DNA of 64,000 nt. Origin: Patescibacteria group bacterium. GTDB taxonomy: Bacteria > Patescibacteriota > JABMPQ01 > JAQVVF01. The notes beneath the pieces were generated by a model, which did not search any database, was not told where the DNA came from, and saw only the letters and a program-made list of their open reading frames with translations. Each line of letters opens with the position of its first letter. The stretch's first letter is position 1. Position numbers and translations under genes: made by a program. The stretch is from positions 165,234-229,233 of the forward strand of contig JBAZSC010000002.1 in assembly GCA_041662665.1 (NCBI GenBank). The letters run 5' to 3'. Below are positions 1 through 64,000 of this stretch, one piece after another.

Positions 1-372
1 AAAACTTATGAAATTAGATTAGAAAACGACAAAGAAGTTGATAAAAAATTAGTCTCTGAAGAAAAAACTCTAGAGCCTCAAAACAAAATTATAGTTTATG
101 GTACAAAAAAACATCCACAAGGCAAGGTAATTACTGGCGGTCGAGCAACTTACTATTACGGTCCAACTATCGCAGCATGCAATCTTTTTCCCAAAGGAAC
201 CAAACTTCGCGTTACTAATGTAGATAATGGCCAGAGTATTGAAGTTATTGTTGACGATACCGGCGGTTTTGGCTGGCCGACAGTAATTGATCTTCGCCAA
301 GATTATTTTGAAAAAATCGGCGGTACAACAAATGCCGGCATTATTAATGTTACAATAGAAGAAATCCTTTAG
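1..372 (+). CDS. Partial (5'-truncated) cell-wall-binding protein with G5-like and 3D (RlpA/MltA-like double-psi beta-barrel) domains
   Basis: An open frame runs from nt 1 to the TAG at 370-372. The translation GGRATYYYGPTIAACNLFPKGTKLRVTNVDNGQSIEVIVDDTGGFGW... is typical of the 3D domain found in YabE/Rpf/MltA proteins. The listed minus-strand ORF 70..393 is its antisense shadow. Confidence 0.6.
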   Translation, partial: KTYEIRLENDKEVDKKLVSEEKTLEPQNKIIVYGTKKHPQGKVITGGRATYYYGPTIAACNLFPKGTKLRVTNVDNGQSIEVIVDDTGGFGWPTVIDLRQDYFEKIGGTTNAGIINVTIEEIL

Positions 373-567
373 AATGCCTAAATCTATTGCCAAATTGCTA
401 ATCCTATGCTAAAATCAAAGAACTAGAATAATTTTAAATAAAACAAACAGTGTTCAACAATTTAGCAATTGAACAATTAAAAATTTTGGAATACAAAATT
501 TTTAAGCAATTCAACATATTTAACCAATCTAACTAGTCTAACCAGTTTAACTCATTAATCAATACGT

Positions 568-783
568 ATGTCTAATATCTTAAGTATTATCCAAATTGTT
601 ATTTCTGTCTTTTTAATGATCACAATTTTAGTTCAAAATAAAGGCGTCGGATTATCTGCCACCTTTGGCGGTGAAGGCAATGTTTACCGTACCAAAAGAG
701 GTGCAGAAAGAGCCATTTTTATAACTACAATAGTTTTGGCTGTACTATTCTTAGTTACGGCTATGCTAAATCTGTTTTTCTAA
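568..783 (+). CDS. secG: Preprotein translocase subunit SecG
   Basis: The 71-aa product has two TM helices separated by a Gly-rich loop (LVQNKGVGLSATFGGEGNVY...VLAVLFLVTA). This closely matches the known SecG pattern LLQ..K..GLSGA..GG....VLAVLFF. Confidence 0.7.
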   Translation: MSNILSIIQIVISVFLMITILVQNKGVGLSATFGGEGNVYRTKRGAERAIFITTIVLAVLFLVTAMLNLFF

Positions 784-799
784 AACCAAACTAGCTTAA

Positions 800-2524
800 A
801 TGAACAAATTTAAAACGGAGGACAAAAAACAAAAATTTCCTCATTTTTCTCAGCTTAAATTTCTTCCAAAGACTCTAAACAAAAAAGAAAAAATTCAAAG
901 CTTAGTCCTAATTATAATTTTGATTTTTAGTTTAGGATTTTTAGGCTATCAAGAATATACAAAAAGAATTGAAGTAATTGCCAAAGATGGCGGAAGATAT
1001 ACTGAAGGCGTTGTTGGCACGCCAAAATTTGTTAATCCATTATATTCTCAAACTAGTGACGTAGATTCAGATCTTACAAAACTGATTTACAGAGGCTTAA
1101 TGAAATATAATGCCAATCAAGAATTAGTCCCTGATCTGGCTGAATCTTATGAAATTTCCAAAGATAAAAAAATCTATACTTTCAAACTAAAAAATAACGT
1201 CAAATGGCATAACAATGAATCGTTTAATGCTGATGATGTCATTTTTACAGTTCAAGCAATCAAAAACCCAGAGTATCAAAGTCCTTTACAAATCAATTTT
1301 GAAGGCGTCGAAGTCAGCAAGATTGACGATTTTACTGTCCAATTCACTTTGCAGAAAGAAAAATATTCTCCATTTCTTACCGAAAATACACTTTTTGGCA
1401 TCATTCCCAAAAAAGTTTGGGAAAGCATTCCACCAAAAAATGCGCCTTTTTCAGAACAAAATTTAGTTCCTGTAGGATCAGGACCTTTCAAATTCAAAGA
1501 ATATAAAAAAGATAAAACTTCTGGCCAAATTGTTTCTTATACTCTTGAAAAATTTCCTGATTATTATGGCAAAAAACCATATCTTTCAGAAATAATTTTC
1601 AAATTTTATAATGATTATCCTGATTTAGCAAAAGCTTACAACAAAAAACAAATTGACGCCATTAGCTATATTCCAATTGAAGAACAACAAAATATCAAAA
1701 AAGAAATAAATTCTTTCAATCTTAATTTACCTCAATATTACGCTATCTTTTTTAACACTGATCAAAATGATGCATTGAAATATAAACCAGTCCGTCAAGC
1801 TTTAAATTTTGCAATTGATCGCGATAAAATAGTTAGCGAAGCTTTAAACAAACAAGCAATTTTAATTGATTCTCCAATTCTGCCAAATTATCAAGAATAT
1901 AATCCAGATGCCAAAAAATATAATTTTGATTTGGAAAAAGCAAAAAAAACTTTAAAAAAAGGCGGTTGGACAAAACAAGGAGATTATTTAGCTTTTGAAG
2001 ACACGACGCTTGAAATAACTTTAACTATCATCAACCAACCAGAATTTCAAAAAATAGCTGAAATTATCAAATCAAATTGGGAAAGTTTAGGAGTCAAAGT
2101 CAATATTGAAGCCCTAGAGGCAACTGATCTTCAATCAAATTATATTCGACCAAGACAATATCAAGCTTTGCTTTATGGACAATTACTAGGCCATGATCCA
2201 GATCCATATCCATTCTGGCATTCTTCACAAGCTAAAGATCCAGGTTTGAATTTAACATCTTTACAAAGAGATAAAATTGATAAGTTATTAGAAACTGCCC
2301 GCCAACAAATCAATCCTGAAGAACGCAAAAAAACTTATCAAAAATTTCAAGAACTTTTAATCAATGAAGCTCCTGCAATATTTTTATACAGTCCAACTTA
2401 TTTGTATGGACAGAATAAAAAAGTTAAAGGCTTCAACCAAAAATTTACTTTTGTTCCATCAGACCGATTTTCAGATGTGGAAAATTGGTACGTCAAAACA
2501 AAATTAAAGATAAAAAATCCCTAA
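800..2524 (+). CDS. ABC transporter substrate-binding protein, family 5 (peptide/nickel-like), N-terminal membrane anchor
   Basis: The 574-aa product has an N-terminal TM segment, and its length and architecture fit the SBP_bac_5 family (OppA/DppA-like). No permease or ATPase genes are adjacent. Confidence 0.7.
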   Translation: MNKFKTEDKKQKFPHFSQLKFLPKTLNKKEKIQSLVLIIILIFSLGFLGYQEYTKRIEVIAKDGGRYTEGVVGTPKFVNPLYSQTSDVDSDLTKLIYRGLMKYNANQELVPDLAESYEISKDKKIYTFKLKNNVKWHNNESFNADDVIFTVQAIKNPEYQSPLQINFEGVEVSKIDDFTVQFTLQKEKYSPFLTENTLFGIIPKKVWESIPPKNAPFSEQNLVPVGSGPFKFKEYKKDKTSGQIVSYTLEKFPDYYGKKPYLSEIIFKFYNDYPDLAKAYNKKQIDAISYIPIEEQQNIKKEINSFNLNLPQYYAIFFNTDQNDALKYKPVRQALNFAIDRDKIVSEALNKQAILIDSPILPNYQEYNPDAKKYNFDLEKAKKTLKKGGWTKQGDYLAFEDTTLEITLTIINQPEFQKIAEIIKSNWESLGVKVNIEALEATDLQSNYIRPRQYQALLYGQLLGHDPDPYPFWHSSQAKDPGLNLTSLQRDKIDKLLETARQQINPEERKKTYQKFQELLINEAPAIFLYSPTYLYGQNKKVKGFNQKFTFVPSDRFSDVENWYVKTKLKIKNP

Positions 2525-2546
2525 TTAACTGATTGATTAGTTTAAT

Positions 2547-2629
2547 GCCGGAGTGGCGAAATGGCAGACGCGTAGCGTTCAGGACGCTATGTTCTTTTGG
2601 ACATGTGGGTTCGACTCCCACCTTCGGCA
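2547..2629 (+). tRNA. tRNA-Leu (anticodon CAG), type II with long variable arm
   Basis: A cloverleaf can be folded by eye. The acceptor stem is GCCGGAG/CTTCGGC, the D-arm is TGGCGAAATGGCAG, the anticodon stem-loop is TAGCG-TTCAGGA-CGCTA (anticodon CAG), the variable arm is long, and the T-arm GTGGGTTCGACTCCCAC is followed by discriminator A. Confidence 0.8.
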
Positions 2630-2645
2630 GTAACTTACAACTTCT

Positions 2646-3245
2646 ATGATAAAAACTATTATCTTTGATATTGATGGAATGATTATTAAGAGAGAAATGT
2701 ATTTTAGCCAATATTACTCACAAAAATTCAAAGTTCCTATAGAAAAAATGCTTCCATTTTATAATAATAAATTTCAACTTTGTTTAATTGGAAAAGCAGA
2801 TCTAAAAAAAGAAATTGCCAAATATCTAAATCAATGGAAATGGAAAAAATCAGTCGATGATTTTCTCTTACTTTGGTTCAAATACGAAAGCAATCTAGAT
2901 AATAAAGTTTTGGAAAGCATAAAAAAATTGAGAAAGAAAAAGATCAATTGTTATATTGGTACTGACAACGAAAAATATCGTGTCAACTATCTACTTAACA
3001 ATCTGAAATTAGCAAAATATTTTGATGGAATTTTTGCTTCATCCAAAATTGGTTACCAAAAATCACAACAAGAATTTTGGTCACAAGTCTACAAAAGTCT
3101 TAAGCAACCTAACAAATCAGAAATCCTATTTTGGGACGATGATCCAAAAAACGTAAAGTCAGCACAAGATTTTGGCTTCAACGCTAAAGTCTATACTAAC
3201 TTTTCAGATTACGAAAACAAAATAAAATTATTAATTAACATTTAA
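2646..3245 (+). CDS. HAD-superfamily hydrolase
   Basis: The N-terminal motif IIFDIDGMI is HAD motif I (DxDG), and a C-terminal motif WDDDPKNV is also present. Confidence 0.7.
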   Translation: MIKTIIFDIDGMIIKREMYFSQYYSQKFKVPIEKMLPFYNNKFQLCLIGKADLKKEIAKYLNQWKWKKSVDDFLLLWFKYESNLDNKVLESIKKLRKKKINCYIGTDNEKYRVNYLLNNLKLAKYFDGIFASSKIGYQKSQQEFWSQVYKSLKQPNKSEILFWDDDPKNVKSAQDFGFNAKVYTNFSDYENKIKLLINI

Positions 3246-3329
3246 CAACAAAAAACAAAAACATTTTAAAAGTAAATTTTTATTTACTAATTAACAAATA
3301 AAACTAATAAACTAATTAAACTAAATATT

Positions 3330-5021
3330 ATGAACAATAAATTTATTCCAAAATTAAAAATTATTCCGCTAGGCGGATTAGAAGAAATAGGTCGAAATAT
3401 GACCTTAATTGAATATGCAAGAGACATCATCATCATTGATATGGGCTTGCAATTCCCAGAAGAAAACATGCCTGGAATTGATTATATCATTCCAAACATC
3501 GCCTATTTGAAAGGCAAAGAAAATTATATTAGAGGCGTTATTATTACTCATGGTCATTTTGACCATATCGGCGCTATCCCTCACATCATGGATCGCATTG
3601 GCAACCCAACTATTTTTACTGCCAAATTAACAAGGGCAATGATTGAGAAACGCCAGGAAGAATTTGATAAAAAAGAAAAATTATCAATTTATACAATTTC
3701 AGAACAAGACCAAATTCAGCTTGGCCAATTTAAAGTTGAATTTTTTAAAGTCAATCACAACATTCCAGATGGCTATGGAGTAATCGTCCACTCGCCTGTC
3801 GGTACGATCATTCATACTGGCGATTTTAAATTTGATCCAACACCAGTTGGAGACATGCCAGCAAATAAAGAAAAATTAGCCAAAATTGGAAAACAAGGAG
3901 TTCTCGCATTAATGTCAGATAGCACTGGTGCTGAAAATTCAGGTCATTCCATTTCTGAAAAAACGATTATGGAAACATTAAACAAAATTATTTCTGAAGC
4001 AAAAGGCAGAATCATTTTAGCTACTTTTTCATCACTTATTACTCGTATTCAACAAGTTATTTTCATTGCTGAAAAATTAGGCAAAAAAGTTGCAATCGAA
4101 GGTTTTTCTATGAAAACAAATGTTGAAATCTGCAAAAAGCTAGGCTATTTAAAAACTGGCAAGAAAATTCTCGTCAGTACAAAACAAGCTTTGAAATTAC
4201 CAAAAGATAAAATAATTATTTTATGCACTGGTGCTCAAGGTGAAGAAGCAGCTGTTCTAATGCGTATTGCCAATCAAGATCACAAAGAAATAGAAATCGA
4301 AAAAGGAGATTCTGTTATTTTTTCATCATCAGTAATTCCAGGAAATGAAAGAAGTGTTCAAAGATTAAAAGATAATTTGACTAGATTAGGTGCTGATATT
4401 TTTCATTACAAAATGATGGATGTCCATTCCAGCGGTCATGGTTTTATTGATGATCTAACAGAAATGATTACCTTAACCAAACCAAAATATTTTATTCCAG
4501 TTCATGGAAATCATTTCTTATTAAAATTACATGGCGATATTGCAAGAAACACAAATATCGTCAAAGATCCAAATATCTTTGTTTGCGACAATGGCCAAAT
4601 CATGGAATATCAAAAACAAGGCGAAACAGTTGTCGGCGAATTAACAAAACGAAAAGTTCCAGCAGGACATGTTATGGTTGATGGACTTGGCGTCGGCGAT
4701 GTTTCAAATGTTGTTTTAAGAGATCGTCAAGCTATGGCAGAAGATGGCATGTTCGTGATAATCTTAACTATGGATGGAAATACTGGAAAATTAGTCAGCG
4801 ATCCAGATATCATCTCTCGTGGCTTTGTCTTTATGAAAGAATCAAAAAGATTAATTGGCCAGACCAAAGAAAGAATCAAAAAAATCTTAATTGATCATGA
4901 TCCAAAGACTTCATCAAATGATACTTATATCAGAAATAAAGTCCGCGATCAAATTGGTCAATTCTTATTTACCAGAACTCAAAGAAGACCAATGATTCTT
5001 CCAGTCATCATCGAAGTTTAA
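3330..5021 (+). CDS. rnj: Ribonuclease J (metallo-beta-lactamase/beta-CASP RNase)
   Basis: The product has the HxHxDH-type motif ITHGHFDHIGAIP, the N-terminal motif IIPLGGLEEIGRNM, and a 563-aa length typical of RNase J. Confidence 0.85.
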   Translation: MNNKFIPKLKIIPLGGLEEIGRNMTLIEYARDIIIIDMGLQFPEENMPGIDYIIPNIAYLKGKENYIRGVIITHGHFDHIGAIPHIMDRIGNPTIFTAKLTRAMIEKRQEEFDKKEKLSIYTISEQDQIQLGQFKVEFFKVNHNIPDGYGVIVHSPVGTIIHTGDFKFDPTPVGDMPANKEKLAKIGKQGVLALMSDSTGAENSGHSISEKTIMETLNKIISEAKGRIILATFSSLITRIQQVIFIAEKLGKKVAIEGFSMKTNVEICKKLGYLKTGKKILVSTKQALKLPKDKIIILCTGAQGEEAAVLMRIANQDHKEIEIEKGDSVIFSSSVIPGNERSVQRLKDNLTRLGADIFHYKMMDVHSSGHGFIDDLTEMITLTKPKYFIPVHGNHFLLKLHGDIARNTNIVKDPNIFVCDNGQIMEYQKQGETVVGELTKRKVPAGHVMVDGLGVGDVSNVVLRDRQAMAEDGMFVIILTMDGNTGKLVSDPDIISRGFVFMKESKRLIGQTKERIKKILIDHDPKTSSNDTYIRNKVRDQIGQFLFTRTQRRPMILPVIIEV

Positions 5022-5022
5022 A

Positions 5023-5067
5023 CCACAGATTTGCACAGATACTGAACAGATTTAACACAGATACTAA
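5023..5067. repeat. CACAGAT tandem array (reverse orientation of the ATCTGTG family)
   Basis: The sequence is ccacagatttgcacagatactgaacagatttaacacagatact. Confidence 0.7.
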
Positions 5068-5091
5068 AACAAATTAAACAAAAATAAAATT

Positions 5092-5520
5092 ATGTTTTTA
5101 CACAAAGAGTTAAGTTGGAAAATTATTGGTATTTGTATGAAAATTCAAAATGAATATGGTTCAAATCATAATGAAAGAATTTATCATTCATTACTAATAG
5201 AGCAATTTACTCTTCAAAAAATCAATTTTTTATCCAAACCCAAAATTCCAGTTTTATCTAAACAAACAGGCAAAAAAATTGGCCTATATGAACCTGATTT
5301 TCTCATCGAAAAATTAATAATCTTAGAAATCAAAGCCAAACCTTTTAATTTTAAAAAAGATGAAACTCAATTACAAGAATATCTGAATACAACGCCTTAT
5401 GAAATTGGTTATTTAGTAAATTTTGGTTTTCAAAATAAATTATATTTCAAAAGAATTATCTGTACCAATAATCTCAAAAATTTCCTAAGCCTTCCTAAAA
5501 AATTATATGCGTCTCAATAA
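5092..5520 (+). CDS. GxxExxY family protein (PD-(D/E)XK-like)
   Basis: The N-terminus GICMKIQNEYGSNHNERIYHSLL matches the GxxExxY signature. The gene is flanked by inverted arrays of the ATCTGTG repeat (5023-5067 and 5533-5582). Confidence 0.6.
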   Translation: MFLHKELSWKIIGICMKIQNEYGSNHNERIYHSLLIEQFTLQKINFLSKPKIPVLSKQTGKKIGLYEPDFLIEKLIILEIKAKPFNFKKDETQLQEYLNTTPYEIGYLVNFGFQNKLYFKRIICTNNLKNFLSLPKKLYASQ

Positions 5521-5532
5521 ATCAGTAGTAAA

Positions 5533-5582
5533 GTATCTGTGTCTCTGTGAACATCTGTCTCGTATCTGTGTAAGATCTGTGG
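5533..5582. repeat. ATCTGTG tandem array (period about 10-11 bp)
   Basis: The sequence is gtatctgtgtctctgtgaacatctgtctcgtatctgtgtaagatctgtgg. Confidence 0.7.
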
Positions 5583-5607
5583 TAAACTAATATCTAACAA
5601 TAAAAAT

Positions 5608-6597
5608 ATGTCTAAAGTTATTTTCTCAGGTATTCAACCAAGTGGAGAATTACACATTGGCAATTATTTCGGTGCAATTAAAAACTGGTTAGAATTACAA
5701 AAACAAGAAAGTCTTTGCTATTTCTGCGTTGTTGATTTACATGCCATTACTATCGATTATGATCCAAAACAATTTCAAGACAAAATTCTAGACACTATAG
5801 CAACTTATCTTGCGTGCGGAATTGATCCAGAAAAATCAATTATTTTTGTTCAATCAAAAGTCAAAGAACATGCTGAATTAGCCTGGCTTTTAAACACTAT
5901 TACTCCTATTTCCGAGCTTGAAAGAATGACTCAATACAAAGATAAGCGCGCCCAACATATCAAAAACGTTAATATTGGCCTTCTAGATTATCCAGTTTTA
6001 CAAGCCGCCGATATATTGCTTTATAATACAAACATCGTTCCAGTGGGCCAGGATCAAAAACAGCATATTGAATTAGCAAGAACTATTGCCAATAAATTCA
6101 ATACTAAATTTGGAAAGACTCTTACAATTCCAGAACATTTCATTCCAGAAGTTGGCGCTAAAATTATGTCGCTTCTTGAGCCAACCAAAAAAATGTCCAA
6201 ATCCCATAATCCAAAATCATATATTTCTTTATCTGATTCCAAAGAACATATTGAGAAAAAAATAATGTCAGCAGTTACTGATTCTGATAATAAAATATTT
6301 TTTGATCCAGAAAAAAAGCCAGCTATTTCAAATCTATTATCAATCTATCATTTAGCAACTGGCTGGACTTTGCAACAAATTCAAGATAAATATAAAGATT
6401 CAACTAGCTATGCCCAATTTAAAAAAGATTTGGCAGAAAATATAATAAAATTATTGCAACCGATTCAAGATAAAAAACAAGAATTATTAAAAGACGAAAC
6501 TAAGCTTTTAGAAATCTTAGATAATAGCACCAAAAAAGCTCAAACCGAAGCTACAAAAACAATGCTTATTGTTAAGAAAAAAATGGGTTTAATTTAA
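5608..6597 (+). CDS. trpS: Tryptophanyl-tRNA synthetase
   Basis: The class I HIGH motif (GELHIGNYFGA) and the KMSKS motif are present. The length is 329 aa. Confidence 0.9.
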   Translation: MSKVIFSGIQPSGELHIGNYFGAIKNWLELQKQESLCYFCVVDLHAITIDYDPKQFQDKILDTIATYLACGIDPEKSIIFVQSKVKEHAELAWLLNTITPISELERMTQYKDKRAQHIKNVNIGLLDYPVLQAADILLYNTNIVPVGQDQKQHIELARTIANKFNTKFGKTLTIPEHFIPEVGAKIMSLLEPTKKMSKSHNPKSYISLSDSKEHIEKKIMSAVTDSDNKIFFDPEKKPAISNLLSIYHLATGWTLQQIQDKYKDSTSYAQFKKDLAENIIKLLQPIQDKKQELLKDETKLLEILDNSTKKAQTEATKTMLIVKKKMGLI

Positions 6598-6632
6598 ACT
6601 ATTTTAAAGTTTAATAATTAAAATAAAAAAAT

Positions 6633-6770
6633 ATGCCAACATGCAAAGATTGCAAAAATTTCGCTCCAAATCCAACTGATCCAAACAAAGGTGAATGCTA
6701 TGGACACGAAGTTGATGCAAACATGGACTCAGAAAAATGCCCAGCAAAAAGCTTTCAAGCAAAAGAATAA
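6633..6770 (+). CDS. Small Cys-rich protein (45 aa, CxxC...C...C, zinc-ribbon-like), absent from the ORF track because it is under 60 aa
   Basis: The ATG at 6633 opens a frame encoding MPTCKDCKNFAPNPTDPNKGECYGHEVDANMDSEKCPAKSFQAKE. An intrinsic terminator follows directly. Confidence 0.4.
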   Translation: MPTCKDCKNFAPNPTDPNKGECYGHEVDANMDSEKCPAKSFQAKE

Positions 6771-6785
6771 TTGATTTTAAAGAAA

Positions 6786-6818
6786 CAAAAACGAGACCAT
6801 TTCAGCCTCGTTTTTTTA
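6786..6818 (+). terminator. Rho-independent terminator downstream of trpS/small ORF
   Basis: A hairpin AAAAACGAG-N11-CTCGTTTTT is followed by a T-run. Confidence 0.5.
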
Positions 6819-6821
6819 TTT

Positions 6822-6870
6822 ATCTGTGTCTCTGTGCTTTATCTGTAAAGTATCTGTATAAAATCTGTGG
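6822..6870. repeat. ATCTGTG tandem array
   Basis: The sequence is atctgtgtctctgtgctttatctgtaaagtatctgtataaaatctgtgg. Confidence 0.7.
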
Positions 6871-6871
6871 C

Positions 6872-8725
6872 CTAGCCTAATATTTCAAATCTCTCTCCAC
6901 CAATAGAAATTTTTTCTGCTCTCAAAACAAAATCTTCCAAAATTTCATGCACTAACTTATCACATTTCTCTTTTATCTCTTGATATTCTTCATCAGATTT
7001 ATTAATGCCAACTTCCATTCCACAAGCTGCATAAAATTTTATTTTGGGTTCAGTTCCAGATGGTCTAACAACTACTCTGATTGTCTTTTCTTTATTTAAA
7101 TAAAATATTAATGCATTATCTGGAAAACCAATATATTTTCCAACAACTTTATTAGTTTTTGGATCAATAAATTTTTTTTCTAATTGATCTAAAACAGTAA
7201 ACACTTCTAATCCAGAAACTTTAGTTGGCAATTTCGCTCTAAATTTATCCATTATTTTTTTCATTTTATCCATTCCATCCATACCCTTGTAAAAAACAGC
7301 TTGCAACAATTCGCGATAATAACCATATTTTTTCTTTATAATTTCTAATTGTTGATACAAAGTCTTCCCTTCTTTTTTTAACAAACCAGCATATTCACAA
7401 ATTAATAATGCTGCAATTGCACCATCTTTATCTCTCGCATAATCTCCATACAAATATCCATGGCTTTCTTCAGCCCCAAATAAAAATTTATTGCCTTTTA
7501 ATCTTGTATCAATTGCATTGCCAATATATTTAAAACCAACTGGCAAATCTGTTATAACTTTACAACCATTATCTTCGGCAATTTTTGTCAGCAAGTCAGT
7601 AGTTACAACAGTTTTAATCATCATTGTTTTTTTCAAATCTGTTTTTTTACTCAACATTCTTGTTATATAATCCAAAAGCAAAACTCCAATTTGATTGCCA
7701 TTCAAAAATATATATTTTTCTTTTTTTATTGTTTCTGGACTAACAACGCCAATTCTATCAGCATCAGGATCAGCAGCAACCAACACATCAACCTTATTTT
7801 TTTTAGCCTGTTTTGTCCCAAGATCTAAAGAAATTGGAACTTCAGGATTTGGAATTTGTTTTGCAACACTTTTAAAATCTGGATCAAAAGGCATTTGGCT
7901 TTTTACAGTTTCAACTTTTTTGAAACCAACATTTTTCAAAACTGGCAAAAAAGAAGTACTCGCACAACCATTCAAAGGCGTAAATAAAATATGAACGTCT
8001 CGATAATTACCTAATGACAATTTACTTACAGTATCAACAAAAGCTTGATCAATATCTTTACCTAAAATTTTAATCTTTCCAGATTCTTTTGCTTTATTAA
8101 AATCAATTGTTTTTATTTTTTTAACAGCCATGACTTTATTAATAATATTTTTGTCATGAGGAGGAACAATTTGACCGCCATTATCAAAATATACTTTAAT
8201 TCCATTATCAGAAGGAGGATTATGGCTTGCACTAATCATTGCTCCACCGACTGCTTTCATTTTCCTAATTGTAAAAGATATCTGCGGAGTTGATCTAACA
8301 CCCTCATAAAAATATACTTTAAAATTATTTCCAGCAAAAACTGAAGCTGCTGTCTTTGCAAACAATTCAGAATTATGACGAACATCATAAGTCACTACAA
8401 TTCCTTTTTTTAACGCTTTATTCCCAAAAAATTTAATTAGATAATCAGCAAAACCTTGTGCAGATTCAGAAATTGTTCGAACATTAATTCTATTTGATCC
8501 AACTCCCATCATTCCCCTTCTTCCTCCAGTTCCAAAAGGAATAACCTGAAAAAAAGCGTTATTCAAATCATCAACTTTTTCATTATTAATCATCTCAATA
8601 ATTTCATCCCAAAATTTTTCACATTCATCACTATTCAACCAAATTTTTATATTTTTAACAGCCGAATCCACCAAACCTTTTTTCTTTAAACTAAGGAGTT
8701 TAGCATTTATTTCATTTATTTTCAT
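6872..8725 (-). CDS. Phosphoglucomutase/phosphomannomutase (alpha-D-phosphohexomutase family)
   Basis: The active-site serine loop ISASHNPPSDNGIKV is present, and the 617-aa length is compatible with PgcA-type enzymes. Confidence 0.85.
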   Translation of the reverse strand: MKINEINAKLLSLKKKGLVDSAVKNIKIWLNSDECEKFWDEIIEMINNEKVDDLNNAFFQVIPFGTGGRRGMMGVGSNRINVRTISESAQGFADYLIKFFGNKALKKGIVVTYDVRHNSELFAKTAASVFAGNNFKVYFYEGVRSTPQISFTIRKMKAVGGAMISASHNPPSDNGIKVYFDNGGQIVPPHDKNIINKVMAVKKIKTIDFNKAKESGKIKILGKDIDQAFVDTVSKLSLGNYRDVHILFTPLNGCASTSFLPVLKNVGFKKVETVKSQMPFDPDFKSVAKQIPNPEVPISLDLGTKQAKKNKVDVLVAADPDADRIGVVSPETIKKEKYIFLNGNQIGVLLLDYITRMLSKKTDLKKTMMIKTVVTTDLLTKIAEDNGCKVITDLPVGFKYIGNAIDTRLKGNKFLFGAEESHGYLYGDYARDKDGAIAALLICEYAGLLKKEGKTLYQQLEIIKKKYGYYRELLQAVFYKGMDGMDKMKKIMDKFRAKLPTKVSGLEVFTVLDQLEKKFIDPKTNKVVGKYIGFPDNALIFYLNKEKTIRVVVRPSGTEPKIKFYAACGMEVGINKSDEEYQEIKEKCDKLVHEILEDFVLRAEKISIGGERFEILG

Positions 8726-8784
8726 ATTTATTTTTATTACTTTTTATAATAAAAAATGCCGAAGTTTCCTTCGACATTATATTG

Positions 8785-9000
8785 TTATCTTACAAAAGTA
8801 AGCAATCCCAATACCCTTGCTCTTTTAATTGCCTTAGCAACCATTCTTTGGTGTCTTGCGCAATTTCCAGTTCTTCTTGTTGAAGCAATCTTAGAATAAG
8901 GAGTCAAAAATCTTTTTAAAAAATTAATGTCTCGATAATTGATTGTTTCAATTTTTTCCGCGCATAGCATACACGGTTTTCTAAAAATAGTCTCCGCCAT
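8785..9000 (-). CDS. rpsR: 30S ribosomal protein S18
   Basis: The motifs RKPCMLCAEK..INYRDINFLKRFLT..KI..RRTGNCARHQR..AKAIKRAR fit S18. It is the last gene of the rpsF-ssb-rpsR operon. Confidence 0.85.
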   Translation of the reverse strand: MAETIFRKPCMLCAEKIETINYRDINFLKRFLTPYSKIASTRRTGNCARHQRMVAKAIKRARVLGLLTFVR

Positions 9001-9022
9001 AAAATATTATGAATTAAATAAT

Positions 9023-9634
9023 TTAAAATGGAATATCTTCAACTTTAATTTCTTCATCTTTATTAACTTCTGTTGCAACTGGACTTGGCATTGCTTGTGG
9101 CATTACATTTTCAGAAGGCTGTGCTTGCGCAACAGAATTAGCTGGCTCTTCTAATGATATTGATGGTAGATTTTCAGATACAGGTTTTGAAACTGCTCCA
9201 AAGCTTTCTGATTGATTAACTGGTCTTGCAAAAGACTGAGTTTGTGCTTGAGTTTGAACAGGATTTTGATTTGCAAAATTTCCTGAATTAACTGGCTGAC
9301 TTGCACCTCTTGAATCTAGCATAATCATATTTTCTGCAACTATTTCTGTTCTATATCTTTTAACACCATCTTGTCCTACCCAATCGCGAGTTTGAATTCT
9401 GCCTTCAAGATAAACCTTTTTGCCTTTTGATAAATATTGGCTACAAATATCAGCTAATTTTCTCCAAGTAACAATATTGTGATATTCAACTTTTTCTTGT
9501 CTTTGACCTGATGCATCTTTCCACATCAAATTAGTTGCTACACTGAAACTGCAAACATTAGATCCCGAAGGAATAGTTCTTGTTTCTGGATCACGAGTCA
9601 ATCTTCCGATAATCATTGCTTTGTTCAAATCCAT
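9023..9634 (-). CDS. ssb: Single-stranded DNA-binding protein
   Basis: The N-terminus MIIGRLTRDPETR is an OB-fold SSB signature, and the C-terminal acidic tail ends in DIPF. Confidence 0.9.
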   Translation of the reverse strand: MDLNKAMIIGRLTRDPETRTIPSGSNVCSFSVATNLMWKDASGQRQEKVEYHNIVTWRKLADICSQYLSKGKKVYLEGRIQTRDWVGQDGVKRYRTEIVAENMIMLDSRGASQPVNSGNFANQNPVQTQAQTQSFARPVNQSESFGAVSKPVSENLPSISLEEPANSVAQAQPSENVMPQAMPSPVATEVNKDEEIKVEDIPF

Positions 9635-9820
9635 AGTTTTCTAGAGCTCTACCCCTTATCCGCCAAAATCCCGAAAATTTCGGGAATCAAACGGAGTTTC
9701 CCAAATGCTTAAGCTATTTGTAAGCTATGGGCAAGGGCGAACTCGTATTTATTTATATAAAATTTTTGTTTAAAAAATTTTTTTTACCTATTTTTAATTT
9801 CATCAAAAATTTTTATTGAC

Positions 9821-9880
9821 TTCTGCGTTTTTCGCGTCAGCTTCCGCATATTCCGCGTCAGCTTCTGCGTAGGTCTGCGG
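9821..9880. repeat. CGCGTCAGCTTC(C/T)GC tandem repeat just downstream of rpsF
   Basis: The sequence is ttctgcgtttttcgcgtcagcttccgcatattccgcgtcagcttctgcgtaggtctgcgg. Confidence 0.55.
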
Positions 9881-9883
9881 TTA

Positions 9884-10543
9884 TTAGTCAATTATGTCTT
9901 CTTCTAAAATTTTATCTAATTTTTTATCCAAATCAATTTCTTTTGATTCTTTCTTTTTCAAAGCTGGTTTTTCTTCCTTGTCCGCCGAAGCTTTAGCGAA
10001 GGCGGATTCTTCCTCTTTAACGTCAACAGGTTTTTCTTCCTTTTCTTTTTCTTCACCTTCAATCTTTTCTTCCTTGTCCGCCGGTTTGTCCACTGAAACT
10101 TTAGTGGAGGTGGAAGCTTTAGCGAAGGCGGATTTCTTTTCAACTTTTTCAGTTTTTTCTTCTTTCACTTCTTCTTTTGTTTCACCTTCACCTTCAACTT
10201 TTTCCTTATGTTCCTTGACTGCCGAAGCTTCAGCGGAGGCAGTAGCTTCTAATTTAACGTCTTTTTCTTGCTTTGTTACTAATATTCTGACGACATCCAT
10301 TTCATCAGCAACTTGATATCTAATCTTTTTAATTTTAGATGGATCAGCTTCAATCTTTGCAATAAAATAATATCCTTGGCTAAAATGTTTAATTTCATAA
10401 GCCAAATCTTTCATTCCCAAAAAATTTGATTCCAAAATTTTTGCATCAAACTTTGCTAAAATCTTTTCTAATTCTTGAGCCTTTTTTTCTGCTTGTTCAT
10501 CAGTCATTTTAGGAGACAAGAACATTGATAATTCGTACTTCAT
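9884..10543 (-). CDS. rpsF: 30S ribosomal protein S6 with a long Lys/Glu-rich C-terminal extension
   Basis: The N-terminal roughly 95 aa (MKYELSMFLSP...LAYEIKH..GYY...VVRILV) fit S6. The extension of about 120 aa contains three in-frame copies of the palindromic element encoding SAFAKAS-type peptides. The plus-strand ORFs 9894..10316 and 9958..10143 are shadows of this gene. Confidence 0.8.
   Translation of the reverse strand: MKYELSMFLSPKMTDEQAEKKAQELEKILAKFDAKILESNFLGMKDLAYEIKHFSQGYYFIAKIEADPSKIKKIRYQVADEMDVVRILVTKQEKDVKLEATASAEASAVKEHKEKVEGEGETKEEVKEEKTEKVEKKSAFAKASTSTKVSVDKPADKEEKIEGEEKEKEEKPVDVKEEESAFAKASADKEEKPALKKKESKEIDLDKKLDKILEEDIID
9981..10006. repeat. Palindromic element copy (TCCGCC-GAAGCTTTAGCGAAG-GCGGA) in frame in rpsF
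   Basis: Exact 26-mer also at 38264-38289; variants at 10077-10132, 10218-10241, 19057-19082 and 40655-40684. Confidence 0.7.
10077..10132. repeat. Nested palindromic element: outer TCCGCC...GCGGA interrupted by inner TCCACTGAAACTTTAGTGGA
   Basis: The sequence is tccgccggtttgTCCACTgaaactttAGTGGAggtggaagctttagcgaaggcgga. Confidence 0.6.
10218..10241. repeat. Palindromic element variant CTGCC-GAAGCTTCAGCGGAG-GCAG
   Basis: It encodes TASAEASAV in the rpsF tail. Confidence 0.55.
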
Positions 10544-10671
10544 AATGTAGTAAATTAAATCCTCCTTCGTCCTGCTGGACTACGGCGGATGCTAAAATTT
10601 GTATTTCTTATCTTATCACAAAAATCTGAATAATGCAAGGAAATTCGGTATTTTTTATTTTAGCGATAATT

Positions 10672-10944
10672 TTATTCCTTAAAAATTTTTCGTAGTTCAT
10701 CTTTTGCCTTATTTAAAACATTTTTCTGCTGTCCAGATAAGTTCCTTCCTGCTCGATTAATATAAAAATTCAACATCGACATCGCTGACTGAAATTCAGT
10801 TCCTTTTCTACGATTGCTTTTTTCCGCCGATTTTTTTAAAGATTCAGCAATTTTTTTAGGATCATTAAATGTAAAAACACCATCTTCTAAATCCAAAGCA
10901 TTACTTTCTTTTGTTACTTTGCCGGACCAATATTTTTTTGTCAT
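10672..10944 (-). CDS. DUF3175-family protein
   Basis: The product contains SAMSMLNFYINRAG and DLEDGVFTFNDPKKIAESLKKSAEKS, which are motifs characteristic of DUF3175. Confidence 0.6.
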   Translation of the reverse strand: MTKKYWSGKVTKESNALDLEDGVFTFNDPKKIAESLKKSAEKSNRRKGTEFQSAMSMLNFYINRAGRNLSGQQKNVLNKAKDELRKIFKE

Positions 10945-11183
10945 ACTTTTTTATTTTACATCCATCACTAGTTTTATTAATTTTATCAATTTTACTTATT
11001 TTACTCATACCATTCCATCCTGTTTTTACAAAAAGTTTGCCAGAACCTCTAAAAAATCTTTAAAAAAATTTAGACAATATTATTATATCAAATTGTTTTT
11101 AATTAACAAAAATATAATCTTTAAAATTAGTTCTTCTCTTGCAAAAAACAAGGAAATAAGCTAAAATTCAGTTTGAATCTAAA

Positions 11184-11230
11184 TATCTGTGTTATCTGTC
11201 ATAATCTGTAATTAATCTGTGTTAAATTTG
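11184..11230. repeat. ATCTGTG tandem array immediately upstream of ychF
   Basis: The sequence is atctgtgttatctgtcataatctgtaattaatctgtgttaaatttgtag. Confidence 0.7.
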
Positions 11231-11236
11231 TAGCTT

Positions 11237-12295
11237 ATGAAAATCGGTATCGTTGGTCTTCCAAACGTTGGCAAGTCAACACTTTTCAACGCTCTGACCA
11301 AAAAACAAGTTGACGCTTCAAATTATCCTTTTTGTACAATCGACCCAAATGTCGGTATTGTTAGCGTACCTGATGAAAGAATAGATCAACTAGTAAAAAT
11401 TGATCATCCTGCAAAAATCGTACCTGCAGTTGTAGAATTTGTTGATATTGCTGGTCTTGTTCGAGGTGCTCATAAAGGTGAAGGTCTTGGCAACAAATTT
11501 TTAACTCACATTAAAGAAGTTGACGCTATTGTCCATGTTCTAAGAAATTTTTCTGACAAAAATGTTACTCATGTTCATGGAAAAATCGACCCCAAAGAAG
11601 ATGCCGATACAGTTGAATTAGAATTGATTTTAGCTGATCTTGATCTTGTTTCAAAATTATTTGAACAAGCAAATAGAAATTCCAAATCAGGCGATAAAGA
11701 AATGATTGCCAGAGCATCAGCATTAGAAAAAATTAAATTAGCATTAGAAAAAAATGAGCTTGCAAGAAAAGTCACTTTAGAAAAAGATGAAAAAGATTCA
11801 ATCAGAGATGTTCAACTTTTAACAACCAAACCAATTCTGTATGTTTTAAATATTGATGAAAATGAAATTGGCAAAGAAATTAATTGTCCAAAACAACCTT
11901 GTATTCCAATTGCCGCTAAAATTGAATCAGAATTAGTTCAGTTATCAGCCGAAGAAGTTAAAGAATATTTACAAGAATATAATCTAAAAGAAACAAGCTT
12001 GAATAAATTTATCAAAGCATCATATGATCTTTTAGGTTTAATCACTTTTTTCACTTCTGGCATTACCGAAACTCATGCCTGGACAATCAAAAATGGTAGC
12101 AATGCACAACAAGCTGCTGGCAGAATCCATACTGATTTTTATAATAAATTTATTCGAGCTGAAATTATTTCGTTTGACGATTATGTATCTTCAGGCGGAG
12201 AATCAAAAGCCAAAGAAAAAGGCAAAATGAGAGTTGAAGGCAAAGACTATATTATCAAGGATGGCGATGTCGCCTATTTCAGAATTGGTCAGTAA
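11237..12295 (+). CDS. ychF: Ribosome-binding ATPase YchF (Obg-family GTPase)
   Basis: The G1 motif GIVGLPNVGKSTLFNALT, a coiled insert and a C-terminal TGS-like domain are present. Confidence 0.9.
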   Translation: MKIGIVGLPNVGKSTLFNALTKKQVDASNYPFCTIDPNVGIVSVPDERIDQLVKIDHPAKIVPAVVEFVDIAGLVRGAHKGEGLGNKFLTHIKEVDAIVHVLRNFSDKNVTHVHGKIDPKEDADTVELELILADLDLVSKLFEQANRNSKSGDKEMIARASALEKIKLALEKNELARKVTLEKDEKDSIRDVQLLTTKPILYVLNIDENEIGKEINCPKQPCIPIAAKIESELVQLSAEEVKEYLQEYNLKETSLNKFIKASYDLLGLITFFTSGITETHAWTIKNGSNAQQAAGRIHTDFYNKFIRAEIISFDDYVSSGGESKAKEKGKMRVEGKDYIIKDGDVAYFRIGQ

Positions 12296-12300
12296 AACAG

Positions 12301-12420
12301 AAGAATCTTGAATTTAGAATCTAGAATCTTAAATAGAATATGGAATAAAGAATTTAGAATTCTCTATTCTCTATTCTAAATTCATTCTAAATTCAAGATT
12401 CCAGATTCTAAATTCTTATA
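12301..12420. repeat. AT-rich imperfect palindrome built from AATTTAGAAT/TCTAAATTC units (ychF-efp intergenic region)
   Basis: The left half gaatttagaatctagaatcttaaatagaat is the reverse complement of a right-half segment attctatt...tctaaattc. Confidence 0.6.
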
Positions 12421-12439
12421 AATATTTAATTCAAAATTT

Positions 12440-12997
12440 ATGTTAAGCATGAACGATCTAAAATCAGGAACAATTATTGATTACGAAGATCAACCTTACG
12501 AAGTTTTATCCAAAGACTTTGTTAAAAATGCTCAAAGACGTCCAGTAATGTTTACCAAATTAAAAAACTTAATTTCTGGAAAAATCATTGAACATTCTTT
12601 CCAACAAAGCGATCGCTTGAATGAATCTGACGTTACCAAAAAAGACGCTCAATATATGTATGAAGACAATGGCAATTATAATTTCATGGACAGCGAGACT
12701 TATGAACAATTCTCTTTAGCCAAAAATATTCTAGGCAACAAAACTGATTTTTTATTAGAAAATGGCACAGTAAAAATTGTTTATTATAACAATGATCCAA
12801 TTAACATTGAATTACCTATTAAAATGGAATTCAAAATTATTGAAACTGCTCCAGGCGTAAAAGGAAATTCTGCAACAAACGCCATGAAAGAAGCAACAAT
12901 AGAGACTGGCAAAAAAATTCAAGTTCCATTATTCGTCAAAGAAGGAGATTTGATCAGAATTGATTCTAGAACTGGTGAATATTTGGAAAGAGTTTAA
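12440..12997 (+). CDS. efp: Elongation factor P
   Basis: The 185-aa product has three OB/KOW-like domains, and the N-terminus NDLKSGTIIDYEDQPYEV is typical of EF-P. The true start may be the Met at 12449. Confidence 0.9.
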   Translation: MLSMNDLKSGTIIDYEDQPYEVLSKDFVKNAQRRPVMFTKLKNLISGKIIEHSFQQSDRLNESDVTKKDAQYMYEDNGNYNFMDSETYEQFSLAKNILGNKTDFLLENGTVKIVYYNNDPINIELPIKMEFKIIETAPGVKGNSATNAMKEATIETGKKIQVPLFVKEGDLIRIDSRTGEYLERV

Positions 12998-13016
12998 TAT
13001 TATAAAATAATCAAAA

Positions 13017-13046
13017 CAAAACCGAGCCTCAACACTCGGTTTTTTA
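13017..13046 (+). terminator. Rho-independent terminator after efp
   Basis: A hairpin AAACCGAG-CCTCAACA-CTCGGTTT is followed by a T-run. Confidence 0.6.
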
Positions 13047-13129
13047 ATATCCGTAATTTCCGAATATCCGAATATCTTAATTTCCGTCAGTACTTTATGG
13101 ACTTTAAAAACTTTATGAACTTTAGAAAC
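13041..13129. repeat. Composite tandem repeats: ATATCCGAAT family followed by AACTTTA(A/T)AA family (downstream of recA)
   Basis: atatccgtaatttccgaatatccgaatatcttaatttccgtc ... actttatggactttaaaaactttatgaactttagaaactt. ATATCCGAAT-family arrays also occur at 20911-20945, 25291-25330 and 44621-44650. Confidence 0.65.
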
Positions 13130-14188
13130 TTAGTCAACTTTCGCTGCTTTAATCAAGTCCCAAATTTTCTTTTCAATCATATTTGCAACTTTTGGATTAT
13201 CTCGCAAAAATTGTTTTGAAGCTTCTCTACCTTGACCCAATTGCGCTTTATCAAAAGTATACCAAGATCCAGACTTGCCCAAAACTTTGTAAACAACTCC
13301 AGTATCCAATAAATCACCAACTCTTGAGATTCCTTCATTATACATAATATCAAATTCTGTCGTCTGAAATGGCGGAGCAACTTTATTTTTAACAATTTTT
13401 ACTTTCACTCTATTTCCAATAATTTTATCATTCATTTTAATTTGAGCTGCTCTTCTTAATTCAATTCTCACTGAAGAATAAAATTTCAATGCTTTTCCAC
13501 CAGTTGTTTCTTCTGGATTGCCAAACATCACACCAATCTTCATTCTTATTTGATTCAAAAATATTACTGTTGTTTTTGAACTAGAAATTGCAGCTGTTAA
13601 TTTTCGAAGAGCTTGCGACATTAATCTTGCATGCAAACCCATATGAGAATCACCCATATCGCCTTCAATTTCTGCGCGCGGAGTCAAAGCTGCTACAGAA
13701 TCGATTACAATTACATCAACTGCGTTTGATCGAACAAGAGTTTCAACAATTTCCAAAGCTTGCTCGCCTGTTTCTGGCTGAGAAATTAGCATATCATTAA
13801 TATTAATGCCAATTTTTTTTGCATAATCAGGATCCAAAGCATGTTCAGCGTCAACAAATGCCGCTAATCCGCCTTTTTTCTGAATATTAGCAATGATATG
13901 TTGTGCCAAAGTCGTCTTGCCAGAACTTTCCATACCAAAGATCTCAATAATTCTTCCTCTTGGCACTCCGCCAATTCCCAAAGCAATATCCAAAGAAATT
14001 GATCCAGTAGTAATTGCATCAATTTGCATTGTCTTTACTTCTCCTAACTTCATTATCGCTCCTTCACCAAAACGATCCTTAATCTGATCAATCGCTGATT
14101 CCACAGCCTTTGCCTTTCCCTCCATCGCACTACTTTTTTTTGCATCTTTCGCCATAAAATTAAATTGTTTAATTACTAAATTGCTCAA
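13130..14188 (-). CDS. recA: Recombinase RecA
   Basis: The Walker A motif [13 protein letters not shown] is present, and RecA L1/L2-loop context is conserved throughout. Confidence 0.95.
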
Positions 14189-14224
14189 TTGTTAAATCGC
14201 TAAATTGTTAAAACAAACGAACAT

Positions 14225-14330
14225 CGCCAACAATTTAACAATTCAACAATTTAACATTTTTTAACTAGTCTAACTTATCTAACTCGTTTTTTACTTTACG
14301 AACTTTAAAAACTTTAAGAACTTTATAACT
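14225..14330. repeat. Composite repeat module: AATTGTTAAAT inverted units, then TAACTAGTCTAAC/TATCTAACTCG, then AACTTTAAAAACTTTAAGAACTTTATAACT (recA upstream region)
   Basis: The same three repeat families occur in combination at 48125-48215. AACTTTA units also occur at 13091-13129 and 32691-32740. TAACTAGTCTAAC units also occur at 521-560 and 44551-44590. Confidence 0.65.
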
Positions 14331-15375
14331 ATTTGATTTCTTTATCACGTACAACTTCACCTTCTTTTCCCAAAAATCCCAAATCTTTTCCATTCAAAAC
14401 AGCTTTTGTTTTATCTGCTTTTCCTGATGACACAAAAAACTTTTCTTTTGCTTTAAAAGTTTGCGAAGCATCAGGCAACATCATTCCAGAATAAATTAAT
14501 CTATCATCAGCCTTTATTTGTATCCAAGCTGCCTTGTCTACAACTGTAATTACTAATTCTGATTCTTGTTTTACAGGAGTTGTCGGTGTTTTATTTTTAT
14601 CTTTTGAATTAGGATCTTTTACAGGTTCTTCTTTTTTATATTCTCCTCTCAAAGCTAATTTTTCATTTTCTTTTTGTCTCTCCAAATCACCAGTCAATTC
14701 AACCATAATATTTCTCTTTACTTCCGTACTCTTACCGAATTTATTATTAGCAACGATTTTTAGAATATTCAATCCATCTTGCAAAGCAACAGTCTCTTTA
14801 AATTTTCCGCTTCCATCAACTTGAATCGGCTGATCATTTATTTTTACTTCTGCTTCCAAATCTGTTTCGCCAACCAAAACAATCACATCATCATTTACTG
14901 TTTTATCTTCAGATGGATCCAAAATTGTTAATACTGGCGGTTTTGACAATCCGCTTAATTGAAACCATATATACAAAAACATTACAAAAACAGCCAAACA
15001 GACTAAACAAATCTTTATCAATCTTGGCGTAATTACAAATGAATTAGACTTATATGATGACAATGGAGCGGGCTCTTTTGATTTCTTAATATTTTCCTGT
15101 ATTCCTCGCTCATTTTTATAAATATTTAATGCCGCTTGAAAATCAATTCCAACATAATTACAGTAGCTTCTCAAAAAACCTCTGACATAAACATCAGCCG
15201 GCAATTCACTGTATCTTCCTTCTTCCAAATATCTAATATATGTTTCTCGAACTCTAATACTTTGTGAAATTTCTTTTAACGTCAAATTAGCCTCTTCTCT
15301 TGCATTCTGCAATCTCTCGCCCAAAGTTTCGGCACTTTTCAGACGATGAGTAGTAAAACCTTCACCTAATTTCAT
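14329..15375 (-). CDS. rodZ: RodZ-like cytoskeleton protein (HTH-XRE, TM, extracellular domain)
   Basis: The N-terminal HTH is followed by the RodZ-type motif YVRGFLRSY, a single TM segment and a C-terminal DUF4115-like region. Confidence 0.65.
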   Translation of the reverse strand: MKLGEGFTTHRLKSAETLGERLQNAREEANLTLKEISQSIRVRETYIRYLEEGRYSELPADVYVRGFLRSYCNYVGIDFQAALNIYKNERGIQENIKKSKEPAPLSSYKSNSFVITPRLIKICLVCLAVFVMFLYIWFQLSGLSKPPVLTILDPSEDKTVNDDVIVLVGETDLEAEVKINDQPIQVDGSGKFKETVALQDGLNILKIVANNKFGKSTEVKRNIMVELTGDLERQKENEKLALRGEYKKEEPVKDPNSKDKNKTPTTPVKQESELVITVVDKAAWIQIKADDRLIYSGMMLPDASQTFKAKEKFFVSSGKADKTKAVLNGKDLGFLGKEGEVVRDKEIK

Positions 15376-15614
15376 AACAGATTATTATTACTTTCCTAAA
15401 CCAAAAAAATAAAAATGAAAAAAATATTTTTTTACGAACAAAGCTATTAACTTTTTTGATTAAAAAAGTTAATCAGCACCTTTTGGAAATATGACCCAAC
15501 AAAATTTAAAAATTAAGCTAATAAATTAATAAATAGTCACACTCATCATATCAAAACCTCAAAAGGTGCGGGCGAAATACTGCAGTGAGTAAAAAAATAA
15601 TTTTTTCATTAATT

Positions 15615-17903
15615 TCATAACTGATTGTTATTAAACTGTTTATTTGCTAATTCTTCTTTGCTTGGAAGTCCCATCGTATCACCTGGCGCAACTAAAATTT
15701 CTCTTGGCTTTGCACCATCAGCTTGTCCAACAATTCCTCTTTCTTCCAAAATATCTAAAAGTCGAGCAGCTCTCGCATAACCAACTCTCAATCTTCTTTG
15801 CAATAATGACGCTGAAGCCTTTCCTGACATTATAACAGTTTCTTTTGCTTCTTCATATAATTCGTCATCAACTTCACCCTCAACTGATATTCCTCCATTA
15901 GCCATCATTTTTTGTTGCTTTTGAACTATTGATTCATCATATTCTGGCTGTCCTTTATCTTTCAAATATTTAGTTACAGAATGGATATCTTTTTCAGTTA
16001 CAAATGACCCTTGAACTCTTCTTGGCTTACCAAGATCTGGAGAGATAAAAAGCATATCACCATTGCCTAATAATCTTTCCGCTCCACCAACATCAATAAT
16101 CGTCCTTGAATCAATTTGTGATGCTACTGCAAAAGCAATTCTCGCTGTAATATTAGCTTTAATTAAACCAGTAATAACATTAACTGACGGTCTTTGTGTT
16201 GCCAAAATCAAATGGATGCCAGTTGCACGAGCCATTTGCGATAATCTGACAATTGCTGCTTCAACCTCTTTAGATGCAACAGCCATCAAATCAGCCAACT
16301 CATCAATTACAACTACGATAAATGGCAATCGATCTTTTCCAGCCGAAGCATTATATGAATGAATATCTCTTTTTTTGCATTCTGCAAACAAAGTAAAACG
16401 TTTCTCCATTTCCGATACTGTCCAACGCAATGCATTAACAGTTTTATCAACTTCAGTAATTACTGGAGTTAATAAATGCGGAATATCTGCATAACTCGTC
16501 ATTTCTACTTTTTTTGGATCAACTAAAATCAATCTCAAATCATCAGGAGAATTTTGGTATAACAAACTCATAATAATCGTATTCAAACAGATTGACTTTC
16601 CAGAACCAGTTGCACCAGAAATCAAAAGATGAGGCATTTTATCAAGCTCGCAAACTGTTGGACTTCCTGCCACATTCCTACCCAAAACCATTGTTAAAGA
16701 AGATTTTGAACCAACAAATTCTTTGCTTTCTAAAACTTCTCTCAAACGAACAATCGCTACTTTCTGATTTGGCACTTCTACGCCAACCAATGATTTACCA
16801 GGAATTGGCGCTTCAAGTCTTATTGGATGTGCTGCAAGAGCCAATGCTAAATCATTATTCAAAGTAACAATTTGACTTAATTTTACTCCTTCGTCAGGCT
16901 TAAAAGTATATTGTGTAACTGTTGGACCGACATTAACTTCATGCATTTTTACATTAATATTGAAACTTTTCAAAGTCTGCTGAATTACTCTCGCATTATT
17001 CTTGACATCACCAGCCATTGGCGTAGTGCTTTGATTATTCAATAGATCAAGAGGATAAGGTTTCCAATCGCTCCATTTCTTTGAACGTATTATACTCTTT
17101 TTTGCTTTTCCATCTTCCATATTTTTCACTCGCAATTCTGAATTGCCTTCGCCTTCAACAGGTACAACAACTCTTTCGTTCATTCCTTTGATTGTTAATT
17201 CTCCTTCTATTGGCTGCTTATGTAATAATTTCAAAATAAATAATCTCAATTGCTTGAAACTTTCGATAACATCTTTCAAAGAAATATTAAAAGTCATTAT
17301 TGTTCCAATTGTAAAAATCGCCAGCAAAATCACTCCTGAAGCCCAAAATCCCATAAAAAGCTGCAATGGATAAGAAAAAACATAACCCAAATATCCTCCG
17401 CCAACTCCATCTTTTATTACGCCTAACGCTGCTTCTCCATTATATTTCACATGAAAAACTCCGCATAAACCAACTAACAACATTATTGATCCAATCAAAT
17501 TATATTTGCTGAAATTCGGCTCTTCCAACCTTTCTGATCTAAAAATTGCAATAGCTAAACCAATTAATAAAAATGGAAAAATATATGCTGGCCTGCCCAT
17601 TGCCTGCCTTAAGCCAATACTTAAAAAATGTCCCATTTTTCCAGCCATTCCAACTAATGCCAATAAACTTAAAATTCCAACAATAAAAAAGACAACCAGC
17701 ATAATGCCTCGAACGACTTCGGGCTGCATGCCAATATTAAACAAAAAACCCATTGAGCCTTTTCTTTTTCGCCCATGTATTTTTGGCGGTCTGCCTGGTT
17801 TTCTTTTTTGTTGCTTCAAAATTGAAGCTGGAATTATATTTTTCGCTTTTGGCGGACGTCCTCTTTGTGCCATTTTATTTTGTTTATTTTTATTTAATTT
17901 CAA
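15615..17903 (-). CDS. ftsK: DNA translocase FtsK/SpoIIIE
   Basis: N-terminal TM helices are followed by the motor-domain Walker A GATGSGKS and a C-terminal winged-helix gamma domain. Confidence 0.9.
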   Translation of the reverse strand: MKLNKNKQNKMAQRGRPPKAKNIIPASILKQQKRKPGRPPKIHGRKRKGSMGFLFNIGMQPEVVRGIMLVVFFIVGILSLLALVGMAGKMGHFLSIGLRQAMGRPAYIFPFLLIGLAIAIFRSERLEEPNFSKYNLIGSIMLLVGLCGVFHVKYNGEAALGVIKDGVGGGYLGYVFSYPLQLFMGFWASGVILLAIFTIGTIMTFNISLKDVIESFKQLRLFILKLLHKQPIEGELTIKGMNERVVVPVEGEGNSELRVKNMEDGKAKKSIIRSKKWSDWKPYPLDLLNNQSTTPMAGDVKNNARVIQQTLKSFNINVKMHEVNVGPTVTQYTFKPDEGVKLSQIVTLNNDLALALAAHPIRLEAPIPGKSLVGVEVPNQKVAIVRLREVLESKEFVGSKSSLTMVLGRNVAGSPTVCELDKMPHLLISGATGSGKSICLNTIIMSLLYQNSPDDLRLILVDPKKVEMTSYADIPHLLTPVITEVDKTVNALRWTVSEMEKRFTLFAECKKRDIHSYNASAGKDRLPFIVVVIDELADLMAVASKEVEAAIVRLSQMARATGIHLILATQRPSVNVITGLIKANITARIAFAVASQIDSRTIIDVGGAERLLGNGDMLFISPDLGKPRRVQGSFVTEKDIHSVTKYLKDKGQPEYDESIVQKQQKMMANGGISVEGEVDDELYEEAKETVIMSGKASASLLQRRLRVGYARAARLLDILEERGIVGQADGAKPREILVAPGDTMGLPSKEELANKQFNNNQL

Positions 17904-17982
17904 AAATCCTAAAAAATAGGGTTACCATTATTATACTATAATTAAACATTTACAACAATAAAAAATCGTAGATAAACTACGA

Positions 17983-19023
17983 TTAACCTCCATAAAAACA
18001 TAAAGGATCAGGACCTTGCAACATATTGCCATTATAAGCAGAAAATCTTTGTGCTAAACATCCTCCTTTACATGAATCCAACAAAACGCATTTTCTACAT
18101 TTACCTTTTAATCTTTTATAACCATAACTTTGGAATCTTCTAAATATATCAACCATTGGATGTTTTAGCCAAAAATATTCCAAATTATTTTCCAAAATAT
18201 TACCAAATGCCGGATATTTCATTGCCGAACAATATGTCACATCGCCATTTGCTCTAATCAAAATCTTTTCTTGACCAATATTACAACTTCTAATTGGAAA
18301 ACTTTCATCATAACTATATCGTCTATCAATGTTATGTCCTAATATCAAATCAAAACGTTGAGGTATCAAATAAGAGAAAAATCTTTGCGCGACTCTAAAT
18401 TGTTCTTGATTCAAAACTAATTCTGGATGATTTGCGCAACTGCCTTGAACAACCAATCTCAATAAGTGCCAGTTCTTTACTCCCAGATCTCTCAACAAAT
18501 CATACATCAAACCCAATTCAAGATAATTCACTGCCATTACAGTAGTATGCACTTCAACTTTTAATCCTCTTGCAACAGCTAAGGCAATACTTGCCATCAA
18601 CAAATCAAATGATCCTTCTAGTCCTGTCACTTTTTCATGCGTTTCTTTCATCCCATGCAAACTAAAAACTATTCTGTCATCTTTATGAGAATAACGTCTC
18701 CAAAAATCAAAGAAAGCTTCTTTCAAAGAAAACATTTTTCCTTTTTCATTTTTATAAATAGCGCTCGTCTGCAATCTTACAGAAAAACCAAATCGCCATG
18801 CATAAAGCATTAAATCAATACAATCTTTTCGCATCAAAAGCTCGCCTCCGCTAATCGTAAAAATACTTGCCCCAAGCCATTTTGCTTGTCTCAAAATATC
18901 CATTATTTCTGCCTGCGATAATTCTCTTTCAAAAGGCAAACCAGCATTTGAAGAACAATGAAGGCAACTTAAAGCACATTGATTTGTGATCTCAATTGAA
19001 ATTTCTTTCAATAGCCTTGGCAT
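17983..19023 (-). CDS. Radical SAM enzyme with C-terminal SPASM domain
   Basis: The CALSCLHCSS (Cx3Cx2C) motif is present. A C-terminal Cys cluster (CNIGQ...YCSAMKY...CRKCVLLDSCKGGCLA) is typical of SPASM auxiliary Fe-S domains. A strong RBS (AAAGGAGGGAGA) precedes the gene. Confidence 0.8.
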   Translation of the reverse strand: MPRLLKEISIEITNQCALSCLHCSSNAGLPFERELSQAEIMDILRQAKWLGASIFTISGGELLMRKDCIDLMLYAWRFGFSVRLQTSAIYKNEKGKMFSLKEAFFDFWRRYSHKDDRIVFSLHGMKETHEKVTGLEGSFDLLMASIALAVARGLKVEVHTTVMAVNYLELGLMYDLLRDLGVKNWHLLRLVVQGSCANHPELVLNQEQFRVAQRFFSYLIPQRFDLILGHNIDRRYSYDESFPIRSCNIGQEKILIRANGDVTYCSAMKYPAFGNILENNLEYFWLKHPMVDIFRRFQSYGYKRLKGKCRKCVLLDSCKGGCLAQRFSAYNGNMLQGPDPLCFYGG

Positions 19024-19056
19024 TTCTCTTCTCCCTCCTTTGTCCCATCAACTTTG

Positions 19057-19082
19057 TCCACCGAAGCTTTAGCGCAGGTGGA
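19057..19082. repeat. Palindromic element variant TCCACC-GAAGCTTTAGCGCAG-GTGGA (intergenic, in the 5' region of the rSAM gene)
   Basis: Its arms and loop are homologous to those of the rpsF copies. Confidence 0.6.
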
Positions 19083-19162
19083 AGCGTAAACGAAGATGGA
19101 CTTGTTTTCAAAGAACATTTTCAATCAACAATATCATATTAATTTGATACTTACAATAAAAA

Positions 19163-19192
19163 ATAGAGGCACAAAATCTTGTGCCCCTAGAT
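19163..19192 (-). terminator. Intrinsic terminator hairpin, identical copy of the one at 20881..20910
   Basis: On the minus strand, a GGGGCACAA-GATT-TTGTGCC hairpin is followed by CTCTATTTTTT. Confidence 0.6.
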
Positions 19193-19237
19193 TAGAGATA
19201 GCATTCGAGAATCGTATTCGAGCTCGCATTAGAGAAA

Positions 19238-20794
19238 TCATTTCACCCCAATTGCAAAATACTGCGTCTTCGTTGGATATTTAGTGAAATACTTTACAAT
19301 GAATTTTCTGTTTTTCTTTATTACTTTAGCATCAGTAAATACTGTAGATATATTCTGCCAAGAACCACCTTTTTTCTTGTATTTCAAATAAAGATTTGAT
19401 GCTGTTGCTGATTTATTTTTCTTTAAAAATTTCTTTAATGCTTTCTTAGTATATTTGAATGTTACTTTAATTTTATATTTCTGTGATAACTTTTTTGCTT
19501 TGTATTTATATAGATTAGTCTTTAATTTCCAATTGCTTAAGAATGTCTTATTTGGATATTTGCTTAATTTATTCCATTGCATCCAATAAGCGCTGTTCTT
19601 TGTTAATTTTGTTGGAAGCTTGGTGAAATTGATAACTAGATTTTGGCCTGAAATTGTTTGTTGATTTAGAGCTGGCATCAACGTAACTTTGTCACCATTA
19701 ATCAAATTGTTCTCCTCTAAAAGCCTATCGTATTCTTTTTGCTCTTCAGCGCTTAAAGTGTATTTCCAGACCTTTCCGACATAACTTTCATCAGAATTAC
19801 TATCACCTCCAGCATAAATTGAACCATCTGAGACTTGAATCAAAGAATAAACATCAGACCCAGCCATTATTCCAGTAAAATCTGACCAAGAACCATTCGA
19901 ATATTTAGAAACTTTAGCATAAACACCATTACCACCTGCATAAATCGAACCATCTAAAGCCTGAGATAGAGAATAAACATGGGTCATATCCAGCGTACCA
20001 GTGATATCTGTCCAAGAATTATTTGAATATCTATAGACTTTAGCATAATTAGTAGAATAAAAACCACCTGAATAGCCACCAGCATAAATTGAACCATCTA
20101 TCGCCTGAAACAAAGATCGAACGTTAGACATATTTAATGTTCCAGTAACATCTGACCAAGAACCATTTGAATATTTAAAAACTTTACCATAATCATCACT
20201 ACCATCATAATAATGTCCTCCAGCATAAATTGAACTATCTGAAGCTTGAATCAAAGAAGTTACAACAGACATATTTGAAATTTCAGAGATACTGATCCAA
20301 GAACCATTTGAATATTTAAAAATTCTATCATCATAATTAAAACCATTATAGACATATCCACCAGCATAAATCGAACCATCTGAGGCTTGAAGTAAAGTAG
20401 TAACAAAAGACATATCCGATAATCCAGAAACATCAGTCCAAGAACCATTCGAATATTTATAGACTTTAGCAAGATAATCGCTAGCTAAAACATATCCGCC
20501 AACATAAATCGAACCGTCTGAGGCTTGAAGTAGAGAAGCTACATTAGACATATTTAATGTTCCAGTAATATCTGACCAAGAACCATTTGAATATTTAGAA
20601 ACTCTACCATAAAAATGGCTACCATCATCATAATTCCCACCGGCATAAATCGAACCATCTGAAGCATAAACCAAAGAATAAACTGTAGATATACTCAATG
20701 TCCCAGTAATATCTCCCCATTCAGCACTAGCAATTCCGCCTAATCCAAACAATAACCCCACGCAAAACAAACTTGTTAATAAAAACTTTCTCAT
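19238..20794 (-). CDS. Secreted beta-propeller repeat protein with the shared Lys-rich C-terminal module
   Basis: A signal peptide is followed by about eight repeats of roughly 45 aa (YSNGSW.D.TG...SLLQASDGSIYAGG). The C-terminal segment of about 150 aa is homologous to the C-termini of four other secreted proteins in this window. Confidence 0.7.
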   Translation of the reverse strand: MRKFLLTSLFCVGLLFGLGGIASAEWGDITGTLSISTVYSLVYASDGSIYAGGNYDDGSHFYGRVSKYSNGSWSDITGTLNMSNVASLLQASDGSIYVGGYVLASDYLAKVYKYSNGSWTDVSGLSDMSFVTTLLQASDGSIYAGGYVYNGFNYDDRIFKYSNGSWISISEISNMSVVTSLIQASDSSIYAGGHYYDGSDDYGKVFKYSNGSWSDVTGTLNMSNVRSLFQAIDGSIYAGGYSGGFYSTNYAKVYRYSNNSWTDITGTLDMTHVYSLSQALDGSIYAGGNGVYAKVSKYSNGSWSDFTGIMAGSDVYSLIQVSDGSIYAGGDSNSDESYVGKVWKYTLSAEEQKEYDRLLEENNLINGDKVTLMPALNQQTISGQNLVINFTKLPTKLTKNSAYWMQWNKLSKYPNKTFLSNWKLKTNLYKYKAKKLSQKYKIKVTFKYTKKALKKFLKKNKSATASNLYLKYKKKGGSWQNISTVFTDAKVIKKNRKFIVKYFTKYPTKTQYFAIGVK

Positions 20795-20880
20795 AATTTT
20801 TTGATTTTATTTTTATATAATAAATTTAGTTAATAATATTATACCACAATCAAAGAAGAAGAAGAAGTTATCCACAAAAA

Positions 20881-20910
20881 AATAGAGGCACAAAATCTTG
20901 TGCCCCTAAT
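20881..20910 (-). terminator. Intrinsic terminator downstream of rpoC
   Basis: This is the same 30-nt hairpin plus T-run as at 19163..19192. Confidence 0.6.
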
Positions 20911-20945
20911 ATCCGTAATTTCCTAATTTCTTGATATCCGAATAT

Positions 20946-23900
20946 TTAGACCTTCTTCACGTATCCAGTACCAGCTGGAATTAACTTGCCAAGAATTACA
21001 TTTTCTTTCAAACCTTTCAATTCATCAACCTTGCCAGTGATTGAAGCATCAATCAATACTCTTGCAGTTTCTTGGAAAGAAGCAGCAGATAGGAAACTAT
21101 CAGTTGATAATGAAGATTTTGTAATACCTAATAATAATTCATCAGCCTCTGGTAATTCTTTTCCTTCTTTTCTTAATTTATCGCGAACAGCCAAGAATTT
21201 TACTCTATTCATTACATCGCCAGCAATCAAATCACTCTTGCCAGTTTTTCTAACTCTTACCCAATTCAACATTTGTCTGATAATCAATTCAACATGTTTA
21301 TCATCTACATCCTGACCTTGGCTTGAATAAATATATTGTACTTCTTTCAAAATATATTTTTGAATTGCTTCTCTTCCACAAGACTTGAATAGATTTTGCA
21401 AATCTAATGCGCCTTCTGATAATTGTTGGCCCTTGCTTACCAAATCCTTATTCTTTACCCACAAGACAGCATTGCTAGGCAAAATATATTCTTTTTCAAC
21501 ATCGCCTTCTTTGACAATAATTAAATTCTGTCCATCAATTTTCACAAAACCAGAAGCTTTTGCTTTAATTTCTTTGCCTTTTTCTGTTTTGATCAAAACA
21601 TCGCCTTTATTAACATCTGTTGCATCTTTAACAACAAGTTTGTCATTTGTTCCAAATTGATATAAATCTTTGCTGACATTTGAAGCAACGATTCTCAAAA
21701 TTTTTCTGTCTTTTTCTTCTTCAATTGAAGCAATACCATCTAATTCTGCAAAAATCGCTGGTTTTTTAATTCCTCGAGCTTCAAATAATTCTTCAACTCT
21801 AGGCAAACCTTGAGTAATATCGCCTTCGGAAGCTACACCACCAGTATGAAAAGTTCTCATTGTCAACTGTGTTCCTGGCTCACCAATTGATTGAGCAGCA
21901 ATAATACCAACTGCTTGTCCAATTGCTACTTTTTCATTTCTACCTAAATCCCAACCATAACATTTTTGACAAATTCCTCTTTCCATTTTACAAGTTGTTA
22001 CTGAGAAAATTCTAACACCATCCAAATCCAAACTATCAATCAATTTTCCATAAATTTTTGTAACAATTTCTCCTTTTTTAATAACAACCTTACCAGTTTT
22101 ATCTTTAATGTCTTGAGCCAAAGTTCTACCTAAAATTCTATCACCAATAGTTGTATTCATTTCTGTACTATCTTTTTTGGTTATTTCAAGACCTTTTGTA
22201 TCACTGCATTCGGGAGCTTGGACAATGATATCTTGAGAAACATCAATCAATCTTCTTGTTAAATAACCAGCATTAGCAGTTCTCAAAGCTGTATCAGTCA
22301 AACCTTTACGAGCACCGTGAGTAGAAATGAAATATTCCAATACGCCTAAGCCTTCTTTAAAACTATTCTTAACTGGCAACTCAATAGTCTTTCCAGATGG
22401 AGCAGCCATCAAGCCTCTCATACCCATCATCTGAACAATTTGTGGCCATGAACCTCTCGCACCTGATTCAACCATTGCATAAACTGGACCAAATTCTTCA
22501 ACTGTATTTCTAGTTACTTCTGTAATCTTCTCTTTTACATTTGCCCAAGTTTCAATAACTTTGACATAACGTTCATGATCAGTTAGAAGACCAGCTTTGT
22601 ATTGTTGTCTGATTTCTTCAATTTTCTTTGTTGCATCGGTCATCATTCCTGCTTTTTCTTTTGGCAATTTCAAATCATCCATACCCCAAGAAAGTCCAGC
22701 CTTAGTCAAATATTCAAAACCAATTTCTTTAATTGCATCAACTAATAATACAGTTTCATCACCGCCATGCTTATGCAAACATTCGCCAATTAATTCTCTT
22801 AATACTTTTTTATCAAAAACATTATTTCTAAAACCAAAATCTGCTGGCAAAACTCGATTAAAGATAATTCTACCAACGCAAGTTTCTACTATTTCTTCAT
22901 TTATTCTAACTTTGATTTTTGCTCTAATATCAACTAAATCATTTTCATAAGCTAAGATTGCTTCTTCAGCATCTGAAAAGATTTTACCTTCTCCCTTCAT
23001 TCCAACTCGCATATTAGAAATATAATAACAACCCAAAACAATATCTTGAGAAGGAGTAGTAATTGGAACACCAGTCGCAGGCTTTAATAAATTTTTTGTT
23101 GAAGCCATAATTTCTTTTGCTTCTTTTTGCGCTAAAACTGTTAACGGTACATGGACAGCCATCTGATCACCATCAAAATCAGCATTAAAAGCAGAACATA
23201 CCATTGGATGAATCTGCAATGCTTTGCCTTCAATCAAAATTGGCTTGAAAGCTTGAATACCTAGTCTATGCAAAGTCGGAGCACGATTTAACAACACATA
23301 TTTATCAGCAATAATTTCTTCCAATGCATCCCAAACTTCTGATCTGCCTTCTTCAATTAATTTTCCTGCTGATCTAACATTATGAGCATATTCATTCTTA
23401 ATCAAACTATTAATAACAAATGGTTTAAATAATTCCAAAGCCATTGTTTTTGGAATACCACACTCGCCTAATTTTAAGTGAGGTCCAATAACAATTACTG
23501 AACGACCAGAATAATCAACGCGCTTACCTAACAAATTTTGTCTGAAACGTCCTTGCTTGCCTTTCAACATATCAGCCAAAGATTTTAATAATCTTTTCTG
23601 TCCAGTTGAAGCAGCAGTTACTTTTCCAGATCTTGCTGAATTATCCAATAATGCATCAACAGCTTCTTGCAACATTCTTTTTTCATTTCTACAAATAACT
23701 TCTGGCGCATTTAATTCAATCAATCTTTTTAAACGATTATTGCGATTTATAACTCTTCTATACAAATCATTCAAATCAGAAGCTGCATATCTGCCACCAT
23801 CCAATTGAACCATTGGACGTAGATCAGGAGGAATAACAGGAAGAACAGTTAAAATTGTATATTCTGGTCTGATTCCAACTTTAATTAAATTTTTAACTAA

Positions 23901-24770
23901 TTTTAATCTTCTTTTAATTTTCTTTTTAATTTGGGCTGGTGCGTTGATTACTTCTTTTTCTAAATCAACTGCCATTTTTTCCAAATTAATTTCTGCTAAT
24001 ACTTTTCTAACGGCTTCAGCGCCAATCGATGCTTTAAAAACATGTCCATATTTCATGGACAAATTTCTGTATTTTAATTCAGAAATAACACTTAATTTTT
24101 TAATGTCTTTAACTTCTTCTTTTTCAAAATTAAAAACTTTATTCAACTTTTGTTGTTCTTTTTCTTTATCGGAATACAAAACTTTTAATCTTTTTTCAGC
24201 ATCTGCTGAATTTCCTTTTTCAGCTTTTTGTTTAACTCTTAGTTGTTTTAATTCGGAAGCTAAATTTTTGTACTTATCATCAATTCCTCTTTTCTTAGAT
24301 TTAAATTCGTCTTCTAATTCATTCAAAGTTTCTGTCTTTGCTTTTTCATCAACTGAAGTTATTAAATAGCTGGCAAAATATACAACTTTTTCCAAACTTT
24401 TTGCTGACAAATCTAAAATCAATCCAACTTTTGATGGAACACCACGTAAAAACCAGATATGAGAAACAGGAGCTGCTAATTCAATATGTCCCATTCTTTC
24501 ACGTCTGACAATTGATCTCGTAACTTCAACACCGCATTTGTCGCAGATTATTCCTTTGTATCTAATTCTTTTATATTTTCCGCAATAACATTCCCAATCT
24601 TTTGTTGGACCAAAAATTCTTTCCGAAAAAAGTCCATCTTTTTCCGGACGTTGGGTACGATAATTGATTGTCTCTGGTTTTTTTACTTCTCCATAAGACC
24701 AATCTAAAATTTCGTCTGGAGAAGCCAGTTTCAATCTTATCGCATTAAAATCAGTTGTAATATTTGCCAT
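20946..24770 (-). CDS. rpoC: DNA-directed RNA polymerase subunit beta'
   Basis: The 1274-aa product has the zinc-binding motif CYCGKYKRIRYKGIICDKCGVEV, the catalytic motif NADFDGDQM and a trigger-loop region. Confidence 0.95.
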   Translation of the reverse strand: MANITTDFNAIRLKLASPDEILDWSYGEVKKPETINYRTQRPEKDGLFSERIFGPTKDWECYCGKYKRIRYKGIICDKCGVEVTRSIVRRERMGHIELAAPVSHIWFLRGVPSKVGLILDLSAKSLEKVVYFASYLITSVDEKAKTETLNELEDEFKSKKRGIDDKYKNLASELKQLRVKQKAEKGNSADAEKRLKVLYSDKEKEQQKLNKVFNFEKEEVKDIKKLSVISELKYRNLSMKYGHVFKASIGAEAVRKVLAEINLEKMAVDLEKEVINAPAQIKKKIKRRLKLVKNLIKVGIRPEYTILTVLPVIPPDLRPMVQLDGGRYAASDLNDLYRRVINRNNRLKRLIELNAPEVICRNEKRMLQEAVDALLDNSARSGKVTAASTGQKRLLKSLADMLKGKQGRFRQNLLGKRVDYSGRSVIVIGPHLKLGECGIPKTMALELFKPFVINSLIKNEYAHNVRSAGKLIEEGRSEVWDALEEIIADKYVLLNRAPTLHRLGIQAFKPILIEGKALQIHPMVCSAFNADFDGDQMAVHVPLTVLAQKEAKEIMASTKNLLKPATGVPITTPSQDIVLGCYYISNMRVGMKGEGKIFSDAEEAILAYENDLVDIRAKIKVRINEEIVETCVGRIIFNRVLPADFGFRNNVFDKKVLRELIGECLHKHGGDETVLLVDAIKEIGFEYLTKAGLSWGMDDLKLPKEKAGMMTDATKKIEEIRQQYKAGLLTDHERYVKVIETWANVKEKITEVTRNTVEEFGPVYAMVESGARGSWPQIVQMMGMRGLMAAPSGKTIELPVKNSFKEGLGVLEYFISTHGARKGLTDTALRTANAGYLTRRLIDVSQDIIVQAPECSDTKGLEITKKDSTEMNTTIGDRILGRTLAQDIKDKTGKVVIKKGEIVTKIYGKLIDSLDLDGVRIFSVTTCKMERGICQKCYGWDLGRNEKVAIGQAVGIIAAQSIGEPGTQLTMRTFHTGGVASEGDITQGLPRVEELFEARGIKKPAIFAELDGIASIEEEKDRKILRIVASNVSKDLYQFGTNDKLVVKDATDVNKGDVLIKTEKGKEIKAKASGFVKIDGQNLIIVKEGDVEKEYILPSNAVLWVKNKDLVSKGQQLSEGALDLQNLFKSCGREAIQKYILKEVQYIYSSQGQDVDDKHVELIIRQMLNWVRVRKTGKSDLIAGDVMNRVKFLAVRDKLRKEGKELPEADELLLGITKSSLSTDSFLSAASFQETARVLIDASITGKVDELKGLKENVILGKLIPAGTGYVKKV

Positions 24771-24814
24771 AATATTTAGTTAATTAACCTTTTTAAATTA
24801 ATTTTTGTCAATTG

Positions 24815-25174
24815 CTAAAAATCAGTCCCATTTACATCATTTTCATTATAATCAATTGTTATTTCTTCGCCAAAATAAATATTTCTAACAGCAATAGTAT
24901 CTTTAAATTGTCCTAGACTTTTTGTATTTGGATTTTCTGAATGATTTATAAACCTTGCATTATCAGTATCCAAATAAACATAATCTTCACCATTATCAAC
25001 AGCGTATGTGTCAAAAAATTCTTCTGCATTTTTCGGTATATCTTTTTTGTTTACTTTTATATCAATGACAGAATTAAAAACCCAAACAGATTGACCTTTT
25101 TTAATTTCTTGATCAGCAATCAAACCAATCCCTTTCCCATTTATTTCTTTTAACCTTGTCTTAACTACTAACAT
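24815..25174 (-). CDS. Minimal SET-domain protein (putative protein-lysine methyltransferase)
   Basis: The 119-aa product has GKGIGL (GxG), RFINHSENPN (NHSxxPN) and GEEITIDY (GEELxxDY) in canonical order. It lies between rpoB and rpoC on the same strand. Confidence 0.75.
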   Translation of the reverse strand: MLVVKTRLKEINGKGIGLIADQEIKKGQSVWVFNSVIDIKVNKKDIPKNAEEFFDTYAVDNGEDYVYLDTDNARFINHSENPNTKSLGQFKDTIAVRNIYFGEEITIDYNENDVNGTDF

Positions 25175-25330
25175 ATATTTTTACAGTTTAACTAGATTAA
25201 TTTAAAATTATTTCGCTAATCATAACCGCATATACTTTTATTATGTAATATCACAAAGCGAATAATCAATTAATTTCACATAACTCGTCAATATCTAATA
25301 TCCGAATATCCGTAATTTCCGAATATCCGT

Positions 25331-28300
25331 CTATTTACGTTCGTACTTTTTTTCTTCAGTTTCAAGAATATTTCCATTTTTATCCAAAATTTCAACATTC
25401 AAAGCTAAGCTTTTTAATTCTTTAACTAAAACGCTGAATGATTCTGGAACATTTGGCTGTCTGATTGGTTCACCCTTAATAATCGCTTCATAAGTTTTTG
25501 AACGTCCAATAACATCATCTGATTTTATTGTTAACAATTCCTGTAACACATGAGAAGCGCCATAAGCCTCAATTGCCCAAACTTCCATTTCACCAAATCT
25601 TTGTCCACCAAATTGTGCTTTACCGCCTAATGGCTGTTGAGTAACTAATGAGTACGGCCCGATTGATCTTTGATGGATCTTATCTTCAACTAAGTGATAA
25701 AGTTTCAAGATATACATCACACCAACTGTTGTTTTTTCCGTAAATGCATTACCTGTTCTACCATCATAAAGTTGAACTTTGCCATTTTCTGGCCAGTTTG
25801 CTCTTTTTAATTCAGATTTAATTGTTTCTTCTTTTACACCATCCAAAACTGGAGTTGCAACTTTATAGCCTAATAATTTTGCCGCCATGCCTAAGTGAAC
25901 TTCCAAAATCTGACCTTGATTCATACGAGAAGGCACGCCTAATGGATTCAAAATAATATCAACTGTTCTTCCATCTGGCAAATATGGCATATCTTCCTGT
26001 GGAACAATCTTTGAGATAACACCTTTATTACCATGACGTCCAGCTAATTTATCGCCAACTTGAATTTTTCGAAGTTGTGCGACAGAAACTTGAATCGTCT
26101 TGATAACGCCAGTTGGCAATTTATCGCCTTTTTCTCTAGAAAATATTTTAACATCAACAACCTTACCATGTTCGCCATGTTGCAAATATAATGAAGTGTC
26201 TTTTACATCTCTAGCTTTTTCACCAAAGATCGCTCTTAATAATCGCTCTTCTGCTGTTAATTCAGTTTCACCTTTTGGTGTAATTTTACCTACCAAAATA
26301 TCACCTGAAGTAACTTGAGCTCCGACTCTAACAATTCCTTCTTCATCCAAATCTTTTAGTTTTTCTTCACCAACATTTGGAATATCGCGAGTAACTAATT
26401 CTGAACCTAATTTTGTATCACGAACATCAATCGAAAAATCCTCAATATGAATTGAGCTATAAACATCTTCGCGAACTAGTCTATCAGAAATCAACATCGC
26501 GTCTTCAAAATTTCCACCTTGCCATGCCATGAATGCAACTACAACATTTTTTCCTAAAGCTAATTCGCCTTTATCAGTTGAAGATCCATCAGCAATAATC
26601 TGACCCTTTTTTACTTTCTCACCAACTGAAACGATTGGTCTTTGATCAATACAAGTTGAAGTATTTGATCTTAAGAAATTTAATAATTTATATTCTCTAA
26701 TATTTTTATTAGCTTCCAATACTTTTATTCTTTTTCCAGATACTTCAATGATCTCTCCATCTTTTTTACAAACAATAACTACACCTGAATCTTTAGCAGC
26801 TCTCTCTTCACAACCAGTACCTACAATTGGTGAATCAGGATTAATACATGGCACAGCCTGACGTTGCATGTTTGAACCCATCAAAGCACGATTAGCATCA
26901 TCATGTTCCAAAAATGGAATCAAAGCTGTAGTAATAGATACAATTTGTTTTGGAGAAACATCCATATATTCGATTCTGCCTGTTGCTTCCATTGATGGCT
27001 CGCCTGCAACTCTAACTTCTGCTCTTTTATCAACAAAATAGCCTTTTTCATCAATTAAAATTGTTGCTGGAGCTGTCACATGTTTTTCTTCCTCAATTGC
27101 ATCTAGATATTCAATTTCATCAGTAACTCTTGATCTAATTTGAACTACTTTCAAACCAGCATTTTTAATTTTATTGATATCTTTTTTATCAAGAACTTTG
27201 TCAGCTGGAATAATCACTCTTCTTTTTTCATCTAGGATTCCAGATTTATAAGAAATCTCGCCGATTGCCTTTTCTGCTCTTTCAATTGGAATTTCTCTTA
27301 AAATCTTTCTATAAGGAGTTTCAATAAAACCATATTCATTAATTCTTGCATATGAAGAAAGATGGCCTACCAAACCAATGTTTGGACCTTCAGGAGTCGA
27401 AATAGGACAAATTCTGCCATAGTGAGTTCTGTGTACATCACGTACATCAAAACCAGCTCTTTCACGAGACAAACCTCCAGGACCCATTGCTGATAATCTT
27501 CTCTTATGTTCTAACTCGGATAATGGATTTGTTTGATCCATAAATTGAGAAAGTTGAGAAGACATGAAAAATTCTCGAATTGAAGAAATAACTGGTCTAG
27601 CATTAATCAATTGAGCTGGAGTAGAAGTATTAATATCCAAAGTACTCATTCTATCTCTAATGATTCTTTCCATTCTCATCAAACCAACTCTCATTTTATT
27701 TTGGACCAATTCACCAATCGCTCTAACTCTTCTATTTCCTAAATGATCAATATCATCAGGATTGCCTTGATTAATATTTAATTTAATTAATTCTTTTATA
27801 ACATTAACAAGATCTTCTTTTCTTAAAACTCTATTTTGCTTGTTAATAATAATTTTTTCACCTAATCTTTTGTTCATTTTGAAACGTCCAACTTTGCCAA
27901 AATCATATCTTTCAAAATTAAAAAACATTGCTTCAATCAATGATCTTGCATTATCCGCAGTTGCTAAATCTCCAGGTCTAATTCTTTTATATACTTCAAT
28001 AAAACCTTCAGCTTGATTTTTTGCAATATCTTTTTCTAATGTATTTTTGATAAATTTTCGATCAGGCAAAGTATCAACATCCTTGAATTGAGCCAAAATT
28101 TCAGAATCTGTGGAAAACCCAAAAGCCCTTAACAATGACGTTACAGGTACTTTTCTTTTGCGATCGATTTTTGCATAAATAACACTTTTTGAGTCAGTTT
28201 CAATTTCTATCCAAGCGCCTCTGTTTGGAATAATTTTTGCGCCAAATAATTTTTCGCCTTTTGTTAATTCAGCAGTAAAAAATACGCCAGGAGATCTAAT

Positions 28301-28696
28301 CAATTGAGAAACAACTACTCTTTCAACACCATTGATAATAAATGTGCCTCGATCAGTCATCAATGGAAATTCGCCTAAATATACTTCTTGTTCTTTTATT
28401 TCACCAGTTTGTTTATTAACTAATTGAACTTTGCAACGAACTGAAGCTTCATAAGTTGCATTTCTTGATTTTGCTGCAACTTCATCAACTTTTGGTTCAT
28501 CAATTACATAATCAACAAAACTTAATTCTAGATTTTTTTCAGTAAAATCTTTGATTGGAGAAATTTCATCAAACAATTCTCTCAAACCTTCTTTAAAAAA
28601 CCAATCATAAGAATCAGTTTGAACTCTGATTAAATCAGGAAGTTCAATAACATCATGCAATTTAGTAAAAAATTTTCTTTTTTGCTTTTGAGGCAT
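25331..28696 (-). CDS. rpoB: DNA-directed RNA polymerase subunit beta
   Basis: Conserved beta-subunit regions are present throughout. The ORF-track start at 28741 uses TTG and adds 15 hydrophobic residues. The ATG at 28696 ([10 protein letters not shown]...) is the more plausible start. Confidence 0.95.
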
Positions 28697-28744
28697 ACTA
28701 TAAAAAATTAATATATAATAACAAATACTAATCATTTGCAATTA

Positions 28745-28803
28745 AATCTGTATGCATCTGTGTCTCTGTATCAAATCCGTTATAAATCTGTGTAAAATTT
28801 GTG
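28745..28803. repeat. ATCTGTG tandem array in the rpoB upstream region
   Basis: The sequence is aatctgtatgcatctgtgtctctgtatcaaatccgttataaatctgtgtaaaatttgtg. Confidence 0.7.
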
Positions 28804-29023
28804 CGCTAAAGATAACAAAAAATGACCAAAAATTAACACTTTTGGCTTATTTAAAGTCTTTTATAAATATCACGCCCGAGGCTATTCACCTCTGCTTTGA
28901 ATATCATACTTCAAGTATAAGCGTTTTATTTAAAAAGTCAAGCTATTTTTAATTAAAAACAATATTTAGGCTTATCTAAAACAAAAATAAAGCTATCAAA
29001 TTTTCTTATCCACAACGACTTCT

Positions 29024-30253
29024 TTACATCAAAGCTGCAGTTAGAATATTTCTTAATTCCGTTAAACGACCCAGTTCTTCTTCATCTTTAGTCTTTCCAA
29101 TCTTCTTTTCTACCCCTTTTAATTCTTTTTTATATTTGCTTCTTACTCCTCTTTCTTTTTTGGATAATGTAAAAAAAGTTTTCAATTCTTTTCCTGTTCC
29201 CATCACTGAACCAGCAATTCCAGACAAACTAGTTTCTGCTAAATTTCTAGCACTTGCCAAAATTTTTGCCATATTAGCACTAGCTTTCTCCAATCCAGGC
29301 GTTTGTCTAAGCTGTTCAGCAGTATAACCCAATTCTCCAGCAATACTCCCAACATTATTAACAACCTTAACCAACCTGTTTTCAGCATCATGAGCTACCT
29401 GTTTTTCTTTCATAAATTGATCTCTTGACACATCATTAACTTTTTTTTCAAGTGATCCAGTATCTTCAGATGAGATTCTTTCATCTTCAACCATTTTAGC
29501 TAATTCCTCAAGTGTTGGTGGCTCTATATCATCATATTCTGCCTTCGGAACATTAGGTGCTGGCAATTTTGCCTCTTTTTTTGACACAGCTAAACCACCT
29601 TCAATCAATCCTTGTACGTCAACATACTCCTCTTCACCACGTATCTCTTTAGGTGTTGGTTCATCGATTTCAACCACACCTTCTCCTTCCTGCGAAGAAT
29701 CTGGCAATGTACGTTGTACATCAGCTCTGCGAGTAAATTCAGTTTCAGTAAAATTGCCGGTTTTTTCATCATATTCAGGCAGATCCGGTACTAAAACAAG
29801 CTCAGTCGGATCAAATTTTTCTAAGTCTGCTTCAGTTAATTCCATTTCATCTGTTTCTAAAGCAGGAGCTGCTTGAACTTTTTGTTCGCCATAAGCACCT
29901 TCCTTAACTGTTGGCACATCCTCAATATTTATTTCTTTTTGAGTCGGCGCTTCATAAATATCTTTCATTGCTTGATCAAGTTTATTGCTCCATTCAGCCC
30001 AGACTTTTTTTTCATCATCAGTTTCTGGCATTCTTGGCAAATCTTCTTTTTTAAATATTTCAACGCCTTGTAAACCAATTTGTTCAATTTGCGAATCCTC
30101 AACTTCTGGAATTACTTCTTCAGCTGTTACAGCTTCTTCAATTCCTGGTTTTATTTCTCTGCCTTTTTTGTCTATAGAAACTTTTTTAAATTCTGTTTCA
30201 CCAGCTGCTTTTCTTTGGACTTCTAACGCTTGCGCATTATCACCTTTTGCCAT
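29024..30253 (-). CDS. Acidic low-complexity protein of unknown function (paralog of 30739..31899)
   Basis: The 409-aa product is Glu/Asp-rich with no signal peptide. Its C-terminal block (GELGYTAEQL...GKELKTFFT) resembles that of 30739..31899 (ELGYGAVSAGENL...GKSLKSFFSG). Confidence 0.5.
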   Translation of the reverse strand: MAKGDNAQALEVQRKAAGETEFKKVSIDKKGREIKPGIEEAVTAEEVIPEVEDSQIEQIGLQGVEIFKKEDLPRMPETDDEKKVWAEWSNKLDQAMKDIYEAPTQKEINIEDVPTVKEGAYGEQKVQAAPALETDEMELTEADLEKFDPTELVLVPDLPEYDEKTGNFTETEFTRRADVQRTLPDSSQEGEGVVEIDEPTPKEIRGEEEYVDVQGLIEGGLAVSKKEAKLPAPNVPKAEYDDIEPPTLEELAKMVEDERISSEDTGSLEKKVNDVSRDQFMKEKQVAHDAENRLVKVVNNVGSIAGELGYTAEQLRQTPGLEKASANMAKILASARNLAETSLSGIAGSVMGTGKELKTFFTLSKKERGVRSKYKKELKGVEKKIGKTKDEEELGRLTELRNILTAALM

Positions 30254-30279
30254 ATTTTTAAAAAATTAATTTTTAATAA

Positions 30280-30669
30280 CTATTGGATTTGCTCTTTTAT
30301 TCTTTTTTTCTTGTCTTCTTCAACCAATTTTACTGCTTCTTGAAAAACATCATCTAGCCTTTTATCTAATTTCTCAATTCCTTTTTGATATTCGTCATTT
30401 GCATATTTCATCCTTTTCAACATTCTAAAATAAATCAAATCCAAAACTAATTTGTCTTGATGAATTTGAGTACCCAAACCTTCTTTAGTTTTTTCTTTGT
30501 CTTTAATTCCTTTTTGCACTTTTTTGATATGATTATCAATTGCTTTGATAATGCTATCTCGCACTTTTTTACTTAAACCTTCTGTTTCTATTTTTTTAAT
30601 CAAACTATTTTTCTCGCGAGTTGTTAAATCGGATTGCTTGATTAGTTCTATTGCTTTTTTTGTTTCCAT
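30280..30669 (-). CDS. Hypothetical coiled-coil protein
   Basis: The 129-aa product is Lys/Glu-rich and predicted helical. It lies between two paralogous acidic proteins on the same strand. Confidence 0.45.
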   Translation of the reverse strand: METKKAIELIKQSDLTTREKNSLIKKIETEGLSKKVRDSIIKAIDNHIKKVQKGIKDKEKTKEGLGTQIHQDKLVLDLIYFRMLKRMKYANDEYQKGIEKLDKRLDDVFQEAVKLVEEDKKKRIKEQIQ

Positions 30670-30738
30670 ATTTTTGTATTTAAAAGATTAAATAATTAAG
30701 CTTGTCCACCAGAGTCTCCCGCAGAAGACGCAGGTACA

Positions 30739-31899
30739 TTATTCACCAAATTTTGCTCTTAATTCTTTAAAACGAACTTCTTGCGCTTTTAATTTTTCAT
30801 ATTCTCTTCTTTCCATTTTTTCTTTTGCAGATCCTACTAATACTTTTGCTTGTTCCTTTTTAAATCTTTCCCATTCCGCTATTTTCCTTTTCGTTCTAGC
30901 AATTTCAATTGGAAAATCAGTTGCCATTTCTTTATATGCTTTAACAGCCTCTTCAGAAACCGTTCTTAATCCTGAATCCATTCTTTTCATTGCTATTTTT
31001 GGCAAATTTTCTCCAGCCGAAACAGCACCATATCCTAATTCAGTCATAGTTTTACCAAAAGAAGTTAAAGTATTTTTTACAGGACCGCTAAAAAAACTTT
31101 TTAATGATTTACCTGCCTTATCTAATCTATCTTTTGCAAATCTTGTTAAGCTCTCTACTCTTTGCCTGCCCAATTCAGTATCCCAAATTTGATCTTCTTC
31201 TGCTTTTTTTACTAAAGCTAATCTCTCTGTATCTCTAACAAGAGTATCGGTATTATATATAACAGTATCAACATCTTCGCCACTTGGATTAACCAATGCT
31301 AAATCCAAAGCTGTTTCAACTCTTTGCCAATCGCTATCAAATTGTGCGTCAAATTCAGGATCTAAAAATTGCTCATTATTTCCAGCATTTAAAATCTCTA
31401 AAACCTCAGCTGTAGCTACTTCTTGTCCAGTATCTTTTTTGAGCTCTCTGACCATTTGAGCTAAAACATCTTCTTCTGGAAGTCCTTCCTCGAGTGAAGA
31501 TTTTGGAGGCTCAACTTTTGGAAGCTCAATTGTCTGAGCGCTTTCGATTTGCTTATGTGCGGCAGCCCTTCTCAAAGAAGCTTTTTCTTCTTCTGTTGCT
31601 CCACCTTTTTCAGTTTGAGTAATTTTATGTTCTGCTTTTACACCAGTAGTTGTTATTGGTTGACCATTTTCATCAACTTCTTTAACATCTTTATCAGCTA
31701 CTTCAGTTCCTTGTGCTTCTGGCAACGTTGGTGCAGTTTCCTCTTTAATTGTTGGCGCACCAATCTCAGCAACTGTTGGCGCTTCTTCAATCACAACGCC
31801 CTTGCCACTTTTTCCTTTTTTTCTCGCAGATCTCGATTTTCCTTTATAAAAAGCTTCCTGTTCTTTTGGATTTGGCACATCAATACTTTTTCTTGCCAT
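30739..31899 (-). CDS. Acidic low-complexity protein of unknown function (paralog of 29024..30253)
   Basis: The 386-aa product has PT/E-rich repeats (APTVAEIGAPTIKEETAPTLPEAQ) and a C-terminal block shared with 29024..30253. Confidence 0.5.
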   Translation of the reverse strand: MARKSIDVPNPKEQEAFYKGKSRSARKKGKSGKGVVIEEAPTVAEIGAPTIKEETAPTLPEAQGTEVADKDVKEVDENGQPITTTGVKAEHKITQTEKGGATEEEKASLRRAAAHKQIESAQTIELPKVEPPKSSLEEGLPEEDVLAQMVRELKKDTGQEVATAEVLEILNAGNNEQFLDPEFDAQFDSDWQRVETALDLALVNPSGEDVDTVIYNTDTLVRDTERLALVKKAEEDQIWDTELGRQRVESLTRFAKDRLDKAGKSLKSFFSGPVKNTLTSFGKTMTELGYGAVSAGENLPKIAMKRMDSGLRTVSEEAVKAYKEMATDFPIEIARTKRKIAEWERFKKEQAKVLVGSAKEKMERREYEKLKAQEVRFKELRAKFGE

Positions 31900-31968
31900 A
31901 AATTTTAATTTTATTTTTTAACAAAAACTACCAATAATTAAGTATAGCACAAAATAACAAGTTTCGCA

Positions 31969-32649
31969 TTATTTTTTTGGTTTTGTAATATGCGGTTCTC
32001 TTAAATAATACGGCATAACAACTTCATTTTGTTCTTTATTATTTAATTTTTCTTCTCCAATTTTTAACAAATTTTCCAGAATATCTTGATCAAAATCATC
32101 TTTAATCTTTATATCTAGAACTTTATTTTTCAATTTTTCTCTAATTATTTTTTCTTTTTCTGAATTTATTTGTCCAATAAAATAAGTTGGCAAAGTTATT
32201 TTTTCACACAACTGCTCAACAGTGCAAACGTATCTTTCTGTTTTCTGTTTCCTGTTTCCTGTTAACAATAGTTCTACATAAATCAAATCACTAATATTTT
32301 CTAAAATTGTAACAACATTATTCAAAACTCCATCGTTCTGACGTTCTAACGCTCCGACGTTCTGACGCTCCATTACTTCAAATCTATCCACACCCACAAC
32401 CTTGCAATTAAAACCAAAAGCCAAAGCATTCGCAGTAGCAACACCAACGCGCAATCCAGTATAAGATCCAGGCCCAATCACTACAATAATTCCGTCAATT
32501 TTATTATTTCCAACTATTTTTTTAATAATTGGCAATAATTCTTCAGATTGCCGAAAATTTGCTTCCCAAATTTTCTTCCTTATAATCTTATTTTGGTCAG
32601 CCAATCCGACAAAAGAAATATAAGTAGCTGTATTTATTAATAATATCAT
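31969..32649 (-). CDS. tsaB: tRNA threonylcarbamoyladenosine biosynthesis protein TsaB (YeaZ-like) with in-frame repeat insertions
   Basis: The N-terminus LLINTATYISFVGL...IIVVIGPGSYTGLRVGVATANALAFG fits TsaB. Internal repeats tctgttttctgtttcctgtttcctgtt and cgttctgacgttctaacgctccgacgttctgacgctcc encode VMERQNVGALERQNDGV. Confidence 0.75.
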   Translation of the reverse strand: MILLINTATYISFVGLADQNKIIRKKIWEANFRQSEELLPIIKKIVGNNKIDGIIVVIGPGSYTGLRVGVATANALAFGFNCKVVGVDRFEVMERQNVGALERQNDGVLNNVVTILENISDLIYVELLLTGNRKQKTERYVCTVEQLCEKITLPTYFIGQINSEKEKIIREKLKNKVLDIKIKDDFDQDILENLLKIGEEKLNNKEQNEVVMPYYLREPHITKPKK

Positions 32650-32737
32650 TTTAAAAAAATAAATTTTATGCTATATTTTCTATATCTAAGTTCAATTTTA
32701 TGAACTTTAAAAACTTTATAACTTTATAACTAATAAC

Positions 32738-33193
32738 ATGCTTATCATCCCAAAAGTACTTATTATTGCACTTGCATCAGGCGTTGTTGTACAAATCATC
32801 AAAGCTTGCATCATGTCTTGGCAAAACAAAGAAATTTTTAATTTTCATTATCTCTCTCGTTATGGCGGCATGCCTTCAACTCATTCTGCATTTCTAGCAT
32901 CTTTATCATCTGCAGTCTTTCTTGAAGACGGCTTTGCATCTACCTCTTTTGCCATCTGCTTAATTTTTTCTATTATTATAATCAGAGATGCCTTTGGTTT
33001 TAGAATGCTTTTGGAAAATCAAGGTAAAACATTAAAGAAAATGATTGATAATAACGAGAAAGAATTCAAAGAAATTGAAAAATACGATCGATACAAAACT
33101 TTAGGCTTGCGTGTCGGCCACACTTTACCAGAAATTATTGTTGGAACAATGATTGGAATCCTTGTTACCTTGTCTTTATTCTTTATAATCTAG
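32738..33193 (+). CDS. Divergent PAP2-family membrane protein (PF02681-like)
   Basis: The GGMPSTHSA motif is present, with four TM helices in a 151-aa product. Confidence 0.7.
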   Translation: MLIIPKVLIIALASGVVVQIIKACIMSWQNKEIFNFHYLSRYGGMPSTHSAFLASLSSAVFLEDGFASTSFAICLIFSIIIIRDAFGFRMLLENQGKTLKKMIDNNEKEFKEIEKYDRYKTLGLRVGHTLPEIIVGTMIGILVTLSLFFII

Positions 33194-33194
33194 A

Positions 33195-33340
33195 CTCAAA
33201 ACTCTAAATCCTAAATTCTAAATCCTAAACAAACTCAAAACCCAAATATCCAAATTCCAAAAACTCCGAAGTGCACTTTTGAATTTTATATTTTAGTTAT
33301 TTAAATTTGTTTAGAATTTAGAATTTAGTGCTTAGAATTT
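33195..33340. repeat. AT-rich imperfect palindrome of CTAAATCCTAAATTC / GAATTTAGAATTTAG units between convergent genes
   Basis: ctaaatcctaaattctaaatcctaaac ... gtttagaatttagaatttagtgcttagaatttt. Confidence 0.6.
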
Positions 33341-34731
33341 TAACGACTTAGGATTTTTTCCAATTCTTCTCTCACAACTACCCTGTCATCCCACGCAATT
33401 CCTTTTCCACTTCCAACTGGTCCAGTCATTATCATTTGCTCGCAACCTTTTCCAGTTATCAAAACCACATCGCCCTTCTGGGCTTTTTTTATTGCCAAAG
33501 CAATGGCATCTCGTCGATTCAAAATTTTAAATAAATTCTCATTCAATCGTTTTGGTTTAGCATTCGAAAAAGTATTTGATTTATTCGAAAAAGAATTTGA
33601 GTGATTCAACACGCCTGCCACAACATCATCGATAATGGTCTTCGGGTCATCATCATAAGGATCTTCATTCGTCACAATCACAATGTCAGCATATTTTGCA
33701 GCTAGTGCTCCTAGCTTTGGTCTTCTTGCCACATCACGTCCTCCACCAGTTGATCCTAAAACAGAAATTATCCGTCCCCGAGTACCTAAAAAACTAAGTA
33801 ACTTAGTAACTGCTTGATAAACATTTTCTAAAGCATTTGGCTCAAATGCATAATCAACAATTACTTTAAAATCTTGTCCTTCTTCAATAAACTCCATTTT
33901 GCCTAAATGCAATTTTACTTTTTTCAAAATATTTGCGCAATCTTCAAGTTTCATTTTATATAATGAACAAACCGCAATTGCAGACAACGCATTATAAACA
34001 TTATACTCACCTAACATATTCAAACTAAAATCAATGTCATTATTTATATTCGAAACTTCACATTTTGAATTCATTTGACATTTCGGATTTAAAATTTGAA
34101 ACTTTACTTGCAATCCTTCTGTTTTAATATTAACTGCTCTAAAATTGCAATTTTCATTTTTAATTCCAAATGTTAATTTTTCTCTAACTAAAAAATCCAA
34201 AAATTCAGGCGCATATTTGCTATCTGCATTTGCGACAATTTTATTTTTTACAACTTTGAAAAATTTTAATTTTGCTTTTTTATAATTCTCAAATCCACCA
34301 TGCGCTTCAACATGTTCTGAAAATAAATTTGTAAAAACTCCGCAATCAAAATCAATGCCTTTATGACGATATTGTTCAATTCCTTGCGAAGTTACTTCAA
34401 TAATACAAAATTTACAGCCTTCTTTAACAGCTTCTTTCAAAAATTTTTGTGTTTTAAATCTGCCAAGCATTGTCTGTTTGTACTTGCTGATCCATTCTTT
34501 ATCGCCAATTGCAAAATTTGATGTTGACATCATCGCGCATTTTTTTCCAGATTTTTGTAAAATTTGATAAATTAAATTGCATGTTGTTGTCTTACCAGTT
34601 GTGCCAGTTACTCCAATTACTGTCAATTTTTTTGATGAATGACCATACAAAAAAGCAGCTAAACCAGCCAAAACAAAATGATAAGCTCTCAAAATCGGCT
34701 TTGGAATAATTTTTCTTAAAATATTCATCAT
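33340..34731 (-). CDS. Mur ligase family protein (MurE-like)
   Basis: The motif VIGVTGTTGKTTT is a Mur-ligase P-loop. The C-terminus TNEDPYDDDPKTIIDDV...DRRDAIALAIKKAQKGDVVLITGKGCEQ is MurE-like. An in-frame tandem repeat is inserted (HSNSFSNKSNTFSN). Confidence 0.7.
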   Translation of the reverse strand: MMNILRKIIPKPILRAYHFVLAGLAAFLYGHSSKKLTVIGVTGTTGKTTTCNLIYQILQKSGKKCAMMSTSNFAIGDKEWISKYKQTMLGRFKTQKFLKEAVKEGCKFCIIEVTSQGIEQYRHKGIDFDCGVFTNLFSEHVEAHGGFENYKKAKLKFFKVVKNKIVANADSKYAPEFLDFLVREKLTFGIKNENCNFRAVNIKTEGLQVKFQILNPKCQMNSKCEVSNINNDIDFSLNMLGEYNVYNALSAIAVCSLYKMKLEDCANILKKVKLHLGKMEFIEEGQDFKVIVDYAFEPNALENVYQAVTKLLSFLGTRGRIISVLGSTGGGRDVARRPKLGALAAKYADIVIVTNEDPYDDDPKTIIDDVVAGVLNHSNSFSNKSNTFSNAKPKRLNENLFKILNRRDAIALAIKKAQKGDVVLITGKGCEQMIMTGPVGSGKGIAWDDRVVVREELEKILSR

Positions 34732-34845
34732 ACATCTAAAATAACATAGAAAACGTCTTTTTTCAACTTAGCCAAAAAAAATACGGCTAAACATTTTAGC
34801 CGTATTAGAGATTTATTCGTCGTATTAGAGACTTTATTAGAGAAA

Positions 34846-36897
34846 TTACTTCACGCCAATCGTCAGCAATGTGTCTTTCTGTTTAAAATATCTGAAATCA
34901 GTTGCAAATGTATTTTTCTTAGTCTTCTGTTTTGTATTCGCTATCAATTTCAACTTGTTAGCATTGATCCAAGTCTTAGTTCCTTTGTCATAGATTTTTA
35001 ACCATAACTTCTTTTCAGCTTGTTTTTTCGTTAGCTTCTTTAAAACAGAATTCTTCAGTCTCAATTTATTCACCAATTTAGTAGTATAGTAAAACTTTAT
35101 TCTTACCTTAAACATTTTATTCTGATATTTTACTACCTTCTTTTTGTAAGTCTTCAATTTCGCACTACTACAACTCAAACTGTTATAGCAATCCGCATAA
35201 TTGCTTTCAGCATTTATCAATTTTTTTCTATAAGCTTTTCTATATGTATAAAGATTTGTTCTAACTTTCCAATATCTTTTAATCGTATTTGATTTGTATT
35301 TTGGATATTTTTTATTATATTTTTTGTATCTAAAAGTCTGCAACCAATACCTAGTTGGATCATTAGGAACTTCTTTCCAAGTATAAACTAAATCATAATT
35401 AACTATTTCTTGACCAATAATATCCTCTGTTACAGTTCGCCTTTCAGATTCACCAGTTTCCTCTTCGGCAGCTGATTCAGTTAAAGCAGTTGATATTGTA
35501 TTGCCTGCCCAATCTGACACTCTGAAATATATTGTTTTAACAGTTGAACTCGAAGCAGGATATATACGATCAGTAAAAGTTTCTGAAGTCAAAGCTGTTC
35601 CTATTCCAGCTGTCAAAGGATTGCAAGTATCATTTTCATCAATGCAATAATACTTTGCTCCACCCATTTTTGCATAATCAGATGCCGACATTTTATAACT
35701 AAATTCAGCTCCTGCCTTGCCAGTTAAAGCAACAGTTGCAGTTGGAATAACAGAATCAAGTAAAACTAAATTTTGATTATCATTACCAGTGGAATAATCT
35801 GATATAAAATAATTTTCATTACCATTTATCATTGATGTGTTTGTATTGCCCGCATCCATAGATTCTATTACTGTATCGCTAATTCCAGCAGAGCTATTTG
35901 TAGCATAATTTAAAAAATAGGCTGAAGTATAAGAAGAATGAGAAATATGAGAATAATTTTGACTATCTAATACAATCGATGGTGCTCCACCAATTCCAGT
36001 ACTATTGCAAGTATAAGATTCTGAAGTAAAACCGCTCACACTGCCAGCAGCAACTTTCAAACAAAACGTTGAGCCATTGTAATAAAAATAACCAATTCTT
36101 ACAACATTATCGCTTCCGATAGAAATACTATTATTTTTATACAAAAAATGACTTAGCGCAATAGTAGTAGCAACAGCAACATCCAGCGACCATGACCCAT
36201 TCGCATGCAATTGAATATATCTAATAGCTGCAGTACTTCCTCTATAATATGAAATATGAATATTATCAGATGAATCAACAACCGCCGATATATCCCATCC
36301 ATTATTTCCTGAAACAGCTGCATTTTCTGTAATCCAACTGTCACCACTTAAATATGCATGTTTTACATAACTAGTACCAGCATCAAAAACTTTTTGATAA
36401 AAAACATGGGGAGTACCATTTGAAGTTAAAACTATTGATGTATGATAACCTGTATCGCCATCAGCGTCAGCCGTCCAAACAGAAGACCACGAACCACCAG
36501 TATTTTTATAAACGTACAAATTTGAATCCGATTGAAAACTAATCCAAATATTATTATTAGACTTGTCTATCGCAATCGAACAATATTTTCCGAAATCAAC
36601 AAACAATGAACGCCCAACAACTTCAACTTGCCAAGCAGTTCCATCCCAATATGCATGTTTCAATCCATGATATGTCCCATCCTCATAATACGAACAAAGA
36701 TGAGGATAATCATTACTATCAAGAGCGATAAATCTATCACCAAAATAATCCTTGGCATCACCAACTACGTCTGCAAAAGTCACCTTTCCACTTTCATTCG
36801 TTTGCGTCACTGCCTTCGCTTGATTTGTATTAGCAATCATTCCAAATGCAAAGAAAATTGCTAAAAAACAAAGTAAAGACAATACTTTTTTCTTCAT
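34846..36897 (-). CDS. Secreted repeat protein with the shared Lys-rich C-terminal module
   Basis: A signal peptide is followed by W-containing beta-propeller-like repeats, a CHB_HEX_C-like segment (TVKTIYFRVSDWAGN), and a C-terminus homologous to the other four secreted proteins (RYWKVRTNLYTYRK...TIGVK). Confidence 0.65.
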   Translation of the reverse strand: MKKKVLSLLCFLAIFFAFGMIANTNQAKAVTQTNESGKVTFADVVGDAKDYFGDRFIALDSNDYPHLCSYYEDGTYHGLKHAYWDGTAWQVEVVGRSLFVDFGKYCSIAIDKSNNNIWISFQSDSNLYVYKNTGGSWSSVWTADADGDTGYHTSIVLTSNGTPHVFYQKVFDAGTSYVKHAYLSGDSWITENAAVSGNNGWDISAVVDSSDNIHISYYRGSTAAIRYIQLHANGSWSLDVAVATTIALSHFLYKNNSISIGSDNVVRIGYFYYNGSTFCLKVAAGSVSGFTSESYTCNSTGIGGAPSIVLDSQNYSHISHSSYTSAYFLNYATNSSAGISDTVIESMDAGNTNTSMINGNENYFISDYSTGNDNQNLVLLDSVIPTATVALTGKAGAEFSYKMSASDYAKMGGAKYYCIDENDTCNPLTAGIGTALTSETFTDRIYPASSSTVKTIYFRVSDWAGNTISTALTESAAEEETGESERRTVTEDIIGQEIVNYDLVYTWKEVPNDPTRYWLQTFRYKKYNKKYPKYKSNTIKRYWKVRTNLYTYRKAYRKKLINAESNYADCYNSLSCSSAKLKTYKKKVVKYQNKMFKVRIKFYYTTKLVNKLRLKNSVLKKLTKKQAEKKLWLKIYDKGTKTWINANKLKLIANTKQKTKKNTFATDFRYFKQKDTLLTIGVK

Positions 36898-36970
36898 TTT
36901 TTTGATTTTATTTTTATAAAAATTTTGTTAAGTATATTATAACACAAATAATAATAATAGATATCCCAAC

Positions 36971-38125
36971 TTAATTAAACTTCGCCACTACATTATAAAA
37001 AATCTGATAAACAATTCCTCCGCCAAAAATTATATACAAAATATAAATTAAAAATTTCGGCAATCTCAATGAATAAGCTGGCTTTAATTGTCCTATTTTT
37101 TTTGCCTTCAAAAACATTCTCAATATCATAATACCTTGCAAACCGCCAGTCACTGTTCCAACTATTTCAATAACCGCAATAAAACTCCTTGCACCTAAAA
37201 CAAAAATTATTAATGGTATTGTAACTGTAATAACCCACGCCCAAATATTTTTTATTTTATAATCAAATTGAAACATATCTTTCATTGTCATACCAAGACT
37301 AAAAAAAGAAGTTGCCACAGCTAAAATACCTAAGATCGCTCCAGCAACAACAATCTTCCTACCCAAAATTTTGCTAACACCAACAATTGCTTCCTCGCTT
37401 GTTTGATCGCCAGAAATTCCAACAATCACAAAACTAAAAAATAAATAAACTAAAAAAGCAATTATCATTCCAAATATAATCGCAATTTTTAATCTTCTCT
37501 TATTCTTCGCTAATAAATCAACCATGCCCGGAATAGTCGACGCACCTTCATAAGAAAATAGAATAACACCATAAGGCAAAAACAAAGATCCTATTCCTAA
37601 ACCAATAAAATTAGTTAAACTTATTTCACGAACTCCGATAATAATCACAAAACCAACAATTAATAAAAGCAGAAAAACCATTAAATTCTCGAGCTTTTCT
37701 ATTACTCTCATGCCGAATAATAAAGCAATACTCGCTAGAATATAAAAAATGAGCGAGTATAAAAAAGGCGTCCCACCAAAATAAGGCTTAAAAACTATCG
37801 CTAAAAAATTACCGATACCTATAGTATAAGCTAAAGTTGCACCAAAAACTCCAAAAATTAACGAAAATGCTACTGTTCTTTGTCCCCAAATTCCAGCATA
37901 TTTTTTTGCATAACCAGTCATCTGATGATGACCTTTTGTCCTCAAAATAATCTCGCCAAACGCCAAAGTTGTAATTGTTACCATAATTCCCAAAATCAAC
38001 AAATACAAAAAACCAACTCCAAAACCAACTTTGGAAATTACATAAGGAATACCAAACATACCAACACCAATCACAGTGCCAACCAACATCGCTACAGCGC
38101 TAAAAAAATTTGCTTTCAATTTCAT
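36971..38125 (-). CDS. Amino acid permease (APC/aromatic amino acid transporter-like), about 11 TM helices
   Basis: The product is hydrophobic throughout, and its N-terminus FSAVAMLVGTVIGVGMFGIPYV is typical of amino-acid permeases. Confidence 0.65.
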   Translation of the reverse strand: MKLKANFFSAVAMLVGTVIGVGMFGIPYVISKVGFGVGFLYLLILGIMVTITTLAFGEIILRTKGHHQMTGYAKKYAGIWGQRTVAFSLIFGVFGATLAYTIGIGNFLAIVFKPYFGGTPFLYSLIFYILASIALLFGMRVIEKLENLMVFLLLLIVGFVIIIGVREISLTNFIGLGIGSLFLPYGVILFSYEGASTIPGMVDLLAKNKRRLKIAIIFGMIIAFLVYLFFSFVIVGISGDQTSEEAIVGVSKILGRKIVVAGAILGILAVATSFFSLGMTMKDMFQFDYKIKNIWAWVITVTIPLIIFVLGARSFIAVIEIVGTVTGGLQGIMILRMFLKAKKIGQLKPAYSLRLPKFLIYILYIIFGGGIVYQIFYNVVAKFN

Positions 38126-38214
38126 AGATATAATACAAATATACGAATTTATACAAATGATACAAATATGCGAATTCGTATATTCGCAACATTTGCATTA
38201 TTTGTATATTCGTA

Positions 38215-38472
38215 TTATTTTTTCCAGAATTCCCACCATTTCTTTTGTATTTTTTCTTCTTTATCCGCCGAAGCTTTAGCGAAGGCGGACTCTCTCATCT
38301 TTTCTGCAACGTCTTCTTGTTCGTCTGGCCTTAGATTAAATTTGCTTTCTTCGTTCATTTCATTATGTTGCTTATCAATTGTTTTCTCTTGCATCTTGTT
38401 TGCATAACCAGAATCACGCGCATCTTCTCTCTTCTTTTCAACACGATCAAATGGATTTTGTTGGTCTACCAT
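38215..38472 (-). CDS. Small charged hypothetical protein carrying an in-frame palindromic element (SAFAKASADKEEK)
   Basis: The 85-aa ORF contains the 26-nt element at 38264-38289. Its coding status is uncertain. Confidence 0.35.
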   Translation of the reverse strand: MVDQQNPFDRVEKKREDARDSGYANKMQEKTIDKQHNEMNEESKFNLRPDEQEDVAEKMRESAFAKASADKEEKIQKKWWEFWKK

Positions 38473-38490
38473 AAATTTAAAATTATTTTA

Positions 38491-40329
38491 TTAAATAGTG
38501 CTGATCGCAAACTTATTCTTTTGCCATCTAAAATTATTAATCCAAATTCTAAACTTTTTTTCTTTTTTTAAATATACTGCTGGCATAGTCTGCCATTGAT
38601 TAGTATTATTATTATAAAATTTTAATTTCAAATCTTTTTTCTTTAACCCATGCAATAATCTATTTCTAAATTTAAAAACCATTTTAATTTTAAATTTTTT
38701 ATCACTTTTTATCTTGTTTAAATTTGATTCTATTTTCCAATAGCCTTTTAATGTTTTTGATTTATTCAAACCACTCGGTTTTTTTGCTATTCTCGCTATT
38801 TTAAACCAATAATCAGTCGGTTTGTTAGGTATTTTTTTAAACTTAAAATCCAATAATTTTCCTTCTAAAGCAATATTTTTCAATCCTTTTCTTAAATCAA
38901 ATTTCTTATCATTATAAACGATATTGTAATTTTCTGTCCTGACGATTTCTTGATTACCAAGACTATCAACTGAAAAAAATTTTAATGTTTTGTCATTAAA
39001 AATTCTAAACGCTGAAGAATATTTTGTTGAACTAATGGTCGGTGTTGAACCGTCAAGAGTATAATAAATTCCTGAAATGCCATTTGTATCTGTAGCAGTT
39101 AAAGTAATTTTTTTATATTTTTTATAATCTCCGCCTACAGGCACTGCTACAGTTTTCGGCTCCAAAAAATTTTCTGAAATTTTATTCCACAAATCAGCAT
39201 ATCCATTGTCATATCCCAAAGCCCAAATTCCAATACCTAACAAAGCATTATCATTCACCAAATCATATTTATATTGCAAGCTTTCTTCATCCTCATACCA
39301 AGTCTGCCTAAAACTTCCATATTTATAGTAAGGAGTTTTTGAATCATTATCCCAAATTCGTGAATAATTTAAAATTGCCAATCTATTTTCAGCATAAGTT
39401 TTTGCTTCACCAGTCCCAATCGTATTAGCTGGAACTGTATCAGCACTAACTTCCCAATCATAACCATAATAAGGCACACCTAAAATCAATTTTTGTCGAT
39501 TATTATTTGTTAAACTTAAATAAGTTTCTAATGTACTCACAACATTATAATTACCCCAAGTACTACTATCATCATATGGAGCAATTGGACCTGCAGTTGA
39601 TCCGCTTTGCCAATGGTAATCATAAGCCATAATCATCAATCCATCAGAATTTAAAGCTAGCGCATTTTCATCAAAAGCATCAGACCAATCAACAGCCGGC
39701 ACATCAATTGCAATATGATAAGAAGAATTGGAAATTTTAAAAGTATTATTCAAATCAGTGATAAAAGTCGTCAAATTTGTTTTCATCGCAGAATCGACAT
39801 TTTCAAAATCAATATTTATTCCGTCAGCAGATGTGCTTTTAACTTCATTCAATAAATTATTAATTAAGTTATTTCTATAAGTTGCGTTTGATAATAAAGT
39901 TGATAAATCAGATGAACTAAAATTTTGTGCTGTTAAAACAACTTTCACTCCATTTTGATGAGCCAAATTTAATAAAGTATTATTTGGCCAGCCATGTTTA
40001 TCTCCCAAACTCCCATCGCTATTAACTTCAATTGAAAAATATGCCAAATGCGTAATCAAATTCCATTGAAAATTTGCATAAGTATCACCCATCCAATAAG
40101 GAAAAAAACCATAAACAACTTTAGAAACATCTGGCGATAAACTAACATTGCCATTGCTGACAATTCCAATATTACTTTCTTTAATTCTATAATCCTTATA
40201 TTTTTCAAGTTCAGTTTGATGAATACTCTTATCATCCGACAAAACATTAAGTGAAGATAAATTAGCAAAAACAAAATTTCCAGAAAATAGAATTAAACAA
40301 ATAATTAAAATATAAAATATTTTTTTCAT
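38491..40329 (-). CDS. Secreted GH18-family (chitinase-like) protein with a CHB_HEX_C-like domain and the shared Lys-rich C-terminal module
   Basis: A signal peptide is followed by the GH18 core (VVYGFFPYW...DGINIDFEN, MAYDYHW), the segment YYTLDGSTPT, and the shared C-terminus (GYWKIESNLNK...). Confidence 0.7.
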   Translation of the reverse strand: MKKIFYILIICLILFSGNFVFANLSSLNVLSDDKSIHQTELEKYKDYRIKESNIGIVSNGNVSLSPDVSKVVYGFFPYWMGDTYANFQWNLITHLAYFSIEVNSDGSLGDKHGWPNNTLLNLAHQNGVKVVLTAQNFSSSDLSTLLSNATYRNNLINNLLNEVKSTSADGINIDFENVDSAMKTNLTTFITDLNNTFKISNSSYHIAIDVPAVDWSDAFDENALALNSDGLMIMAYDYHWQSGSTAGPIAPYDDSSTWGNYNVVSTLETYLSLTNNNRQKLILGVPYYGYDWEVSADTVPANTIGTGEAKTYAENRLAILNYSRIWDNDSKTPYYKYGSFRQTWYEDEESLQYKYDLVNDNALLGIGIWALGYDNGYADLWNKISENFLEPKTVAVPVGGDYKKYKKITLTATDTNGISGIYYTLDGSTPTISSTKYSSAFRIFNDKTLKFFSVDSLGNQEIVRTENYNIVYNDKKFDLRKGLKNIALEGKLLDFKFKKIPNKPTDYWFKIARIAKKPSGLNKSKTLKGYWKIESNLNKIKSDKKFKIKMVFKFRNRLLHGLKKKDLKLKFYNNNTNQWQTMPAVYLKKEKKFRIWINNFRWQKNKFAISTI

Positions 40330-40332
40330 TAA

Positions 40333-41307
40333 TTATTTTAGAGAATCCAAATAATATTTTAAAATTTTAGTCCAAATTTCTAATAATTTTTCTTTCTCTT
40401 CAAGAGGAATATCTGATCCGCCTATATCTGCCAAAATTGTCCCAACAGATCTTCCCAACATTCCTAAATCAAACCCTTTTTTATCAGTAAGTTCATTCTT
40501 AACAAAAATATTTTTCCAATCCAAACTTTCTTTCAATGCCAAATCATAATTTATAATCTTTCTTGCATCTTGAATTATTGACCAAACTATAAAAGGTCCT
40601 TCGGCAAATTCAGGTTGCCAACAACAATGAGCAAAATCAGTCAAATAATACTTGTCCGCCGAAGTCCCACAGGACGTAGGCGGATTTACCTTAAAAATTT
40701 CCTTTGGCTTAAAATGTCCATGTGTCCAGATAAATTTATATCCATTGCCATCTTTTTTCAAAACATCAATCGCTTTTTCACACAAATCATAACTCTCTTG
40801 TTTTAACCAACTTTTTTCTTTTGCCAATTTTTTCCATTTTGATATATTTCTCAACGCCCAATCGCCAACTGTCTTATCTTTAAAAATTTTTAATTCAGGA
40901 TTTTTGGGCCAGATCTTTTTATATTCGATAAAAACTTTAAAAAATTCTTCTCTGTTTTCAACTTTCGGCATGCCCTCAAAAATATGTTTGCTTGTATCAA
41001 TGTATTCTTCAATCAGCCAGCCGGAATGATCATCATACATTTTATAATTATATAATTTCGGAGCAGTTAAAATTTCACTTTTATTATTTTTTAAAAATTC
41101 TTTCAAATTCAAAGGTTCATACACTTCTCTTGGATCTTTCCACATTTTCAAAATCGCTTTTTTATTTTCAAAATTTCCTTTAAAAATAATATTTCTTGTT
41201 TTGCCTTTTCTATAATAGGTACTTGAATAAATTTCTTTTTCGGAAACAAAGCGAGCCTCTAAAATTATCCTTTTTATTTCCGCATCGCTTAAAAAATCAA
41301 ATTTCAT
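40333..41307 (-). CDS. Phosphotransferase (APH/choline-kinase-like kinase fold) with a palindromic element inserted near the catalytic loop
   Basis: The motifs HGHFKPKEIF and YYLTDFAH resemble the HGD.hp.N / DFE motifs. The element at 40655-40684 encodes NPPTSCGTSADK between them. Confidence 0.55.
   Translation of the reverse strand: MKFDFLSDAEIKRIILEARFVSEKEIYSSTYYRKGKTRNIIFKGNFENKKAILKMWKDPREVYEPLNLKEFLKNNKSEILTAPKLYNYKMYDDHSGWLIEEYIDTSKHIFEGMPKVENREEFFKVFIEYKKIWPKNPELKIFKDKTVGDWALRNISKWKKLAKEKSWLKQESYDLCEKAIDVLKKDGNGYKFIWTHGHFKPKEIFKVNPPTSCGTSADKYYLTDFAHCCWQPEFAEGPFIVWSIIQDARKIINYDLALKESLDWKNIFVKNELTDKKGFDLGMLGRSVGTILADIGGSDIPLEEKEKLLEIWTKILKYYLDSLK
40655..40684. repeat. Palindromic element variant TCCGCC-GAAGTCCCACAGGACGTAG-GCGGA in frame in the kinase-like gene
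   Basis: It has the same 6-bp arms and the GAAG...AG loop ends, but the loop core differs. Confidence 0.55.
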
Positions 41308-41316
41308 AACTCAAAA

Positions 41317-41394
41317 TATCTGTGTTATTTGTGTAAAATTCTTATTAATTTGTCATCAATCTGTGTAATTTGTGTTCATCTGTAATAAATCTGC
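41317..41394. repeat. ATCTGTG/ATTTGTG tandem array
   Basis: The sequence is atctgtgttatttgtgtaaaattcttattaatttgtcatcaatctgtgtaatttgtgttcatctgtaataaatctgcc. Confidence 0.7.
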
Positions 41395-41396
41395 CG

Positions 41397-43373
41397 TCAT
41401 TTGCGGGAAGCTAAAGTAAACCAGTTTTTCATTTTTGAAAAAAATCTGATATCTGTCGACAATAATTTTTGATTTTTTTTCAAAATAGTTTTGTTCCTTT
41501 TATTCCAAAAATTTATATAACTTTCTTCTTTCGAAAATAATTCCAAATTTTTTGCTTTTATCTTAGATTTTTTTATACTTTTTTTTGTATATGGAAAAGA
41601 AATTTTTACTCTAAACTTTCCAGAACTTTTTTTATACAAATTTGTCCTCAATTTCCAATAATATTTTAATGATTTTTCATTCTCCAAAAAATTAGGCTTT
41701 TTCTTTACTTTTTCAATTTGTATCCAAAATTTTTCTGGAGTTTCAGGCAAATTCAAAAACTTTATTCCAACTCCTGTTTTACTAGAAATATATTTTATAC
41801 CCAAAGAATCGTCATTAAATTTAATATATTTTTTAAAATATTTAATTGCAATTTTTGACAAAGATCCAATGCTCGCTTCAGGTTCGTCAGCTGTATATTT
41901 CCTATCGCCAAAAAGTTTTATCATCCAATCATTATCAGAATCACCAGTTGAAAAGCCAGCTAAAACGAAATCATCATTTTGATTAAAATCGATATCTAAA
42001 TATGCCTCGTCATTGCTTTCATCTTCTACAATTTCTTTCAACAAATTTCCATCACTATCATATTTCCTAACCAATAAATCATTGCCTGTTTCTGCTTTTG
42101 AATTTCCAACAACCATTATTTCATCAGCAATATTAACTTCCATTCCATACAAATAATCGTTTCCTAATTCGCTATCATACAACCTATCCCACAATAAATT
42201 TCCTTCAGAATCTAATTTTCGAAGCAACCAATTATTATCTGTTTCATTATAATATCCGCCTAAATAAATGTTATCATTTGAATCTACATTAACTGCTTTA
42301 AAATAATCAGCAGTTCCTTTTTCATAATTAGAATTCCAATCTTCAACTAAATTATTATCATATTTTATTGTATAAAATTCAAAGCTTGAAGCAGTCGCAC
42401 TGTTTCCAGTTGCAATAATATTATTTCCTGAATCAACCACTAAATCATACAAAATATCATCACCAAGTCCAGAATTATATTCTTGATCAGTTATGACATT
42501 ACCATTTGCGTCATATTTTCTAAGATACCAATTCTTATCAGAATTTATTTTTAATCCTCCAACAATAATATTATCATCAGAATCAGTTATTACCGCATTT
42601 GCTTCGTCGATATTTCCTGAATCATAAATTTTACTCCACAAAATATTGCCATCAGAATCATATTTTCTAAGATACCAATCTTTATCGCCTAATAATTCAT
42701 AATAACCAATAACAATAATGTTATCCGATTTATCAATTGCCAAATCTTTAACCTCGCCATTATCAAAATCAAAAGTATCTGACCAAATTTCCTCTCCATC
42801 GTTATTGTATTTTATTAATCGCCAATCATTGCCATCAGCTTCATTAATATAATTTCCAGCTATAACAAATTCACCAGTTGATAAAAATTTTACGCCTTTC
42901 GCTTGATCATTGCCATTTCCACTATCATAATTTTTAACAAAAAAATTGACTGGCTCTAGTTCCATTGTTTCATTATATGAACTTGCTAAAACAGCTTCTG
43001 AATTTCCAAAATAAAGATAAATTGTCTTATTGCTATTTGCCAAAAGTTCTGACACTTCCACCCAAATAATTGCCGAATTTTCTTCATAATCAAATTCTTT
43101 CAGCCAAAAATCAAGATCTGTTGAATCATCAGCATCAACTAATCTAATATCTGATCCATCACTTTTTATCCTTGCCCAAAAATCAACTTGTTCGTCTGTC
43201 AAAGTTATTTTTACTTGATAATTGCTCAGGTTTTCTGAATTTAAAGAATTTTCCAAAACAATTGGCATTCGATAATCATAATCATTACTATACCAAGCCG
43301 AAGCCGAATTAGAAATAACAAAATAACAAAATAACAAAATAACAAAAATCGCCCCAATTAAAATTCGTTTCAT
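41397..43373 (-). CDS. Secreted SBBP-type beta-propeller repeat protein with a DUF2341-like N-terminal domain and the shared C-terminal module
   Basis: A signal peptide/TM is followed by six or more repeats of the form KDWYLRKYDSDGNILWSKIYDSG...DNIIVGG, which fit the SBBP motif. The C-terminus KYYWKLRTNLYKK... matches the family. Confidence 0.7.
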   Translation of the reverse strand: MKRILIGAIFVILLFCYFVISNSASAWYSNDYDYRMPIVLENSLNSENLSNYQVKITLTDEQVDFWARIKSDGSDIRLVDADDSTDLDFWLKEFDYEENSAIIWVEVSELLANSNKTIYLYFGNSEAVLASSYNETMELEPVNFFVKNYDSGNGNDQAKGVKFLSTGEFVIAGNYINEADGNDWRLIKYNNDGEEIWSDTFDFDNGEVKDLAIDKSDNIIVIGYYELLGDKDWYLRKYDSDGNILWSKIYDSGNIDEANAVITDSDDNIIVGGLKINSDKNWYLRKYDANGNVITDQEYNSGLGDDILYDLVVDSGNNIIATGNSATASSFEFYTIKYDNNLVEDWNSNYEKGTADYFKAVNVDSNDNIYLGGYYNETDNNWLLRKLDSEGNLLWDRLYDSELGNDYLYGMEVNIADEIMVVGNSKAETGNDLLVRKYDSDGNLLKEIVEDESNDEAYLDIDFNQNDDFVLAGFSTGDSDNDWMIKLFGDRKYTADEPEASIGSLSKIAIKYFKKYIKFNDDSLGIKYISSKTGVGIKFLNLPETPEKFWIQIEKVKKKPNFLENEKSLKYYWKLRTNLYKKSSGKFRVKISFPYTKKSIKKSKIKAKNLELFSKEESYINFWNKRNKTILKKNQKLLSTDIRFFSKMKNWFTLASRK

Positions 43374-43400
43374 TTTAGTTTTTATTTTTAATCAAATTAC

Positions 43401-43440
43401 TAATTTTATTAGTCTTACCAATTTTATAGTTAATAAATCT
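43401..43440. repeat. ATTTTACCAATTTTACT-family tandem repeat
   Basis: Related arrays lie at 44585-44620 and 49281-49320 (both intergenic) and in frame in queH at 44990-45060. Confidence 0.55.
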
Positions 43441-43447
43441 AACTTAT

Positions 43448-43915
43448 TTAACTCGCCTTTAATACCTCGACAGCTTTATCAATAATAACTTGCATATTCT
43501 TATAGCTTTCAATCCTACTTAGTTCATCAACAGTGACCCATTTCAATTCTGCAATTCCTTCTGCATCTTGCAACTCAATATTAACATCTTCTGGTGCTTC
43601 CATCAAATACCAATATACCACTTTATGAATCAAATCTTTGCCTCCTGGCTTGCCTTTTGAATCAGCTTTAAACCAATAGTCCATTTCACCAAGTTTTTCG
43701 CTTAATTTAAGCCCATACATTCCTGTTTCTTCAGCTACTTCTCGCAAAGCTGCACGCTCCACTCTTTCACCTTCTTCAACATGTCCTTTTGCAAAAGTCC
43801 ATTTATGAAAAGGATCCAAAATCAAGGCGATTTTAACACCTGCTTTTGTTTTTTTGAATACTATACCACCTGCCGAAAATTCTAGTTTTGATGACATATA
43901 AAATATTATACACAA
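43448..43915 (-). CDS. NUDIX hydrolase
   Basis: The Nudix box GHVEEGERVERAALREVAEETG is present. Confidence 0.85.
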   Translation of the reverse strand: MCIIFYMSSKLEFSAGGIVFKKTKAGVKIALILDPFHKWTFAKGHVEEGERVERAALREVAEETGMYGLKLSEKLGEMDYWFKADSKGKPGGKDLIHKVVYWYLMEAPEDVNIELQDAEGIAELKWVTVDELSRIESYKNMQVIIDKAVEVLKAS

Positions 43916-43973
43916 AAATTTTGAATTAAAAAAGACTAAAATTAGTCTTTTTTTACTATTATCTTATAATTTT

Positions 43974-44528
43974 TTACTTTTGCCTTATTTTAACATCATA
44001 CAAAATTTCTTCCAGCCTCTTCAAATTTCTTTTAGCTTCATCGAATTTTACTCTCAATTTTCCAGTCAGATCAAATTTGATTAACTCGCCAATAATATCA
44101 TCAACAGCTTGCTTATAATCAGAAATTTTTTCAGCCTCGCCTTTTGTTACCAAAATTACAGCCATTCTTACCATCTCACCAGTCAAATCACAAATTCCAG
44201 AAATCATTGTTTCAAAACCAAATTTCAATTCTGATTTAAAATCAATATCACCACTATTTAAATATTCAAAAAACATTTTTGCTTCCACAAATTCTTCCGC
44301 AGCTTCATAATATGCACCAACTCCTGAAGAATTACCCAAAGCAATCAATTTCTTTTCAGCATCTGTCAAAACTTCTTCCGCTTTTTTCAAATCATCGCGA
44401 TGCATTAAAAAAATCGCTTGTTTTGACATTTTTAAAACAACTCTTGCCTCACCAATAATTTTTTCGCGCATCAAACTATGCTCTTGATTTTCGACTAATA
44501 ATCTTTCAAATAATTCTTTGTTCAGCAT
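43974..44528 (-). CDS. Hypothetical all-helical protein, possibly translin-family
   Basis: The motif ISGICDLTGEMVRMAVI resembles the translin/TRAX GxxDLTGELMR signature. The call is weak. Confidence 0.35.
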   Translation of the reverse strand: MLNKELFERLLVENQEHSLMREKIIGEARVVLKMSKQAIFLMHRDDLKKAEEVLTDAEKKLIALGNSSGVGAYYEAAEEFVEAKMFFEYLNSGDIDFKSELKFGFETMISGICDLTGEMVRMAVILVTKGEAEKISDYKQAVDDIIGELIKFDLTGKLRVKFDEAKRNLKRLEEILYDVKIRQK

Positions 44529-44632
44529 AAATATTTATTAATTAATTTAACTAATCTAACTGGTCAAACAAATTTAACTCGTCAATTTTACTAATTTTAC
44601 CAATTTTACTAAATAATCAATATCCGAATATC

Positions 44633-45220
44633 TTAATATCTCGAATATTCACATCCGCAGTAACGCTGTCTATAAATTCCATTTAATTTACACAACTCAA
44701 TACTTCTTTTATATAATCCGCTAAAATCTTGTTCCAAAAATTTCACTCCATATTTCTTTTCTAATTCAAGACCGATTCTATTTATCATCATTGTATTCTT
44801 GTATGGCGAAATAGACAAGGTCGTTCCAAACATTTCAAAGCCATTCAACATCGCAAATTCTGCTGTTTTTTCTAATCTGAATTTAATGCAAGCCTCGCAT
44901 CTTTTTCCGCCTTCCTTTTCTTTTTCTAAACCAACAACTTTTTTTTGCCAATTCTTAACATCATTTTTCGGAACAGCGAATTTTAGTTTATCAATTTTAG
45001 CATTATCAATTTTACTTATTTTACTAATTTTACTAACATTATTAATTTTACCAATTTTACTCGCAAGTTTATTCAAATTCTCTAATCTTAAATCATATTC
45101 GCTTTTTGGATAAATATTTGGATTATAAAAATAGCCAGTAATTTCATAATCTGGTTTTATTTTTTCTAAAACTGCACTCGCACATGGGCCGCAGCAAATA
45201 TGTAATAATAATCTTGTCAT
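44633..45220 (-). CDS. queH: Epoxyqueuosine reductase QueH (DUF208)
   Basis: The motifs LLLHICCGPCAS...YFYNPNIYPKSEY and the C-terminal CGCEYS are present. An in-frame tandem repeat encodes NNVSKISKISKIDNAKIDKL. Confidence 0.8.
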   Translation of the reverse strand: MTRLLLHICCGPCASAVLEKIKPDYEITGYFYNPNIYPKSEYDLRLENLNKLASKIGKINNVSKISKISKIDNAKIDKLKFAVPKNDVKNWQKKVVGLEKEKEGGKRCEACIKFRLEKTAEFAMLNGFEMFGTTLSISPYKNTMMINRIGLELEKKYGVKFLEQDFSGLYKRSIELCKLNGIYRQRYCGCEYSRY

Positions 45221-45349
45221 AATTACTGCATTATATTCTAAAAAATATAAATGTCAAAAAACACAATAAAAACATAGAGACGTTGCAATGCAACGTCTCT
45301 ACCATATTCGAAAATAATTAGAATTTAATTCGAAAATTAATTCGAATAA

Positions 45350-47713
45350 TTACTTCACAATCGGCGCATCCAACGCATTCTTCACCACATCATCCATTGT
45401 TTTTACAAAAACAATTTTCAAATCTTTCTGAATATTCTTTGGAATATCTGCCAAATTTGGCCTATTTTCTTCTGGCAACAAAACAATTTTTACACCAGCT
45501 TGTTTAGCAGCCAAAACTTTTTCCTTAACTCCGCCAATTGGCAAAACTTTTCCTCTCAAAGTTACTTCACCAGTCATTGCCACATCTTTATTTATTTTTC
45601 TGCCAGACAAAACCGAAACTAAAACTGTTGCCATTGCTGTACCTGCCGAAGGTCCATCTTTTGGAATTCCGCCAGCTGGAACGTGAATATGAATATCGTC
45701 ATTTTTGTAAAACTTTTCTTCAACACCTAATTTATCAGCAATTGTTCTAGCATAAGAATAAGCTGCTTCTGCTGATTCTTTCATTACTTTTCCTAATTGT
45801 CCGGTCAATCTTAATTCGCCTTTACCAGGCATGCGAGATGCTTCAATATGCAAAATATCGCCACCAGCTGGAGTCCAAGCAAGTCCGGTCACTACTCCAA
45901 CTTCATCTTTCTTTTCAGTTTTTTCTTGAGTAAATGTTGCTGGCCCTAAATATTTTTTCAAATCAGCAATTGTTACATTGTTATCGCCCTTGCCTCCAGA
46001 AGCAACTGATTTTGCCATTTTTCGGCAGATTGCTGCAATTTGTCTTTCCAAATTTCTAACACCAGCTTCTTTAACATAATCAGAAATAATATGACGCAAT
46101 GATGGATCGGAAAATAAACATTGCTCTTTTTTCAATCCATTCTCTTTTAATTGTCTTGGAATTAAATATTTTTTAGCAATATGAAATTTTTCTTCTTCTG
46201 TATATCCCAAGAATTCGATTATTTCCATTCTATCTCGCAAAGCTGGCGGAATTGTATCCAAGACATTTGCAGTTGTAATGAACATTACGTCAGACAAATC
46301 AAATGGCACTGATAAATAATTATCTACAAATTCTTTATTCTGAGCTGGATCTAATGCTTCAAGTAAAGCCGAAGACGGATCGCCTCGATAGTCATTACCA
46401 ACTTTATCAATCTCATCTAACATAAAAACTGGATTTCTAGATTTCACTGAATTTATTCCTTGAATAATTCTGCCTGGCATTGCTCCAACATAAGTTCTGC
46501 GATGTCCACGAATTTCTGCTTCGTCTCTAATTCCACCAAGACTCATTCTAAAAAATTCTCGACCTAAAGACTTTGCAATTGATTTTCCTATTGAAGTTTT
46601 TCCAACTCCTGGAGGTCCAAAGAAACAAAGAATTGGACCTTGAATTTGATTTGTTAATTTTCGCACTGATAAATATTCCAAAATTCTTTCTTTAACTTTT
46701 TCCAAACCATAATGATCATGATCCAAAATCTGTTTTGATTTTTTGACATCAACTTTGCATTCGCTTCTTTTATTCCATGGAAGTCCAACCATCCAATCAA
46801 TATATGTTCTGATATACGAAATTTCTGGTGAAAAAGATGGCATGCCTTTCATTCTGTTGAATTCTTTCATCACTTCTTCTTCTGTTTTCTTCGGCATTTT
46901 CACTGCCTTTATTTTTTTCTCCAAAGAAACAGTTTCATCTTCTCCTCCGCCTAATTCGCCCAATTCTTTTTGAATTGATTTCATCTTTTCTCGCAAATAC
47001 ATTTCTTTCTGCATTTTTTCTAATTCTTTTCCAGTGTTCTCTTCCAATTTTTGCGCCATTGCAAAAACTTTTGTCTGTTTGCCTAATAATTCATTCAAAT
47101 TTTTTAATTTTTCTTTAACATCATTTAATTCCAATAACTTTTGTTTTTCTGAAACTTTTAGATCTAAATTTGAAACAATTAAATCACATAATTGCCATGG
47201 ATCTTTCATATTCAAAATCACCATCATTACATCCAATGGCACATTCGCGCCCATTGAGACAACAGATTTGAATTGATTAATTACTGTATACATCAATGCT
47301 GTAACTTCTTCTGTTTTTTCAAATTTTTCTTCTCCCAAAGATTCAACATCAATTTTCAAATATGGATCTGTTTGTGCTAATTTTTGGAATTTTGCTCTGC
47401 CTAATCCTTCCACCAAAACAGTCATTGATCCGTCTTCAGTAACTTCCATATCTCTAATTCTGCCAATCGTTCCAATTTGATAAATCTCGTCTTCTTTTTT
47501 AATTTCTTCTAAATCTTCTTTTTTCTGCGCAACAAAAAATAGAACATTATCATTATGCTCTTTTGCAAATTCAATTGCTTTGATTGATTGCTTTCTTTTT
47601 ACAACCAATGGCACAGCTAATTTTGGAAAAATAACAGCATCTTTTAGCGCAACAGATGGCAATGTTTCTTTCTTTTTACCCAAAATAAGCTCTTTCAAGA
47701 AATTATCCTTCAT
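45350..47713 (-). CDS. lon: ATP-dependent Lon protease
   Basis: The Walker A motif GPPGVGKTS and the protease Ser-Lys dyad region PKDGPSAGTAM are present. The length is 787 aa. Confidence 0.95.
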   Translation of the reverse strand: MKDNFLKELILGKKKETLPSVALKDAVIFPKLAVPLVVKRKQSIKAIEFAKEHNDNVLFFVAQKKEDLEEIKKEDEIYQIGTIGRIRDMEVTEDGSMTVLVEGLGRAKFQKLAQTDPYLKIDVESLGEEKFEKTEEVTALMYTVINQFKSVVSMGANVPLDVMMVILNMKDPWQLCDLIVSNLDLKVSEKQKLLELNDVKEKLKNLNELLGKQTKVFAMAQKLEENTGKELEKMQKEMYLREKMKSIQKELGELGGGEDETVSLEKKIKAVKMPKKTEEEVMKEFNRMKGMPSFSPEISYIRTYIDWMVGLPWNKRSECKVDVKKSKQILDHDHYGLEKVKERILEYLSVRKLTNQIQGPILCFFGPPGVGKTSIGKSIAKSLGREFFRMSLGGIRDEAEIRGHRRTYVGAMPGRIIQGINSVKSRNPVFMLDEIDKVGNDYRGDPSSALLEALDPAQNKEFVDNYLSVPFDLSDVMFITTANVLDTIPPALRDRMEIIEFLGYTEEEKFHIAKKYLIPRQLKENGLKKEQCLFSDPSLRHIISDYVKEAGVRNLERQIAAICRKMAKSVASGGKGDNNVTIADLKKYLGPATFTQEKTEKKDEVGVVTGLAWTPAGGDILHIEASRMPGKGELRLTGQLGKVMKESAEAAYSYARTIADKLGVEEKFYKNDDIHIHVPAGGIPKDGPSAGTAMATVLVSVLSGRKINKDVAMTGEVTLRGKVLPIGGVKEKVLAAKQAGVKIVLLPEENRPNLADIPKNIQKDLKIVFVKTMDDVVKNALDAPIVK

Positions 47714-47802
47714 GTAATTTTTATTTTAAATTATTTGTAAATATAACTAAGTATAACAATTATTACACTTTTGACCAAGTGTATAACAAAAAACAATATC
47801 TT

Positions 47803-47849
47803 ATCTGTGTATCTGTGTAAATCCGTCTTAAATCTGTGTTAAATCTGTC
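47803..47849. repeat. ATCTGTG tandem array upstream of lon
   Basis: The sequence is atctgtgtatctgtgtaaatccgtcttaaatctgtgttaaatctgtc. Confidence 0.7.
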
Positions 47850-48124
47850 GCCTTCATCTCTTCCCATCCATTCTTTTCTTCACTAAAAATATAAGCTTTA
47901 ACATAATTAATCATTTCTGATTCCGAATCAGCATCATCAACATTAACATTTTTAAAGCCAGATTTTTTTTGTTTTTCTACCCATTCCAATCTCATCTTGC
48001 CTTGAGGATTTTCAAATTCAATCCATTCCATTTTTTCTCCATAACCTTCATCAATTCCTTTATCAGAAACTTCAAATTTTTTTTCAACATTTTCCAAAAT
48101 CAAATCCCATTTTTCTTTAGTCAT
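47828..48124 (-). CDS. Hypothetical small protein
   Basis: The 98-aa ORF has no recognisable motifs. A composite repeat module lies in its upstream region. Confidence 0.4.
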   Translation of the reverse strand: MTKEKWDLILENVEKKFEVSDKGIDEGYGEKMEWIEFENPQGKMRLEWVEKQKKSGFKNVNVDDADSESEMINYVKAYIFSEEKNGWEEMKATDLTQI

Positions 48125-48215
48125 ATATAAACATTTAACAATTAACTATTAACATTTAACTTTACAAACTTTAAGAACTTTATAACTAGTCTAATTTGTC
48201 TAACCTATCTAACTC
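48125..48215. repeat. Composite repeat module (ATTTAACAATT, AACTTTAAGAACTTTATAACT, AGTCTAATTTGTCTAACCTATCTAACTCG)
   Basis: This is a paralogous arrangement to 14225-14330. Confidence 0.65.
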
Positions 48216-49302
48216 GTATTTTTCCCGCTAAATTATAAAACCAATACCAAGCTTTTTTATACACTAGATCCCAAGCTCCCACATAATTTTTTTCAAATCC
48301 ACCAAACCCACGTTTAAATCTCGAAATTCCTTCCCATTCCTCAACTTTTGCTGTTGGCATAACTAATTTATTTGCAGGTGCTATTCCCCAAAAATCATAG
48401 TATTTACAACCTCTTGCTTTTGCTTCTTTAATCGCTTCCCATTGCAAAACATTAGGCGCCATGTATTTTCGATATTCATAATCTGATGCTCCATGCATGT
48501 ATACCGCAGTATCGCCCCAAAAAGAAACAATAATTCCAGCCACAACTTTTCCATTCAATTCTGCCAAAAATAAATTAATAAAATCTTTCTTGCCAAAATA
48601 TTCTAATTGCTTAATATAATAATCTTTTGGATGCAAAGCAAATTTATCTCTTGCAGCTGTCTTTTCCAAAATCTTCCAAAATTCTTCAAACTTAGTATCT
48701 TTAATTCCATCAACACTAGAATATCTATTTACTTTGATATCTTTTTTTTGCGCCAATCTAATATTGTATCTCGCCTTACTATGCATTGACGACATCAATT
48801 CATCTTCATTTTTACTTAAATCCAAAATCCAAGTATCTTTTGGCTGAACTTCTTTTTTTGCTTTTTTAAATCCTAAATCACTCAAAAATTTTACATTCAC
48901 TTCATCCATTTGCCAGTCAGGATCAATCCTTAAAAACATCGATTTTTCCTGTTTAGCAATTCGTCCAATCTCGTCCAAAAGGTTTGTAATTTGAGTTTTG
49001 TAATTTGTAATTTGTTTGGAATTTGGGATTTGGAATTTAGGATTTCCAATAATTGGTCCGCGACCACAATATAAATAATGCAAATTTTTCGTTAAATCCA
49101 TTTTTACAATTAAGCTACTTCCAATTAATTCATTATTTTCTTCCAATCCAATCCGCCAAATTTTTCTGCCTACCATTTTCTGAAATTCTCCCCAATCAAA
49201 ACTCTGCAACATTGATCCATTATTTTGCTTTAAAAAAATATTTAATTTTTCATGATCTTTTATTTCAACAACTTGCATTATCAATTTTATTAATTTTACC
49301 AA
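48205..49302 (-). CDS. FemAB-family peptidoglycan interpeptide-bridge aminoacyltransferase-like protein with an in-frame repeat insertion
   Basis: The overall FemX/FemA pattern is present (LQSFDWGEFQ...FLRIDP...MHSKARYNIR...YMAPNVLQWEAIKEAKARGCKYYDFWGI). The repeat caaattacaaattacaaa... encodes IGNPKFQIPNSKQITNYKTQITNL. Confidence 0.7.
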   Translation of the reverse strand: MVKLIKLIMQVVEIKDHEKLNIFLKQNNGSMLQSFDWGEFQKMVGRKIWRIGLEENNELIGSSLIVKMDLTKNLHYLYCGRGPIIGNPKFQIPNSKQITNYKTQITNLLDEIGRIAKQEKSMFLRIDPDWQMDEVNVKFLSDLGFKKAKKEVQPKDTWILDLSKNEDELMSSMHSKARYNIRLAQKKDIKVNRYSSVDGIKDTKFEEFWKILEKTAARDKFALHPKDYYIKQLEYFGKKDFINLFLAELNGKVVAGIIVSFWGDTAVYMHGASDYEYRKYMAPNVLQWEAIKEAKARGCKYYDFWGIAPANKLVMPTAKVEEWEGISRFKRGFGGFEKNYVGAWDLVYKKAWYWFYNLAGKIRVR

Positions 49303-49321
49303 TTTTACAAACGTTAGGTTT

Positions 49322-49882
49322 TTATCTTCCTAGATATTTTAACGCTTCTCTAATCTGCTCTTGCAACGCCAATTTAGAATCAACTTTTTTCAAAGCCTCG
49401 CTTAAATCATCACGTTTATATCCCAAACTTACCAAACTATCTGCTAAATCTTTATTCTCACAAAAATCAAAATTATCATCACAAGTTCCTAATTTATCTT
49501 TCAATCCAAAACAAATTTTTTCTGCCATTTTTTTGCCAATTCCAGGAACGCTTGTCAAAAAATCCAACTTTTTATTAATAATTGCCGATTTTACTTGATC
49601 AGCTGGACCAGTTGATAAAATTGCAATTGCCTTTTTTGGACCAACACCTGAAACAGAAATAATTTTTTCAAAAAAATTCAATTCATTGCAATTTTCAAAT
49701 CCAAATAGATCATTCATATTCTCGCCTAAATGCTGGAAAATAAAAAATTCTTGTTCTCTGTTAATTTCTGTTTTTAACAAGACTTTTGCTGACAAAAAAA
49801 TTTTATAACCAATATTATTTACATTAAGAATTATAAAATTATTTCCCTTAAATATAATTTTTCCAAATAAATAAGCAATCAT
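49322..49882 (-). CDS. ruvA: Holliday junction branch migration protein RuvA
   Basis: The N-terminus MIAYLFGKI...NNIGYKIFLS is OB-fold domain I, followed by HhH motifs. Confidence 0.85.
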   Translation of the reverse strand: MIAYLFGKIIFKGNNFIILNVNNIGYKIFLSAKVLLKTEINREQEFFIFQHLGENMNDLFGFENCNELNFFEKIISVSGVGPKKAIAILSTGPADQVKSAIINKKLDFLTSVPGIGKKMAEKICFGLKDKLGTCDDNFDFCENKDLADSLVSLGYKRDDLSEALKKVDSKLALQEQIREALKYLGR

Positions 49883-50030
49883 TATTTTAAAAAAATTAGA
49901 ACAAAAAACTGCTTCTTTATCTTAGCAGATTTTAAACACTTCTGCCAGAATTTATACAAAACAAAAACACCTCTAAATAGGTGTCAAAAAAATGAACGAA
50001 CTTCTTAAGATATTTTTCATCTTCAAAAAT

Positions 50031-50786
50031 TTAGGAACAAGCCTGCATATTCAAACTCAACTGAGTTCCAGAACTATTATCATTTTTATCATCATTATCA
50101 TCAACAGCGTCGTCGTCGTCATCGTTATCTTCTTCATCATCATTCACAACCTTCGGACGTTCAAGATTGATTTCTGCCAAAGAAATATCTCGTCCAAACT
50201 CATAAACAACATCAGCTTGTCTTCTCAATTCCTGATGCAAGAAGAAAGAATACATGCAAACAATTCGATAGACACTCTTACCTTTGTATTGATTAATCAA
50301 GCTAAAGGTAATTGCAAAATTCCGACTACCTGAAACCAAAACAAGATGAGTGATTTCACCATAAAAAGCATTTGCCAACATCAATGATGCAATTGCTGTA
50401 TCTGTACCATATACATCTTCTGTCTCCATTTGAAAACCCATGCCTATCTTTTCAAAATCAAAGTGAAGTGCACTCGCAAACGATGTTTCAGTCTTTTTTT
50501 CATTTACTACCAAAATAACTCTGCAATCTTTATATTCAAGGCACATCTTTTCACAAATCTTCTGAGCCAAAACTACCAAATCAATCCGGAATCTTCTTCT
50601 TGCACATGCATTTAAAATTGACCTTGCATCCATCACGATCAATGCTTTTCCTACGATTTTCCCACGCATCGGAACTCCTTCGTCAACCCTTCTTGCAATT
50701 GAGGGTTGACTAATCGATGGAAATATCTTAAAATTATAAAGATCAAGCGTACTCACTAATCTACCAGCTTTATCAAACACTGTCAA
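50031..50786 (-). CDS. NYN/LabA-like (PIN-related) domain protein with a poly-acidic C-terminal tail
   Basis: The segment ALIVMDARSILN...VILVVNEK...LVLVSGSRNF resembles NYN-domain cores. The tail is DDEEDNDDDDDAVDDNDD. Confidence 0.45.
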   Translation of the reverse strand: MTVFDKAGRLVSTLDLYNFKIFPSISQPSIARRVDEGVPMRGKIVGKALIVMDARSILNACARRRFRIDLVVLAQKICEKMCLEYKDCRVILVVNEKKTETSFASALHFDFEKIGMGFQMETEDVYGTDTAIASLMLANAFYGEITHLVLVSGSRNFAITFSLINQYKGKSVYRIVCMYSFFLHQELRRQADVVYEFGRDISLAEINLERPKVVNDDEEDNDDDDDAVDDNDDKNDNSSGTQLSLNMQACS

Positions 50787-50835
50787 GAGATTCGCCCAAA
50801 GTTATTATACAAAAAAATCAAGGATATTACTATAT

Positions 50836-52902
50836 ATGAAATTTAAATTAATCTCAAAATTCGAACCAAAAGGAGACCAGCCTCAAGCAATTGACAAGCT
50901 TTATAATAATCTTAAAAATAAACAAAAATTTCAAACTCTTCTTGGCGTAACAGGTTCAGGTAAAACCTTTACCATGGCCAAAGTGATCGAAAAAAATCAA
51001 AAACCAACTTTAGTTATTTGCCATAACAAAACATTAGCTGCTCAGCTCGCATCAGAATTCAAATCATTTTTTCCAGATAATGCTGTCCATTATTTTGTCA
51101 GTTTTTATGATTATTATCAGCCAGAATCTTACATGCCTGTTACTGATACTTATATTGCCAAAGATGCCAGTATTAATGAAGAAATTGAACGCCTCCGCCA
51201 TGCAGCCACAGAAAGCCTTTTAACTCGCAAAGATGTCATAATCGTAGCTTCAGTTTCTTGTATTTATGGTTTAGGCTCTCCAGCAGAATATCAAAAAGAA
51301 AGTATTAAATTAACCTTAAATGGAAAAATTGAATTACCAGATTTATTAAGACAGTTGACTTCAATCAATTACGAACGTGATCAATTCACTTTAAAACGCG
51401 GAACATTCCGAGTCCGTGGCGACATTGTTGATATTTTTCCTCCATATTCTATTAATGAAATTGTCAGAATTGAATTATTCGGCAATAAAATTGAAAAAAT
51501 TTCCAAAATAAACTACTTAACAGGAGAAATAATTAGAGATTCATTAGAGAAAAAGTATTCGAGCAACATTAGAGAAATAGTTATATTTCCAGCATCTCAT
51601 TACATCGCCCCACACGATAAATTTAACCAATCTCTAAAACAAATTTCACAAGACATGATTTTAGAAGTTGAAGAATTAAAAAAAAGAGGCAAAGAATTAG
51701 AAGCTCAAAGATTAAAACAAAGAACAGAATATGATTTAGAAATGCTAAAAGAAACAAGCTATTGTAATGGCATTGAAAATTATTCTCGCTATTTTGATGG
51801 AAGAAAACCAGGCCAGCCTCCATACACTTTAATGGATTTCTTTCCACAAGATTTTCTGATGTTTATTGATGAATCACATATGACAATTCCACAAATTGGC
51901 GGAATGTATTATGGTGATCGCGCCAGAAAAGAATCATTAGTTCAATATGGTTTTCGACTTCATTCAGCTTTTGATAATCGTCCATTAAAATTTAATGAAT
52001 TTGAAAAACATATTAATCAATGCATTTTTGTATCAGCTACTCCAGGACCATATGAATTTAGTCAAAGCAAAATTAAACAGAATTCGAGATCGCATTCGTC
52101 TAATTCGAGATTAAATTCGGGAATAGTTGAACAGATAATCAGACCAACAGGCTTAATCGACCCAAAGATTGATATTAAACCTACCAAAAATCAAATTGAT
52201 GATTTGTTAATCAGAATTCAAAACCGAATAAAAAATAAACAGCGAGTTTTAGTCACAACTTTAACCAAAAAATTGGCAGAAGAATTAACTGATTATCTAA
52301 AAGACCTAAATCTAAAAGTCGCCTATCTCCATTCTGACATTGCCACTTTAAAAAGATTAGAAATATTGCGAGATTTAAGACTTGGAAATTATAATGTTTT
52401 AGTTGGTATCAATCTATTGCGCGAAGGACTTGATTTGCCAGAAGTTAGCTTAGTTGCAATTCTGGATGCTGACAAAGAAGGCTTTTTGCGTTCTGAACAA
52501 GCCTTAATTCAGACAATGGGCAGAGCTGCTAGACACATTGATGGCCAAGTAATAATGTACGCTGATACAATTACTGGCTCCATGAAAAAAGCAATTTCTG
52601 AAACTAGCCGCCGTCGAAAAATTCAAGTTGAATACAATAAAAAACACCATATTACTCCAAAAACAATTGAAAAAGAAATCAAAGATGAAAGATTGGCTGG
52701 TCAAAAAAGCGAAGAAGAAATAGCTTCAAATGAAACAATAAAAATCGCTGCTGAAAAATCCGATCCTAAAAAAATAAAAATTTTAATTAAAGAATTGACT
52801 GACCAAATGAATTTATCAGCCAGAAATTTAGAATTTGAAGAAGCAGCAAAATTGAGAGATGAAATTAGAAATTTGCGAAAAGCCTTGCAAAAATTGCAAT
52901 AA
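50836..52902 (+). CDS. uvrB: Excinuclease ABC subunit B
   Basis: The motif GVTGSGKTFT is present, along with helicase motifs and a C-terminal UVR domain. An in-frame repeat is inserted (IKQNSRSHSSNSRLNSGIVEQ). Confidence 0.95.
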   Translation: MKFKLISKFEPKGDQPQAIDKLYNNLKNKQKFQTLLGVTGSGKTFTMAKVIEKNQKPTLVICHNKTLAAQLASEFKSFFPDNAVHYFVSFYDYYQPESYMPVTDTYIAKDASINEEIERLRHAATESLLTRKDVIIVASVSCIYGLGSPAEYQKESIKLTLNGKIELPDLLRQLTSINYERDQFTLKRGTFRVRGDIVDIFPPYSINEIVRIELFGNKIEKISKINYLTGEIIRDSLEKKYSSNIREIVIFPASHYIAPHDKFNQSLKQISQDMILEVEELKKRGKELEAQRLKQRTEYDLEMLKETSYCNGIENYSRYFDGRKPGQPPYTLMDFFPQDFLMFIDESHMTIPQIGGMYYGDRARKESLVQYGFRLHSAFDNRPLKFNEFEKHINQCIFVSATPGPYEFSQSKIKQNSRSHSSNSRLNSGIVEQIIRPTGLIDPKIDIKPTKNQIDDLLIRIQNRIKNKQRVLVTTLTKKLAEELTDYLKDLNLKVAYLHSDIATLKRLEILRDLRLGNYNVLVGINLLREGLDLPEVSLVAILDADKEGFLRSEQALIQTMGRAARHIDGQVIMYADTITGSMKKAISETSRRRKIQVEYNKKHHITPKTIEKEIKDERLAGQKSEEEIASNETIKIAAEKSDPKKIKILIKELTDQMNLSARNLEFEEAAKLRDEIRNLRKALQKLQ

Positions 52903-52942
52903 CGTGATAATCTAATGTTAATTATTAATTGTTAAATGTTAA

Positions 52943-53266
52943 TTGTTATATATGCCTATCAAACACGCAGCTAAAAAAGCTTTAAGAAAATCTAAGAGAC
53001 AACAAAAAGTAAACTTAGTCTGGAAAGACAAGATCAAAAAAATTACTAAAACTGTTCGAGAATTAGTCAGAGATAATAAAAAAGAAGAAGCTAAAAAAGA
53101 ATTAGCTACAGCTTACAAAATTTTTGACAAAGCTAGCAAAGCAAAAAAAATCAAGAAAAATACAGCTGACCGCAAAAAATCTAGATTAACAAAACTAGTA
53201 AATAAATCAGAAAAAGAAGTCAAAACAGAAGTTAAGAAAAAAGCAAAAAAAGTAGTAAAAAAATAA
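52943..53266 (+). CDS. rpsT: 30S ribosomal protein S20 with a Lys-rich extension
   Basis: The motif PIKHAAKKALRKSKRQQKVN is an S20 N-terminal pattern. The start is possibly at 52952. Confidence 0.7.
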   Translation: MLYMPIKHAAKKALRKSKRQQKVNLVWKDKIKKITKTVRELVRDNKKEEAKKELATAYKIFDKASKAKKIKKNTADRKKSRLTKLVNKSEKEVKTEVKKKAKKVVKK

Positions 53267-53280
53267 TTAAGATACAAAAA

Positions 53281-53308
53281 CAAGGCGTTAATTTCAGCCT
53301 TGTTTTTT
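53281..53308 (+). terminator. Rho-independent terminator after rpsT
   Basis: A hairpin CAAGGC-N10-GCCTTG is followed by TTTTTT. Confidence 0.6.
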
Positions 53309-53360
53309 AATTTTTGTAATTTGGAATTTGTAATTTGTTTGGGATTTGGAATTTGTAATT
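53301..53360. repeat. GTAATTTG/GGAATTTG tandem array (intergenic); the same family is inserted in frame in the femAB-like gene at 48961-49040
   Basis: The sequence is tttgtaatttggaatttgtaatttgtttgggatttggaatttgtaattt. Confidence 0.65.
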
Positions 53361-53363
53361 TTT

Positions 53364-54323
53364 TTATAGCTCAACAATGAATTTATCCATTTTCAACATA
53401 ATATCACCTTCACCATTTTTTAAATCTCGCTCAATTCTAAACAATTGATCATAAATATTTTTTAAATCAGCAATTTCAAAATTCTTAACAACATCTAAAG
53501 ATTTCAAAACTGCATATGGATGAATTTTTGCCATCTTTGCAATTTGATATTGATTAAAATTTTTGCTAGCCAGATCTTTAACTCTAATCATATTTCGAAA
53601 TTGAAAAACAATCATTGATAAAAAATAATTAAAATCACTATCAAAAACAAATTGCTCATGGAAAAGTTTTAAAGCATTTTTTTTATCTTTTCGACTTAGA
53701 CTTTCAGTAAAATTAAAAATATTTTCATCAATATTTGCACCTACTAACAAATCAATATCGGAAACAGAAATTTGTCTTTTTCCACCCTCGCCAACAACAG
53801 TATAAGCAATCAATTTATCAATTTCTTTATTTAATCTAAAAAGATCCGGACCAACAAAGCTCGCCAATTTATTTATCGCCATTTTATCTATTAATCCATT
53901 CCTCTTTTTTACTTCATTTTCTATCCATAAATTTACTTGAGAATAATTAAGCTGGTTAAAAACAAGAACCTGATCTGATTTTAATAATTTTTTAAATATT
54001 TTTTTTCGACTATCAATTTTTCCATTCTCAAAAAATATTACAATAAAATCTTTAGAAATATTTTTTTTATCAAGCAAATCAACAATTTTTTCCTGCAAAT
54101 CTTTTTTTGCTTTACTAATAATATTTTCAATGACAACCATTTTTTTATCGCTAAAAAAAGTGCTAGTTGAAACAGCTTGCTGTATTTTTAGCCAATCTAA
54201 ATTATTGTCAGAAAAATAAATAAAATTCAAACCTGATTTATCAGTCTTTATAAAATTATTTTTAATTTCATTCAATTTTTGGCGAGCTAAAAATTTATCC
54301 TCGCCATAAATAAATATTGTCAT
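53364..54323 (-). CDS. holA: DNA polymerase III subunit delta
   Basis: The size (319 aa) fits, and the N-terminus IFIYGEDKFLARQKLNEIK and overall helical C-terminus resemble HolA. Confidence 0.65.
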   Translation of the reverse strand: MTIFIYGEDKFLARQKLNEIKNNFIKTDKSGLNFIYFSDNNLDWLKIQQAVSTSTFFSDKKMVVIENIISKAKKDLQEKIVDLLDKKNISKDFIVIFFENGKIDSRKKIFKKLLKSDQVLVFNQLNYSQVNLWIENEVKKRNGLIDKMAINKLASFVGPDLFRLNKEIDKLIAYTVVGEGGKRQISVSDIDLLVGANIDENIFNFTESLSRKDKKNALKLFHEQFVFDSDFNYFLSMIVFQFRNMIRVKDLASKNFNQYQIAKMAKIHPYAVLKSLDVVKNFEIADLKNIYDQLFRIERDLKNGEGDIMLKMDKFIVEL

Positions 54324-54407
54324 ATCAGCCCATTTTATCTTTTTAAGTAAATTTTGTAAACAATAAAAAACTCCTCAGTTTTTACTAAGGAGCTTAATCA
54401 ACTTAAA

Positions 54408-54740
54408 TTATTTTTCTCTCCATTTTCCTTCTAAAACACTAGCTATATCATCCAATACATCAACAAGCTTTCTATTTGAATATTCAGGATGCCCCTCAAT
54501 TTCAGGAGTCATTATATCTAGTGACTTTCCATTAAACTTTAAATCACTATAATTAGCTTTTAATTTGTCCAAATCTTTAATAATCGTCTGCTTTTCGACC
54601 TCATCCTTATTTAACAGAACTTTATCAAGCGCTTTGACTGTATCTTTAAGTTCACCTTCCAACAGACCTATTTCACGTGCTTGATCTTTTTCATCTTTTA
54701 TTCCCAAATCTTCTGGGCTTGGTCCTTCATTTTCTACCAT
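54408..54740 (-). CDS. Hypothetical protein
   Basis: The 110-aa acidic ORF has no recognisable motif. Confidence 0.4.
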   Translation of the reverse strand: MVENEGPSPEDLGIKDEKDQAREIGLLEGELKDTVKALDKVLLNKDEVEKQTIIKDLDKLKANYSDLKFNGKSLDIMTPEIEGHPEYSNRKLVDVLDDIASVLEGKWREK

Positions 54741-54851
54741 AAATTTTTGTATTAATTAATAATAATTTTAAAAATTTTTTGTTATTTTTAATTTCTAATT
54801 TATCATTTACATTTTACCCCCCCCTATTATTTGTAAAGCCAGCACCTGTGG

Positions 54852-54879
54852 ATAAAAAAACGAACTACAAGAGTTCGTT
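54852..54879 (-). terminator. Intrinsic terminator downstream of small ORF 54897..55085
   Basis: On the minus strand, a perfect 8-bp stem AACGAACT-CTTGT-AGTTCGTT is followed by TTTTTTT. Confidence 0.6.
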
Positions 54880-54896
54880 ATAAACAAAGAACAAAA

Positions 54897-55085
54897 TTAC
54901 ACACCGTAAAAACCAGTTGACTCAGTAATAGGCTTCCTATTAGGATCACGTGTTGTGTCAACAAAAGTCACACAAATTCTCAAGTTATTTCTACCATCAA
55001 TCACCAATCCCTGCTTTTTTGCTTCCACATTTCGAGATTCATTTTCCAGCAAGTACGTAAGCAACAATCTTTTCAGTGCTCTCAT
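54897..55085 (-). CDS. Small hypothetical protein (62 aa) preceded by a conserved leader motif and terminator hairpin
   Basis: The ATG at 55085 is preceded by the RBS GAGGAGGGAAGGAAG, and the product is MRALKRLLLTYLL.... The ORF-track start at 55136 adds 17 aa that overlap the RBS and are unlikely. Confidence 0.45.
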   Translation of the reverse strand: MRALKRLLLTYLLENESRNVEAKKQGLVIDGRNNLRICVTFVDTTRDPNRKPITESTGFYGV

Positions 55086-55120
55086 CTTCCTTCCCTCCTC
55101 TTCTGGTCTGTGGCCAAGGT

Positions 55121-55214
55121 GCAAAATAAAGAACAAAAAACCACTGACTGCAGTGGATTGTTTCTTTGCTTTTTAATTTAGGCAATCAAACAATTCACCG
55201 CTGTCCGTGGCTAA
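55121..55214 (-). promoter_or_regulatory. Conserved leader element: motif TTAGCCACGGACAGCGGTG, spacer, GC hairpin CCACTGCAGTCAGTGG and T-run (candidate attenuator or small RNA); paralogous to 59826..59911
   Basis: The two copies are about 75% identical over some 45 nt, and each ends in a CCAC...GTGG hairpin followed by a T-run on the minus strand. Confidence 0.35.
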
Positions 55215-55370
55215 AAAAGAAAAAATATCTATTTGTTAGTATATTCTTTTTCATCAAATTAAATATAATCTAATAAAAATAATTAGTCAAGATTTTATTA
55301 TCAACCAAAAAAAATTAAAAAATATAAAAAACAGGCATTTTGTTTTTGCCTGTTTCATAATTTTTAATCT

Positions 55371-58300
55371 TTATTCAAAAAAGAAATCTTGACTATCCGA
55401 TGTTTCAGAATTTGTTAAATTAGATAAAGCATTTTTCTCAGCAATCACGAATTTAATCTTTTTCAATGTTCTAAAATAGAAAGATGGAGCAAATGGTCTG
55501 TTCTTTGTTTTAATATCTAGCGGATTTGGAATTGGATTCTTTGGAGGTTTTACTAGATAATTTCTAATTTTAAATTTCAGAGTATGAGTTGTTTTGTTTT
55601 GATATATTCTGTATGGTCCTCGCCAGATGTTGTCTCTGTCTTTGATGAATAATCTTAAATTCTTTTCTTTAATATTTGTCTTGTTTAATTTTGTCTTGGA
55701 ATATCTAACTGAAACTCTGAAATTAATATGTTTATTAACATTTTTTTGATAAGCTTTTTTGACTGTGCCGATATTTGATAATAGTTTTAAATAACCAGGA
55801 TAGCTGTTCTTCTTAGTAAATCCATTTAGATGTTTCTTCTTGTTTCTGATTAATTTAATGTAGAGATCTTTGATTACTTTTTGTTTTGGAAGAAGATAGA
55901 AAAGAAGATCTGCATTATCTGTAACGCTTTGATAGGTTTGATTTAGAATTACGTTTTCTAAATTAAGTTTTTCGGTAAAAAGAATGGCTGAAATGATAAC
56001 ATAGTTTTCTGTTTTGATACTTTCTGTATGGCCTAAAATGTCAACTGAAAAGAATTTAAGTGTTGCTGTTTCAGAAATTGTAATTGGCGTTGTGTATTGT
56101 GTTGATAACGTAGTTGGATCTATACCATCAAGTGTATAATATGTTATTGCTGTTTCATCTGTTGTTAAAGTTACAGCTTGAGCGTTATCGTATGTTCCAC
56201 CAGCTGGAGTAGCAGTTGTTACTGGTGCTTCTGTATCAATGATAACAGAACCAGTTGCTGACCAATCAGATATATTGTCAGCTATATCTACTGCATTGAC
56301 TCTAAAATACCAAGTACCATCAATCAAAGAAATTGTATGAGTAAAAGAGTTTGCTATTGCAGTTGAGATATTCAAATCACAACCAATAAAGCTTGAATTA
56401 TCGCACCATTGTACATTGTAAGCTGGATCACCTAGTCCTGAAGTTGTATCTGTTGATGCTGTCCATGTCCATTCTGGCTTGTTATTATTAGTTGGTGAGG
56501 TTGTTATAGGATCACCTGGAATTGAAGGAGGTGTTGTGTCAATTTGAACTAGATAACTGTTGTAATTGTTAGATGGATCATTATCAAGATTAACAGCGAT
56601 CGTATGAATATACCAAACTCCATCTGAAGGAACAGTTGCAGTAAATATGCCATCTGCATCAAAAGTACCAGCAAGTACTTCAACTTGAGTTGGTGTTGAA
56701 TTTTGAGAAACTAGATAATGATAATTTGTTGTAGAAGATCCATTGGATGATAATGACATATCAACTAATGCATCTGAATACCAAGTAACATGGGATGGAT
56801 GAGATGATGATGTAAATGTTGGATCTGGTGGTGTAACATATTCATACGCTCCCATATCATAATAGTCTACTGCACCTGCTCCTGTATTTACTACATCTGG
56901 ATCATCATATCTTTGCTTGCCAGCATAGTCAGTGGCAATATCTGTGTCGTAACCAGCATCGATGGCTGGAGAATCAGATTGAAGATGAAAGTCCGATCCA
57001 AAAGTTACAAATTTTGGATCAGTTATAATACTGCCTGTTCCACCTTCATTAGATGAATTATAGTAATCATTATATGAAATACTTTGTGTTCCAGCAGTAC
57101 TCGACAACACATCCGTAATGTTATAAAAAATATCATCTTTAAGATTAAGCGTTCCACCGCTCTGATTGATAAAAATACTTCCTGCAGAAGCTCTCCAAAA
57201 AACACTGTTATAAATATTAGCTGTCCCGCCAGCGAGTGTTATAAATGTTGTAGGAGCAATATTCATCACCTTTGATGCTATATTCAATGTTCCGTTGGTC
57301 ACAGTAAACGTGTTTGATGCGCCCATTGTTGGAGTATCAACAAGAGTGAGAGTTCCACCAGGAGCGTTAAGAGTTAAATTTTTTCCCCAAGTATTACCAT
57401 TTGTAGTCAGAGTATAAGATGATCGCCCTTCGAAAGTATACAATTGTGTCGATGCCGAAAACGTCCAGCTTGCAACAGGAGCAAGGGTCAGCGATCCAAA
57501 TATACTTGTAGCAGTACTTGTTGTGAAAGTCGGATTATTCGTAATGCCAGATTCTCCATTTAAACCTAAAAAAGTGGTAGTCGATATACGAGGCATATCC
57601 TGTATCAAAGTCATTCCTGTTGAACCAAAAGATGCCGAATCAAAAATAGCTGTGTCTTGACAAAGAGGCACGCGGCCAGCACCACCAATACCTCCAGAAG
57701 ATAGATACCAATTACCATCAGTACTCCAATTATTGCTAGCCCCGCTTAACTTGTACCAATATTGAGGAGTAGATGTTGTAAATAAAATACTGGAATTACC
57801 ACCACAATCCCCGCTTCTACCCGAAATATTACTCAGATCGTTCATAGATGCTAATTCCCATGTAACGGCAGAATAAATAGTATTAGCAATAGCTGCATAT
57901 CCAGCAGCAGACGGATGTAAATGATCACCATTATCATAAATTGGAAGAAGTTTATCCGGATCTGATGGATCTTCTAGAGCAGTATAAGTTTCAGCAACTA
58001 TATCCACGTCTGTAGCGCTATTTTGAATCCAATCATTGATCTGATCAGTTTTAATCTGTGCTGCTTCATACCACTCTGAATGTCCTTTCCATGGTGTTAT
58101 TTTTGCGGCAATTACAGTGAGACCTGCAGTTTTTAACGCGGTATACATGCTTTGCAGATTAGATTCAGTGCTCGCCACACTGTATCCGCTGCGTATGTCA
58201 TTCACTCCACCTAATACAATCGCATAACGAACATTCTGCAAGCTTGTGATAGAAGAAATTCTAGCAAGCATCGCATCGGTCTTTTGCCCATCGACACCAA

Positions 58301-59324
58301 AATTATATACACCGTATCCATATTCATTTGAATTTAGCTCTGTCGTCAAAAATTGAGGATAGGAACCATTATTTGCAGGTGTAGGATAACCTCTTGTAAT
58401 ACTGTCCCCAATAGCACCAATTGACTTAGTCGGCAAAGAAACATCGCGAAAATCTGTATTTGAGATAGAAATAGAAATAGCATTTATAATTCGTCGAAGG
58501 TTGATAGTGTCTGAGGCAACCAACATCCGGTTTGTCGAACTATTTCCGTTAATGGTTAAACTGTGTGTAACTGTAATATCTCCAGCAAGTGTAAATGTGT
58601 TGGTTTTACTGTTTGTGCCAGTTCTAGTCAGATCATAAAATGAGATATTTCCTGTGAGAGTATGAGCCGTTCCACTAAATGAAACTGCATGTGCATTAGG
58701 ATCAAAGTATCCAGAATTCAAAGCAAAAAGAACAGCTAAACCGAAATCCACATTGCTTGCTAGTTGTAATGTCCCAGTACCGGACATAATAAGAGAAGTC
58801 TTTATTTGAACACCGTTTGTGTTTAATGTTGTGGTAGTCCCAGTTGCTGGCGCAAAACGAGTGTATCCGCCACCATCTCCATAGGTCATACCTGATACCA
58901 GCACTGTTGATCCATATGAAAAAAGTGATACTCCTCCTGCAATAAATAATGTCGGATTTCCAGTGGCCGGATTAGCCCATGTAACATTATTACAATAGCC
59001 TGTGGCATTAACATTAACACTGTACGAATTAGCTGATGAATTGGAATCAAAAAAACAATTATCACTAGAGGTTGGCAGATTGCCTGCATCAGGACTGCCA
59101 CCAGACGTAGCTGCCCAATGAGTTGCAGCATCGCTCCAATTTCCTGAACCACCTACCCAATATCTTTCCGCTGCACTCGCCACCGCACCTCCAAAAAAAC
59201 AAACTCCCAAAACAAAAAAAAGACTCAAAAGAATCTTGTATTTTGAAATACCAAAAAATTTTACCTTTCCATTAAGCCCCCCCCCTCGTACTTTTTTGTT
59301 TATTTTTGTATTAAAAAAATACAT
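55371..59324 (-). CDS. Large secreted SGNH/GDSL-hydrolase-domain surface protein with beta-helix and Ig-like domains, a CHB_HEX_C-like domain and the shared Lys-rich C-terminal module
   Basis: A signal peptide precedes the GDSL motif IGAIGDSITRGYPT and a later DHLHPS. The protein also has YYTLDGIDPT and the shared C-terminus. A G9 tract lies at codons 13-15. Confidence 0.75.
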   Translation of the reverse strand: MYFFNTKINKKVRGGGLNGKVKFFGISKYKILLSLFFVLGVCFFGGAVASAAERYWVGGSGNWSDAATHWAATSGGSPDAGNLPTSSDNCFFDSNSSANSYSVNVNATGYCNNVTWANPATGNPTLFIAGGVSLFSYGSTVLVSGMTYGDGGGYTRFAPATGTTTTLNTNGVQIKTSLIMSGTGTLQLASNVDFGLAVLFALNSGYFDPNAHAVSFSGTAHTLTGNISFYDLTRTGTNSKTNTFTLAGDITVTHSLTINGNSSTNRMLVASDTINLRRIINAISISISNTDFRDVSLPTKSIGAIGDSITRGYPTPANNGSYPQFLTTELNSNEYGYGVYNFGVDGQKTDAMLARISSITSLQNVRYAIVLGGVNDIRSGYSVASTESNLQSMYTALKTAGLTVIAAKITPWKGHSEWYEAAQIKTDQINDWIQNSATDVDIVAETYTALEDPSDPDKLLPIYDNGDHLHPSAAGYAAIANTIYSAVTWELASMNDLSNISGRSGDCGGNSSILFTTSTPQYWYKLSGASNNWSTDGNWYLSSGGIGGAGRVPLCQDTAIFDSASFGSTGMTLIQDMPRISTTTFLGLNGESGITNNPTFTTSTATSIFGSLTLAPVASWTFSASTQLYTFEGRSSYTLTTNGNTWGKNLTLNAPGGTLTLVDTPTMGASNTFTVTNGTLNIASKVMNIAPTTFITLAGGTANIYNSVFWRASAGSIFINQSGGTLNLKDDIFYNITDVLSSTAGTQSISYNDYYNSSNEGGTGSIITDPKFVTFGSDFHLQSDSPAIDAGYDTDIATDYAGKQRYDDPDVVNTGAGAVDYYDMGAYEYVTPPDPTFTSSSHPSHVTWYSDALVDMSLSSNGSSTTNYHYLVSQNSTPTQVEVLAGTFDADGIFTATVPSDGVWYIHTIAVNLDNDPSNNYNSYLVQIDTTPPSIPGDPITTSPTNNNKPEWTWTASTDTTSGLGDPAYNVQWCDNSSFIGCDLNISTAIANSFTHTISLIDGTWYFRVNAVDIADNISDWSATGSVIIDTEAPVTTATPAGGTYDNAQAVTLTTDETAITYYTLDGIDPTTLSTQYTTPITISETATLKFFSVDILGHTESIKTENYVIISAILFTEKLNLENVILNQTYQSVTDNADLLFYLLPKQKVIKDLYIKLIRNKKKHLNGFTKKNSYPGYLKLLSNIGTVKKAYQKNVNKHINFRVSVRYSKTKLNKTNIKEKNLRLFIKDRDNIWRGPYRIYQNKTTHTLKFKIRNYLVKPPKNPIPNPLDIKTKNRPFAPSFYFRTLKKIKFVIAEKNALSNLTNSETSDSQDFFFE

Positions 59325-59436
59325 ATTTGTTTTTCTTATATAAATTTTGATAATCTAAGTATACCACATCTAAAAGAAAAAATTATCCACAAAAAAAGAG
59401 CGTCAAAACGCTCTACTCAAAAAAAGAACAAAAAGA

Positions 59437-59667
59437 TCAGCCGAGTTGTCCGAAATTGGAATGAATCAAAGGATTAAAACGCGAACCGTACTCACGTTCA
59501 AATTGCATTTCAACATCATTCAAATCCTTTCGATTTTTGCGATACACGTAAATGAGCTTTTCATGATCAGTCATCTCATCCCATGTCTTCGTCTTCATCT
59601 TCTCTCTTCCTCCTTTTCCGCAGGCACAGACACTACAAGGAGTCGTACAATTGCAGACCATACTCAT
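59437..59667 (-). CDS. Small Cys-rich hypothetical protein (N-terminal CNCTTPCSVCAC)
   Basis: The RBS AGGAGGGAGGA precedes the ATG. The ORF has higher GC than its surroundings and is preceded by the conserved leader motif/hairpin. Confidence 0.45.
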   Translation of the reverse strand: MSMVCNCTTPCSVCACGKGGREKMKTKTWDEMTDHEKLIYVYRKNRKDLNDVEMQFEREYGSRFNPLIHSNFGQLG

Positions 59668-59762
59668 TTTCCTCCCTCCTTTTCCTCTCCTCTCTCGCAG
59701 ACAAAATGAACTAATAATTATTAGCAGATTTGTGAATAATTATCAAGACATTTTGACAATCA

Positions 59763-59830
59763 GATGTCGGATGTCGGAAGTCGGAAGTCGGAACGTTCCG
59801 AAGTTCTGACGCTCCGACGTTCCGACGCTC
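59763..59830. repeat. GC-rich GTCGGAA / CGTTC(C/T)GACG repeat with dyad symmetry; the same family is in frame in tsaB (32330-32372)
   Basis: The sequence is gtcggatgtcggaagtcggaagtcggaacgttccgaagttctgacgctccgacgttccgacgctcc. Confidence 0.65.
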
Positions 59831-59911
59831 CAAAACAAAAGACCACCGGCATCGGTGGCTAGTTTATTTCAAAATATAGAAACTAAACATCACACCGCTG
59901 CCTGTGGCTAA
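59826..59911 (-). promoter_or_regulatory. Conserved leader element copy 2: TTAGCCACAGGCAGCGGTGTG, spacer, hairpin CCACCGATGCCGGTGG and T-run
   Basis: See 55121..55214. This copy lies about 170 nt upstream of ORF 59437..59667. Confidence 0.35.
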
Positions 59912-60053
59912 TAATAATGCTAATAATCAATTCAGTTTTAAGAACATTATTTTTCATCAATTTAATTTTAGCCTACAAAAAATTTCCAGTCAATAATTTT
60001 TATCAACAACTTGTTTTCTTGTTTCGTTGTTTCTTTGTTTTCGCCGTTTCCCC

Positions 60054-60083
60054 TTGACTTTTCTTTTTCATACAGTGTAATAT
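60054..60083 (+). promoter_or_regulatory. Near-consensus sigma-70 promoter (TTGACT-18 nt-TAATAT)
   Basis: The -35 element TTGACT is at 60054-60059 and the -10 element TAATAT at 60078-60083. About 55 nt downstream lies the RBS GGAGGA and the ATG at 60143. Confidence 0.5.
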
Positions 60084-60142
60084 ATTTAATAACAGTTTAC
60101 ACTCGCACCCTACAATCCCGAGGGAAACAAGGAGGAAGAGAA

Positions 60143-61300
60143 ATGCAATACTTGTTCCAAACACCACAGCAGAATCAACCGATTCATCAGCATCCATTTG
60201 TTTGGTGCAACGGCAGATTTTATAACATTCAAGATTTCGGTTTTCCAGTTTCTAAGCATGGTTTTCATTATGGCACAACAACGTTTGGCGGAACTGGCGT
60301 TCGCAAATGTATTGATGGAAAACATCGTATTTTCAGAGCAGAAGATCATGCCCAGCGATTTCTAGATCATGCCCAAGGCTTTGGACTTAAAGTTCCTTTC
60401 TCAGCTAAAGATATTCTTAATGCTTGCGTAGAAATCAGTCGGCGAAATATGCCAAGTTTAAAAACAGAAGATCTCTATTTACGCATGGCACTTGATCCAT
60501 TTGATCAATACCTTGGCGTTGGCTCTTCTGAACAAACAGATGTGGTCATTCTCGCTCAAGACTTAACCCAATACTTAAAGATTGCTGAAGGACGAACTGG
60601 CGCTTCATTGCTATTGCCAGGACAACAACTGTTTCGTAGAGGCGATGAAACTGTTGGGCTTCCTTTCTTCAAAAGTGCTATAAATTACGGACTTGGAAAT
60701 ATGTGGAAGCGTATTGCCCACCATTTTGGCGCAGTTGAAACTCTCGCTGCCGGACCAAGTTCAAACAGTTTGAGCGAAGCAACAGGAGCTTGCCTATTTG
60801 TTATCAAAAATGACGAAACGATTGCAACTCCTAGTCTTGATTACATGTGTCTAGATAGTATTACCAGACGAACAGTGCTTTGGATTCTTAGAACACTGAA
60901 TATTTTTGTTCATGAAACTCGCATCTCCGAAATTGATGTTCTATCTGCAAAATGCGTTTTTCTTGTCGGAACTTGGGCTGGACCAGTTTTCATTGAAGAA
61001 ATCCTTCATGATATCAGCACTCCAAGTATTCCAAAAGAAATTTTAACCGCTAACAATGGAAAAAATTTCTTTCAATATATTCTTGACAACCTGCATCCTA
61101 CATCGTATATGTTTCCAACATCAGGCGAGCATTATGATTTTTTCAGAAAAGTTGAAAGGATTTATTGGGACATTGTTCGTTGTAATTTCTCTGCCTTGCC
61201 ATCAGAATTTGTTATTCCAGAAAACTGGCACACATTGATTCCTCCTTCAGCTCCAAAAGAACCTGTAATCGATCCCGAAGATATTAAAGATTGGCCTTAA
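60143..61300 (+). CDS. Class IV (fold type IV) PLP-dependent aminotransferase family protein (BCAT/DAAT/ADC-lyase-like)
   Basis: The start is taken at the ATG at 60143, preceded by a strong RBS. The ORF-track N-terminal 44 aa lie upstream of the RBS and promoter and are unlikely. The motifs FVWCNGRFYN...FHYGTTTFGGTGV...RIFRAEDHAQRFLDHAQ match fold-IV transaminases. Confidence 0.6.
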   Translation: MQYLFQTPQQNQPIHQHPFVWCNGRFYNIQDFGFPVSKHGFHYGTTTFGGTGVRKCIDGKHRIFRAEDHAQRFLDHAQGFGLKVPFSAKDILNACVEISRRNMPSLKTEDLYLRMALDPFDQYLGVGSSEQTDVVILAQDLTQYLKIAEGRTGASLLLPGQQLFRRGDETVGLPFFKSAINYGLGNMWKRIAHHFGAVETLAAGPSSNSLSEATGACLFVIKNDETIATPSLDYMCLDSITRRTVLWILRTLNIFVHETRISEIDVLSAKCVFLVGTWAGPVFIEEILHDISTPSIPKEILTANNGKNFFQYILDNLHPTSYMFPTSGEHYDFFRKVERIYWDIVRCNFSALPSEFVIPENWHTLIPPSAPKEPVIDPEDIKDWP

Positions 61301-61326
61301 TCTTTATTTATTAGCTCCTTCATCAC

Positions 61327-61352
61327 AAAATCCACATTCCTGTGGATTTTTT
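61327..61352 (+). terminator. Rho-independent terminator after the aminotransferase gene
   Basis: A hairpin AAAATCCACA-TTCC-TGTGGATTTT is followed by TT. Confidence 0.65.
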
Positions 61353-61510
61353 AGTTGAGCAAGCATTTTTTCCGAACCGCAGTGAAGGAAAAACATGCTT
61401 GATCAAGTATCCCGCACCAAATGCCAAAATAAAAAAAGTATTATATAAAATTAAAATAATACTTTTTAAAATCCTAAAAACAAAGAATTCTATTTCATTT
61501 GGTGTGGGAT

Positions 61511-61858
61511 TTATTTCTTTTCTTTATATTGATTAATTGTCCAAAAAGGACTAGTTGGAATAATTGCTTCAAAATCACCTTCAACATAATACCACTTTTT
61601 CTTTTCAATCAAAATCATATCGCCAGATTTGAATTTGAATATTTTATTATCCAAAAAAAATTTTCCTTTTCCTTTTAAAATATAATACATTTCATCAACC
61701 TTTTCATTCATCGCTAAACCAAACTTTGGATATCTTTTTTTTATTTTCACAACACATAAACTCAAATTCCTATTTCCACCATATTCATAAATTACACAAT
61801 TTGGCTTTTTAATTTTTTCTGCCTTATTTTTAGAAACCAACATATTAGCGATTTGCAT
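61511..61858 (-). CDS. Cupin-domain protein
   Basis: The 115-aa product fits a small beta-barrel pattern (YEYGGNRNLSLCVV...YYILKGKGKF...GDMILI). Confidence 0.5.
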   Translation of the reverse strand: MQIANMLVSKNKAEKIKKPNCVIYEYGGNRNLSLCVVKIKKRYPKFGLAMNEKVDEMYYILKGKGKFFLDNKIFKFKSGDMILIEKKKWYYVEGDFEAIIPTSPFWTINQYKEKK

Positions 61859-61938
61859 ATTCGTATCATTTGCATTATTTGTATATTCGTATTATATTTC
61901 ACAAAGTTTTCAAAACTTAACGTGAAATATCAATTAGT

Positions 61939-64000
61939 CTATTCTTTTAAATCCCCCCAGTTTTTACCGATTCCAATATCAACAACCAAAGGCACTTCTA
62001 ACTTATAAATATTTTCCATTACATCTTTAACTTTTTTCAACACTTCATCAACTTTATTTTCTTTAACCTCAAAAACCAATTCATCATGCACTTGAAGTAT
62101 CATCCTAACATCATTTGCAGACATTAGAGATTTATTAGAGAAATCCGATTCGAGAAGGATTCGAGATATTTCTATCATAGCCATTTTAATAATATCAGCC
62201 GCAGTACCTTGTATTGGCATGTTAATCGCCATCCTCTCTCCCGCCATTTTAACCCTAAATGCAGATCCATCTTTTAATTCTGGCAAATATCTGCGTCTTC
62301 CAAATAATGTTTCCACATATCCATTTATTCTTGCAAAATCCAATGTCTGTTTCATATAAACAGCAATTGTTGGAAATTGCGCAAAATATTCGTTGATAAA
62401 TGTTTGCGCTTCTTCTCTTGGAATTCCTAATGACAATGACAGACCATGTGCTGACATTCCATACATAATTCCAAAATTAATTGTCTTAGCAACTCTTCTT
62501 TCTTTGTCCGAAATCTTATCCAAATCTTTTTTAAAAATTTTTGACGCAGTTGCAGTATGAATATCCTGTCCTTCTTCAAAAGCTTTGATCATATTCACAT
62601 CGCCTGAAACATGCGCCATTATTCTCAATTCAATTTGTGAATAATCAGCTGCCAATAATTTATAGCCTTTTTCAGCAATAAATGCTTTTCTTATTTGCTG
62701 ACCGACATCAGTTTTAATTGGAATATTTTGCAAATTCGGATCAGAAGAAGACAATCTGCCTGTTGCCGTAATTGTCTGGTTAAAACTCGTATGCACTCGA
62801 TCATCAGAATTTACTAATTCAGGTAAAGCATCCAAATAAGTGCTTTTTAATTTTGATAATTCTCGATGCTCTTCAATTAGACCAATAATTGGATGAACTT
62901 GTCTTAATTTTTCCAATTCTGATGCAGCTGTCGAAAATCCAGTTTTTATTTTTTTAATTTCTAAAGTCGATAATTTTAATTTATCAAATAACACTTCTTT
63001 CAATTGCAAAGTTGATCGCACATTAAAACGACAGCCTGCCATTTTATAAATTTCTGTTTCTAATCCTAATATTCTTTCGCCAAATTCTTTAGATAATTTT
63101 TTCAAAAAAGGAACATCAATTTTGATTCCATTATCTTCCATTTCTGACAACACAGGAACTAAAGGAATTTCAATTTTTTCTAAAACTTCAGTTAATTTTT
63201 TTTCATTTTTTAATTTTTCGCTAAATTTCTTAAACAACCTAAAAGTAAAATCAACATCTTCACAAGAATACCAAGCTAATTTTTTTGGATCAACTTCCAA
63301 AATATCTTTTTTTATTTTTTTCTTACTGCCATTTAAATCTTCAAAAAAAGCTGGACCAACTAATTCATCAAAACTCATCATTTCATAACCAAATTCTGAA
63401 AATGCCAAATCATCCAAGCTATGTTTTCTTGTTCCTGGATTCAAAACATATGATGCAAGCATTGTGTCAAAGCTAGCATTTTTTACTTTAATGCCAAAAT
63501 TTTCCATTACTAACAAATCATATTTTAAATTCTGGCAGATTTTTCTATATTTAGAATCTTCTAAAACTTTTTTTAATTCATCAAATTTTAATCTTGAATT
63601 AAACACTTGAATATAATAAGCAATTTTTTCTTGCCAACAAAGACTTATTCCAACTAATTCTGCTTCAAATGCTGCCTTGCTTGTTGTCTCAGTATCAAAA
63701 GCAAATTCTTTTTGCGATTTTAAATCATTAACTAATTTATCTAATTCTTGTTGTGTTTCAATTAATTTATAATCAACATTTTTATTCTTATTCCATTCTT
63801 CCATATAAAAATTTTCATTTTTTTTCAAATCAAATAATCCAACTTGTTTTTCTTCTTTTTTGCTTTCTGGTAATCTGTTTAATAAGCTTCTGAATCCTAA
63901 TTCTTGAAATAATTTAATTACTTTTTCTCGATCATAATCTTTCAAATCACATTTATTCAAATCAAAATCAAAATTAATGTCTGTAATTATTCTCGCCAAT
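61939..64000 (-). CDS. polA: DNA polymerase I, N-terminally truncated by the window edge (3'-5' exo-like and polymerase domains present)
   Basis: Motif B RVAKTINFGIMYGMSAHGL, motif C LQVHDELVFE, RRRYLPEL and the end of the H3TH region at the ORF start are present. An in-frame repeat is inserted (SDFSNKSLMSAND). Confidence 0.9.
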   Translation of the reverse strand, partial: LARIITDINFDFDLNKCDLKDYDREKVIKLFQELGFRSLLNRLPESKKEEKQVGLFDLKKNENFYMEEWNKNKNVDYKLIETQQELDKLVNDLKSQKEFAFDTETTSKAAFEAELVGISLCWQEKIAYYIQVFNSRLKFDELKKVLEDSKYRKICQNLKYDLLVMENFGIKVKNASFDTMLASYVLNPGTRKHSLDDLAFSEFGYEMMSFDELVGPAFFEDLNGSKKKIKKDILEVDPKKLAWYSCEDVDFTFRLFKKFSEKLKNEKKLTEVLEKIEIPLVPVLSEMEDNGIKIDVPFLKKLSKEFGERILGLETEIYKMAGCRFNVRSTLQLKEVLFDKLKLSTLEIKKIKTGFSTAASELEKLRQVHPIIGLIEEHRELSKLKSTYLDALPELVNSDDRVHTSFNQTITATGRLSSSDPNLQNIPIKTDVGQQIRKAFIAEKGYKLLAADYSQIELRIMAHVSGDVNMIKAFEEGQDIHTATASKIFKKDLDKISDKERRVAKTINFGIMYGMSAHGLSLSLGIPREEAQTFINEYFAQFPTIAVYMKQTLDFARINGYVETLFGRRRYLPELKDGSAFRVKMAGERMAINMPIQGTAADIIKMAMIEISRILLESDFSNKSLMSANDVRMILQVHDELVFEVKENKVDEVLKKVKDVMENIYKLEVPLVVDIGIGKNWGDLKE

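Follow-up and report, generated by a model that had tools for sequence, protein, structure and literature searches.

Two candidate leaderless leader-peptide attenuators with phenylalanine and isoleucine codon runs precede orphan genes in a Patescibacteria group bacterium

Two related units of ~170 bases, both on the minus strand of a Patescibacteria group bacterium genome, probably function as leaderless, ribosome-mediated leader-peptide transcription attenuators, one of which would sense phenylalanine (copy 1) and the other isoleucine (copy 2). The window that we analyzed is a stretch of 64,000 nt, positions 165,234 to 229,233 of the forward strand of contig JBAZSC010000002.1 (assembly GCA_041662665.1). 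Each unit comprises, in order, a promoter, a short leader ORF, a conserved motif, an inner hairpin, a second hairpin of the form CCACYG…CRGUGG, a U-run, and an orphan ORF led by a Shine-Dalgarno (SD) sequence. A first-pass annotation of this DNA had noted the motif and the terminator-like hairpin ahead of two small ORFs, and had proposed an attenuator, a riboswitch-like element, or a small RNA. Both motif sequences are indeed found at the minus-strand coordinates it gave, although these span no more than the 3′ half of a unit. A terminator scan flags the CCACYG-loop-CRGUGG hairpin and T-run after both, and both elements lie 5′ of the small ORFs (54897-55085 and 59437-59667), which have ribosome-binding sites of the GGAGG type. 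Folding and ten homologous variants favor the attenuator among the proposed functions, whereas the riboswitch-like reading finds neither an aptamer nor an Rfam family. The analysis shows the sequence anatomy, the conservation of the leader ORF and of the three helices, and the predicted thermodynamics; in the model developed below, we infer the transcript start, the translation of the leader ORF, the coupling of ribosome and polymerase, the efficiency of termination, and the response to amino acids.

The motif shared by the two copies is GCCAC-N3-CAGCGGUG. The longer string TTAGCCACRGRCAGCGGTG occurs exactly twice in the 64 kb, at 55196-55214 and 59893-59911, against a chance expectation of 0.01 with up to three mismatches permitted. 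Similarity between the copies extends ~75 nt farther upstream, through the short ORF, a block with the sequence TAAWTTGATGAAAAA, and the promoter (TTGACT-17-TATATT in copy 1 and TAAAAT as the second element in copy 2). The common promoter pattern is TTGACT-N17-TAtAaT, with an ATG 7 nt past the -10 element and no SD sequence. Motif searches of the window returned these two copies only, plus a third GCCAC..CGGTG match at 658-673 that we treated as chance; it falls within a 71-aa ORF whose sequence we read as a probable secG. A covariance-model search (model R1, filters off) recovered the two copies in the window together with mirror-strand hairpins and no further copy, the next match having E = 0.8. 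A script scan for short homo-codon ORFs before terminators picked up copy 1, along with a few chance ORFs that overlap a longer ORF on the minus strand, and it missed copy 2 because the T-run of that copy is interrupted. The pattern used to scan genome contigs was too GC-rich and gave chance matches in high-GC genomes; among the matches listed, L046 was the only true homolog. In metagenome contigs, the pattern scan gave three chance matches in GC-rich contigs and no homolog.

In copy 1, the minus-strand promoter (55262..55290) has TTGACT and TATATT separated by 17 nt, and with the ATG 7 nt past the -10 element the mRNA is predicted to be leaderless. The leader ORF (55195..55254, minus strand) has 19 codons and a stop, encoding MKKNILTNRYFFFFSHGQR; its orthologs MIKKNLQTSRYFFFFSHGQR, MESLQINRYYFFFFSHGQR, and MRYTQINRFFFYFFSHGQR show an in-frame indel and some synonymous changes. 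A run of four Phe codons, UUU UUC UUU UUU (55213..55224, minus strand), ends 1 nt ahead of GCCAC, a placement unchanged in 5/5 Phe-type variants, and is the proposed stall site. The adjoining 5′ strand, GCCAC-GGA-CAGCGGUG (55196..55211, minus strand), holds regions 1 and 2. The 3′ arm of the terminator pairs with region 1 (GCCAC) and its 5′ arm with region 2 (GCGGUG), which would act as the antiterminator; the UGA stop codon overlaps CGGUGA. The inner hairpin that follows (AUUGUUU..UUGC / GCAA..AAACAAU; 55157..55195, minus strand) varies in sequence but keeps its pairing, with pair 34/66 seen as GC, AU, and GU, and may act as a spacer that nucleates the region 2:3 helix. Regions 3 and 4 form the local intrinsic terminator, CCACUG-CAGU-CAGUGG followed by UUUUUU (55135..55156, minus strand). 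The presumed regulated gene, ORF-A, encodes a 62-aa orphan protein (54897..55085, minus strand), has the SD sequence GAGGAGGG, and starts 49 nt past the U-run. A terminator at 54859..54879 on the minus strand closes the regulated unit.

Copy 2 has the same order of parts on the minus strand. Its promoter (59965..59993) carries TTGACT, a 17-nt spacer, and TAAAAT, with the ATG 7 nt past the -10 element, and its leader ORF (59883..59957) has 24 codons and a stop, encoding MKNNVLKTELIISIIISHRQRCDV, with the orthologs MKNNVLKSGLIISIIISHRQWWNV, MKYFSGQQLIIDIIISHRQRWNV, and MKYFSEQQLIISIIINHR*. The cluster AUU AUU AGC AUU AUU AUU (59910..59927), five Ile codons in six, again ends 1 nt ahead of GCCAC; the five Ile are present in all Ile-type variants, with one synonymous AUC among them. 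Regions 1 and 2 lie in GCCAC-AGG-CAGCGGUG (59893..59908), followed by the inner hairpin GUUUA.UUUC / GAAA.UAAAC (59860..59892) and the local intrinsic terminator (G)CCACCG-AUGC-CGGUGG(U) with CUUUUGUUUU (59832..59859). Downstream of this element is ORF-B (59437..59667), a 76-aa orphan with a Cys-rich N terminus, CxCxxxCxxCxC, and its own terminator (59397-59414). Between the copy 2 terminator and ORF-B is a promoter-like site, TTGATA-18-AATAAT (59717..59746, minus strand), which sits in a 48-nt block that is nearly invariant in five genomes and contains a palindrome. This block is possibly a second promoter or an operator for ORF-B, and in view of the conserved promoter-like site, ORF-B may not depend on read-through alone.

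The comparison set is of shallow depth and consists of ten variants, five Phe-type and five Ile-type, from six closely related Patescibacteria assemblies. All ten keep the ORF, the Phe or Ile codon run adjoining GCCAC, the long helix described below, and the local terminator. In the related assemblies, L046, L126, L128, L142, and L145, the two module types persist independently of each other, and this conservation as separate lineages in several genomes refutes a recently duplicated terminator flank, the alternative that had been named for the similarity between the copies. In remoter relatives, whose DNA polymerase III delta subunit (HolA) is 41-72% identical, the element is absent and HolA is directly adjoined by DNA polymerase I (PolA) or has another neighbor; the alignment therefore could not be deepened with them.

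The most likely sensor, judged from these sequences, is a translated leader peptide carrying the Phe or Ile codon run. TTGACT and the promoter/ATG geometry are kept in 7/7 homologs with upstream sequence, and in five of these seven the ATG lies 9-10 nt past the -10 element, which predicts a 5′ UTR of 2-4 nt, not ideal for leaderless initiation. The position of the ATG 7-10 nt past the -10 element suggests that initiation is leaderless. The lack of an SD sequence in the leader ORF, next to neighboring genes with very strong SDs, counts against translation, which would depend on a promoter-derived start site. Leader ORFs of 18-24 codons are found in 9/9 full-length variants, with indels in multiples of three and synonymous changes (CTT to TTG for Leu, ATT to ATC for Ile, AGC to AGT for Ser, as well as ATA to ATC and AAC to AAT). 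The codon run keeps one amino acid within each orthologous group, as FFFF or as five Phe out of six codons for the Phe type (5/5 variants) and as IIxIII in the Ile type (5/5), and the leader N termini drift. The reading frame, the in-frame indels, and the synonymous changes support translation of the leader, and its 5′ part appears to be under coding constraint. At the 3′ end, the changes R to W, S to N, and Q to stop all preserve pairing, suggesting that this end of the ORF is constrained as RNA and not as peptide. The genome is AT-rich, and T6CT6 and (ATT)n are low-complexity strings. Such strings would encode Phe and Ile trivially, which counts against the sensor reading.

The short, Phe- or Ile-rich peptides, the highly structured mRNA, and the paralogous copies might also be expected of a locus resembling a type I toxin-antitoxin system, or of one for a small membrane peptide, in which the long 5′-3′ pairing would control translation of the peptide. 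We consider such a locus very improbable. Peptides of 18-24 aa with polar or charged residues in or beside the run (IIDIII, SHRQR) are too short for a membrane helix, the RNA-level constraint at the C terminus speaks against a functional peptide end, and no conserved antisense promoter was found, the one 9/12 match being at chance level.

The structural evidence centers on a hairpin of 19 pairs, whose 5′ strand is the motif and which pairs with both arms of the terminator. The alternative pairing that the first-pass annotation had foreseen between the motif and the terminator arms is thereby borne out, GCCAC with GUGGU of the 3′ arm and CGGUG with CACYG of the 5′ arm. This long hairpin is the minimum free energy (MFE) fold of both copies (z = -5.5 for copy 1 and -3.6 for copy 2), and RNAalifold returns the same 19 pairs from eight sequences. 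Across the ten variants, 98.9% of the cells of the long helix are paired; shifting the 3′ partners by 1-3 columns lowers this figure to 35-56%. In helix 1, all 14 pairs can form in every one of the ten variants (100%), and eight of these pairs vary. The changes comprise about eight exchanges between C and U opposite G, one G to A opposite U, and one compensatory switch between AU and GC, with no G to A opposite C and no transversions, whereas many of each occur in unpaired columns of the same alignment; this pattern suggests a strand-specific RNA constraint. Two pairs are fully compensatory and mostly reflect the one split between the paralogs. The local terminator is also 100% paired in the ten variants, with pair 74/82 seen as UA, UG, and CG; in the long hairpin, column 82 is bulged. 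The predicted antiterminator, (G)CGGUG with CACYG(C), joins columns 24-29 with 71-76 and is likewise paired in 100% of cells. Because columns 71-75 are common to both, the 2:3 helix excludes the 3:4 hairpin. A terminator scan flags the hairpin and U-run in the window, L046, and L145, and the predicted intrinsic terminator separates the leader ORF from the structural gene. Two further pairings were set aside: a conserved 1:2 hairpin, as only some of the Ile variants have GUGG, and base pairing between the U-rich codon run and the SD downstream, which is possible in the Phe type only and is not general.

In the attenuation mechanism that we favor, the sigma-70-type promoter would start the RNA at the AUG or a few nucleotides from it, so that translation of the leader ORF would begin on a leaderless mRNA. 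FFFF or IIxIII would be read directly before the last codons, AGC CAC GGA/AGG CAG CGG, which correspond to the 5′ strand of the long hairpin. The predicted regions are GCCAC (region 1), (G)CGGUG (region 2), CCACYG (region 3), and CRGUGGU (region 4), followed by the U-run. With the ribosome absent or released, regions 1:4 and 2:3 would pair, placing the long hairpin at the U-run and terminating transcription. A ribosome at the stop codon would cover regions 1 and 2, and the 3:4 local terminator would form, again with termination. Under a shortage of Phe- or Ile-tRNA, the ribosome would stall while its A site holds one of the final two regulatory codons, covering region 1 and leaving region 2 free, so that the 2:3 helix (CGGUG:CACYG) would form and region 4 would remain unpaired. 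With no hairpin at the U-run, the polymerase would read through into ORF-A or ORF-B.

Masked folding of eight sequences, with an assumed ribosome footprint masking the RNA through the A site plus 12 nt, agrees with this scheme. The naked RNA folds to a terminator, and when the ribosome sits at the stop codon, the local terminator forms in 8/8. With the ribosome on the second-last regulatory codon, the 2:3 helix alone forms and the 3′ arm is free in 8/8; on the last regulatory codon, the same is true in 7/8. For the Ile copy of the window, the terminator is still predicted when the stall is on the very last Ile codon. The read-through state in these foldings hinges on the assumed ribosome footprint. 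As modeled, the positions of the codon run and the stop codon fit a stalled ribosome that would favor the antiterminator and a terminating ribosome that would favor the terminator.

The foldings also bear on a switch that works independently of translation, in which the ORF would be spurious and a protein, tRNA, small RNA, or metabolite would bind the 5′ strand or the inner hairpin and select the structure. Such a switch could accommodate the leader ATG that lacks an SD, the conservation of alternative structures, and the low-complexity T- or ATT-rich tracts, which could be binding sites or chance ORFs. However, the long hairpin and the local terminator both put a hairpin at the U-run, and switching between them would therefore leave termination unchanged; in masked folding, read-through arises only from occluding region 1 alone. 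The evidence for a reading frame likewise argues for translation. The conserved structure is a single hairpin whose apical part, including the loop and sequence of the inner hairpin, varies freely, and we found no conserved multi-helix aptamer for a ligand or tRNA. Rfam searches of the whole window at the gathering threshold returned one tRNA only, and those of 54800-60100 with permissive filters (E ≤ 10) returned only sub-threshold chance matches of eukaryotic miRNA or snoRNA type on the hairpin. No T-box or known leader was matched and no relevant family emerged. Taken together, these points make a translation-independent switch quite unlikely.

A somewhat stronger, though still unlikely, competitor to attenuation is that the units are independent small genes, each with its own promoter, a peptide or structured small RNA, and a terminator, in which case the long hairpin would be an extended terminator or a stabilizing 3′ structure and there would be no regulatory coupling. 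Each unit does have its own promoter and terminator, the long hairpin itself adjoins the U-run and should terminate, and the conserved promoter-like site downstream of the Ile copies could drive ORF-B alone. Terminated leaders also often persist as small RNAs. A plain terminator, however, needs neither a 100% pairable 3:4 hairpin besides the long helix nor a codon run exactly 1 nt before that helix in 10/10 variants. The peptide, with a C terminus that tolerates R to W, S to N, and a premature stop and an N terminus that drifts, is unlike a functional one. No other promoter was found for ORF-A in the 49-nt spacer after the U-run. Upstream of copy 1 is a 1317-aa gene followed by a stem-loop and T-run, which we read by eye as that gene's own terminator and which would insulate ORF-A from it. 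Finally, wherever a genome carries the element, its placement relative to the ORF is preserved.

Searches of Pfam and NCBIfam with the ORF-A and ORF-B variants gave nothing significant; Cfr-like matches (E about 1e-3) reflected Cys spacing only and were rejected. A word-based protein search with the downstream ORFs returned ORF-A itself alone, and a full HMMER search returned one ortholog (P0034) and a weak match to a repeat protein that we regard as spurious, so that these protein searches gave no relatives of either ORF beyond the clade. Single-sequence AlphaFold2 models reached a pLDDT of 71 for ORF-A and 59 for ORF-B, and Foldseek against the PDB with ORF-A gave nothing at E < 1. By Pfam, NCBIfam, relatives, and fold, no link of ORF-A or ORF-B to the synthesis, uptake, or charging of Phe or Ile was found, which counts against Phe and Ile sensing. 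The sole thematic link is an adjacent, divergently transcribed aminotransferase of the branched-chain type (BCAT-like).

CPR bacteria largely lack amino-acid biosynthesis, which also weighs against the Phe and Ile reading. Only tentatively, with less assurance than for the attenuators themselves, we propose a small ribosome-directed starvation regulon in which a presumably auxotrophic CPR lineage would monitor charged Phe- and Ile-tRNA through two paralogous, leaderless leader peptides and a nested terminator, with two clade-specific micro-proteins beside the aminotransferase, and not biosynthesis, as outputs. The targets of these outputs might be the aminotransferase or the relationship with the host. 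If this is true, reduced, host-dependent bacteria would use the ribosome to gauge the availability of particular amino acids, and ORF-A and ORF-B would be starvation-response effectors worth characterizing. A homo-codon run between a promoter-proximal ATG and a nested terminator also offers a simple search recipe for more such sensors in unannotated metagenomic genomes.

Classical leader-peptide attenuators include trpL, pheL-pheA, ilvL/ivbL, hisL, and leuL in Proteobacteria, with similar systems in Actinobacteria and Firmicutes (PMC3082878, PMC1262725, PMC5794164, PMC10272879), and pheL leaders contain internal runs of Phe codons (PMC3082878). The elements described here resemble them in having a short ORF in which the codons for one amino acid are clustered, a predicted intrinsic terminator ahead of the structural gene, and a predicted antiterminator that makes use of the terminator's 5′ arm. 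In both, the position of the codon run is such that a stalled ribosome would favor the antiterminator, and a ribosome at the stop codon, or none, would favor termination. The regulatory codons lie roughly 80 nt from the U-run, a distance approximately comparable with that in trpL. Unlike the classical leaders, the present leader ORF has no SD and is predicted to be leaderless. The layout differs as well: the classical one is serial, a 1:2 pause hairpin and then a 3:4 terminator, whereas here the parts are nested, with the 2:3 antiterminator lying inside a larger terminator hairpin that 1:4 and 2:3 make up together. In this nested design, a stalled ribosome would simply remove the base of the terminator stem. 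The presumed regulated genes here encode orphan proteins of 48-83 aa instead of biosynthetic enzymes, transporters, or tRNA synthetases, and the host belongs to the Patescibacteria/CPR. The Rfam families Phe_leader, Leu_leader, Thr_leader, His_leader, and Trp_leader belong to the same functional class and are defined on proteobacterial sequences; none gave a sequence or covariance-model match in 54800-60100 at E ≤ 10.

Mycobacteria also have leaderless short ORFs whose codon runs function in amino-acid attenuation (Canestrari et al., bioRxiv 10.1101/834739). The present elements, as modeled, resemble the mycobacterial polycysteine attenuators in that a leaderless short ORF would be the first cistron, a run of one amino acid would be the sensor, a stalled ribosome would remodel the downstream RNA, and several loci would answer to one amino-acid signal. 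They differ in that the predicted output is an intrinsic terminator followed by a U-run, Phe and Ile take the place of Cys, and the presumed targets are not metabolic genes for the amino acid sensed. Our literature search found no earlier report of ribosome-mediated attenuation in CPR bacteria. To our knowledge, leader-peptide attenuation has been documented almost only before genes for biosynthesis, transport, and tRNA charging in free-living bacteria. Our best reading is that the two units represent this known mechanism in a new form, with a leaderless leader, a compact nested architecture, and orphan micro-protein outputs beside a branched-chain-type aminotransferase.

Within the 64-kb window, exactly two sites, 55196-55214 and 59893-59911, carry the 19-nt motif TTAGCCACRGRCAGCGGTG, against a chance expectation of 0.01 matches even at ≤3 mismatches. 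Both minus-strand sequences quoted in the first-pass annotation lie where it had placed them, and a terminator scan detects the hairpin and T-run that it had described after each motif (CCACYG-loop-CRGUGG plus T-run). The small ORFs 3' of the elements, ORF-A (54897-55085) for copy 1 and ORF-B (59437-59667) for copy 2, do carry strong ribosome-binding sites, of the GGAGG type. The extent proposed for the element was too small: alignment of both regions carries the similarity between the copies ~75 nt further upstream. A looser motif pattern gave one extra match in the window (658-673), which was treated as chance; it sits within a 71-aa ORF that, from its sequence, we take to be secG.

Both copies have a sigma-70-type promoter on the minus strand with 10/12 consensus matches, TTGACT-17-TATATT (55290-55262) in copy 1 and TTGACT-17-TAAAAT (59993-59965) in copy 2, followed by TAAWTTG and then by an ATG exactly 7 nt past the -10 hexamer. 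Neither ATG has a Shine-Dalgarno sequence; neighboring genes have very strong ones. Each ATG opens a short ORF that extends into the conserved motif (minus strand; MKKNILTNRYFFFFSHGQR and a stop at 55254-55195 in copy 1, MKNNVLKTELIISIIISHRQRCDV and a stop at 59957-59883 in copy 2), and the motif supplies the final codons of both, AGC CAC GGA/AGG CAG CGG UG. Directly 5' of it stand four Phe codons in copy 1, hereafter the Phe element, and five Ile among six codons in copy 2, the Ile element.

Each predicted transcript was folded from ATG to U-run, with z-scores taken against dinucleotide shuffles. The predicted fold of each copy is a long hairpin and not just the small terminator (z = -5.5 and -3.6). 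In this hairpin, the partners of GCCAC and (G)CGGUG are GUGGU (the terminator 3' arm plus one U) and CACYG(C) of the terminator 5' arm, respectively; the terminator loop pairs with three variable bases, and the stem is capped by an inner hairpin of variable sequence. The earlier suggestion that GCCAC and CGGTG could pair alternatively with the terminator arms thus agrees with the predicted folds. Differences between the copies covary (GAC/GUC vs GGCA/UGCC). The same 3' segment can instead form the small CCACYG/CRGUGG hairpin, or local terminator, which is mutually exclusive with the long hairpin. Two such folds might also be read as a switch that works independently of translation, which we consider quite improbable.

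Ribosome occupancy was mimicked in eight sequences by refolding the RNA with a mask that began at the 5' end and extended 12 nt beyond the first base of the A-site codon. When the A site held the stop codon, the local terminator formed in 8/8. Placing the second-last regulatory codon there left, again in all eight, only the CGGUG:CACYG helix atop the inner hairpin, with no partner for the 3' arm or for the bases that precede the U-run. The last regulatory codon gave the same read-through fold in seven of the eight, the exception being the Ile copy of the window, whose CGGUG:CACYG helix has five pairs only. Unmasked RNA formed the long hairpin, whose stem reaches right up to the U-run. On sequence, conservation, and modeled folds, we favor with moderate confidence a three-state model in which the elements are leader-peptide attenuators. 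An untranslated leader would form the long hairpin at the U-run and terminate transcription, and a fully translated leader would do so through the local terminator; only a ribosome held on the Phe (or Ile) codons would occlude GCCAC and permit read-through. The stalled ribosome would remove the base of the larger terminator stem, whose inner part would serve as antiterminator. For this model we infer the transcription start, leaderless translation, ribosome-polymerase coupling, the efficiency of termination, and responsiveness to amino acids.

The first-pass annotation had tied its proposal to the existence of further homologs with covariation, and ten variants have helices 98.9-100% paired; they come from a shallow clade of six closely related assemblies, and the bulk of the signal consists of wobble-preserving transitions, together with a single compensatory switch between the paralogs in each helix. 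The long hairpin is also the structure that RNAalifold recovers; in it, 98.9% of 189 cells across the ten sequences are standard pairs, compared with 35-56% in a control with the 3' partners slid by 1-3 columns. Its outer helix (14 pairs) is 100% paired, though eight pairs vary, through about eight exchanges of C and U opposite G, one G-to-A change opposite U, and one double change between AU and GC. Neither G-to-A changes opposite C nor transversions occur in this helix, and both are abundant in the unpaired columns of the alignment. Because C-to-T and G-to-A changes are mirror images in DNA, this asymmetry points to selection on the RNA of this strand. The local terminator is 100% pairable, with UA, UG, or CG as its fifth pair; since the 3' member of that pair is a bulge in the long hairpin, this variation supports the small hairpin specifically.

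The short ORF is present in 9/9 full-length variants, at 18-24 codons, and differs in length by whole codons (19 vs 20 in the Phe type, 23 vs 24 in the Ile type). Leader N-termini drift (MKKNILTNRY, MIKKNLQTSRY, MESLQINRYY, MRYTQINRFFFY), and synonymous changes occur (CTT to TTG, Leu; ATT to ATC, Ile; AGC to AGT, Ser; ATA to ATC; AAC to AAT; CAC to CAT). That a toxin-like peptide is at work here seems to us very improbable. The codon run stays Phe in one lineage and Ile in the other, although such runs are cheap to produce in an AT-rich genome. Changes at the ORF 3' end (CGG to UGG, R to W; AGC to AAC, S to N; CAG to UAG, Q to stop) each keep or improve a base pair, which argues that this end is constrained as RNA and not as peptide. 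TTGACT and an ATG 7-10 nt past the -10 hexamer recur in all seven variants with upstream sequence, and five of the seven promoters predict a 2-4-nt 5' UTR, not a strictly 5'-terminal AUG.

The window is low-GC DNA that carries holA and polA; further ORFs were read as uvrB, ruvA, and rpsS20 from sequence or relatives' annotations. Among the matches listed in a pattern scan of genome contigs, one was a true relative, L046 (Patescibacteria MAG STF1_73), and the others were chance matches in GC-rich genomes; all matches in a second, more specific scan, of metagenome contigs, were due to chance. Further assemblies were reached via homologs of the flanking HolA (DNA polymerase III delta subunit) and class IV aminotransferase, and one more via an ORF-A ortholog. 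Both modules occur in loci L046, L142/L143, and L145 (Ile module cut off by the contig start), only the Ile module in L126/L127, and the Phe module, at the contig start, in L128-130. The order is constant: aminotransferase (opposite strand), Ile leader, ORF-B, Phe leader, ORF-A, HolA. Among the relatives examined, the elements are confined to a narrow clade; in those with HolA 41-72% identical the element is absent, and PolA (DNA polymerase I) or another neighbor adjoins HolA. The covariance model R1 scored the known copies at 105-128 bits and found no additional copy in the window or the relatives' loci (next match, E = 0.8). The modules are adjacent in L046, L142, and L145; only the window genome has a 1317-aa surface protein between them (55371-59324, minus; GDSL-lipase, CHB_HEX_C, and Fn3-associated domains) and a 110-aa orphan ORF between ORF-A and HolA (54408-54740, minus). 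L138-L141 (~1-120, minus), which come from one series of JGI samples, retain an intact Ile-leader promoter and carry unrelated sequence (ATGGAACTCATATTAAGTTGTTAG...) past the leader ATG until the contig ends; L128-L130 of the same series (positions 1-25) start just 5' of the Phe leader, with different upstream sequence. Either the assembly broke at the paralogous repeats, or these contigs represent a strain with the Ile module and ORF-B replaced.

ORF-A (62 aa) starts 49 nt past the Phe-element U-run, with no other promoter detected between the two, and has its own terminator 3'; a stem-loop and T-run after the upstream 1317-aa gene were read by eye as the terminator of that gene. ORF-A therefore seems dependent on read-through. 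In the spacer (55086-55134, minus), GGCCACAGACCAG closely resembles the 5'-strand motif AGCCACGGACAG; this near-copy is probably not functional, since it is not conserved in L128 (AGCCAAAG). ORF-B lies ~170 nt past the Ile element, behind variable filler and a 48-nt block (AAATG.CTTGATAATTATTAATAAATCTGTTAATAATTATTAGTTCATTT; 59705-59752, minus; core 59717-59746) that is placed 3' of the Ile terminator and 5' of the ORF-B ribosome-binding site. This block is nearly invariant in five genomes, with unalignable flanks, and contains TTGATA-18-AATAAT and the palindrome TAATTATTAA-N8-TTAATAATTA. It may be a second, independent promoter or operator for ORF-B, which weakens the case for the Ile copy; that the locus holds merely uncoupled small genes we consider unlikely.

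No Pfam or NCBIfam family matches ORF-A or ORF-B. Among 1.8 billion cluster representatives, just two are relatives of ORF-A, one probably spurious. Single-sequence structure models are mediocre (pLDDT 71 for ORF-A, 59 for ORF-B), and that of ORF-A has no fold match in the PDB. Orthologs of ORF-B (48-83 aa; window 59437-59667 minus, L046 ~2958-3104 minus, L126 ~5775-5921 plus, L145 283-534 plus) share only a Cys-rich N-terminus, CxCxxxCxxCxC, and have completely different C-terminal halves, an unusually fast divergence for a conserved gene position. Directly 3' of the Ile terminator (59765-59836, minus) lies a ~60-nt hairpin (-37 kcal/mol, z = -3.7) assembled from tandem units of 7-8 nt (GTCGGAAC) plus the complements of these units. 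A diverged version is present in L126; L046, L142, and L145 have other short-unit filler (CGAATTGCAC-like) at this position, and L131 has (GTGAAYTT)n between polA and holA. Short-unit repeats of this kind seem to be a usual feature of the clade's intergenic DNA.

The divergent class IV aminotransferase (60143-61300, plus) is always oriented head-to-head with the Ile leader. Its nearest family is that of the branched-chain enzyme IlvE, at 127 bits, well under the cut-off of 279, and its best PDB matches are IlvE proteins. It carries a ~95-aa C-terminal extension and has only six close relatives among 5.8 billion proteins. The aminotransferase gene and the two modules jointly resemble an island inserted between polA and holA. 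Escherichia coli IlvE also transaminates phenylalanine, and this enzyme is the only thematic link of the locus to Phe and Ile; its transcription is divergent and does not come from the attenuators, which makes the link no more than suggestive.

Comparison with Rfam, which the first-pass annotation had proposed, matched no family, proteobacterial leader families included, and a full-text literature search found no paper on Patescibacteria or the Candidate Phyla Radiation that also deals with leader peptides or transcription attenuation. Nearest to the present elements are the classical leader-peptide attenuators, known also from actinobacteria and firmicutes, and the leaderless polycysteine short ORFs of mycobacteria. 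The pheL leader has internal runs of Phe codons (PMC3082878). The mycobacterial ORFs are reported to exert translational control, in which a ribosome-binding site is unmasked, in place of control at a terminator (10.1101/834739). In sequence and predicted folds, the present elements have the structural features of leader-peptide attenuators, and the logic of the three-state model matches trp, phe, and ilv attenuation. The elements depart from these systems in the missing Shine-Dalgarno sequence, the orphan targets, the host phylum, and the topology, in which a nested antiterminator replaces the serial 1:2, 2:3, and 3:4 pairings of classical attenuators.

Follow-up and report, generated by a model that had tools for sequence, protein, structure and literature searches.

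A nine-guanine tract in the leader of a secreted SGNH esterase gene of a Patescibacteria group bacterium as a candidate slipped-strand phase-variation switch

The gene for a multidomain GDSL/SGNH esterase of a Patescibacteria group bacterium carries a run of nine G's between its start codon and the hydrophobic core of its predicted signal peptide. We consider it rather probable that this candidate tract is a slipped-strand phase-variation switch. The relevant features are listed below in coordinates of the window, that is, the whole stretch of 64,000 nucleotides that was analysed.

59397 to 59414, minus strand: terminator-like hairpin that closes an upstream ORF of 76 aa
59358 to 59366, minus strand: extended -10-like promoter element TGGTATACT, about 35 nt upstream of the ATG (pattern only)
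55371 to 59324, minus strand: esterase ORF of 1317 aa, identical to NCBI MFA6296560.1 from a Patescibacteria MAG; putatively secreted multidomain GDSL/SGNH esterase
59322 to 59324, minus strand: ATG start, the sole canonical in-frame start ahead of the hydrophobic core
59172 to 59324, minus strand: leader and signal peptide, codons 1-51 (hydropathy, by inspection)
59277 to 59285, minus strand: G9 homopolymer (C9 on the plus strand), codons 14-16, Gly-Gly-Gly; candidate slipped-strand tract
59272 to 59274, minus strand: TAA reached with G10 or G7 (frame simulation)
59261 to 59263, minus strand: TAA reached with G8 or G11 (frame simulation)
57891 to 58415, minus strand: GDSL/SGNH hydrolase domain, residues 304-478 (PF13472)
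55371 to 55967, minus strand: Lys-rich C-terminal module, residues 1120-1317, about 92% identical across four leader-bearing proteins
54811 to 54837, minus strand: second tract, TTTACA-AATAATA-G8-TAAAAT (G8 at 54817-54824), 15-nt spacer, intergenic; candidate

A sequence-only reading of this DNA had pointed to the nine-base G/C run, and re-reading of the minus strand bore this out. The 5' end of the gene is ATG TAT TTT TTT AAT ACA AAA ATA AAC AAA AAA GTA CGA GGG GGG GGG CTT AAT GGA AAG GTA AAA, in which the nine G's are 59285-59277. The tract had also been placed inside the first 15 codons, which needs a small correction to codons 14-16; its position upstream of the hydrophobic core of the signal peptide was described correctly. 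That such a run is improbable in AT-rich DNA agrees with the composition of the window, which has a GC content of 31.7%. Of the C runs on the plus strand, 26 are four bases long and single ones have 6, 8 and 9 bases, while runs of 5 or 7 do not occur; the longest G run on that strand is 4. In a first-order Markov model the expected number of C runs of nine or more is 0.023 per window. Besides G9, the only G/C runs of at least 5 bases in the 64 kb are the G8 at a promoter-like site 4.5 kb away and one C6 at 61953-61958, and dinucleotide repeats of at least 5 units are absent from the window. GGG accounts for 3.7% of the Gly codons in 36 long ORFs (tract left out), so that three GGG codons in succession would arise with a probability of about 5e-5 were Gly-Gly-Gly the sole requirement. 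The G9 tract is not a chance feature. It is longer than the 7-8 bases or so from which a G/C run is taken to be long enough for hypermutability, and it is over-represented relative to composition.

The effect of tract length on the reading frame was simulated. With G9, G6 or G12 the full-length product is obtained, whereas all other lengths give products of at most 21 aa: 20 aa with G8 (MYFFNTKINKKVRGGGLMER), 17 aa with G10, 16 aa with G7 and 21 aa with G11. In both alternative frames a TAA lies less than 25 nt beyond the tract. From the tract up to the hydrophobic core, the esterase gene offers no start codon that is both canonical and in frame. The next in-frame canonical starts after the ATG are TTG at codons 33 and 39; these fall within the core, which leaves the ATG at 59324 as the only sensible start. 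A single G gained or lost therefore shifts the frame before the signal peptide, as had been claimed, and would abolish expression, with no start to rescue it before the hydrophobic core.

The translation of the ORF begins MYFFNTKINKKVRGGGLNGKVKFF, and the N-terminal peptide from the ATG is MYFFNTKINKKVRGGG... Residues 1-30 form an extended, basic n-region with 8 K/R and no D/E that contains the G9 tract, residues 31-47 form the h-region, which is the sole strongly hydrophobic segment of the protein, and a cleavage site is predicted after the h-region between AVASA and AE. This N-terminus may be read as a signal peptide with an unusually long n-region, which would fit a secreted protein; we infer a surface location. 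In NCBI the protein is annotated as 'GDSL-type esterase/lipase family protein [Patescibacteria group bacterium]'. Membership of the SGNH/GDSL family is indicated by the match to PF13472 (E=9e-24, 85.4 bits versus the curated Pfam cut-off of 32.9) and by the Ser, Gly, Asn and His blocks, all four of which are present (GDSIT at 306, GVDGQ at 343, GGVND at 372 and GDHLH at 466). The esterase also has a CHB_HEX_C domain and adhesin-like beta-rich regions, the relatives of which are annotated as autotransporter-like or gliding-associated; its domains are adhesin-like or carbohydrate-related. The C-terminal module of about 200 aa has no family match, and its AlphaFold2 model (pLDDT 43) has no confident structure.

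Because the hairpin closes the preceding ORF on the upstream side, the esterase gene seems to be transcribed as a unit of its own. TGnTATAAT-like elements are also found, by pattern only, ahead of the homologues in L001 and L004-L006. Housekeeping genes of the chromosome (uvrB, holA and polA) lie nearby, and the small neighbouring ORFs have no match in Pfam, NCBIfam, PHROGs or PADLOC.

The recurrence of similar tracts in related surface-protein genes had been proposed as a check, and such tracts do occur, as a GGG leader in four genes, as G10 in the metagenome contig L001 and as (GA)n in homologues. The proteins P0001, P0002, P0003 and P0122 carry KKVRGGGLNGKVK after an in-frame Met. P0001 is the window esterase, and the accessions of P0002 (804 aa, MFA6296650.1) and P0003 (1127 aa, MFA6296113.1) lie within about 540 of its own. 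P0002 and P0003 are encoded on contigs of 212 and 645 kb; adding the 258-kb contig gives a sum of about 1.1 Mb. Because of the close accessions and this sum, the three proteins are regarded as paralogues that apparently belong to one MAG. They have in common residues 1-37, which include KKVRGGGLNGKVK, and the last 200 residues or so, and their middles are unrelated. The fourth member, P0122 (796 aa), comes from a different MAG and begins MDNLNINKKVRGGGLNGKVKIF. In P0003 and P0122 the stretch before the motif is two codons shorter (a 6-nt indel), and the frame is kept. The conservation extends in P0002 to about 70 nt upstream of the ATG, the extended -10 element included, as seen with the longer JGI gene call P0121. 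The G9 in P0002, P0003 and P0122 was deduced from the Gly-Gly-Gly translation rather than read as DNA. All four annotated members are ON, and frameshifted copies are hard to catch by protein search.

When 1.84 billion representative proteins were searched exhaustively by HMMER with the 53-aa leader, only this family was returned, with P0001 and P0003 shown. Relatives were absent from the GTDB representative genomes in a peptide-pattern scan and in a DNA-pattern scan with the tract flanks, and from the viral contigs scanned. The leader is therefore lineage-specific and not a widespread type of signal peptide. With a repeat leader in common, conserved ends and variable middles the family is organized like the Opa and Hop families, by analogy and not by homology.

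Most of the 117 relatives of P0002 have ordinary signal peptides of 20-30 aa without repeats. A few have long leaders with Arg-Glu repeats, encoded by GA repeats that come after the start and before the hydrophobic core. In the following homologues (50-55% identity) the repeat is found at the same leader position as G9.

L003 (P0128): (GA)9, in frame
L004 (P0126): (GA)6, in frame
L005 (P0157): (GA)9, in frame
L006 (P0184): (GA)9, out of frame

L005 and L006 stem from one sample, and both have murB, an S30AE-family gene and a PvlArgDC-family gene upstream. In L006 the ATG frame ends after 31 codons while the 689-codon body is intact, and the gene call starts at a TTG within the hydrophobic core. 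Adding one GA unit in simulation gives a 730-aa protein with the full leader, and P0184 can be taken as a genuine out-of-frame case. Two other candidates were rejected: P0130 (L007-L011) is not an OFF allele but has a miscalled start and an ordinary signal peptide, and the difference between (GA)16 and (GA)17 in L007 and L009 is a T-to-A substitution instead of a length change. Since most homologues are without repeats, the extended repeat-bearing leader is derived and has arisen with two repeat types. Another type of repeat at the same position, together with an intact ORF one unit away from ON, is what a contingency design would predict, and a constraint at the protein level can hardly account for it. 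All long repeats found are located in leaders or promoters, a count that is biased because the loci were fetched around family genes.

The tract length was compared in other assemblies. L014 (ENA), which is 100% identical to the window over 59969-59253, has G9; L015 (ENA), 100% identical over 59319-53776, has G9 as well as G8 at the second tract; and L012 (Logan), 100% identical over 55743-53320, has G8 at the second tract. Length heterogeneity at the G9 locus was not seen in the consensus assemblies of the window, L014 and L015, which are all G9. The identity over kilobases indicates that these three probably represent one population, and they consequently say little on minority lengths. The reading of the locus as a contingency locus is supported in part: every structural feature of a translational slipped-strand switch is present and related genes support it, but the three assemblies, maybe of one population, all have G9, which counts against it.

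A different tract length was found in L001 (Ga0172379_10051331), a metagenome contig that reads AAAAAAGTACGA-G10-CTTAATGGAAAAGTAAAA. Its flanks AAAAAAGTACGA and CTTAATGGAAA are identical to those in the window and it has one G more. L001 came from a metagenome scan in which the matches listed are L001 and the unrelated L002; among the matches listed it is the only G10 copy of the leader. As assembled, it proves that a G10 version of the leader exists. The ORF downstream of its tract is identical to P0122 in 616 of 616 aa, and the DNA upstream of the tract differs from what P0122 must encode and has no ATG, GTG or TTG in any frame at any tract length. Lacking a start codon, L001 is not a clean OFF allele, and this complicates a simple ON/OFF reading. 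Rather than a switched-off allele, it may be a dead, silent or recombinant copy, or a chimera that arose in assembly via the leader that the copies share.

In view of these observations several other explanations of the tract were considered. The one that survives best is that GGG GGG GGG is static, fixed in a lineage-specific leader and copied by duplication or gene conversion, with occasional mutation and no use as a switch. This is possible since no heterogeneity was seen, and G9 in all three assemblies of the locus, the in-frame state of all four annotated genes and flanks that are identical between two genomes, as if the whole leader had been copied, would agree with it. However, threefold use of the rarest Gly codon is unexpected under purely protein-level constraint, L001 has G10, and an unrelated (GA)n is located at the same position in distant homologues, one of which is out of frame although its ORF is intact. 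We therefore regard a static tract as unlikely, although it deserves to be taken seriously.

A second explanation is the exchange of cassettes, each bounded by the conserved 5' block (promoter, leader and tract) and the conserved 3' block. Variation would then arise mainly by recombination with paralogues or silent copies, and the G run would be incidental or a breakpoint. The paralogues are indeed mosaic, with residues 1-37 and about 1120-1317 near-identical and the middles unrelated. Downstream of the tract L001 matches P0122 with 100% identity, and just upstream of the tract it diverges and has no start. Moreover, different assemblers broke their contigs off at the borders of the conserved blocks (L013 at 59304, L014 at 59253, L012 at 55743 and L001 where the C-terminal block begins). 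On the other hand, L001 could be an assembly chimera formed through the shared leader, and neither a recombinase gene nor flanking inverted repeats turned up near the esterase gene; an invertible promoter was rejected for want of inverted repeats there. Recombination is also compatible with tract switching, as in Neisseria opa, where both occur together. It is probable that the conserved ends do recombine, and quite doubtful that recombination accounts for the tract in place of a switch.

It is improbable that the tract is an untranslated or regulatory 5' element, with translation starting downstream and the upstream ATGs being fortuitous. L001 keeps the tract context without any upstream start and the GGAAAGG that follows the tract resembles a Shine-Dalgarno sequence, but there is no in-frame ATG, GTG or TTG between the tract and the core in the window gene, nor in L003 and L005 as judged by reading the leaders, and an in-frame Met precedes the tract in four genes, even across the 6-nt indel. 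A role of G9 as a promoter spacer was rejected, the flanking hexamers ACAAAA and CTTAAT being poor matches, and an RNA element at the tract was rejected as well, as there is no Rfam match and the fold is no better than that of shuffled sequences (z = -1.3). Finally, homopolymers are error-prone and two-colour Illumina chemistry produces poly-G artefacts, but a sequencing error or a miscounted homopolymer is hardly credible here, because the tract is internal to the contigs, the same G9 and flanks were recovered in three assemblies by different pipelines, the tract keeps a 1317-aa ORF open and Gly-Gly-Gly recurs in the paralogues.

The second tract of the window is of another kind. Its G8 is found 71 nt upstream of the ATG of a 110-aa ORF (54408-54740) that has its own terminator and encodes an acidic protein without a signal peptide. 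The site was not listed by the promoter scan because the scan requires a spacer of 16-18 nt. A comparable site, which the scan did find, is present in another lineage beside a family member in L007-L009, where G10 occurs in TTGCAA-AAATGTC-G10-TATAAT with a 17-nt spacer and is followed by a small ORF with (GA)16. In the G8 and L007 sites alike, the -35 hexamer is followed by 7 nt and then by a G run that extends up to the -10 hexamer, a layout which suggests that tract length may set promoter strength at these sites.

Returning to the slipped-strand switch, we propose that G9 is a hypermutable simple-sequence repeat that would turn translation of the putatively secreted SGNH esterase ON or OFF. 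Nine G's put the ATG at 59324 in frame with all 1317 codons, and with eight or ten the stop codons are met. The tract is located in the long basic n-region ahead of the hydrophobic core, where a variable number of glycines should be tolerated. Slippage of the polymerase on the G run at replication could generate subpopulations with or without the protein, and hosts, phages or other surface-directed selection could shift their proportions. The selective agent acting on the esterase is an extrapolation on our part, and host association of the source organism is assumed from general CPR biology. As the promoter, the leader and the C-terminal module are shared around different middles, each copy could switch independently.

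The proposed mechanism is that of classical slipped-strand phase variation, for which no earlier report in Patescibacteria was found. In Campylobacter jejuni, a species of about 30% GC, rare G/C runs of 8-11 bases, both genic and intergenic, are phase-variable elements with surface-related functions (PMC8355987, PMC8437040). The present genome resembles it in being AT-rich with rare G/C tracts in a gene and between genes, and the density of two tracts of at least 8 bases per 64 kb is comparable by our own estimate. It differs in that the organism belongs to an unrelated phylum, the Patescibacteria, and comes from an environmental metagenome, that the candidate switch is known from sequence, and that the target is a secreted SGNH esterase, whereas the targets in C. 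jejuni are glycan-modifying enzymes or flagellar genes. In oipA and other Hop genes of Helicobacter pylori, CT repeats in the 5' signal-sequence region set the frame by their number (PMC10564699). There, too, the repeat is located in the 5' coding region before the mature protein, and in form the (GA)n leaders of L003-L006 come closest to it. However, the repeats described here have a purine-rich coding strand and are part of the hydrophilic n-region, where they encode Gly or Arg-Glu, while those of oipA and the Hop genes are in the hydrophobic part.

The opa genes of Neisseria have CTCTT repeats at about 11 loci, with conserved ends, variable middles and recombination between copies. The esterase family is similar in being a multigene family with a leader repeat per copy, conserved ends and variable middles. 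It differs in having a homopolymer instead of a pentamer, multidomain enzymes of 800-1300 aa instead of small beta-barrels, and 3-4 known copies. In opa the repeat is in the leader-coding region of a multigene surface family and the copies switch independently (PMC3745409). The genes studied here have no homology to those of C. jejuni, to H. pylori oipA or to Neisseria opa. For the spacer tracts, homopolymers whose length sets the -35/-10 spacing occur in Neisseria meningitidis porA and opc and, as poly-A, in vlp of Mycoplasma hyorhinis. The arrangements TTTACA-15-TAAAAT at the window G8 and TTGCAA-17-TATAAT in L007 likewise have a homopolymer between hexamers. In contrast to porA, opc and vlp, the promoters here are predicted by pattern only and the gene downstream encodes an acidic protein of 110 aa.

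A full-text literature search yielded no paper that links Patescibacteria, CPR or Saccharibacteria to repeat-mediated phase variation, and a paper on hypervariation in CPR concerns an unrelated in-frame PTD repeat (PMC6851277). More tentatively, the observations could be combined into the picture of a CPR lineage with combinatorial surface variation. In this picture, which is possible but less likely than not, a set of large genes for secreted enzymes or adhesins would have in common a portable 5' module, with the extended -10 element and a long basic leader with a G or GA repeat, and an anchor-like 3' module, slippage would flip each copy, and the middles would recombine, possibly with start-less silent copies such as L001. 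The spacer tracts, G8 in the window and G10 in L007, would add transcriptional switching.

CPR or Patescibacteria are mostly uncultivated, and many are thought to be attached to other microbes. In pathogens, control by repeats is a reliable sign that a gene product, for instance an adhesin or a phage receptor, is under fluctuating selection. If the esterase family is phase variable, it would provide a concrete candidate for interaction with a host or with phages, and slipped-strand contingency loci would be extended to a phylum and to environmental settings for which no report was found. If the combinatorial reading is true as well, contingency loci would be described in CPR for the first time, and they would point to the proteins that matter in contact with hosts or phages.

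The gene at 55371-59324 (-), which encodes the 1317-aa secreted GDSL/SGNH esterase P0001 with G9 in its leader, belongs to a mosaic family together with P0002 and P0003, apparent paralogues from the same MAG, and P0122, a leader-bearing protein from a second MAG. Its members agree at about 92-100% identity in promoter and leader (residues 1-37) and again over the final ~200 residues, and the middles of the four proteins are unrelated to one another. Contig ends from several assemblers coincide with the edges of these conserved blocks.

The metagenome contig L001 carries a leader copy with G10 (1700-1765) that lacks a start codon in any frame. The ORF downstream of this tract is 100% identical to P0122, and in the comparison of L001 with P0122 the boundary of divergence is sharp and located at the tract. 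In L006, a syntenic locus whose homologue has an out-of-frame (GA)9 leader, a perfect hairpin (ATTCCCGC-GAAA-GCGGGAAT, about 1945-1975) is inserted in the leader directly after (GA)9; it is missing in the syntenic locus L005.

Besides G9, the window contains two G/C runs longer than 4, and a further run occurs in the loci of the family member P0130, a GDSL protein:

54817-54824 (within 54811-54837), (-): G8, the second long G run, between the hexamers TTTACA (-35-like) and TAAAAT (-10-like)
61953-61958: C6 (G6 on the coding strand), 14 nt ahead of the polA stop codon
L007 450-631, likewise in L008, L009 and at the start of L010: G10 in the spacer of a predicted consensus-like promoter

The C6 run is probably inconsequential. 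The G8 was also read in the independent assemblies L012 and L015. It lies in a spacer of 15 nt, and downstream of the site is an acidic ORF of 110 aa (54408-54740) with its own terminator. The G run of L007 has the same arrangement, but with G10 and a 17-nt spacer. There a small ORF, MNKILGKI(ER)n, with (GA)16 inside it comes after the tract, then a terminator, and a membrane ORF of 112 aa lies further downstream, as does the GDSL gene P0130. A T-to-A substitution in L009 makes the repeat (GA)17 with its length unchanged. P0132 seems to represent a fusion of the 112-aa ORF with the GDSL ORF.

Each long G tract of the window is preceded by one copy of a duplicated element, in the order element, small GC-rich ORF, terminator, G tract:

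about 60007-59835 and about 55302-55135, (-): two copies of a ~185-nt element, ~70-75% identity
59437-59667 (76 aa) and 54897-55085 (62 aa), (-): small GC-rich ORFs, each with a strong Shine-Dalgarno sequence
59760-59835, (-): 3-4 copies of GTCGGAAC-like octamer repeats, then 4 copies of inverted TCCGACNT-like repeats

In the interval that separates the element from the 76-aa ORF, the two repeat types jointly make up one long, imperfect hairpin. This ORF begins with a Cys-rich stretch (MSMVCNCTTPCSVCACGKGG), and only Cfr radical-SAM models matched it, in their CxxxCxxC region and with weak scores far below threshold. Searches of Rfam, Pfam, NCBIfam, PHROGs and PADLOC gave no match for the element or its small ORFs. 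Both element copies share a promoter-like site (TTGACT-17-TAAAAT/TATATT), a conserved box (TTAGCCACRGRCAGCGGTG) and a GC hairpin plus T run, and the two hairpins differ by one compensatory pair (CCACCG/CGGTGG versus CCACTG/CAGTGG). A small RNA is one possible identity of the duplicated element, a cis-regulatory leader another.
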